DNA from: Candidatus Fraserbacteria bacterium
Lineage (GTDB): Bacteria; Bipolaricaulota; Bipolaricaulia; RBG-16-55-9
Assembly (NCBI GenBank): GCA_037442925.1
Contig: JBBIPG010000027.1
Span: forward strand, 1-28,713
Length of the DNA stretch: 28,713 nucleotides
Direction: 5' to 3'
Shown here piece by piece: positions 1 to 28,713 of this stretch. The notes under the pieces are model-generated. The model was not told where the DNA came from, made no database searches, and was given only the letters and a program-made list of their open reading frames with translations. Within the stretch, counting starts at the first letter, position 1, and every line of letters begins with the position of its first letter. The position numbers were made by a program, and so were the translations under genes.

Positions 1-978
1 CTACAAAATTGCGGGTTTTGTCTACCCCAGGTAGGGAAAACAAGCGCCTTGAGCCAAGATCAAGGGCTCGATTGTGCCTCAGGACTGTTCAACGCGGGTC
101 CCATCGCGGTTGGGTTTGACCATCTGGTCCTTGGAACCTGTGGCCCTGATGGCTACCTCTACTGGGCAGAGCGCGGAAAGCAACGGATCATTAGGGTGAG
201 CCAAGATGGTCGGCAGGTTACGCAGGTTTTCAAGACGCTAGGACAAGATCCATGGGATGCTCCCGAAGGCCCTAGCTTCGATGGTCAAGGCAATCTCTAC
301 TGGACGAATACAGGCATAGGTGGAGTTTGGCGACTGGAGGGGGCGAACCCAGCTAATCAAGCAGTTCAGATAGTTCGCCAGTTCGGTGTTCCCGGTGGTT
401 GGATTGCTGGCGGAGGAACAGCTGTTCTTACGAAAGGCCCTTATGCTGGTGATGTAATCGTGGCGAGCCTAGAAAATGATGCTGTCTATAAGGTCAAGCC
501 ATCTGATTTCTGCACCGTTGCTGGCCAGACTAACTGCGGACGACCGGAAGTCTTTCTTCGGGAAAACCTGAACCGCCCGTACGGGCTTGCAACCAATAGC
601 CAAGGCGAGATCTTCGTTGCTAACGCTGGTGCACAGCTATTCTACATAACCAGATTCGCTCCTGATGGAAGCTTCTTAGGAGATTTCGTTACGGTGGGAA
701 GTGGAGGAGTAGCGATTGCCTTTGATTCGCAGGATAACCTCTGGGCAGTCACTAGCAATGCTCTTTTCAAGATCAGCCCTTCCGGTGAAAAAACGCTAGT
801 AACATCCGTTCCAAATTATGGATCGGGCATTGCCATTTGCATGGATTCCACAGCCAGCTCTTCAACAAGCTCACCAATTGCCTTTCCTCGCTTTCCTCTA
901 GAGCTGACAAGCCTATGGCTTGCTTTGGGGTTATACGCGCTCGGGAGGAGGAAGTCTCCCAAGGACATTAGAAACTGA
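1..978 (+). CDS. Exported NHL/SMP-30-like beta-propeller protein with C-terminal membrane anchor (5' end lies outside the window)
   Basis: Frame is open from base 1 (LQNCGFCLPQ...). Repeated propeller blades (GPDGYLYWAE, PEGPSFDGQGNLYWT, PYGLATNSQGEIFVAN, AIAFDSQDNLWAV). Ends in a Ser/Thr linker, a hydrophobic segment and RRK. Confidence 0.75.
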   Translation, partial: LQNCGFCLPQVGKTSALSQDQGLDCASGLFNAGPIAVGFDHLVLGTCGPDGYLYWAERGKQRIIRVSQDGRQVTQVFKTLGQDPWDAPEGPSFDGQGNLYWTNTGIGGVWRLEGANPANQAVQIVRQFGVPGGWIAGGGTAVLTKGPYAGDVIVASLENDAVYKVKPSDFCTVAGQTNCGRPEVFLRENLNRPYGLATNSQGEIFVANAGAQLFYITRFAPDGSFLGDFVTVGSGGVAIAFDSQDNLWAVTSNALFKISPSGEKTLVTSVPNYGSGIAICMDSTASSSTSSPIAFPRFPLELTSLWLALGLYALGRRKSPKDIRN

Positions 979-1044
979 CCACACTGCTCCGAGAGTTGAT
1001 TGCCCGACTGGGAACAGGAGTACAGGGCTTGTGAACACAAGGGC

Positions 1045-1073
1045 TTGATATGTACGGCAAATTGCCGTATAAT
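1045..1073 (+). promoter_or_regulatory. Sigma70 promoter of the TA operon with operator palindrome in the spacer
   Basis: TTGATA (1045-1050), 17 bp, TATAAT (1068-1073). Perfect inverted repeat TACGGCAA-A-TTGCCGTA at 1053-1069. RBS AAGGAG before ATG 1099. Confidence 0.85.
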
Positions 1074-1098
1074 TGACAACGCCAGAAAGGAGTTGGCA

Positions 1099-1398
1099 AT
1101 GACTGCCACTAGAGCGCAAAAGCATATGAATACCAAGAAAGCTCGCTTGGAAATACGGGTGACAGCAGAACAGAAGGAACTCATCGAACAAGCTGCTGCT
1201 ATCAATGGTCGCTCAACGACAGACTTTGTAATCAGCGCTGTTCAGGAAGCGGCCAAACGAACTTTGAAAGAGTACGAGGAAATGAGCCTCACAAAGCGTG
1301 ATCGAGTCGCTTTCGTTACAGCTCTCGTTGATGTTCCCACACCTGCTCCTCGCCTCAGAGAAGCGGCAAGACGTTACAAGAGAGCTCTGGCTCACTGA
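1099..1398 (+). CDS. DUF1778 family RHH antitoxin (TacA/AtaR-like)
   Basis: KKARLEIRVTAEQKELIEQAAAINGRSTTDFVISAVQEAA...RVAFVTAL...PAPRLREAARRY. Abuts the GNAT toxin start (TGA ATG). Start moved to ATG 1099, which has an RBS. Confidence 0.92.
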   Translation: MTATRAQKHMNTKKARLEIRVTAEQKELIEQAAAINGRSTTDFVISAVQEAAKRTLKEYEEMSLTKRDRVAFVTALVDVPTPAPRLREAARRYKRALAH

Positions 1399-1799
1399 AT
1401 GCCCGAATCCGATGCACCGAGATATGTCGTTGAGCCATTTCGCAAGGGCCGACATGATCGCTCAAGTTTCTCTTGTGGAATTGAGTCGTTGGATCGCTAT
1501 CTGCATCAGCAAGTAACCCAAGATCTCAAGCGCAAAATATCTGCCCCCTTCGTGCTTGTTGAGGAGGGTCGATAGACCAGACGCGTCAGGGAAAAGGATT
1601 GGGAGAGTTCCTGCTCATGGACGCTCTACAGCGAAGTCTAAACCAGACGGATAAGGTAGCTTCGTTTGCCGTTGTAGTGGATGCCATAAATGAAAATGCA
1701 CGACGCTTCTATCTCCATTTTGGGGTTCAACCCTTCCAGGATCGTCCGGATAGATTATTCCTACCCATGAAGACTATAGAACAGCTTTTCAATGAGTGA
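1399..1799 (+). pseudogene. GNAT acetyltransferase toxin (TacT/AtaT-like), internally deleted and frameshifted
   Basis: 1399-1575 encodes MPESDAPRYVVEPFRKGRHDRSSFSCGIESLDRYL...FVLVEEGR*. In another frame from about 1572: IDQTRQGKGLGEFLLMDAL...VVVDAINENARRFYLHFG...LFLPMKTI. The central GYY...LGRLA segment typical of the family is missing. Confidence 0.88.
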
Positions 1800-1823
1800 G
1801 GTATGACTTTTTCTTCAAATCGA

Positions 1824-2903
1824 TTACGAATGAGTCCTGCGGGTTGAGACGAATGCCGCACCCCCTGTATTGGCAAAGAATAACAGCAACGCAAGCACAT
1901 TGAGAAGCCCACCCCACTGGCGTCCCGGAAACCAATCCAACAGATCTCCCGTGATGCGCAAGAGCAGCGAAACGTGCAAGAGAGCTACGTGAGCGTAGAA
2001 GGTGGATCGAAAGGCTACAGCCCGCCCTAGAATGGCGGGGAAGATGATCGGCGCGTGCCCAAAGATCATGGAGAAGACGAAACCCATAAAGAAAGCGTGC
2101 AACACTGCATCATATCTTGGCCCCGTGATGACCTCACCAAATGTGAATGCCAAGATTCCACTTACTCCTAACCACACATAGCCTACGAGCAAACAGATGG
2201 CTATGAAGCGAGGCAAGCCTGATTGTTTCACTGTGCGCAAGGCGATGTCATGGCTCAACAGCCAGAGTGCGAGAGCAACCATGCCCCCGCCGACAATGCG
2301 AACGCCCACATTCAAGTCCACACTGACCCAGATCAGTCCCCCCAGCAAGAGAGCCACGGAGACCACAAAGACGCTTCGGCTCAGTTTGGATAGGCGAAGC
2401 AGACGAGCCAACTCCAGTCGCTCTCCCGCAATCGTCAAGACCAAGAAGCCAATCCACCAGACGACAACAGTGTGCATCGGCCATCCGGCAAGCCAAAGAC
2501 TATTCCCCACAAGATACGTCAGCGCTCCGAGAATCAGAATCACGGTGTGAAAGGCTACCTCACGAGCAAAGATGATCATCAAAATGACTGCCAATCCCAC
2601 ACTGCCTAGAGTCGTCAACAATGCGCCCGCAAAACTTGGCAGACCCACAATCAAGATCAAAGCACCCAACCCAGTGAGCAAGGGCGCTGCATACGCCCAA
2701 AGGCTCCCCAATGCGACGGCCCGCTCCAAGCTGATCACCGTACCGACGAACCCCGCAACTATCAATGGGCCATGCAGAGTCAATAGGGGTTGCAGCACGG
2801 GCAAGCTCCAACCCAGACGCACAAGCCCTCCCCATAGCCCTGCCAAGAGAGCTACCATGCCAAGTGCCAGCAAAGGAAATCGCAGTTGAGTTCGTGACGG
2901 CAT
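1824..2903 (-). CDS. Multi-pass membrane protein, NnrS-like family
   Basis: About 12 TM segments with HGPLIVAGFVGTVISLERAVAL, LTIAGERLEL, YDAVLHAFFMGFVFSMIFGHAPII. Start placed at ATG 2903 after a GGGGG RBS. Confidence 0.65.
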   Translation of the reverse strand: MPSRTQLRFPLLALGMVALLAGLWGGLVRLGWSLPVLQPLLTLHGPLIVAGFVGTVISLERAVALGSLWAYAAPLLTGLGALILIVGLPSFAGALLTTLGSVGLAVILMIIFAREVAFHTVILILGALTYLVGNSLWLAGWPMHTVVVWWIGFLVLTIAGERLELARLLRLSKLSRSVFVVSVALLLGGLIWVSVDLNVGVRIVGGGMVALALWLLSHDIALRTVKQSGLPRFIAICLLVGYVWLGVSGILAFTFGEVITGPRYDAVLHAFFMGFVFSMIFGHAPIIFPAILGRAVAFRSTFYAHVALLHVSLLLRITGDLLDWFPGRQWGGLLNVLALLLFFANTGGAAFVSTRRTHS

Positions 2904-2961
2904 TGAGCATCCCCCTACTCGATTGTGCTCATTCATGGCACCATACCATGACGCTGCTCAT

Positions 2962-2997
2962 TTGGCCAAGTATCCTGGCCGTACTATACTCAACACC
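2962..2997 (+). promoter_or_regulatory. Putative leaderless promoter of tdh
   Basis: TTGGCC (2962-2967), 17 bp, TATACT (2985-2990), 7 bp, ATG 2998. No Shine-Dalgarno sequence. Confidence 0.6.
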
Positions 2998-4038
2998 ATG
3001 ACACAGACTATGCGCGCGGTGGTAAAAGCCAAGTCCAGTCCCGGGCTGGAGCTGCGTGATGTTGCGCTGCCAAAGATAGGCCCCCGCGATGTTCTGGTCA
3101 AAGTGAAAGCAGCTTCGATCTGCGGAACGGATTTGCACATCTACCGCTGGGATCCTTGGGCTCAAGCGCGCATCAAGACTCCGCTCGTGATGGGACATGA
3201 GGCCTGCGGTGAGATCGTCGAGGTTGGCCGCGACGTCACGGAAGTAAGAGTAGGGGACTACATCTCTGCCGAAAGCCACGTCATTTGTGGCATCTGCGAT
3301 ATGTGTCGCACGGGGCGGGGACATCTGTGTAGAAACACGCGTATTCTCGGGATCGATCGCGATGGCTGCTTTGCGGAATACGTGGCGATCCCGGCCATCA
3401 ACGCCTGGCAGAATCCCCCGGATATGCCTCCAGAGATCGCCTCACTTCAGGAGAACTTCGGGAACGCGGTGCACACCGCCTTCACAGCCGATGTGCGAGC
3501 TAAGAAAGTGCTGGTCACCGGCTGCGGACCCGTAGGTCTTATGACCATTGCCGTAGCCAAGGCCATTGGAGCGCGGGCCGTCTACGCAACAGACATCAGT
3601 CCCTATCGCTTGCAGCTCGCTATCGAGATGGGAGCCGATGGCGCCTTCAACTCGCGCGAGATCGATGTGGTCCAAGCGATTCGCGATGTCACGGAAGGCG
3701 AGGGTGTGGATGTGGTATTGGAAATGTCCGGTGCACCCTCTGCACTGCGTGAGGGTTTTCAGCTGCTCAAGCCTGGAGGCGATGCGGCTTTGTTAGGGCT
3801 GCCCGGTCGCCCGGTGGAGTTCGATTTCGACAACTTGCTCATCTTTAAGGGACTTACTGTCTATGGCGTGATCGGCCGGCGCTTGTGGGAGACGTGGTAC
3901 CAGGCGCGCGGATTGATGCGTGCCAAAGCACTCGACTTAAGCCCTGTAGTCACTCATCGATTCCCTCTAGAGGACTTCGAGAGGGCCTTCGAGCTGATGA
4001 TCTCTGGCCAATGCGGCAAGGTCATTCTTCTGCCCTAG
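2998..4038 (+). CDS. tdh: L-threonine 3-dehydrogenase (Zn-dependent MDR family)
   Basis: ICGTDLHIYRWDPWAQARIK, GHE, structural Zn CGICDMCRTGRGHLC, GCGPVG Rossmann motif, GRRLWETWY, GQCGKVIL. Confidence 0.9.
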   Translation: MTQTMRAVVKAKSSPGLELRDVALPKIGPRDVLVKVKAASICGTDLHIYRWDPWAQARIKTPLVMGHEACGEIVEVGRDVTEVRVGDYISAESHVICGICDMCRTGRGHLCRNTRILGIDRDGCFAEYVAIPAINAWQNPPDMPPEIASLQENFGNAVHTAFTADVRAKKVLVTGCGPVGLMTIAVAKAIGARAVYATDISPYRLQLAIEMGADGAFNSREIDVVQAIRDVTEGEGVDVVLEMSGAPSALREGFQLLKPGGDAALLGLPGRPVEFDFDNLLIFKGLTVYGVIGRRLWETWYQARGLMRAKALDLSPVVTHRFPLEDFERAFELMISGQCGKVILLP

Positions 4039-4041
4039 ATT

Positions 4042-4692
4042 CTACGTCCGCGCGTCGATCACGTTAATCCCTTTGTCTTTGAGCTCCTTCACGATGGGGC
4101 GCCAATCGTAGTGATCCATGCGGATGACAATCAAGACATACCCTTCTTCGTGAGGGCATTTGTCACAGGTGACCACGCTCAGCACGTTGACCTCGTAGGA
4201 TTTGATGACGTTAAGAGCCTCGGCTAACGCTCCGGGGCGGTCCTCCAACTCGAGCGTGAGGCGAGTCCCATCACGCCCGATTCCCATAACCTCGATCAGA
4301 ACACCGAAGATGTCGGATTCTGTGATAATGCCGACGAGTTTGTTCTTGTCAAGCACAGGGAGGCTGCCCACTTTGTGCTTTCTCATGAGGAGCGCTGCCT
4401 GCTCAATGGTCTCATCCGGCGAGATGGTAATGAGATGATCCGCGGGGGTCATGGTCTCTTCGACCGTGATGCGAGCCAATAAGTAATTGAGCTCCCAGAT
4501 GCTGAGCGAAGTGGCACCCGAAGGTCCGGCCTCCTGAATGTCCCCTTGCGTGATGAGGCCGACCAGTTTGCCTTTCTTGAGCACGGGCAGTCGGCGCACG
4601 ATGTGCTGCTTCATCACATCTCGCGCCTCGAGGATGGGCATTTCTGGAGGGACGGTGATCACATCCTTCGTCATCCACATTCGTACGAACAC
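4042..4692 (-). CDS. CBS-pair + ACT domain protein (AcuB-like)
   Basis: Two CBS repeats (VRRLPVL, VGSLPVL, ATSLSIWELNYLL) followed by ACT (LELEDRPGALAEAL). GTG start with AAGGAG RBS. Confidence 0.88.
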   Translation of the reverse strand: MFVRMWMTKDVITVPPEMPILEARDVMKQHIVRRLPVLKKGKLVGLITQGDIQEAGPSGATSLSIWELNYLLARITVEETMTPADHLITISPDETIEQAALLMRKHKVGSLPVLDKNKLVGIITESDIFGVLIEVMGIGRDGTRLTLELEDRPGALAEALNVIKSYEVNVLSVVTCDKCPHEEGYVLIVIRMDHYDWRPIVKELKDKGINVIDART

Positions 4693-4739
4693 GCTTAGGG
4701 CTCCTTTCGCTCGCCTCTCATTCCGGTGGTAGTGGGCCT

Positions 4740-4781
4740 ATTCTAAGTGAAGAGTTGTGAGTGCACAATGATCTAGATCAT
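4740..4781 (-). promoter_or_regulatory. Class II Crp/Fnr-type promoter of the CBS-ACT gene
   Basis: -10 TAGAAT (4745-4740). Perfect palindrome ATGATCTAGATCAT (4768-4781) centred at -41.5 relative to the inferred +1 (4733). Confidence 0.7.
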
Positions 4782-4819
4782 GAAACGGGGCAATGGTTGT
4801 TGAGTTAGCCATTCATGTG

Positions 4820-4847
4820 TGTGATAGAGCATCTAGTAGACGAGCCA
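4820..4847. repeat. Left copy of a 28-bp direct repeat (duplicated 3' end of the DUF420 gene)
   Basis: TGTGATAGAGCATCTAGTAGACGAGCCA matches 5670-5697 at 26/28 positions. Confidence 0.9.
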
Positions 4848-4862
4848 GTGTGGACTTCGCGA

Positions 4863-5096
4863 TTATGCAGAAACCGGCTCCACCGGGCGGACGTGGGCAA
4901 TCTCGCGGGGACCAATGGGGCGTACTTGAGAAGCGAAGAGCGATACGACAGCGACAGTTTCCCCATCGAGCGTCATGAATTCCACTTCATAGCCTGCGCC
5001 GCCCTCATGCACTAAGACGATTGTGCCGATGTCGCCGCGCTTCAATCCGTGCTCGGGCAGGTCGGTTGTCAGTACAATACTGTCGAGTTCTCGCAT
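4863..5096 (-). CDS. DUF4926 domain protein (putative immunity/antitoxin)
   Basis: ELDSIVLTTDLPEHGLKRGDIGTIVLV...YEVEFMTLDGETVAVVSL is the family signature. GGAGGAG upstream. Confidence 0.85.
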   Translation of the reverse strand: MRELDSIVLTTDLPEHGLKRGDIGTIVLVHEGGAGYEVEFMTLDGETVAVVSLFASQVRPIGPREIAHVRPVEPVSA

Positions 5097-5138
5097 TTCT
5101 CTTTCTGCACTCCTCCAGGTGTCCGATGAATTCTATCC

Positions 5139-5325
5139 TCAACCAGCTGATCTTTTCAACGGGTAGGCTGTGGCCAAACGCGGTATAGTTTGCCCACGTT
5201 CCACAAACCAGACGACCCGTAAGTATGGCGTTCGTCCGTTTGGTGTCTGAAGGGCCCCTTCAACAATGTAACGCGTGCCAAAAGGGCTTTGCTCTGTTTT
5301 GACCATTGGTTTGGGCATGGGCTAA
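5139..5325 (-). pseudogene. 5'-truncated, frameshifted DUF6883-like putative toxin
   Basis: 5306-5139 (not in the ORF track) encodes MVKTEQSPFGTRYIVEGALQTPNGRTPYLRVVWFVERGQTIPRLATAYPLKRSAG*. LAHAQTN lies in an adjacent frame just upstream. The N-terminal half is absent. Directly upstream of DUF4926. Confidence 0.75.
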
Positions 5326-5335
5326 AGTTAAGTGC

Positions 5336-5538
5336 ATGAAGCGACGCAGAGTGCTACAGACCTTGGGTGAAAAGCTCTTTGACCTGGGAAACCTTGCGGC
5401 AGCTGCGTTGCTCTTCGGCAAGGCTCTCGCCCCCCAAGAGGTGCCAACTTCGGCTTTGATCATTGGCGAACTATCTTTGTTGGTCTTTATTTATTGGGAT
5501 CGATTCTGCTATACTTGGGGGCGGAGGAAGAACAATGA
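5336..5538 (+). pseudogene. Small membrane protein (DUF6722-like) with apparent 1-nt frameshift
   Basis: MKRRRVLQTLGEKLFDLGNLAAAALLFGKAL...LLVF. Adding one T to TTT at 5486-5488 gives ...VFYLLGSILLYLGAEEEQ* (67 aa), whose stop overlaps the next ATG (ATGA). Confidence 0.6.
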
Positions 5539-5639
5539 CCGAGTTGAGTTGGTTCTTACTCGCCATTGGGTTGTCCGCACTGGCAATAAGCGTAGCAGCA
5601 ATCCTGTGGGCTCGCCGTGGCGAGAACCCTAAACGTTGA
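5535..5639 (+). CDS. 34-aa single-pass membrane peptide
   Basis: MTELSWFLLAIGLSALAISVAAILWARRGENPKR*. GGAGG RBS, ATGA coupling to the upstream ORF. Confidence 0.6.
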   Translation: MTELSWFLLAIGLSALAISVAAILWARRGENPKR

Positions 5640-5664
5640 AATCTACCCTCTACCGAAGTTCCCC

Positions 5665-6084
5665 TCACATGTGATAGAGCATCCAGTAGACCAGCCAACC
5701 CGTGACGGCCACATAAAGCCAGAGAGGCAGAGTGAGACGAGCAATCTTCTTGTGATTCGCAAAGTCGCTTCTCAAGGCGCGACGTAGCGTGATGATCACC
5801 AAAGGAACAATGGCAATGGCCAAAAGCATGTGAGAGAAGAGCACCGCAAAGTACACCAGACGGATCGTGCCCTGCCCCTCAAAGGGTTTAGAACCCAATA
5901 GCGCCCAGCGCAGGACGTAGAAGATCAAGAACAGCGCGGCAAAAATAGTAGCCGTGATCATGCTGCGCTTGTGCCATGAGATCTTTTTCTGCTTGATGAA
6001 GATGAACCCCAGGACAAGACAGAAGCCACTTGTCAGAATGAACGCCGCATCGAGAGTAGGTAAGATCTCATGAAGTGACATCAC
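5665..6084 (-). CDS. DUF420 family membrane protein (oxidase assembly-associated)
   Basis: Four TMs with HKRSM, ALFLIFY, SHMLLA, HKKIARLTLPLWLYVAVTGWLVYWMLY. Last gene of the cox operon. Confidence 0.9.
   Translation of the reverse strand: MMSLHEILPTLDAAFILTSGFCLVLGFIFIKQKKISWHKRSMITATIFAALFLIFYVLRWALLGSKPFEGQGTIRLVYFAVLFSHMLLAIAIVPLVIITLRRALRSDFANHKKIARLTLPLWLYVAVTGWLVYWMLYHM
5670..5697. repeat. Right copy of the 28-bp direct repeat, inside the DUF420 3' end
   Basis: TGTGATAGAGCATCCAGTAGACCAGCCA encodes WLVYWMLYH on the minus strand. Confidence 0.9.
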
Positions 6085-6968
6085 TAGCCACGGCCGTCAA
6101 CGAGCATAAGCATCGAAAGCACTGCCAGATACAGCGTAGAGTAAAGGAAGAGCGACCGCGTGAGGCGATCCCGTTGTGGGCTGACAAGCACGAGGACCGC
6201 TAAAGCCACAAAGCCCAATCCCAGAATCGAAGCGACCACCAGATAACCCCATCCCACGACACCCAAGGGATAGAGCATGAGCGAAACGGGCAACAGCACG
6301 ACAGCATAGAGCAGGATCTGACGATATGTCATGTCCGGCCCGTGGATGACGGGCAATATGGGAAACCCTGCCCTACGGTATTCGTCTATTCGCAAGAGCC
6401 CAAGAGCCCAAAAATGTGGTGGCTGCCACAAGAAGAGAATGGCAAAGAGCACAATGGCTCCCGGCTCGATCTGGTTCGTAACAGCAGTCCAGCCGATCAC
6501 GGGAGGGAGCGCGCCCGCAACTCCACCCACTACAGTGCATAGAGGTGTCATCCTCTTGAGCCAAGCCGTGTAGATCCCCACGTAAAAGAGAATTGCCAGG
6601 AGCGCCAGCAGTGCACTCAAGAGATCGACGAAAATGGCCAGCATCACGAAGGAAATCAGGCCTAGAGACCCCCCGAAGACCAACGCTTCCGAAGGTCGTA
6701 GGCGTCCGGAGGGAAGCGGTCGCTGCCGCGTTCGCTCCATGACAGCATCCAGATCGCGGTCAATGAAATTATTCAGAACAGCAGCCGAAGCAGAGGCCAT
6801 CCCTGTACCCAGAAGCGTAAAGAAGACCAACTCAAACGAGGGGACGCCGCGAGCGCCCAGCCAGAGTCCGGCCAGAGTCGTGACCAGCACAAGAAACGTG
6901 ATGCGCGGTTTCGTGAGGTTTACATAATCTGCCAGAACTTGACGAAGCGGAAGCGCTTGAGCTTGCAT
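6084..6968 (-). CDS. ctaB: Protoheme IX farnesyltransferase (heme O synthase)
   Basis: LTKPRI, NNFIDRDLDAVMERTRQRPLPSG, YTAWLKR, WQPPHFWAL. Start at ATG 6968 (TGATG overlap with ctaA, AGGAGG RBS). Confidence 0.95.
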   Translation of the reverse strand: MQAQALPLRQVLADYVNLTKPRITFLVLVTTLAGLWLGARGVPSFELVFFTLLGTGMASASAAVLNNFIDRDLDAVMERTRQRPLPSGRLRPSEALVFGGSLGLISFVMLAIFVDLLSALLALLAILFYVGIYTAWLKRMTPLCTVVGGVAGALPPVIGWTAVTNQIEPGAIVLFAILFLWQPPHFWALGLLRIDEYRRAGFPILPVIHGPDMTYRQILLYAVVLLPVSLMLYPLGVVGWGYLVVASILGLGFVALAVLVLVSPQRDRLTRSLFLYSTLYLAVLSMLMLVDGRG

Positions 6969-7867
6969 CAGAGAGCAGCCTCCTGTGCAGCAGCCGTTGG
7001 TATACGCGCCCATAAAGCCATGCGCGTTCCCAGGAAAACGAGCGTCCCAAGCAAGATGAGAGCCACTCCCAGATGGGCGGTCGTCGCATGGGTAGATAGC
7101 AAGGTGGCAACGGAGAGCATGCCAAGCCCGATCTGAACGAGGACAGCAACCATCGCTGTCAAAGCGGCTTTCCGTAGCGTTGGGTCTTGAGTGGCGCGCA
7201 GCGTCCGACTGCCTGCTACATGAACGAAGCCCAGTACGACCAAAGCGCCCACTCGATGCAGCAGTTGGATCAGGACGGGACCTTTATGGGGAAGCCCCAG
7301 ACACAAGAATATATCGGGACAGGCAAGCCCGGCTCCACTGTGGCGGACATACGCTCCTAACACCATCTGCGCGAAGGTGACCCCGGCCGCCAGCCAGATG
7401 AGTATCTGCGGGTTTTTGGCTGTGAAAGCTTCTGATGATCCCCCTCTGTGGAACGCAAGGGTGCTCATCGCGATCAAGACAGCAAAGAGCGCCGTACCCA
7501 CAGCCAAGTGAGTTGTAGAGACTTCTTGGGGTAGTTCCAGGCGCACTGTCATTGCACCTAGGATCACCTGCGCCAAGAGTAGCAGAACGGCGATTCCTCC
7601 CAAAGCCGACATGGGTGGAATGCTGGGTGCCTGTCTCCCAGCGACGATAGTCGCCAAGAGTACGAGTATCCCCGTGAGTCCCGCGATCAAACGATGAAAC
7701 CACTCGATGAATACAGCGGGTTCACTGAACGACGGGATGAGTTGCCCACGGCAAAGAGGCCAATCGGGTCCACAACCTAGGCCGGAGCCCGTGCTGCTCA
7801 CAATGCTCCCCAGAAGGAGTAGCAAGTAGACGGAAATCGCCGAGCCGAGCACAAGAGGTTTCAGCAT
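6968..7867 (-). CDS. ctaA: Heme A synthase (COX15/CtaA)
   Basis: GLGCGPDWPLC, EWFHRLIAG, second GLAC...C loop, QLLHR, TAHL. Eight TMs. Confidence 0.92.
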   Translation of the reverse strand: MLKPLVLGSAISVYLLLLLGSIVSSTGSGLGCGPDWPLCRGQLIPSFSEPAVFIEWFHRLIAGLTGILVLLATIVAGRQAPSIPPMSALGGIAVLLLLAQVILGAMTVRLELPQEVSTTHLAVGTALFAVLIAMSTLAFHRGGSSEAFTAKNPQILIWLAAGVTFAQMVLGAYVRHSGAGLACPDIFLCLGLPHKGPVLIQLLHRVGALVVLGFVHVAGSRTLRATQDPTLRKAALTAMVAVLVQIGLGMLSVATLLSTHATTAHLGVALILLGTLVFLGTRMALWARIPTAAAQEAAL

Positions 7868-7868
7868 C

Positions 7869-8531
7869 TCAGTTCTCCGTGGTGAGACTCTTGATATACT
7901 CGATGATGGCCTGGATCTCTTCGTCGCTGAGGAAGGTAAAGGGAGGCATCACAGGCGAGAAACCTTTCACGATCTTGGCAGCAGGGTTCACAATTGACTC
8001 TTTCAAATATGCCTCGTCGGCGATCACCGCCGCGCCGCCTTCCAGCTCGCGTGTACTTCCGTACAGCCCCTTCCAGCTAGGGCCGACGAGTCTGTTGCCC
8101 GTGCTCGAGTGGCAGCTCAAACAGCCGTTGCTCTGCGCCAGCTGCTTTCCCAGCTCGACAAGATTACCCGATTGCGCGCTAGGCGTTTCTCTCACAGGTT
8201 GTTGAGACACTTCTGCAGCATACTCCGTCTGCCGAACACCCAGGACATACTTGCCTTCGCTGAGAGCGAAGATCACGAGCGCCAGCAGCAACGTCACCGG
8301 CAGCACGATGGCGTAGACAAGACTGGGTCGTTCCCAGCGCATCTGCATGAAGTACCGCACTCCTAAAGTAGCCTGAAGGAGGGCGATGGCCGTAAAGAGA
8401 AATCGCCGAAGCCACAAAGGCTCGATCTCTAAGAGGAAGATCGCATAGGAAAGAGTGACGAGGGCAACAACGATGCCCCACACCCTGAGATATGTACCGA
8501 TCGGCAAGTTCTTCTCGTCGTTGTTGTTCAT
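7869..8531 (-). CDS. Cytochrome c oxidase subunit IV-like 3-TM domain fused to a C-terminal cytochrome c
   Basis: N-terminal YLRVWG...YFMQMRWERPSLVYAIVLP (subunit IV FMHxxWE-like), then CLSCH, GPSWKGLYG, ADEAYLKESIVNP, VMPPF. Start at ATG 8531 after AGGGG. Confidence 0.85.
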   Translation of the reverse strand: MNNNDEKNLPIGTYLRVWGIVVALVTLSYAIFLLEIEPLWLRRFLFTAIALLQATLGVRYFMQMRWERPSLVYAIVLPVTLLLALVIFALSEGKYVLGVRQTEYAAEVSQQPVRETPSAQSGNLVELGKQLAQSNGCLSCHSSTGNRLVGPSWKGLYGSTRELEGGAAVIADEAYLKESIVNPAAKIVKGFSPVMPPFTFLSDEEIQAIIEYIKSLTTEN

Positions 8532-8545
8532 GCGATTTCCCCTTG

Positions 8546-9217
8546 CTAGAACAGATAGAAGAACGGGAACAGGAAGACCCACACGAGGTCCACAAAGCCC
8601 CAGTAGAGCCCGACGAGTTCTACACCCAGATAATCCCCCTTCTTGTCATAGACACCGCGAGCGATGCGTAGAGCCACGATGGCGAGAAGAAGAACTCCAA
8701 TGCTTACGTGAAGGCCATGGAAGCCAGTGAGCGTGAAGAAGGAAGCTCCGAACTGCGGTGCGCCCCATGGGTTGGACCACGGCCGGGCACCCTCGCGGAT
8801 CAAGTTCGTCCACTCCACGCCCTGCAAACTGACAAAGAGCGCTCCCAGTAGTGCCGTAAGCGCCGTAAACAGTGCCGCCTTCGCACGATCATGTCGAAGC
8901 CCATAGAGCACGGCAAGGGCCATCGTGCCTCCGCTGCTTAGGAGAATGAGCGTCATAAGAGCCACAAGGAGAAGTGGAATTTCAGCCCCGCCGATAGGCA
9001 AGGCAAAGACTTCGCCCGCGTTCGGCCACGGCGCCGCAGCGGCAAGCCGAGCCGATGCATACGCCGATAAGAAACTTCCGAAGACAAAGGCGTCTCCCAG
9101 AATGAAGATCCACATCATGGCTTTGCTCCAGCGGACCTGGAAGGCCCGGCGGTCCGAGGCCCAGTCCGCAAAGAACGCTCGAAGCGGAGTGATCCGCTCC
9201 GGCTGCTCGTGATGCAT
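8546..9217 (-). CDS. Cytochrome c oxidase subunit III family protein (CoxP-like)
   Basis: KAMMWIFILGD, FFTLTGFHGLHV, ELVGLYWGFVDLVWVFLFPFFYL. Confidence 0.9.
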   Translation of the reverse strand: MHHEQPERITPLRAFFADWASDRRAFQVRWSKAMMWIFILGDAFVFGSFLSAYASARLAAAAPWPNAGEVFALPIGGAEIPLLLVALMTLILLSSGGTMALAVLYGLRHDRAKAALFTALTALLGALFVSLQGVEWTNLIREGARPWSNPWGAPQFGASFFTLTGFHGLHVSIGVLLLAIVALRIARGVYDKKGDYLGVELVGLYWGFVDLVWVFLFPFFYLF

Positions 9218-9234
9218 CTCGTTCTTCCCTCCCC

Positions 9235-9891
9235 TTATGAGATCTCAAACCAAAGGACGCCGAAAACCACAAGCCAGATCAGCATAAGAAAATGCCAGTA
9301 GATGGCGCACAACTCGATGCGCAGATGTATCATAGATGTAGCGTTCTTGTGCCAGATCAGCGTGGCTGTTGTCCAGCCCCAGGCTACCATGCCCCCCAGA
9401 ACATGCATGCCATGGAGCGCCGTAAGCAGATAGAAGAAGCTACTGGCCGCGTTGGTGGCCAAGAAGTATCCCGCGAGACTCATCTGCTGCCAGGCCATGA
9501 TCTGTCCAGAAAGAAATAGAACAGTCAAGACTCCCGCTGTGACCAACAAGAAGCGCATCGTCAAAGGATCTCTGCGACGAGAGGACCGGCGTGCCCACTC
9601 CCACACGCCGCTGCTTATCATAAGCAGACTGGTGTTCAGCCAGAGGATCCCCGGCAAGGGCAGCGAGCGCCAGTCGGGTCCTCCCCTACGGACCGTATAG
9701 GCGCTCAGCAGCATCAAGAACACGACCGTGGCCGTAGCCAAAAAGAGCCAGAGCGCGATCTTGCCCGCGGGCAGCGAAGATCCCCATCCTCCGCCGCCTC
9801 GGAAGCCATCTCCCCAGCTTCCGTCTCCGTCGTTGCCCGTAAGAACGACGCCCGCTTCTTCTCTAGGCATTGTTCGTAGCTTGAGTGTCAT
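9235..9891 (-). CDS. Cytochrome c oxidase subunit III family protein (CoxO-like)
   Basis: LWLFLAT, LWLNTSLLMISS, FFYLLTALHGMHVLGG, YWHFLMLIW. ATGA-coupled to subunit I. Confidence 0.9.
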   Translation of the reverse strand: MTLKLRTMPREEAGVVLTGNDGDGSWGDGFRGGGGWGSSLPAGKIALWLFLATATVVFLMLLSAYTVRRGGPDWRSLPLPGILWLNTSLLMISSGVWEWARRSSRRRDPLTMRFLLVTAGVLTVLFLSGQIMAWQQMSLAGYFLATNAASSFFYLLTALHGMHVLGGMVAWGWTTATLIWHKNATSMIHLRIELCAIYWHFLMLIWLVVFGVLWFEIS

Positions 9892-11639
9892 CGCTTTGCT
9901 CCGGCTCTGGCAGGGACGCCGTCTACCGTCTGTGGGATGTAGTCTTCGTCAGCACCAGGGACGCTGTAATCGTAGGCCCAGCGATAGACTATCGGCTCGT
10001 TGGGTCCCCAGTTGCCGTGGGGTGGCGGGGTCGTGGGCGTCTGCCACTCCAAGGTCGTGGCCTGCCATGGGTTCGCAGAAGCCTTCTTACCCTTGATCGC
10101 ACTCCATATCAGATTGAAAGCAAAGACGAGTTGAGCTGCACCCACCACCAGCGCAACCACGGTCATGAAGGCGTTTAGCCCGTTGAGAGAAGGGGGCAAT
10201 GTGTCAATGCCACTGAAGGAGTAGTAGCGGCGTGGCACACCCGAAAAGCCGAGCCAGTACATGGGGAAGAAGATCAAATAGGCGCCGATGAAGGTGACCC
10301 AGAAGTGGATCTTCCCCATGGCTTCACTCATCATCCGCCCGCAAGCCTTTGGAAACCAATAGTAGATCCCGGCGAAAATGCCGAAGATGGCCGAGACCCC
10401 CATCACGAGATGAAAATGCCCCACGACGAAGTAGGTATCTGTCAGGGGCACGTCCACGACGATGTTACCCAAGAAGAGTCCGGTCAGTCCTCCTGCGACG
10501 AAAGTGCTGACGAAGCCGATCGCGTAGAGCATGGCGGTCGAGAAGTGCAGATTGCCTTTCCAGAGAGTCAGCAGCCAGTTGTACGTCTTAACAGCCGAGG
10601 GAATGGCGATGGCCAGCGTAGCCACCGCGAACCAGTAACCGAAGTAAGGGTTCATGCCGCTGACGAACATGTGATGGGCCCAGACGACGAAGCTGATCCC
10701 ACCAATGGCCAGAATGGAGAGAATCATGGCTTTGTAGCCGAAGATGGGTTTGCGGGCGCGGTTGGCGATGATGTCCGAGACGATGCCCATCGCCGGCAGA
10801 ATCACGATGTAGACTTCCGGATGCCCGAAGTACCAGAAGAGATGCTGGAAGAGAATGGGGTTCCCTCCCTCATGGCCGATCTGCCTCCCGAAGAGATTGA
10901 CCACGGGGATGAAGAAACTCGTGCCAGCCATGTTATCGAGCAGAAGCATGACGCCACCCACAAAGAGCGCCGGGAAAGCCAGTAGAGCCAGCGCCGCAGC
11001 CACAAAAATACCCCACACGGAGAGGGGCATGCGCATCAGGGTCATGCCCTTCGCACGCGCTTGTAGCACTGTCGTCACGTAGTTCAGACCTCCCATGGTG
11101 GCCGATGCGACGAAGACAGCCAGCGAGATGAGCATGAAGCGGATGCCCCACTCCGCACCCGGCGAGGCTCCCGGCAGAGCCGATTGCGGCGGGTAGAGAG
11201 TCCAGCCGGCTCCGGTCGCATCCCACAAGCCGACAAACAGCAAGATCACCGAGATGAGATACGTCCAATAGCTCAGCATGTTCAAGAAGGGGAAGGCCAT
11301 ATCCCGAGCCCCGATCATGAGTGGGATGAGGTAGTTACCGAACCCACCCAGAAGCAGCGCCGTCAGCAAGTACACGACCATGATCATGCCATGCTGGGTG
11401 ACAAACTGTAGATAGTTCTCCGGCTGAATGAACGAGAACTGTCCGGGGAAGCCCAGCTGCAAGCGGATCAACCAGGAGAAGACCATGCCTACACCCCCGA
11501 CCAGCAGCGCCGTGATCGTATACTGCAGGGCGATTACTTTATGATCCTGACTGAAGATGTATTTGCTCCAAAGACTCGTCGGCTCGTGATGGCCCGTGTG
11601 TTCCACATGAACCTCGTGTCCTGAGGCCGGTTGCGCCAT
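9888..11639 (-). CDS. ctaD: Cytochrome c oxidase subunit I, type A1
   Basis: HGMIM, GHPEVY (A1 glutamate and cross-linked Tyr), WAHH, HFH, PRRY, D-channel GARDMAFP, K-channel PSAVK. Start at ATG 11639 after GAGGGG. Confidence 0.97.
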   Translation of the reverse strand: MAQPASGHEVHVEHTGHHEPTSLWSKYIFSQDHKVIALQYTITALLVGGVGMVFSWLIRLQLGFPGQFSFIQPENYLQFVTQHGMIMVVYLLTALLLGGFGNYLIPLMIGARDMAFPFLNMLSYWTYLISVILLFVGLWDATGAGWTLYPPQSALPGASPGAEWGIRFMLISLAVFVASATMGGLNYVTTVLQARAKGMTLMRMPLSVWGIFVAAALALLAFPALFVGGVMLLLDNMAGTSFFIPVVNLFGRQIGHEGGNPILFQHLFWYFGHPEVYIVILPAMGIVSDIIANRARKPIFGYKAMILSILAIGGISFVVWAHHMFVSGMNPYFGYWFAVATLAIAIPSAVKTYNWLLTLWKGNLHFSTAMLYAIGFVSTFVAGGLTGLFLGNIVVDVPLTDTYFVVGHFHLVMGVSAIFGIFAGIYYWFPKACGRMMSEAMGKIHFWVTFIGAYLIFFPMYWLGFSGVPRRYYSFSGIDTLPPSLNGLNAFMTVVALVVGAAQLVFAFNLIWSAIKGKKASANPWQATTLEWQTPTTPPPHGNWGPNEPIVYRWAYDYSVPGADEDYIPQTVDGVPARAGAKR

Positions 11640-11664
11640 GCTACGTTTCCCCCTCACTTCGTAC

Positions 11665-12480
11665 TTACTTCATTGTGGCGCCCATCGTCTGGCTGACGGT
11701 GGGCTGCTCAGTGAGCCATTTCTGGAATTCTGTTTCACTCTCGACAATCAAGTGGCCCTGCATATTGAAATGACCGATGCCGCAGAGCTCTGCACAGAGA
11801 ACTTCAAAGGTGCCCGTCTCCGTGGGGGTAACCCAGAGGCGGGTCACCAAGCCCGGCACGGTATCCATCTTGATGCGGAACTGGGGCACATAGAAGCTGT
11901 GAAGGACGTCCTTGGAGCGCAGCTCCAGTAGCACAGGTTTCCCAACCGGCAGATGGAGCTGACCGCCAGGCGAGATCAACACATCGTCTTGGCTGGCTGG
12001 ATCTGCGAGATCCATTCCAAATGGGTTCTCGGCACTGATGAGCTTTGGGTTCGCGCCGCCCAGCTTCCCATCCTGGCCGGGATAACGGTAGCTCCACATC
12101 CATTGCTGGCTGAGGACCTCTACTACCAACGCATCCTGGGGTGGCCGGATGAAGTTGGAGTAGACGAAAAGACCCGGAGCAACCAGTATGACAATGCCGA
12201 TGCCGGTGAGGACGATGAGCCATTTCTCCAGTCTGTGATGCTCGGGCAAGAACGTGGCTTTCATTCCTTGGCGACTACGATAGCGCCAGAGAAAGTAAGC
12301 TAGAGCCACATTCACGCCGATGAACGCTACTCCGGTCACGATGAGCGTGATGATGAGCATCGTGTCCAAGGCGCCCCAGTTCGAAGCCAGAGGAGGCAGC
12401 CACCAGATCCCGCTTACGGTCACCACCACGGCTACAACCACGAACAGAATAGAAACAATTGCCAGAGCAATCCCCTGCAT
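11665..12480 (-). CDS. ctaC: Cytochrome c oxidase subunit II (CuA, no fused cytochrome c)
   Basis: QQWMWSYRYP, DVLHSF, CAELCGIGHFNM CuA motif. Ends shortly after the cupredoxin domain. Start placed at ATG 12480. Confidence 0.95.
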   Translation of the reverse strand: MQGIALAIVSILFVVVAVVVTVSGIWWLPPLASNWGALDTMLIITLIVTGVAFIGVNVALAYFLWRYRSRQGMKATFLPEHHRLEKWLIVLTGIGIVILVAPGLFVYSNFIRPPQDALVVEVLSQQWMWSYRYPGQDGKLGGANPKLISAENPFGMDLADPASQDDVLISPGGQLHLPVGKPVLLELRSKDVLHSFYVPQFRIKMDTVPGLVTRLWVTPTETGTFEVLCAELCGIGHFNMQGHLIVESETEFQKWLTEQPTVSQTMGATMK

Positions 12481-12490
12481 AATGGTCGCA

Positions 12491-12519
12491 ATTTTATAAC
12501 AGGGCGCCGCCTGCCGCAA
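12491..12519 (-). promoter_or_regulatory. Putative cox operon promoter
   Basis: TTGCGG, 17 bp, TAAAAT, 10 nt upstream of ATG 12480. No SD sequence. Confidence 0.5.
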
Positions 12520-12607
12520 GTATAACCCATGCCGTCAGAAAGCAAAGCACAACTTGTAAAATGAAATCCCGACAGAATGGGGGAGCATAGGACGAGGGGA
12601 GTATGAT

Positions 12608-14029
12608 ATGATCAAGACACGGCTCGCAGGCTCGGCATGGAAACTGCGTAGATCATGGCGTGCTCTGGTGGTCGTGTCCATTGCCTTTGGCGCCGTGAGT
12701 GGCATGTACTATGGGTACTTCAGCAGCCCGGGGGAGGTGGCAGCCATCTACGAGGACGATTGGCAGGGACCGGCATTGGTCATTGCCCCCCACAACGACG
12801 ATGAGGTGTTAGGCGCTGGCGGTGCGTTGCAACATCACAGCCGCCAGGGCGATCGCGTAACGGTGGTCTTACTCACCAATGGGGATGGCCAATATCGCGG
12901 TCCGTTCCGGAGCCGGACGCAAGCCATCCAATTCGGCTATCATCGCCAGGAGGAAACACGTAAAGCCCTCGAACACCTGGGAGTTCCCGAGGCGAACGTG
13001 TACTTCTTAGGTTACCCCGATCGCGGACTGGCCCAGCTCTGGGACAGCTATTGGAGCTGCAACCGCCTATACACCTCTCCCCAGACGGGCATGAACTCTT
13101 CACCGTATGCGAACAGCTACACGCTCCAGGCGCCTTACTGTGGGATGTCTGTCGTGCGTGATCTGAAGGCCATTCTGGAACGTGAAAAGCCGAAGACCCT
13201 CTATCTGCCGCATCCGAACGATACTCATCCGGACCACTGGAGCGCATATACCTTCACGATGTACGCACTCGAACAACTCAAACTGGAGCACCCAGATGAC
13301 CCCAGCTACAGCCAAGTTCGCTTGTTCTCGTATCTGGTCCACTACGGACGGTGGCCCATGCCCCGGGGGGTATTCCTGAATGCCCAGATCAAGCTGCCCC
13401 GCTCGCTCTCGCTTCTCGATACCCGGTGGCTGGCTCTCTCTCTCCCCCCAGAAGATGCCTGGAGAAAGTATCAAGCCATCTTGCACTATCACTCCCAAGT
13501 CCAATACATGCTGCTCTATCTCATGAGTTTTGCGCGTCGCAATGAACTCTTCGGGGAAGTCCCCACCCTGCAACTGCCTCAAGAAGATTACACCCTCTCC
13601 TACCCCGATCCGAAGCAGTCGATCTTCCTGGGGAGTCTGCGAGGCTACAACGACATCAAAGCGGTTCATCTTACAACGAAGGCAGAGGATCGCTTGGTCA
13701 TCGAAGTCGAATTCTTCGAGCCCCTACGCTCCACAAGCGATGTACTTGTGCATCTTAAGACCCTGGGAGCAGCGCCCTCAACCTCAACAGAGTGGCGATT
13801 CCTGCGTACCGGTGGCAAGCTCTATCTCAACGGCGAGCCGTTCGTGGGGTCCGAAGTCGTGCAGAATGTGCGTCAGAATTTCTACTGGCTCAGCCTGCCT
13901 CTAGACAAGCTGGGCAATCCTCAGGCCTTCCTCATCGGAGCGGAACTGATGCGTAGAGGTGTGACCTTCTCCAGAGCTGCCTATCGCTTGGTAGAACTGA
14001 TACCGGCTTCGTCCTTAGCGACTCACTAA
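12608..14029 (+). CDS. Membrane-anchored PIG-L/LmbE family deacetylase with C-terminal extension
   Basis: N-terminal TM, APHNDDE, LTNGD, RQEE, LGYPD, HPDH, HYHSQ. Confidence 0.88.
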
Positions 14030-14042
14030 AGGGGAACCGTCT

Positions 14043-15071
14043 ATGGCAGAACTGCCCATTCCTTCACACTTCGACCCAAATCGAATCGGCCAAGTCTGGA
14101 GGGTGCCTTATCAGCAACGTGCGGAAGAAGCCCGTCGGTGGGCGAACGAGTACAAAATACGTCCGGCGGCCGAGGATCGATTCAAGATCTGCCTTGTAGC
14201 TGTGGACGTACAGAACACATTCTGCATCCCTGATTTTGAATTGTATGTGGCTGGGCGCTCGGGTACGGCGGCCATGGACGATAACCGTCGATTGTGTGAG
14301 TTCATCTATCGCAATCTGGGAGTGATCACTCAGATTGCTCCTACCATGGATACGCACCAAGCGATGCAGATCTTCCATTCCATCTTTCTCATCAACGAAA
14401 AGGGCGCGCATCCGACGCCTTATACTCTCATATCTTACGAAGATATTGAGAAGGGTCGCTGGAAGTTCAACCCAGCTATGGCAAAGAGCCTCGATCTTGA
14501 TGCCACGTATGGTCAACGCCATCTTCAGCACTACACGCGTGCTCTTACATCTCGTGGGAAATATGATCTAACCATCTGGCCTTACCACGCGATGTTGGGC
14601 GGAATTGGCCATGCTTTGGTCTCATCTGTGGAGGAGGCTATCTTCTTCCACTCGATTGCTCGCTACAGCCAGCCGGATTTTCAGATCAAGGGGAATCATC
14701 CCCTGACGGAGCATTATTCCGTCTTGGGCCCAGAGGTCTTGGAAGGCCCGGACGGCAGGCCCATCGCACAGAAGAATGACGCTTTCATTCAGAAGTTGCT
14801 CTCTTTTGATGCCGTGATCGTTGCTGGGCAAGCGAAGAGCCACTGCGTGGCCTGGACTATTGACGATCTCCTAGAAGGCGTTCGAGCTCGCGATGAGCGC
14901 CTGGCCAAGAAAGTCTATCTCTTGGAAGACTGTACCTCGCCTGTCGTCGTACCTGGCGTTGTGGACTATACCGAGCAGGCCGAGACAGCTTTCCAAAGAT
15001 TTGCAGACGCGGGAATGCACGTAGTCCGCTCTATAGATCCCCTAGAACGTTGGCCCGGGATCCACCTATAA
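14043..15071 (+). CDS. Isochorismatase/nicotinamidase-like cysteine hydrolase (long form)
   Basis: [25 protein letters not shown] (catalytic Cys), LEDCTS. Confidence 0.8.
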
Positions 15072-15076
15072 CTGCG

Positions 15077-15358
15077 CTACCCCCTTGCCACCATCTGCTT
15101 GAATCTCTGGCCGGCCTTAAACCGGGGAACCTTCTTTGATGGCACTTCCATGGGCTGCCGGGTCCTCGGGTTAAAGCGCCTGCCGCCCTTGCGCGTGGCA
15201 GGTCGAAAGGTGCCAAAGCGGGCGAGTGTGACCGAATTCCCTCTTGCCACGGAATCCATGATAGCTTGCAACGCAGCATCCACCGCCCGTCGTGCAGCGG
15301 CCTTGCTGGGGAGCTTGGCCTTTTGAAACACGATCTCTACCAGCTGACTCTTGTTCAT
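15077..15358 (-). CDS. hup: HU family DNA-binding protein
   Basis: MNKSQLV, FGTF, NPRT, VPRFKAG. 93 aa, basic. Confidence 0.92.
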   Translation of the reverse strand: MNKSQLVEIVFQKAKLPSKAAARRAVDAALQAIMDSVARGNSVTLARFGTFRPATRKGGRRFNPRTRQPMEVPSKKVPRFKAGQRFKQMVARG

Positions 15359-15404
15359 GCGTTCTCACCCCTACCCTTTCGGGATATGAAGTTCCTATAG
15401 CCTA

Positions 15405-15437
15405 GCGCAAGACTGGGGTTCCTGGCAAGTCTTGCGC
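15405..15437. repeat. Inverted repeat overlapping the putative HU promoter
   Basis: GCGCAAGACT-13 nt-AGTCTTGCGC. Minus-strand TTGCCA-18-TAGGCT overlaps it. Confidence 0.55.
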
Positions 15438-15561
15438 GGCTGCTATGCGGCTCTTAATGATGACCATCACCCGGACATTCTCATGCCGGAAGCTTAACGA
15501 CTGTTCCGAAGCCCCGTCAAGTTTATCAGCCGACTCCTCTGTCGTGCTGCGGCGAGGCTTC

Positions 15562-15591
15562 TTGCATTCCCTGCCTTAAAAATCGTATTAT
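15562..15591 (+). promoter_or_regulatory. Putative gyrA promoter
   Basis: TTGCAT, 18 bp, TATTAT. GAGGAG RBS before ATG 15656. Confidence 0.55.
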
Positions 15592-15655
15592 GGTGTAGCG
15601 GTGCGGCAGAGCCTCTCTGGCCTGCTGTAGATTTCTACCCCGAGGAGCGTGGTTT

Positions 15656-18118
15656 ATGAGTCGCATTGAGCGTACCCACATCGAAGACGAGATGCGGGAA
15701 AGCTACATCAACTACGCCATGAGCGTGATTAGGGGACGTGCCATCCCCGACGTGCGCGATGGCCTGAAACCCGTACAACGGCGCATTCTCTACTCCATGC
15801 ACCAGCTGGGTCTACCGTCGAATCGACCCCACAAGAAGTGCGCCCGTATCGTCGGTGAGACGATGGGTAAGTACCACCCCCATGGTGACCAGGCGGTCTA
15901 CGACACGATGGTCAATATGGCCCAGCCCTTTTCGTTTAGATACCCCTTGGTCGACGGGCAGGGCAACTTCGGAAGCATCGACGGCGATGAACCGGCTGCT
16001 ATGCGCTACACCGAAGCCCGACTCTCAGCCATCAGCGAGGAATTTCTATCTGAGATCAACGAAGAGACCGTCGATTTCGTCCCTAACTTCGATGACTCGC
16101 TCACAGAACCAGCCGTTCTTCCCGCCAAGATCCCGAACCTGCTCATCAACGGCTCTTGGGGCATCTCGGTGGGGATGACTACCCAGATCCCACCTCACCA
16201 TCTGGGTGAAGTCGTCGATGCTCTGGTGTATCTCATTGATCACCCGGAAAGCGACTGGGATCAACTTAAGAAATTCATCAAGGGGCCGGATTTCCCAACA
16301 GGTGGGATGATCTTAGGGCGTGATGGCTTCGAGCAAGCCTACCGGACGGGCGAAGGCAAGATCCGTGTGCGCGGTCGGGCGACCGTCGAAGAGGACAAGA
16401 TCATCATCACGGAGATCCCGTATCAGGTGAGGAAGTCCACGATTGTTGAGACCATCGCCCAAAAAGTTCGCGGGGGAGATCTCGATGAGATTGCCGATCT
16501 GCGAGATGAGTCTGACCGTGAGGGTCTGCGCATCGTCGTGGAGATCAAGCGGACAGCCAACCCGCAAGTTGTGCTGAGCAAGCTCTACAAGTACACGCCG
16601 CTCGAGTGGACCTTTGGAGCCAATTTTCTGGTCATTATCGACGGCAACCCGCGTAAGCTCTCCCTCAAGGAGATCTTGGGCGCGTTCGTTGCACATCGGC
16701 GTGACGTCGTGCGCCGCCGGACGAACTATCGTCTTCGCATCGCTCGTGAGCAGGCCCACATTCTCGAAGGCTTGCGGGTCGTGCTCAAGAATCAAGATGA
16801 GATCATTGAGCTCATTCGCAAGGCGAAAGATCCCGAAGAGGCCATGGCCAGGCTACAGAAGAAGTACGAACTCTCCGAGATCCAGGCAGATGCGATCCTC
16901 AAGATGAGACTTCGCCAGTTGACGGGACTGGAGCGCGAGAAGATCGAGGAGGAGTACAAGCAGAAGAAGCGTGAGATCAAAGAGTACGAGGAGATCCTGG
17001 GAAGTGCCGAACGCCTCGATGCTCTGATCAAGCAGGAGCTTACGGAGATCAAGAAGAAGTACGCAGATGAGCGCCACACAGAGATCGTTGCGGATACCGA
17101 TGGCATGGATCTCACGGATGAGTCGCTCATCCCCGATCAGGATCTGGTGGTAGGCGTATCGAGCAAGGGATACGTGAACGCTCCTCCTGAGGAAGTCTTT
17201 CGGCGTCAACATCGAGGCGGCAAAGGCGTCATCGCCATGAGGCTTAGAGAAGGCGACACCATCAAAGACATCTTCAAGATCGGAAGAGCTGACAATCTGC
17301 TCATCTTCACGAGTGCGCATAAGGCCTATAAGCTCAAGGCGTATCAGATGCCCTCCGCGCGCCGCGACTCCAAGGGTGAGAACTTACGAGCCATGATTGG
17401 CATGTCCCCGGAGGAGGAGGTCCTTTCGCTGATCCCGCTCAAAGTGCGCTCGGAAGAAGAGGCTTCCAAGCTCTACTGTCTGATGGCTACCCGAGGCGGA
17501 ATCGTGAACCGTAACGAGCTGGCGGATTATCTGAACGCTCACGTCAACGGGATCATCGCCCTGAACGCTGAGGAAGGCGATCACATCGTGGATGTAGTCG
17601 TCTCGGACGGCAAGGGGGAAGTGATCCTAGCCAGCGCAGAAGGTCAGACTATTTGCTTCCCCGAGGAGCAAGCGCGTCTGACGGGGCGACCCTCCAAGGG
17701 CGTCATTGGCATGCGGCTCAACCCTGGCGATGCCGTGGTGGCGATGACCGTGCTGCAAGCGGGGGATCCTGAGGACAAGCTCTTGCTTGTCACGGAGAAT
17801 GGCTTTGGAAAGCGCACGCCGCTCAATGAGTTCCCGCGTCAGAACCGGGGCGGCAAGGGAGTCTTGGGCATCAAAGTGAGCGAGAAGACTGGGAACGTCG
17901 TGGCAATTAAGAAAGTGAAAGATGACGATGAAGTCATGATCACCACCGAACAGGGCAAGATCATTCGTATTTTGGCAAACGATGTGCGCGTGGTCAGCCG
18001 CTACGCTTTGGGTGTCAAAGTGATCGATCTTGAGCCGGGTGATAAAGTGGTATCCATCGTGCGACAATCTCAGACGAAAGAGGATGAACCCTCCGAGAAC
18101 GGCCCAAACGGCGAATGA
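15656..18118 (+). CDS. gyrA: DNA gyrase subunit A
   Basis: [33 protein letters not shown], GyrA-box QHRGGKG, C-terminal pinwheel repeats and acidic tail. Confidence 0.95.
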
Positions 18119-18124
18119 GCTTCC

Positions 18125-19345
18125 ATGAGCAAGAAATCCGTAAGCGAAGCGTTGGCAGTGATCCAGCGCCGCGCCGTGGAGATCATCCCTGAGGCAGATT
18201 TGCGTCGCAAGCTGGAGAGCTCAAAGCGCTCCGGCAAGCCTCTCAGGGTGAAATTGGGAGTCGATCCCACGGCTCCTGACATTCACTTGGGAATCTCAAT
18301 CCCACTTAGAAAGCTCAGAGATTTTCAGGATCTGGGGCACACGGCTGTTCTGATCGTGGGAGATTTCACTGCTCGTATCGGCGATCCGTCCGAGAGAAAT
18401 ACTACCCGCCCGCTACTGTCGGTCGAGCAGATCGAGCACAACATGAAGACCTACCGGGAGCAGGCTTTTAAGATTCTCGATCCCGATAAGACAGAGTTCC
18501 GCTACAACTCCCAGTGGCTCGAGGGCATGAGCTTTAAAGACATCATGGAGTTGACTTCACGATACACTGTCGCCCGCATGTTAGAACGCGATGATTTTTC
18601 CGTGCGATTCCGTGAAGGCCAGTCGATCACCCTGCTTGAGTTTCTCTACCCACTGGCTCAGGCATACGATTCGGTGGCTGTCCAAGCCGATGTGGAACTG
18701 GGAGGCACGGATCAGCGCTTCAATCTGCTCGTCGGCCGTGAGATCCAAGAGCGGTACGGGCAAGAGCCTCAAGCGGTCGTGATCATGCCTCTTCTGGAAG
18801 GGACCGATGGAGTCAAGAAGATGAGCAAGTCCTATGGCAACTACATCGGGATTACCGAGCCTCCCTCTGAGATGTATGGCAAGCTCATGTCGATTCCCGA
18901 TGCCATGATCGAAAAGTACGTGGCTCTGCTTACGGATCTCAATTGGGCACAACTAAAGAAGGAGCACCCCAAGGAGCAGAAGAGCGTGCTGGCTCATGAG
19001 ATTGTCAAGATGTATCACGGTGAAGAAGCCGCCCGCGCAGCCATGGAAGAATTCGAGAGGATATTCAGCCGAGGCGAGCGCCCTCAAGATGTGCCAAAGA
19101 TCGTGATTGCTCGACATCAGCTTAAACCCAACGGCACAATCTGGATTGTCGATCTGCTGCAGGCCTCAGGCCTCGTGGGCAGCCGCTCGGATGCACGACG
19201 GCTCATCGAGCAAGGTGCAGTCGAACTCGACGGCCAGAAGGTCAATGCTGTTCAGATCAATGTGCAAGTCAAGAACGGGATGCTTCTTCGTGTAGGCAAG
19301 CATCGCTTTGCCGAGATTCAAATCGACACGGACCAGGGCGACTGA
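18125..19345 (+). CDS. tyrS: Tyrosine--tRNA ligase (with S4 domain)
   Basis: KLGVDPTAPDIHLG, YPLAQAYDSV, GGTDQRFN, KMSKS, SRSDARRLIEQGAV. Confidence 0.97.
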   Translation: MSKKSVSEALAVIQRRAVEIIPEADLRRKLESSKRSGKPLRVKLGVDPTAPDIHLGISIPLRKLRDFQDLGHTAVLIVGDFTARIGDPSERNTTRPLLSVEQIEHNMKTYREQAFKILDPDKTEFRYNSQWLEGMSFKDIMELTSRYTVARMLERDDFSVRFREGQSITLLEFLYPLAQAYDSVAVQADVELGGTDQRFNLLVGREIQERYGQEPQAVVIMPLLEGTDGVKKMSKSYGNYIGITEPPSEMYGKLMSIPDAMIEKYVALLTDLNWAQLKKEHPKEQKSVLAHEIVKMYHGEEAARAAMEEFERIFSRGERPQDVPKIVIARHQLKPNGTIWIVDLLQASGLVGSRSDARRLIEQGAVELDGQKVNAVQINVQVKNGMLLRVGKHRFAEIQIDTDQGD

Positions 19346-19346
19346 C

Positions 19347-19769
19347 ATGAGTGCAGATTGCATCTTCTGCAAGATCGTGCGCGGGGAGATCCCAGCTCAT
19401 GAGATCTACGAAGATGCAGCAACTCTCGCGTTCCTCGACATTCATCCGCTTGCTGATGGACACACCATGGTCATCCCCAAGCCGCACTATGAGAAACTGG
19501 AAGATGTCCCGGTAACAGAAGCCGGAAAGATCTTTGAGACGGTTCGTAGAGTGACGGGAGCGATCCAGAAGGCATTCAACGCTCCAGCCTCGACGATCGG
19601 GATCAACAACGGAAGAGCGGCCGGGCAAGTCGTCCCGCACTTGCACATTCACATCGTTCCGCGCTTCCCCGGCGACGGGGGAGGGACCATTCACTCGATC
19701 ATTCGCGGGCCATCGAAGCGCAGCTTGGGTGAAGTGCAGAAGATGATCGCGAAAGCAATAGAGGAATAA
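19347..19769 (+). CDS. HIT family nucleotide hydrolase
   Basis: DCIFCKIV, AFLDIHP, GHTMVIPK, GQVVPHLHIHIVPR. Confidence 0.95.
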   Translation: MSADCIFCKIVRGEIPAHEIYEDAATLAFLDIHPLADGHTMVIPKPHYEKLEDVPVTEAGKIFETVRRVTGAIQKAFNAPASTIGINNGRAAGQVVPHLHIHIVPRFPGDGGGTIHSIIRGPSKRSLGEVQKMIAKAIEE

Positions 19770-19772
19770 CCA

Positions 19773-20228
19773 CTACAAAACAAAGACTAACAACAAGATT
19801 ACAGCAATTACGATCAGCACGGCGATGAGCATTCGGTGCGCAAAGCGGCGCAGATGATCCAGCTGTTCCGGCTGCACCTTCACGCGCTCGGGATGGCGTC
19901 GGGCAAGATCATTGGCCTTGCGTCGCATCTTGAGTGCTTCATCAATCCGTCCCAGCTTGCGATAGACCACCCCGAGGTTGTAATGCGCGTTGACGTGCAG
20001 TGCATCGTAATCGATCGCTCTACGGTAGGCGTATTCGGCATGTTCGTACTTCTTGGCATCGTAATAGATGTTGCCCAAGCGATAGTGGATCTGAGCTTGC
20101 TCCATACCATGCTTGAGGACGTCCAGCAAGACGGCAATTCCCTCGTCGTAACGCTTCTCTTTTCGTAATGCCTCCGCGCGCTGGAGGGCAGTTTCGACTT
20201 CAGCTCGCTTATCGCTTGCGGAGCTCAT
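19773..20228 (-). CDS. TPR protein with C-terminal transmembrane anchor
   Basis: HYRLGNIY...YRRAI and AHYNLGVVYRKLG TPR repeats, hydrophobic tail. Confidence 0.8.
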   Translation of the reverse strand: MSSASDKRAEVETALQRAEALRKEKRYDEGIAVLLDVLKHGMEQAQIHYRLGNIYYDAKKYEHAEYAYRRAIDYDALHVNAHYNLGVVYRKLGRIDEALKMRRKANDLARRHPERVKVQPEQLDHLRRFAHRMLIAVLIVIAVILLLVFVL

Positions 20229-20826
20229 CGAGCCTCGCTTTCACCGCTTGAATGTCCAGCCATGTCAGGTACTTGGGGCTACCTTTCTCTTTCGAGGGGT
20301 TTCGCAGCAAATAGCTGGGGTGAAACATGGGGAAGATTTCTATCCCGTTCTTCCAGGCGATGAACTTCCCACGTAGAGTTGTGATCCCCTCTTGTGTGTT
20401 GAGGAGCAGTTGGGTAGGCGCATTTCCCAGGGTGATAATGATTTTGGGCCGGAGATGGTGGATTTGGGCTTCGAGATAGGGCCAGCAGGTCTCCATCTCA
20501 TCTTTCTGGGGGAGTCTATTATTGGGAGGTCGGCACTTGACGGTATTCGAAATATAGACTTGATCGCGTGCGATCCCGACGGAAGCCAATATCTCATCTA
20601 ATTTTTTGCCCGCGGGTCCCACGAAGGGCCTGCCTGTCTGATCTTCCACTTCACCCGGGGCTTCACCGATAAAGAGCAGATCACAAGGGACCGGACCTTC
20701 TCCGAAGACGACCTGAGTGCGGCTGTCTTTGAGACGGCACAGAGTACAGACTTTCGCTCGCGCTTCCACTTCTTGAAAGGGGAGTCGTTTGAAGTCGTCC
20801 TTCTGCTCATCGAAAAGGGATCGCAT
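20209..20826 (-). CDS. Uracil-DNA glycosylase family 4 (Fe-S)
   Basis: CTLCRL, GEAPG, GRPFVG, NTVKCRPPNNR, HPSYLLR. Start placed at ATG 20826. Confidence 0.93.
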   Translation of the reverse strand: MRSLFDEQKDDFKRLPFQEVEARAKVCTLCRLKDSRTQVVFGEGPVPCDLLFIGEAPGEVEDQTGRPFVGPAGKKLDEILASVGIARDQVYISNTVKCRPPNNRLPQKDEMETCWPYLEAQIHHLRPKIIITLGNAPTQLLLNTQEGITTLRGKFIAWKNGIEIFPMFHPSYLLRNPSKEKGSPKYLTWLDIQAVKARLDELRKR

Positions 20827-20902
20827 GTCATCACCCGAAATCCGACATGAGCCGATTGTAGTGCGCGCGAAAAGTGAAGACAAGTTACTGCAGAGTGGCG
20901 GG

Positions 20903-20974
20903 AGCGGGCGACGGGATTCGAACCCGCGACACCCAGCTTGGGAAGCTGGTACTCTACCCCTGAGCTACGCCCGC
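20903..20974 (-). tRNA. tRNA-Gly (anticodon CCC)
   Basis: GCGGGCGTAGCTCAGGGGTAGAGTACCAGCTTCCCAAGCTGGGTGTCGCGGGTTCGAATCCCGTCGCCCGCT folds as a full cloverleaf with U73. CCA is not encoded. Confidence 0.97.
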
Positions 20975-20987
20975 GTAGTTCACCCAA

Positions 20988-21017
20988 ATTATAACCGTAC
21001 CGGGGCAACCCTGACAA
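20988..21017 (-). promoter_or_regulatory. Sigma70 promoter of tRNA-Gly
   Basis: TTGTCA (21017-21012), 18 bp, TATAAT (20993-20988). Confidence 0.8.
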
Positions 21018-21019
21018 AC

Positions 21020-22207
21020 TTAGGCTTCCGCTCTCAGGATCTCCAGGGGGGGAAGTTTTCGTCCTCCCAGGAACTCCAGCGCGGCACCTCCGCCGGTGGA
21101 AAAGTAGATGTTCTTAGCCACAATGCCGGCAGTGTTGAGCGCCGAGGCCGTATCGCCACCACCAATCACGGCATATACTCCCGGCGACTCAGCAATGGCC
21201 CGCGCCACTTGGAATGTGCCCTCGCCAAACGGCGGTGTCTCGAAGGCACCCAAGGGACCAGCCCACACCAGAGTCTTCGCTCTCTTCACGTGCTGCTGGA
21301 ATGTTTCGATGGTCTTAGGGCCGATATCCAGACCCATCTTATCCCACGGAATCTCAGGGACTGCTACGAACGTATGGCTGGCATACGCTTTAAGCTCTGG
21401 TGCGATGGTGATATCTTGGGGGAGGACGACTTGAACGCCCTTCGTCTTGGCATCCTGCAGGAAACGCTGGATTTCAGGGATCATCTTTTCATCCACGATG
21501 GATTTGCCGACAGAGAGCCCTTGGGCCTTGAAGAAGCTGAAGGCGACTGCGCCTCCAATCAGAAAACCGTCCACCCGTGGAAGGAGGTCCTTGAGCACGT
21601 CGATCTTGTCGGATAGCTTCGCGCCGCCCACCATCGCCCAATAGGGCCTCGCGGGAGAATCGAGCACTTTGCTCAGCATCTGGACCTCTCTCTCTAAGAG
21701 CAGACCGGCCACCGATGGCAAGTGTTGTGCAACTCCATAAGTCGAGGCGTGCGCTCGGTGAGCCGTACCGAAGGCATCGTTGACGAAGACGTCTCCCAGG
21801 CGGGCGAGCGCCTGAGCGAACTGGGGATCATTGGCTTCTTCGCCGGGGTAAAAACGGAGATTCTCCAGCAATATGACATCTCCCGGCTTCATGCTACGGA
21901 CTGCTTTTTCGACCTCAGGCCCGACGGATTCATTCAGTTTCGTGACGGGTCGACGAAGCAACTGGGATGATCGCTGCGCCACCGGGTCCAGCCGTAGTTC
22001 ATCTACAGGGCGGCCCCTGGGTCGCCCCAAATGAGACATCAAGACAAGCTTTGCCTGCTGATGTAGCAAATGCGCGAGAGTGGGAAGAGAGGCGCGGATA
22101 CGGGTATCATCCGTCACTTGCTCTCCTTGCAGGGGGACGTTGAAATCGACCCGAACGAGTACACGTTTTCCTGGGAAGTCGAGCTCTTTGATCGTTCGCA
22201 GTCTCAA
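21020..22207 (-). CDS. pgk: Phosphoglycerate kinase
   Basis: RVDFNVP, SHLGRP, LLENLRF, NDAFGTAHRAHAS, GGGDT, STGGGA. Confidence 0.97.
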   Translation of the reverse strand: MRLRTIKELDFPGKRVLVRVDFNVPLQGEQVTDDTRIRASLPTLAHLLHQQAKLVLMSHLGRPRGRPVDELRLDPVAQRSSQLLRRPVTKLNESVGPEVEKAVRSMKPGDVILLENLRFYPGEEANDPQFAQALARLGDVFVNDAFGTAHRAHASTYGVAQHLPSVAGLLLEREVQMLSKVLDSPARPYWAMVGGAKLSDKIDVLKDLLPRVDGFLIGGAVAFSFFKAQGLSVGKSIVDEKMIPEIQRFLQDAKTKGVQVVLPQDITIAPELKAYASHTFVAVPEIPWDKMGLDIGPKTIETFQQHVKRAKTLVWAGPLGAFETPPFGEGTFQVARAIAESPGVYAVIGGGDTASALNTAGIVAKNIYFSTGGGAALEFLGGRKLPPLEILRAEA

Positions 22208-22237
22208 GAGTATCCGAGCTCCAGCGAGATCACTCGG

Positions 22238-22729
22238 CTACTGAATGAACTTTTTGAAGTCGGCCAAGTTCATTTCTTTTTCCACAAAGACCCGGAATTC
22301 CTCGCGCTCCCGGTCGTCATCGGAGAGGGGCATCTCGATTGCGGAGGCGCTGAAGACCTCCTCGGAGATGTAGATAGGGCTTTCTGCACGGAGCGCCAGC
22401 GCAATGGAGTCCGAGGGGCGAGCGTCGATCTCGTGGACTTCGCCTTTGCGGTCGCGCACGAAGAGAGTGGCGTAGTACGTGGCATCTTGGATATTGTCGA
22501 TCACGACCATGTCGAGCTCACCACCCAGGGTCTCGATCATCGTCTGGAGGAGGTCGTGGGTGAGCGGTCTGGGGAAGGGCTTTCCCTGAAGTGCAATGGC
22601 AATGGCCGTCGCCTCCGGGTTCCCGATCCAGACGGGCACGACCTTTTCGGATTGTTGATCCTTGAGCAGGATCACGGGTGTATTCTGGTAGGGATCGACG
22701 AGCAGAGCCTTGATCTCGACTTCTCGCAT
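22238..22729 (-). CDS. Bifunctional nuclease (DUF151) family protein
   Basis: VPVWIGNPEA, PRPLTHDLL, YYATL, IDARPSDSIALAL. Start at ATG 22729, 8 nt after GAGGAGG. Confidence 0.92.
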   Translation of the reverse strand: MREVEIKALLVDPYQNTPVILLKDQQSEKVVPVWIGNPEATAIAIALQGKPFPRPLTHDLLQTMIETLGGELDMVVIDNIQDATYYATLFVRDRKGEVHEIDARPSDSIALALRAESPIYISEEVFSASAIEMPLSDDDREREEFRVFVEKEMNLADFKKFIQ

Positions 22730-22784
22730 CGGCATGACCTCCTCTCCCGCTGCAGGGTCTTTTTCGCTGCGCGAAGCCGGCGTC

Positions 22785-22813
22785 ATTATAACAGAGGGTT
22801 CGTGCCTTGACAA
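22785..22813 (-). promoter_or_regulatory. Sigma70 promoter of DUF151-pgk
   Basis: TTGTCA, 17 bp, TATAAT with extended TG motif. Confidence 0.8.
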
Positions 22814-22842
22814 AGAGGCCCACGTTACCTTACGCATGGTCT

Positions 22843-22871
22843 TTGGACTAGCGAGGGCAGTCGAGTATACT
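22843..22871 (+). promoter_or_regulatory. Putative glmS promoter
   Basis: TTGGAC, 17 bp, TATACT, then a short leader with AAGGTGA RBS. Confidence 0.6.
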
Positions 22872-22896
22872 TCGGGGTACAGAAGGTGAACGAAAC

Positions 22897-24729
22897 ATGT
22901 GTGGCATCATGGGCTATGTGGGGAGAAAGCCTCGGGCAAGAGATGCCGTGCTGAGTGGTCTTAGGACACTCGAGTATCGTGGCTACGACTCGGCAGGGAT
23001 TGCCGCCATCGAGGACGGGAGACTCTCGGTGGCCAAACGCGCAGGCAAGCTCGAGGAACTCATCCGTGAGATCAGCGCTCACGCCTCGTCCGCCACGACC
23101 GCCCTCGGCCATACTCGCTGGGCCACCCACGGTCGCGTGACCGATGAGAATGCCCATCCCCACTGCGATTGTAAGAACACCCTAGCGGTCATCCACAACG
23201 GCATCATCGAGAACTATCTCTCCTTCAAAGCGGACTTGATGGCCGAGGGGCACAAGTTCAGATCTCAAACGGACACGGAAGTCCTGGCGCATCTCTTTGA
23301 GAAGCACTATCGGGGTGATTTAGCGGAAGCGGTGCGCAAGGGCCTACAGGGGGTGAAAGGAGCGTTCGCCGTCGCCGTTGTCTGTTCTAAGTCGCCCCAC
23401 GAGATCGTGGTCGCCAAGACGGCAAGCCCCTTAGTGATTGGCCTCGGCGAAGGCGAGAACTTTCTGGCTTCGGGCGTCCCCGCACTTCTGCCTTACACCC
23501 GACGCATGATCTTTCTCAACGACGGGGAGCTGGCCGTGATCTCTCGAGATAAAGTAAAGATCACTGACCTCGAAGGACGCGACGTCCAGCGCGAGCCTCT
23601 GCACATCAACTGGGATCCCATTACCGCACAGAAACAAGGCTATAAGCATTTCATGCTCAAGGAGATTCATGAGCAACCGCAAGCGGTGGCCCATACGCTG
23701 CGCGGTCGGGTGGACTTGGAAGCGGGTGCAGTGTACCTCGATGAACTGGGTCTCGAGCCGGATCGCGTTCGCGCTCTCGCACACGTCACGCTCATCGCCT
23801 GTGGGACGGCCTGGCATGCCTGCTGGACCGCGAAATATCTCTGGCAGCGATATCTGGATCTACCCATTGGCGTAGAGATTGCCTCTGAGTTTCGCTACAG
23901 CCAACCGTATCTCAACAAGAACACGCTGGTCGTCGCCGTTTCACAATCGGGTGAAACTGCGGATACGCTGGCGGGGGTGAGGCTAGCGAAGGAGAAAGGT
24001 GCGCCCGTTCTGGCCATCACGAATAACGTGGGATCGGCGATCAGTCGTGAAGCCGACTGGACGCTCTATACGCAGGCTGGCTTGGAGATCAGCGTGGCTT
24101 CGACGAAGTGTTTCTTGGCACAGCTGGCAGCGCTGACCCTCTTGGGGCTCCGTCTCGCACAGCTGCGGGGAAGGCTCTCCAAGGAAGCGATACGACAGGC
24201 TCTAGAGCAACTCGTAGCGGCTCCAGGGCTCTTGGAACAGGTGCTTAAGAGCAACGCTGGAGTAGAGGCACTGGCTCAGCGCTTTTACCACAAGACGAAT
24301 TTTCTCTTCTTCGGGAGAGATCTCTTGTGTCCGATTGCCTACGAAGGAGCTCTCAAGCTCAAAGAGCTTAGCTATATCCATGCCGAAGGCTATGCGGCCG
24401 GTGAGATGAAGCACGGTCCCTTGGCCCTCATCGACGAGGAGATGCCCATCGTTGTGCTCATCTCCAAGAACAGCATATATGAGAAAGTCTTCTCCAACAT
24501 CGAGGAAGTGAAGGCGCGCAAGGGGATCGTGATCGCGCTCACGGATGAGCGCACCCGCGATCTCGAGCGAATCGCGGACCACCTTGTTGAGATCCCACTG
24601 GCCGACCCGATGATTGCACCTATGCTCTTCACCGTGCCTTTACAACTCTTTGCGTACCATGTGGCGGTGCTGCGCGGCACGGACGTGGATCAGCCGCGAA
24701 ACTTGGCCAAGAGCGTCACGGTGGAGTGA
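22897..24729 (+). CDS. glmS: Glutamine--fructose-6-phosphate aminotransferase
   Basis: MCGI, LEYRGYDSAG, GHTRWATHG, SQSGETADT, DQPRNLAKSVTVE. Confidence 0.98.
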   Translation: MCGIMGYVGRKPRARDAVLSGLRTLEYRGYDSAGIAAIEDGRLSVAKRAGKLEELIREISAHASSATTALGHTRWATHGRVTDENAHPHCDCKNTLAVIHNGIIENYLSFKADLMAEGHKFRSQTDTEVLAHLFEKHYRGDLAEAVRKGLQGVKGAFAVAVVCSKSPHEIVVAKTASPLVIGLGEGENFLASGVPALLPYTRRMIFLNDGELAVISRDKVKITDLEGRDVQREPLHINWDPITAQKQGYKHFMLKEIHEQPQAVAHTLRGRVDLEAGAVYLDELGLEPDRVRALAHVTLIACGTAWHACWTAKYLWQRYLDLPIGVEIASEFRYSQPYLNKNTLVVAVSQSGETADTLAGVRLAKEKGAPVLAITNNVGSAISREADWTLYTQAGLEISVASTKCFLAQLAALTLLGLRLAQLRGRLSKEAIRQALEQLVAAPGLLEQVLKSNAGVEALAQRFYHKTNFLFFGRDLLCPIAYEGALKLKELSYIHAEGYAAGEMKHGPLALIDEEMPIVVLISKNSIYEKVFSNIEEVKARKGIVIALTDERTRDLERIADHLVEIPLADPMIAPMLFTVPLQLFAYHVAVLRGTDVDQPRNLAKSVTVE

Positions 24730-24826
24730 AGCCGCTTAAGGAGAGGCTGGGGGCAGCTAGAGCTGGGGGAACTGTGAGCAAGAGCAGGACAAGGAGCGCA
24801 AATCTTGGCGGCTTTGCCAGCTGCAT

Positions 24827-26149
24827 TTAGGGATTCTTGATGAAGTCGGGAGGCCAGGGGTAGTCTGAGGGACAGAGGTCGCCTTTATCATTATTTGATA
24901 ACTCGTTTCCTGAACCTCGGATCTGTCCCTCAAAGTGGCCAAACATCAGCGCTTCCTGAGGGGCACACTCAGAGGTCAAAAGTGCAATGCCTCTTCCGTT
25001 CAACATAATTCTGTTCCCTGTGATTTCCACGTCCATGTAATTCCATCCTAGTTCGATACCCAGCTCCTCATTACGCTCGACCAAGTTGTTCGTAATTCGG
25101 GCCGCTCCGGTAATTCCCACGTAGATTCCTTTCTGATTCAATGAGACAAGATTATCCTCGATCCTCACATTCAAAGTGTCATCATCGACTCGCCAATCGA
25201 TGACATTCAGACCAATGCCATTGTCTCGCAAAACATTGCCTCGGATTCTGACACTGATGTCTGCGATGGTAACTCCCGGAGAGTGCTTCGACCCGAGAAT
25301 CTCATTTCTCTCGATGATCACAGTACCCTTCTCATCATCCGGATGTAATCGCTGAATAAATATTCCCCCTCGATCATGGACAATGAGATTCCCTTTGATT
25401 AGGAGCCCTCGACTGCCTAGCGCATAGACTCCCTCAAGGTGCATGCCTGTGATCAAATTGTTGGAGATCGTGGCTTGAGCGTTCATCAGAGAGACGCCTA
25501 TAGCCGGATCACCGTGGCTTTGCAAGAGGATGACATTGTCCTTGATCTCGGCGTGTGCATAACTTACACCAATCCCATAGTGGCTTTCCGAGAACGGCAG
25601 GGTCAGGTAAATCTTATTGCTGTCGATAACAGCTTGGGCTTCCTCGGCAACTTCGATGGCTCCTTGATAATGCCGGAAGGAATTGTTGCGCAGGGTAACT
25701 CTGGCTCTGTCCTGAATGAGAATTCCGAGAACGACAACACCTTCAGGCGACGACTGCCATGACTTCCCCGGCGTGGTCGAAGCGACACCCGCTCCGACCT
25801 CCGCTTGAAACCGGATCCCTTCGATATGAACCTGGATGGAACCTCTGACGAGGACCCCGGGTTTGATAGGGGAGCTTATGATTGTGACGGCCCCGGCAGT
25901 GGATGCTTTGAGCACTAAACTCTTGTTAATTTCCAAGTTCTCACTGTAGATACCGGCATCAACTTGAATGGTATCTCCCTCGCTAGCCTCGTCAATAGCA
26001 GCTTGGATGCTAGTGAAGTCCTGAGGTACCAAAAGCTGTCGAGCCATGTTGAGTCCAGAGTTCATGCTGGCATCACCCGAGCTTAGGAAAAGCAGGGGTA
26101 GGATTGCAAGTATTAGGGATCTGGTCCACCCAGCAACGGTGTCAAACAT
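24827..26149 (-). CDS. Secreted right-handed parallel beta-helix (NosD/pectin-lyase-like) protein
   Basis: Signal-like N-terminus, VPQDFTSIQAAIDEASEGDTIQVDAGIYSENL cap, many IxxNxI/GI repeats. Start uncertain (26149 preferred over TTG 26206). Confidence 0.8.
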   Translation of the reverse strand: MFDTVAGWTRSLILAILPLLFLSSGDASMNSGLNMARQLLVPQDFTSIQAAIDEASEGDTIQVDAGIYSENLEINKSLVLKASTAGAVTIISSPIKPGVLVRGSIQVHIEGIRFQAEVGAGVASTTPGKSWQSSPEGVVVLGILIQDRARVTLRNNSFRHYQGAIEVAEEAQAVIDSNKIYLTLPFSESHYGIGVSYAHAEIKDNVILLQSHGDPAIGVSLMNAQATISNNLITGMHLEGVYALGSRGLLIKGNLIVHDRGGIFIQRLHPDDEKGTVIIERNEILGSKHSPGVTIADISVRIRGNVLRDNGIGLNVIDWRVDDDTLNVRIEDNLVSLNQKGIYVGITGAARITNNLVERNEELGIELGWNYMDVEITGNRIMLNGRGIALLTSECAPQEALMFGHFEGQIRGSGNELSNNDKGDLCPSDYPWPPDFIKNP

Positions 26150-26217
26150 GTGGTCACTCTTGAAGATCTCAACTGGTTGATATTGTAGCTTTCCCCGTCT
26201 CAGCAAAGCTCAAGCTC

Positions 26218-28500
26218 CTATTGCGCACAGAGCTTTAAGGTCTTAGTCCGCAGTCCCTCTTCGCTACAAGCTGTAGAGGAAATGACTACGCCAGGAAGTC
26301 CAGAGGTGAGCGAATCAGAGCTTGGTGGAGGCGCGATATCTGCTGCTGGACTTGCACAAAAGCTAAAAGCGAAGATGGCACAGGCAATCTGCTGAGCTTG
26401 TGCAACTCCTGTAGGATCCTGTGTGTTAGTTGCGAAAGCGAATTGGGCTGAGGGAGTGCCGCAATTGGCTACACAATACACCACTACAACGACTATACCG
26501 TTGCGAGCGGCTTTGTCTGCCGACTGGTTTGCTAGTCTCTGAGCAGCAGCAGCATTGGTTAGGCCATCCATGATCATCACGACCGAGTATGTGTCTGCGG
26601 CAATCTCCTTGGTATTCTTGATGACACTGGCCGCCTCAATGTATCGATCGATTTGTCGGGCATAGTCTATGAATTGCTGACTGCGCTCCGGCGAGATGAC
26701 TCCACTGGTTGGCCCAGACTTAACCTCAATGAAGGCAGCGACTTTGCCGAGCCCGGGGATTTCTTTGGTTCCTACGACATCTATAACTGTTGATCCTCCG
26801 CTGAAGCCCGGTAATACTCCCTGTTGCCAGGTTTTGGGCATTGAGAAATCGACTAGGGTCCACCCACGCAACACCATTTCACTCGCAACTGTCAATTCCC
26901 CCAATAGGCTATTGAACTCGAGTGGATTTGTAAGAATCTGATCTAATCTTCCGATGAAGTGCGCGACTGCGTCACTATTGGTACAGATAGCGAAGAGCAC
27001 TGCTTCTGCACGAGCTGTGAATAGAGCTGCGACTTCAGGATTTTGTACAATCACAGGTATAAGTGCAACAGCTGCTATCCTTGCCTGAGCCTGAAACACC
27101 AAGTCGGGTGGTGTATCACCGCAGGGCGCAATGGGAACCGCCTCTGCCGATAGTTGGCTGCCCTGCGTGCTTCTGGCAGTCTCGATGCGCGCAGCTTTAA
27201 CGAGGACAGCTTGAGCATCTCGGAGGAGCTCTTCGATTTGCCACTTCTCCAACGCTCCTAGACCGGAAGCTAAGACATTTGCCCCTTCACCTCTGGCAAA
27301 TATAGCAGGAGGCGTGCTCATTTCTTGATAAATGGCACTGGAAGCAGTTGACGCAATCTCTCGAGATCTGGCCGCTATTCTCCCGCTTTTCCATTCTTTC
27401 TGATACCACAGCTCCCAGGAGTTCTGGCACATGACTTTGCTCAGCGCAGTCACCGGCCCACTGTAGCCATACGGACAGTAGTCGAACACCGGCTTGATGG
27501 CAGTCCCCAGCTGCACTGGAGGAGCTGGCGGTGGAGGCGGACTCGGCGGAGCTGGCTTGGGTGCTGGCAACTTCGGCGGGGTTGGAGTCGGCTTGGGCAC
27601 TGGCTTGATCACCGGCAGCTGCGACACAGGAGTCGGCAATATCTGCCACTTCCCACTTCCTCCACTCTCAGTGCTGACCCGCTGCACCTTCACGGCCGTG
27701 TGCACAGCTCGATCCAGATCGAAGCTCATCCCGCCCGGCAGCAGCGTCTGCCCTGTGCTGGAAGACATCTCTGGTACGACCACCAACGCCGTGGCTTCTT
27801 CCTGGTCGGCATCAAGAATGACCACTTGGGCCTGGGACCAGTCCAGCTCCTGGGCGCGCACACCCTGCGATCCTGCAGTCATGCTCAGCAGCGGCTGCAC
27901 CTGCGAGGCGATCTCTTGTGTACCTGCATCATCCGGCAGGAAGAGATCCACGCCCACGGGCTCCTCAGGGCTAGCCCCATCAACCTCCAGCCCCACCTCC
28001 AGCTGAGTGAGCCATTGGCCTCCCTCGTCCGCTCCCACAAAGGCAGCCCAGCTGTTGCTCTCTTGAGCGGGCTCGTTCTCCAGAAGATATAGCGCGGCAT
28101 CACTGCCCGCAGGGACTTCGATGAGGGTGACCTCTGTTGCGGTCTCCTGCTGAGCGCTGAGTCCTTGTCCTTTGGCCTTGCCCTTCACCTGGCAGCCGTG
28201 GGCTCTACTCAAGACCAGCTTCTTGCCCCGGCGTTCGAGAGCCTGCTTGAGTAATTGGATCTCCGGTTTGTCCTTGAGGGCTTTCTCCACCAGTTTCTTG
28301 GCTTGGCCAGGAGCCAGATCCTTCACACAGTCGGGAGGTCCACCTTGTCCTTGGGCGGCAACCAGCCACGAACTGGAAGAACTCTCGATTATAGATGTAT
28401 CGTCATTGACGGTGTTGCGCGGCAGGAAGAGAGAACATCCTGTGAGAAATCCTAAAAGCAATACGATGCCGAGCAACCCACCCCTGCGTACCCCTAGCAT
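26218..28500 (-). CDS. Large lipoprotein with Pro-rich linker and C-terminal PD-(D/E)xK nuclease-like domain
   Basis: Lipobox FLTG-C after a hydrophobic signal, PVPKPTPTPPKLPAPKPAPPSPPPPP linker, and LGE...RGW...IDVVG...FIEVKSG...QxxRY. AAGGAGGG RBS. Confidence 0.7.
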   Translation of the reverse strand: MLGVRRGGLLGIVLLLGFLTGCSLFLPRNTVNDDTSIIESSSSSWLVAAQGQGGPPDCVKDLAPGQAKKLVEKALKDKPEIQLLKQALERRGKKLVLSRAHGCQVKGKAKGQGLSAQQETATEVTLIEVPAGSDAALYLLENEPAQESNSWAAFVGADEGGQWLTQLEVGLEVDGASPEEPVGVDLFLPDDAGTQEIASQVQPLLSMTAGSQGVRAQELDWSQAQVVILDADQEEATALVVVPEMSSSTGQTLLPGGMSFDLDRAVHTAVKVQRVSTESGGSGKWQILPTPVSQLPVIKPVPKPTPTPPKLPAPKPAPPSPPPPPAPPVQLGTAIKPVFDYCPYGYSGPVTALSKVMCQNSWELWYQKEWKSGRIAARSREIASTASSAIYQEMSTPPAIFARGEGANVLASGLGALEKWQIEELLRDAQAVLVKAARIETARSTQGSQLSAEAVPIAPCGDTPPDLVFQAQARIAAVALIPVIVQNPEVAALFTARAEAVLFAICTNSDAVAHFIGRLDQILTNPLEFNSLLGELTVASEMVLRGWTLVDFSMPKTWQQGVLPGFSGGSTVIDVVGTKEIPGLGKVAAFIEVKSGPTSGVISPERSQQFIDYARQIDRYIEAASVIKNTKEIAADTYSVVMIMDGLTNAAAAQRLANQSADKAARNGIVVVVVYCVANCGTPSAQFAFATNTQDPTGVAQAQQIACAIFAFSFCASPAADIAPPPSSDSLTSGLPGVVISSTACSEEGLRTKTLKLCAQ

Positions 28501-28572
28501 ACGCGTCCCTCCTTAGAGCGTAGGCCCGTGGTTTTGCGTCTCCAGCCTTCGCTGGGTTTGCCGTTTTCGGGT
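28482..28572 (-). ncRNA. Cyclic di-GMP-I (GEMM) riboswitch-like aptamer
   Basis: Minus strand CCGAAAAC-GGCAAAC-CCAGC-GAAG-GCTGG-A-GACGCAAAACC-ACGGGCCTAC...GTATG-CTAGGGGTAC matches the hallmark GGCAAAC/GACGCAAA motifs. The 3' half and tetraloop deviate from consensus. Confidence 0.72.
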
Positions 28573-28588
28573 CCTTCACCCAACACTC

Positions 28589-28713
28589 TAAGTAGGTCGT
28601 CGAATGTTTTTTGAAGGAAGAGAGGCTGCGGTGCTAAGCTGGGGCCAGGAGGAATTCACCTATGAAACCGCTTTGCCTCACCCCCGCTCAGCGCTCCCAC
28701 CTGGAGGTTCTCA
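28589..28713 (+). mobile_element. Probable left end of an IS630-like element with transposase N-terminus (truncated by window end)
   Basis: TA followed by AGTAGGTCGTCG. AGGAGG RBS, ATG 28662, MKPLCLTPAQRSHLEVL resembles the LTxxQRxxLExL start of IS630-type transposases. Only 17 codons are visible. Confidence 0.4.

Follow-up and report, generated by a model that had tools for sequence, protein, structure and literature searches.

What the 760-aa predicted lipoprotein and the beta-helix protein encoded directly after it do together is the question raised by the window, a stretch of 28,713 nt assigned to Candidatus Fraserbacteria, whose source genome (G000) belongs to the Bipolaricaulota and is 94% complete. 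Gene A (26218..28500, (-); product P0001), recognised from its open reading frame and sequence, joins a constant N-terminal half to a swappable C-terminal half, and gene B (24827..26206, (-); product P0002, 459 aa), recognised from its reading frame and a PF13229 match, follows in the same orientation 11 nt downstream in the list of open reading frames, as the initial annotation had described. That annotation had also seen a lower-GC block right after glmS. The pair is convergent with glmS rather than co-oriented, and the low GC content holds for the variable half of gene A (52%) and the beta-helix gene (50%) but not for the constant half (61%, compared with 56% on average for the genome), which rules out a low-GC island spanning the whole pair. 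Its observation that the block has no small cytoplasmic immunity gene is borne out by the open reading frames. It is clear that the gene pair is real and part of a larger system, as 13 copies of gene A occur in the genome, the copy in the window being referred to here as C27.

The gene A product starts with a lipoprotein signal peptide evident from the sequence (28435..28500, (-)), and the cysteine of its lipobox, LTG-C22, is kept in 12 of the 13 rows of alignment A2, the remaining row being truncated at the end of a contig; two Lgt genes are present in the genome. The constant region that follows (aa 22-329; 27514..28437, (-)), delimited by DNA identity to the paralogue C26, by profile relatives and by a structural model, is closed by a Pro-rich hinge (approximately aa 288-329; 27514..27639, (-)), and both the lipobox and the Pro-rich stalk of the 760-aa reading frame had been correctly noted before. 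This constant region is a new domain family with 50 representatives at E<=0.001. Gene A has no match in Pfam and none over the cut-off in NCBIfam, the N-domain gave no usable match in the Atlas, and Foldseek searches with the tip model and the N-domain model returned nothing at E<=0.001. A relationship of the N-domain to cystatins was considered and set aside as too weak: the model has a pLDDT of 69, and its best structural match, weakly cystatin-like, reaches Z 5.6, all such matches (Z<=5.6) involving model residues 35-134 only. Gene A copies resemble one another up to about residue 329 and vary over the ~430 residues that follow. Between C27 and C26, 84% DNA identity extends to gene nt 987 and is followed by 25% protein identity, between C11b and C1 98% DNA identity is followed by 30%, and C58 and G036b have cassette DNA in common (83-86%) whereas the preceding segment is only 32% identical. 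The sharpness of this border strongly supports the earlier proposal of a constant N-terminal half carrying a variable C-terminus. The first part of the variable cassette (aa 330-499; 27004..27513, (-)), by its sequence, combines a CPY..C domain with a stretch of moderate hydrophobicity; it is 19-40% identical to other copies, and the best 19-residue hydropathy, 1.93, lies at aa 467.

The ~430 C-terminal residues and the next gene are exchanged as one cassette. In all 23 loci read the downstream gene is large and has a signal-peptide-like start, and in 20 of them it is a signal-peptide beta-helix; RCC1 or PQQ-type propellers replace this partner in two loci, and in G055 the downstream position is taken by a paralogue of the tip half, complete with signal peptide. 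Co-occurrence of homologues with the beta-helix gene and the riboswitch, a check proposed at the outset, is thus found for the former in these 20 of 23 loci and often for the latter, which precedes 7 of 21 heads, and 4 of 8 heads in the source genome with its 17 switches. Headless orphan cassettes (C28b, C30b, G036b and two in G049) start inside the constant region directly after a partner gene, and a constant third gene encoding a small predicted outer-membrane barrel ends five other loci; the initial annotation had overlooked both. Stops, frameshifts or insertion disrupt several copies (C28a, C40, C30b, C14, G018), and in G049 the same N-domain bears a PKD-like plus alpha/beta-hydrolase-like tip beside small signal-peptide genes, the hydrolase-like tips being seen in G049 only and matching Pfam at E 7e-4, below the cut-off. 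The nearest partner has the matching tip class in 16 of 20 cases (shuffle mean 6.1, with 2 of 10,000 shuffles reaching 16), and the Mantel rho between tip and partner is 0.40 (n=15), 0.36 (n=18) and, within the genome, 0.60 (n=9); the N-segment has no link with the partner (rho 0.02, n=7). Neighbouring genes would be expected to covary in this way through linkage by itself as well, and the covariation is not significant in a subset of 6-7 loci of mostly different classes (rho 0.27 and -0.01). P0001 as a single query had no match in the named genomes, in which the profile search found four loci, and no earlier description of the family was found in the largely open-access literature that was searched.

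Two described systems offer parallels. SitA, encoded by the sitBAI loci of myxobacteria, shares with gene A a lipobox, a conserved N-terminal escort region, a polymorphic nuclease-type tip, a cognate gene directly downstream, the presence of several loci per genome and restriction to a single lineage, as set out in the available portions of PMC5562445 and PMC8546572. SitA requires TraAB exchange according to the same portions, and SitI1 is there a small SUKH-like immunity protein, whereas the downstream gene here encodes a 320-460-aa signal-peptide beta-helix, no sitB-like gene lies upstream and most tips are without a catalytic motif. No homology of gene A to any named family was detected in the libraries searched. 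MafB/MafI of Neisseria, in the available text of PMC4287609, comprise signal-peptide-exported, non-repeat polymorphic proteins of narrow taxonomic range, with a partner gene and headless C-terminal cassettes (mafB-CT) downstream of the full gene and with evidence of cassette swapping, and orphan cassettes are described for polymorphic toxin loci generally in the accessible part of PMC3482391. The tips of MafB are unrelated domains, and a separate protein, MafA, is the lipoprotein there (PMC4287609, same portion), whereas here the effector is itself the lipoprotein, one fold dominates the tips, the partners are predicted to be exported and a riboswitch is present at some loci. Our preferred reading, to which we assign a probability of about 45%, is that genes A and B belong to a new, lineage-restricted polymorphic toxin-immunity system of the SitA/MafB kind with an antidote outside the cytoplasm. 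The 13 copies, the sharp border, the joint travel of tip and partner and the orphan cassettes are in its favour.

The tip (aa 500-722; 26335..27003, (-)) is a predicted PD-(D/E)xK nuclease fold, as judged from its model, structural matches and a class alignment. The model (pLDDT 78) has a core of helix, three-strand meander, helix and strand, and its best structural matches are of middling Z (7.3-8.1, rmsd 3.3-5.4, 121-158 aligned residues), dehydrogenases reaching Z 7.1 against the best value of 8.1; eight of the nine top matches are what we take to be restriction-endonuclease-fold proteins. Hits to UPF0102/YraN were obtained (E 9e-4 and 2e-4), and the tip profile gave no usable match among PDB sequences and, in a search of longer proteins, recovered only three family members. 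A C-terminal REase-like motif had been noted earlier, and six residues confirm it: E535, D574, E592, K594, Q616 and Y620 are all kept in P0001 and are invariant in five of five EVK-class tips at 33-37% identity, this class having the full DNase-type signature including QxxxY. The suggested check for a nuclease fold likewise gave a C-terminus that models as a PD-(D/E)xK-type fold. Tox-REase-7 (PF15649) has the same fold and the same order of E, D, ExK and Q, its signature being given as GxxxE, IxD, ExK, Q in the available portion of PMC3482391; GxxxE occurs in four other EVK tips and the nearest Atlas clusters stand at 0.88, a lead only, whereas P0001 has SxxxE and the tips are longer, Cys-rich and without the listed immunity families. 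The Tox-REase-7 Pfam model gave no match, its genome search being run without a positive control.

Across the family, E..D..(E/Q)xK is kept in 8 of 43 non-redundant tips; the other 35 comprise 18 with an EP[YF]-type motif, 11 with an RGDHC-type motif, 5 decayed EVK relatives and 1 that is cut off before the site. One fold is found in 42 tips, and within the clade the tip looks like one fold diversifying rather than a set of unrelated toxin domains. Nuclease activity as the general job of the family is unsupported because the catalytic motif is missing in most tips. The tips are also Cys-rich, mostly with 6-14 Cys in the last 300 aa, so that folding outside the cell suits them better than import, and acidic residues outnumber basic ones in the tip of P0001 (17 K/R against 22 D/E). 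For the toxin-immunity reading, the EVK catalytic residues, the UPF0102/YraN matches, the alternative tips of G049 and the broken copies are favourable, whereas the small share of tips with the motif, the single fold, the lack of a cytoplasmic immunity gene, the Cys-rich tips, the acidic tip of P0001, the middling fold match and a covariation that linkage alone could give weigh against it.

The main rival, possible but doubtful in our estimation, holds that the tip is an exapted, disulfide-stabilised surface binding domain with B as its cognate ligand, the pairs driving self-recognition or aggregation under c-di-GMP control and the catalytic residues being ancestral leftovers or a side function. 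Absence of the catalytic motif from 35 of 43 tips, two classes of which yet keep conserved motifs of their own, is consistent with such lock-and-key recognition, as are partners built as signal-peptide repeat scaffolds (beta-helix, RCC1, PQQ propeller), the tip paralogue downstream in G055, the predicted barrel gene that ends five loci and the enrichment of riboswitches at heads (4 of 8, compared with 17 switches genome-wide). It fits poorly with the invariance of six catalytic-type residues in an EVK class at 33-37% identity, with the hydrolase-like tips that G049 carries on this N-domain and with orphan cassette arrays that match those of toxin loci. A second, improbable rival is a toxin acting on the envelope, in which the PD-(D/E)xK fold would be redirected to non-nucleic-acid phosphodiester or related envelope bonds, for instance in lipid carriers or the linkage units of wall polymers. 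The three active-site classes would then represent different specificities. If the tips act on envelope bonds, an antidote would be required precisely in the periplasm, and this rival would account jointly for the extracytoplasmic partner, the Cys-rich tips and the class-specific active-site motifs, as well as for the acidic tip and the hydrolase-like alternatives. Against it, the EVK class carries a full DNase-type signature with QxxxY, and we know of no precedent for a PD-(D/E)xK fold acting on envelope bonds. Outer-membrane tethering via SLH/CsaB is reported for relatives of the lineage, in the available part of 10.1101/2021.05.31.446380, which is in keeping with an envelope target.

Gene B encodes a right-handed beta-helix (PF13229, E 6e-22) whose start, read by eye, is signal-peptide-like, the likely true start being M20; it carries the family C-terminal motif DLCPxDYPWPPxFIKxP and falls into one group with proteins that partner other tips of the EVK class (support 96/89). 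PF13229 has 30 matches in the genome, and many lie outside the system, which rules out counting all of its beta-helices as members; the C-terminal motif is found in 11 of these proteins, one of which (C81) stands apart. The initial annotation had offered, as an alternative, a surface nuclease processing extracellular DNA or matrix together with a polysaccharide-binding beta-helix. The lipobox, the intact motif in C27, the c-di-GMP link and the weak similarity that profiles show between B and the beta-helices of alginate epimerase and pectinesterase (E 5e-6 at best) are compatible with this idea, but the invariant columns of B, again by eye, are mostly cap and ladder residues, and the 13 polymorphic copies, the orphan cassettes, the loss of the motif from most tips, the partner-tip covariation and the replacement of B by propellers are left unexplained, and we regard it as the least probable of these accounts. 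The role of polysaccharide helper is itself unsupported, because B tracks the tip class and can be replaced by propellers, as is expected of a cognate binding partner.

If genes A and B do form a toxin-immunity system, the gene A product would, after export, be fixed by a lipid anchor in the cell envelope, which is predicted to be diderm, and would reach a neighbouring cell by contact or in vesicles. The constant domain would serve as escort, the hydrophobic mid-region would help the tip to enter, and EVK-class tips such as that of P0001 would cut DNA. The likely secreted beta-helix of each pair would inhibit its own tip by binding it outside the cytoplasm, and cells with the same cassette would intercept an incoming tip in the envelope by means of the cognate B. 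Recombination in the constant region would swap tip and partner together, and c-di-GMP would tie some copies to lifestyle. T6SS VipA, secretin, LolA, VKOR and OmpA were not found in the 94% complete genome; traAB was addressed indirectly, through the missing OmpA domain and a MYXO-CTERM search that had no positive control.

The locus brings to light, in a barely studied, deep-branching phylum, a family of N-terminal domains that was not described before and a system that swaps cassettes, and it breaks the usual pairing of a nuclease-tipped polymorphic protein with a small cytoplasmic antidote, a cytoplasmic immunity gene being the rule for known nuclease toxins in the available text of PMC5562445. 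If the beta-helix neutralises the tip, envelope interception would be a new mode of immunity, and if most tips are non-catalytic binders, a nuclease fold would be turning into a recognition code. A broader proposal, which we put forward tentatively, is a new envelope lock-and-key system in which an exported, disulfide-locked restriction-enzyme fold has diversified into catalytic as well as non-catalytic alleles, every allele being paired with a secreted beta-helix of its own, cassette-shuffled and wired to c-di-GMP, forming a combinatorial self/non-self code wholly outside the cytoplasm that operates by recognition or by envelope chemistry new for the fold. As the genome offers a matrix of cognate and non-cognate pairs, the toxin and recognition readings are testable in E. 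coli.

The leader of C27 had been described as a GEMM-I-like RNA gating the operon. The RNA is recognisable, with an Rfam c-di-GMP-I match (RF01051; 28469-28572, (-)) of 37.3 bits against a gathering cut-off of 35, the lowest score among the 17 matches in the genome, but the aptamer is not intact. Paralogue leaders identify a riboswitch remnant (28490..28572, (-)) in which the aptamer 5' half is joined to the ribosome-binding site at 28519/28518, the aptamer 3' strand and 110-200 nt of leader being deleted relative to C26, C40 and C58. The 5' half (GGCAAA, the P1 hairpin, GACGCAAA, CCAC..GGGCCTAC) is almost identical to that of the intact switches of paralogues, whereas the native 3' strand and leader are missing, the loop reads GAAG in place of GAAA, and the SD and start codon lie inside the predicted P2. 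No complete P2 that has the native 3' strand and a GNRA loop is present; a substitute P2 folds at -16.5 kcal/mol, and in this predicted structure P2 has possibly been rebuilt around the SD and start codon. An assembly artefact as the cause of the deletion is made less credible by a 360-nt contig of run X1, which may be the source sample, that crosses the junction with no differences; a second X1 contig departs from the window after 28594 into other sequence. Runs X3-X6, which had small shares, were left out of the habitat reading, and none of the runs listed with the sequence was an RNA run. Alignment to paralogue leaders places a -10-like box of the family promoter, TAGAGT, at 28585..28590 (-), and the -35 box, TTGACA at that place in the paralogues, is lost. 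Four nt upstream of the -10-like box lies the end of an IS630-type insertion sequence (28595..28713, (+)), inserted at TA (28593-28594) and identified by its 88% identity to G007:C1, where the corresponding sequence forms the beginning of a transposase (HTH + DDE_3). With the aptamer 3' half and leader deleted and the IS630 end replacing the -35 box, switch and promoter are damaged or rewired and riboswitch gating is doubtful for this copy. Because an IS630 has entered its promoter and part of its switch is deleted, the copy may be weakly expressed or may have escaped regulation. The C27 leader may record a riboswitch rebuilt after deletion.

The source genome G000 (2.07 Mb, 94% complete) carries on contig C27, the window, a pair of reverse-strand genes oriented tail-to-tail with glmS: gene A (26218-28500, 760 aa), whose product has the lipobox LTG-C22 and a proline-rich hinge, and gene B (24827-26206, 459 aa), a beta-helix protein. 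Both reading frames described in the initial annotation are borne out, with signal peptides called by eye here as everywhere in the analysis. The lower-GC block that it described is confined to the remainder of A (52%) and to B (50%), whereas the first 330 codons of A, at 61%, stand above the genome value of 56%. Elsewhere the window holds an ordinary cytochrome c oxidase cluster (5665-12519) that includes two COX3-like genes and, at 7869-8582, a fusion of COX4 to cytochrome c; two frames, of 370 aa (1824-2936) and 342 aa (14043-15071), match no Pfam family.

Gene A is one of 13 lipoprotein copies in G000, located by tblastn and three profile searches on contigs C1, C9, C11 (two), C14, C26, C27, C28 (two), C30 (two), C40 and C58. 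It is very probable that these copies form a cassette system, in which a constant head is joined to a variable C-terminal half, which ends in the tip and travels with a partner gene. Over the first 987 nt of the gene the C27 and C26 copies share 84% DNA identity, which is lost beyond, and in the following domain the two proteins share 25% identity; for C11b and C1, identity falls from 98% before the equivalent point to 30% after it. In the converse case, C58 and a copy in the relative G036 (G036b) have cassettes 83-86% alike in DNA, preceded by a segment only 32% alike. The proline-rich hinge type occurs with all three tip classes, and headless cassettes that start inside the constant region lie directly after a partner gene in C28, C30 and G036, and twice in the relative G049. 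Some copies are broken, by a single in-frame stop (C28a, C40), by frame breaks (C30b, and G018 among the relatives) or by truncation (C14, where the sequence after the cut is presumably the start of an IS5-like element); the breaks could in part be assembly errors. No description of the family was found in the literature searched, whose coverage of subscription journals and of large studies' supplements was limited; supplements of large comparative studies could list such proteins.

Of 184 genomes from the phylum, Bipolaricaulota, nine have profile matches to the N-terminal domain, all inside one order of 35 genomes. Against 1.84 billion proteins the domain finds fifty representatives; 18 of the fifty were inspected at full length, those above 500 aa entering the tip alignment. 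The domain matched no named family in any domain library searched, and its predicted structure (pLDDT 69) bears a weak likeness to cystatin. Four members of about 1,200 aa (P0045, P0047, P0048 and P0049) carry extra domains between constant region and cassette, one of which, in P0048, is a PKD domain. In gene A and its paralogues the domain borders repeatedly show short (Q/E)G(L/V)x(A/T)Q-like motifs, and most copies end with a C-x(4-14)-C pair; both may be processing or sorting signals.

The gene after a nuclease-fold tip encodes a beta-helix protein in 20 of the 23 loci where it is readable (10/12 in G000, 10/11 in relatives, the latter assigned by sequence likeness and not by Pfam scan); no partner could be read for C14, L060 and L080. 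In the three exceptions its place is taken by a protein of RCC1 repeats, by a PQQ-type propeller and, at L062:4243-5433 in G055, by a paralogue of the C-terminal half of the lipoprotein itself, with a signal peptide. The five G049 copies neighbour small genes for signal-peptide proteins, most of which lie on the other strand. The nearest partner accompanies the same tip class in 16 of 20 cases (6.1 by shuffling), and the partners of four tips of the EVK class, to which A belongs, form one supported clade. Mantel tests give a correlation between partner and tip (rho 0.40, n=15; 0.36, n=18; 0.60 within G000, n=9). Since related loci are not independent and neighbouring genes covary by adjacency alone, these sequence statistics show a travelling cassette and not binding. 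In a subset of 6-7 loci that covered the N-segment too, the partner's correlation was significant neither for the N-segment (rho 0.02) nor for the tip (0.27, -0.01).

A model of the tip of A (aa 504-722, pLDDT 78) gave no Foldseek match at E<=0.001. A wide structural search placed first Upx, XisH, FokI, Can2, N.BspD6I, AF1548, Card1, VC1899 and BsmI (Z 8.1-7.3, values near 8 being middling by the tool's own warning), followed by a dehydrogenase at Z 7.1; eight of the nine we take to be restriction-endonuclease folds. The sequence pattern is the stronger support for the tip's putative identity: five tips that share only 33-37% identity with it all keep E535, D574, E592, K594, Q616 and Y620, and UPF0102/YraN models match members of this class weakly. 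Because of these residues, the weak model matches and the structural matches, A is likely a nuclease. From 49 non-redundant sequences, six were left out (two with hydrolase tips, four whose tip is incomplete), and the 43 aligned were classed by eye: E..D..(E/Q)xK in 8, an EP[YF]-type motif in 18, an RGDHC-type motif in 11, decayed relatives of the first class in five, and one that breaks off ahead of the site. Many tips of the other classes are still detected by a profile built on the first. The tips of the family would mostly not be nucleases. In G049 the N-domain is joined to a PKD-like domain and to a tip resembling alpha/beta-hydrolases (a GxSxG seen by eye, and a Pfam match at E 7e-4, under the cut-off); such fusions stand in tandem with orphan copies at L064, L066 and L067, each adjoining small Gly-rich, hydrophobic, Trp-terminated signal-peptide genes without a Pfam match.

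One explanation of these tips is a recognition or adhesion system, which is consistent with the lack of catalytic residues in most of them, with their many cysteines and with the predicted export of the partners; we regard it as a strong, though less probable, rival of the toxin-immunity reading given below. The genomic grammar is that of polymorphic toxins, whose loci likewise join a constant head to a variable tip, place the cognate gene downstream and carry orphan cassettes (PMC3482391, PMC4287609). The nearest functional analogue is the SitA lipoprotein toxin (PMC5562445, PMC8546572). By the tests run, the A/B system belongs to none of SitA, MafB and Tox-REase-7. The shared grammar and this analogue, together with the Omp85 and Lgt genes of G000 and a lineage reported as diderm (10.1101/2021.05.31.446380), favour a toxin-immunity system, at a probability of roughly 0.45, in which B would intercept its tip outside the cytoplasm as immunity to A. 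An envelope-directed enzyme at the tip is unlikely, and one alternative of the initial reading, that A simply cuts extracellular DNA while B helps it by binding sugar, ranks slightly lower still.

A third, constant gene encodes a 151-aa predicted outer-membrane barrel, a call made by eye on alternating residues and on a Phe at the terminus. It is 83-89% identical among copies and is the last gene of five G000 loci; at a contig end a sixth copy stands behind the tail of a beta-helix, and the gene is absent at the window's locus. It is found at L087:1723-2178, L024:2049-2504, L089:1416-1871 and L069:5317-5745, without a Pfam or NCBIfam match. It is multi-copy in 5 of the order's 35 genomes, and G126 carries it although the lipoprotein profile matched nothing there.

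Against 17 c-di-GMP-I matches, G000 has a single GGDEF match; many of the 17 stand before proteins with signal-peptide-like or lipoprotein-like starts. Such riboswitch matches precede four of eight family heads in G000 (C26, C27, C40, C58) and three of 13 in relatives, all three in G049. Searches for c-di-GMP riboswitches with polymorphic toxins, and for Acetothermia with c-di-GMP, gave no match in literature mostly without subscription journals. The GEMM-I-like RNA reported directly before gene A is present as the lowest-scoring of the 17, but relative to paralogue leaders it is without the 3' strand and 110-200 nt of leader (junction 28519/28518, loop GAAG). A contig of sequencing run X1, which may be the source sample, crosses this deletion junction unchanged. 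The joined region folds as a P2-like stem of -16.5 kcal/mol with the SD enclosed and the AUG paired (p about 0.94); native stems reach -13.5 and -16.5, analogous deletions built from three paralogues -8; among random variants with 12 changes, about 2% attain -16.5. The leader is probably a dead remnant; that it is a working, rebuilt translational switch, as the folding might suggest, is a tentative alternative. SD and AUG also appear inside P2 in C65 and C18. An SD-like run in the P2 loop, with an AUG in its 3' strand opening a reading frame, occurs in several G000 aptamers (C65:1391-1474, with a 497-aa frame; C8:594-676; C36:11731-11818; C18:25946-26033), and the C18 aptamer, also without the usual 3' strand, is a second half-switch. 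Upstream, an IS630 end (28595-28713) stands in place of the paralogues' TTGACA box, and at 28594 two contigs of X1 (depth 12 and 85) extend from one TA, one into the IS630 end and the other into different sequence.
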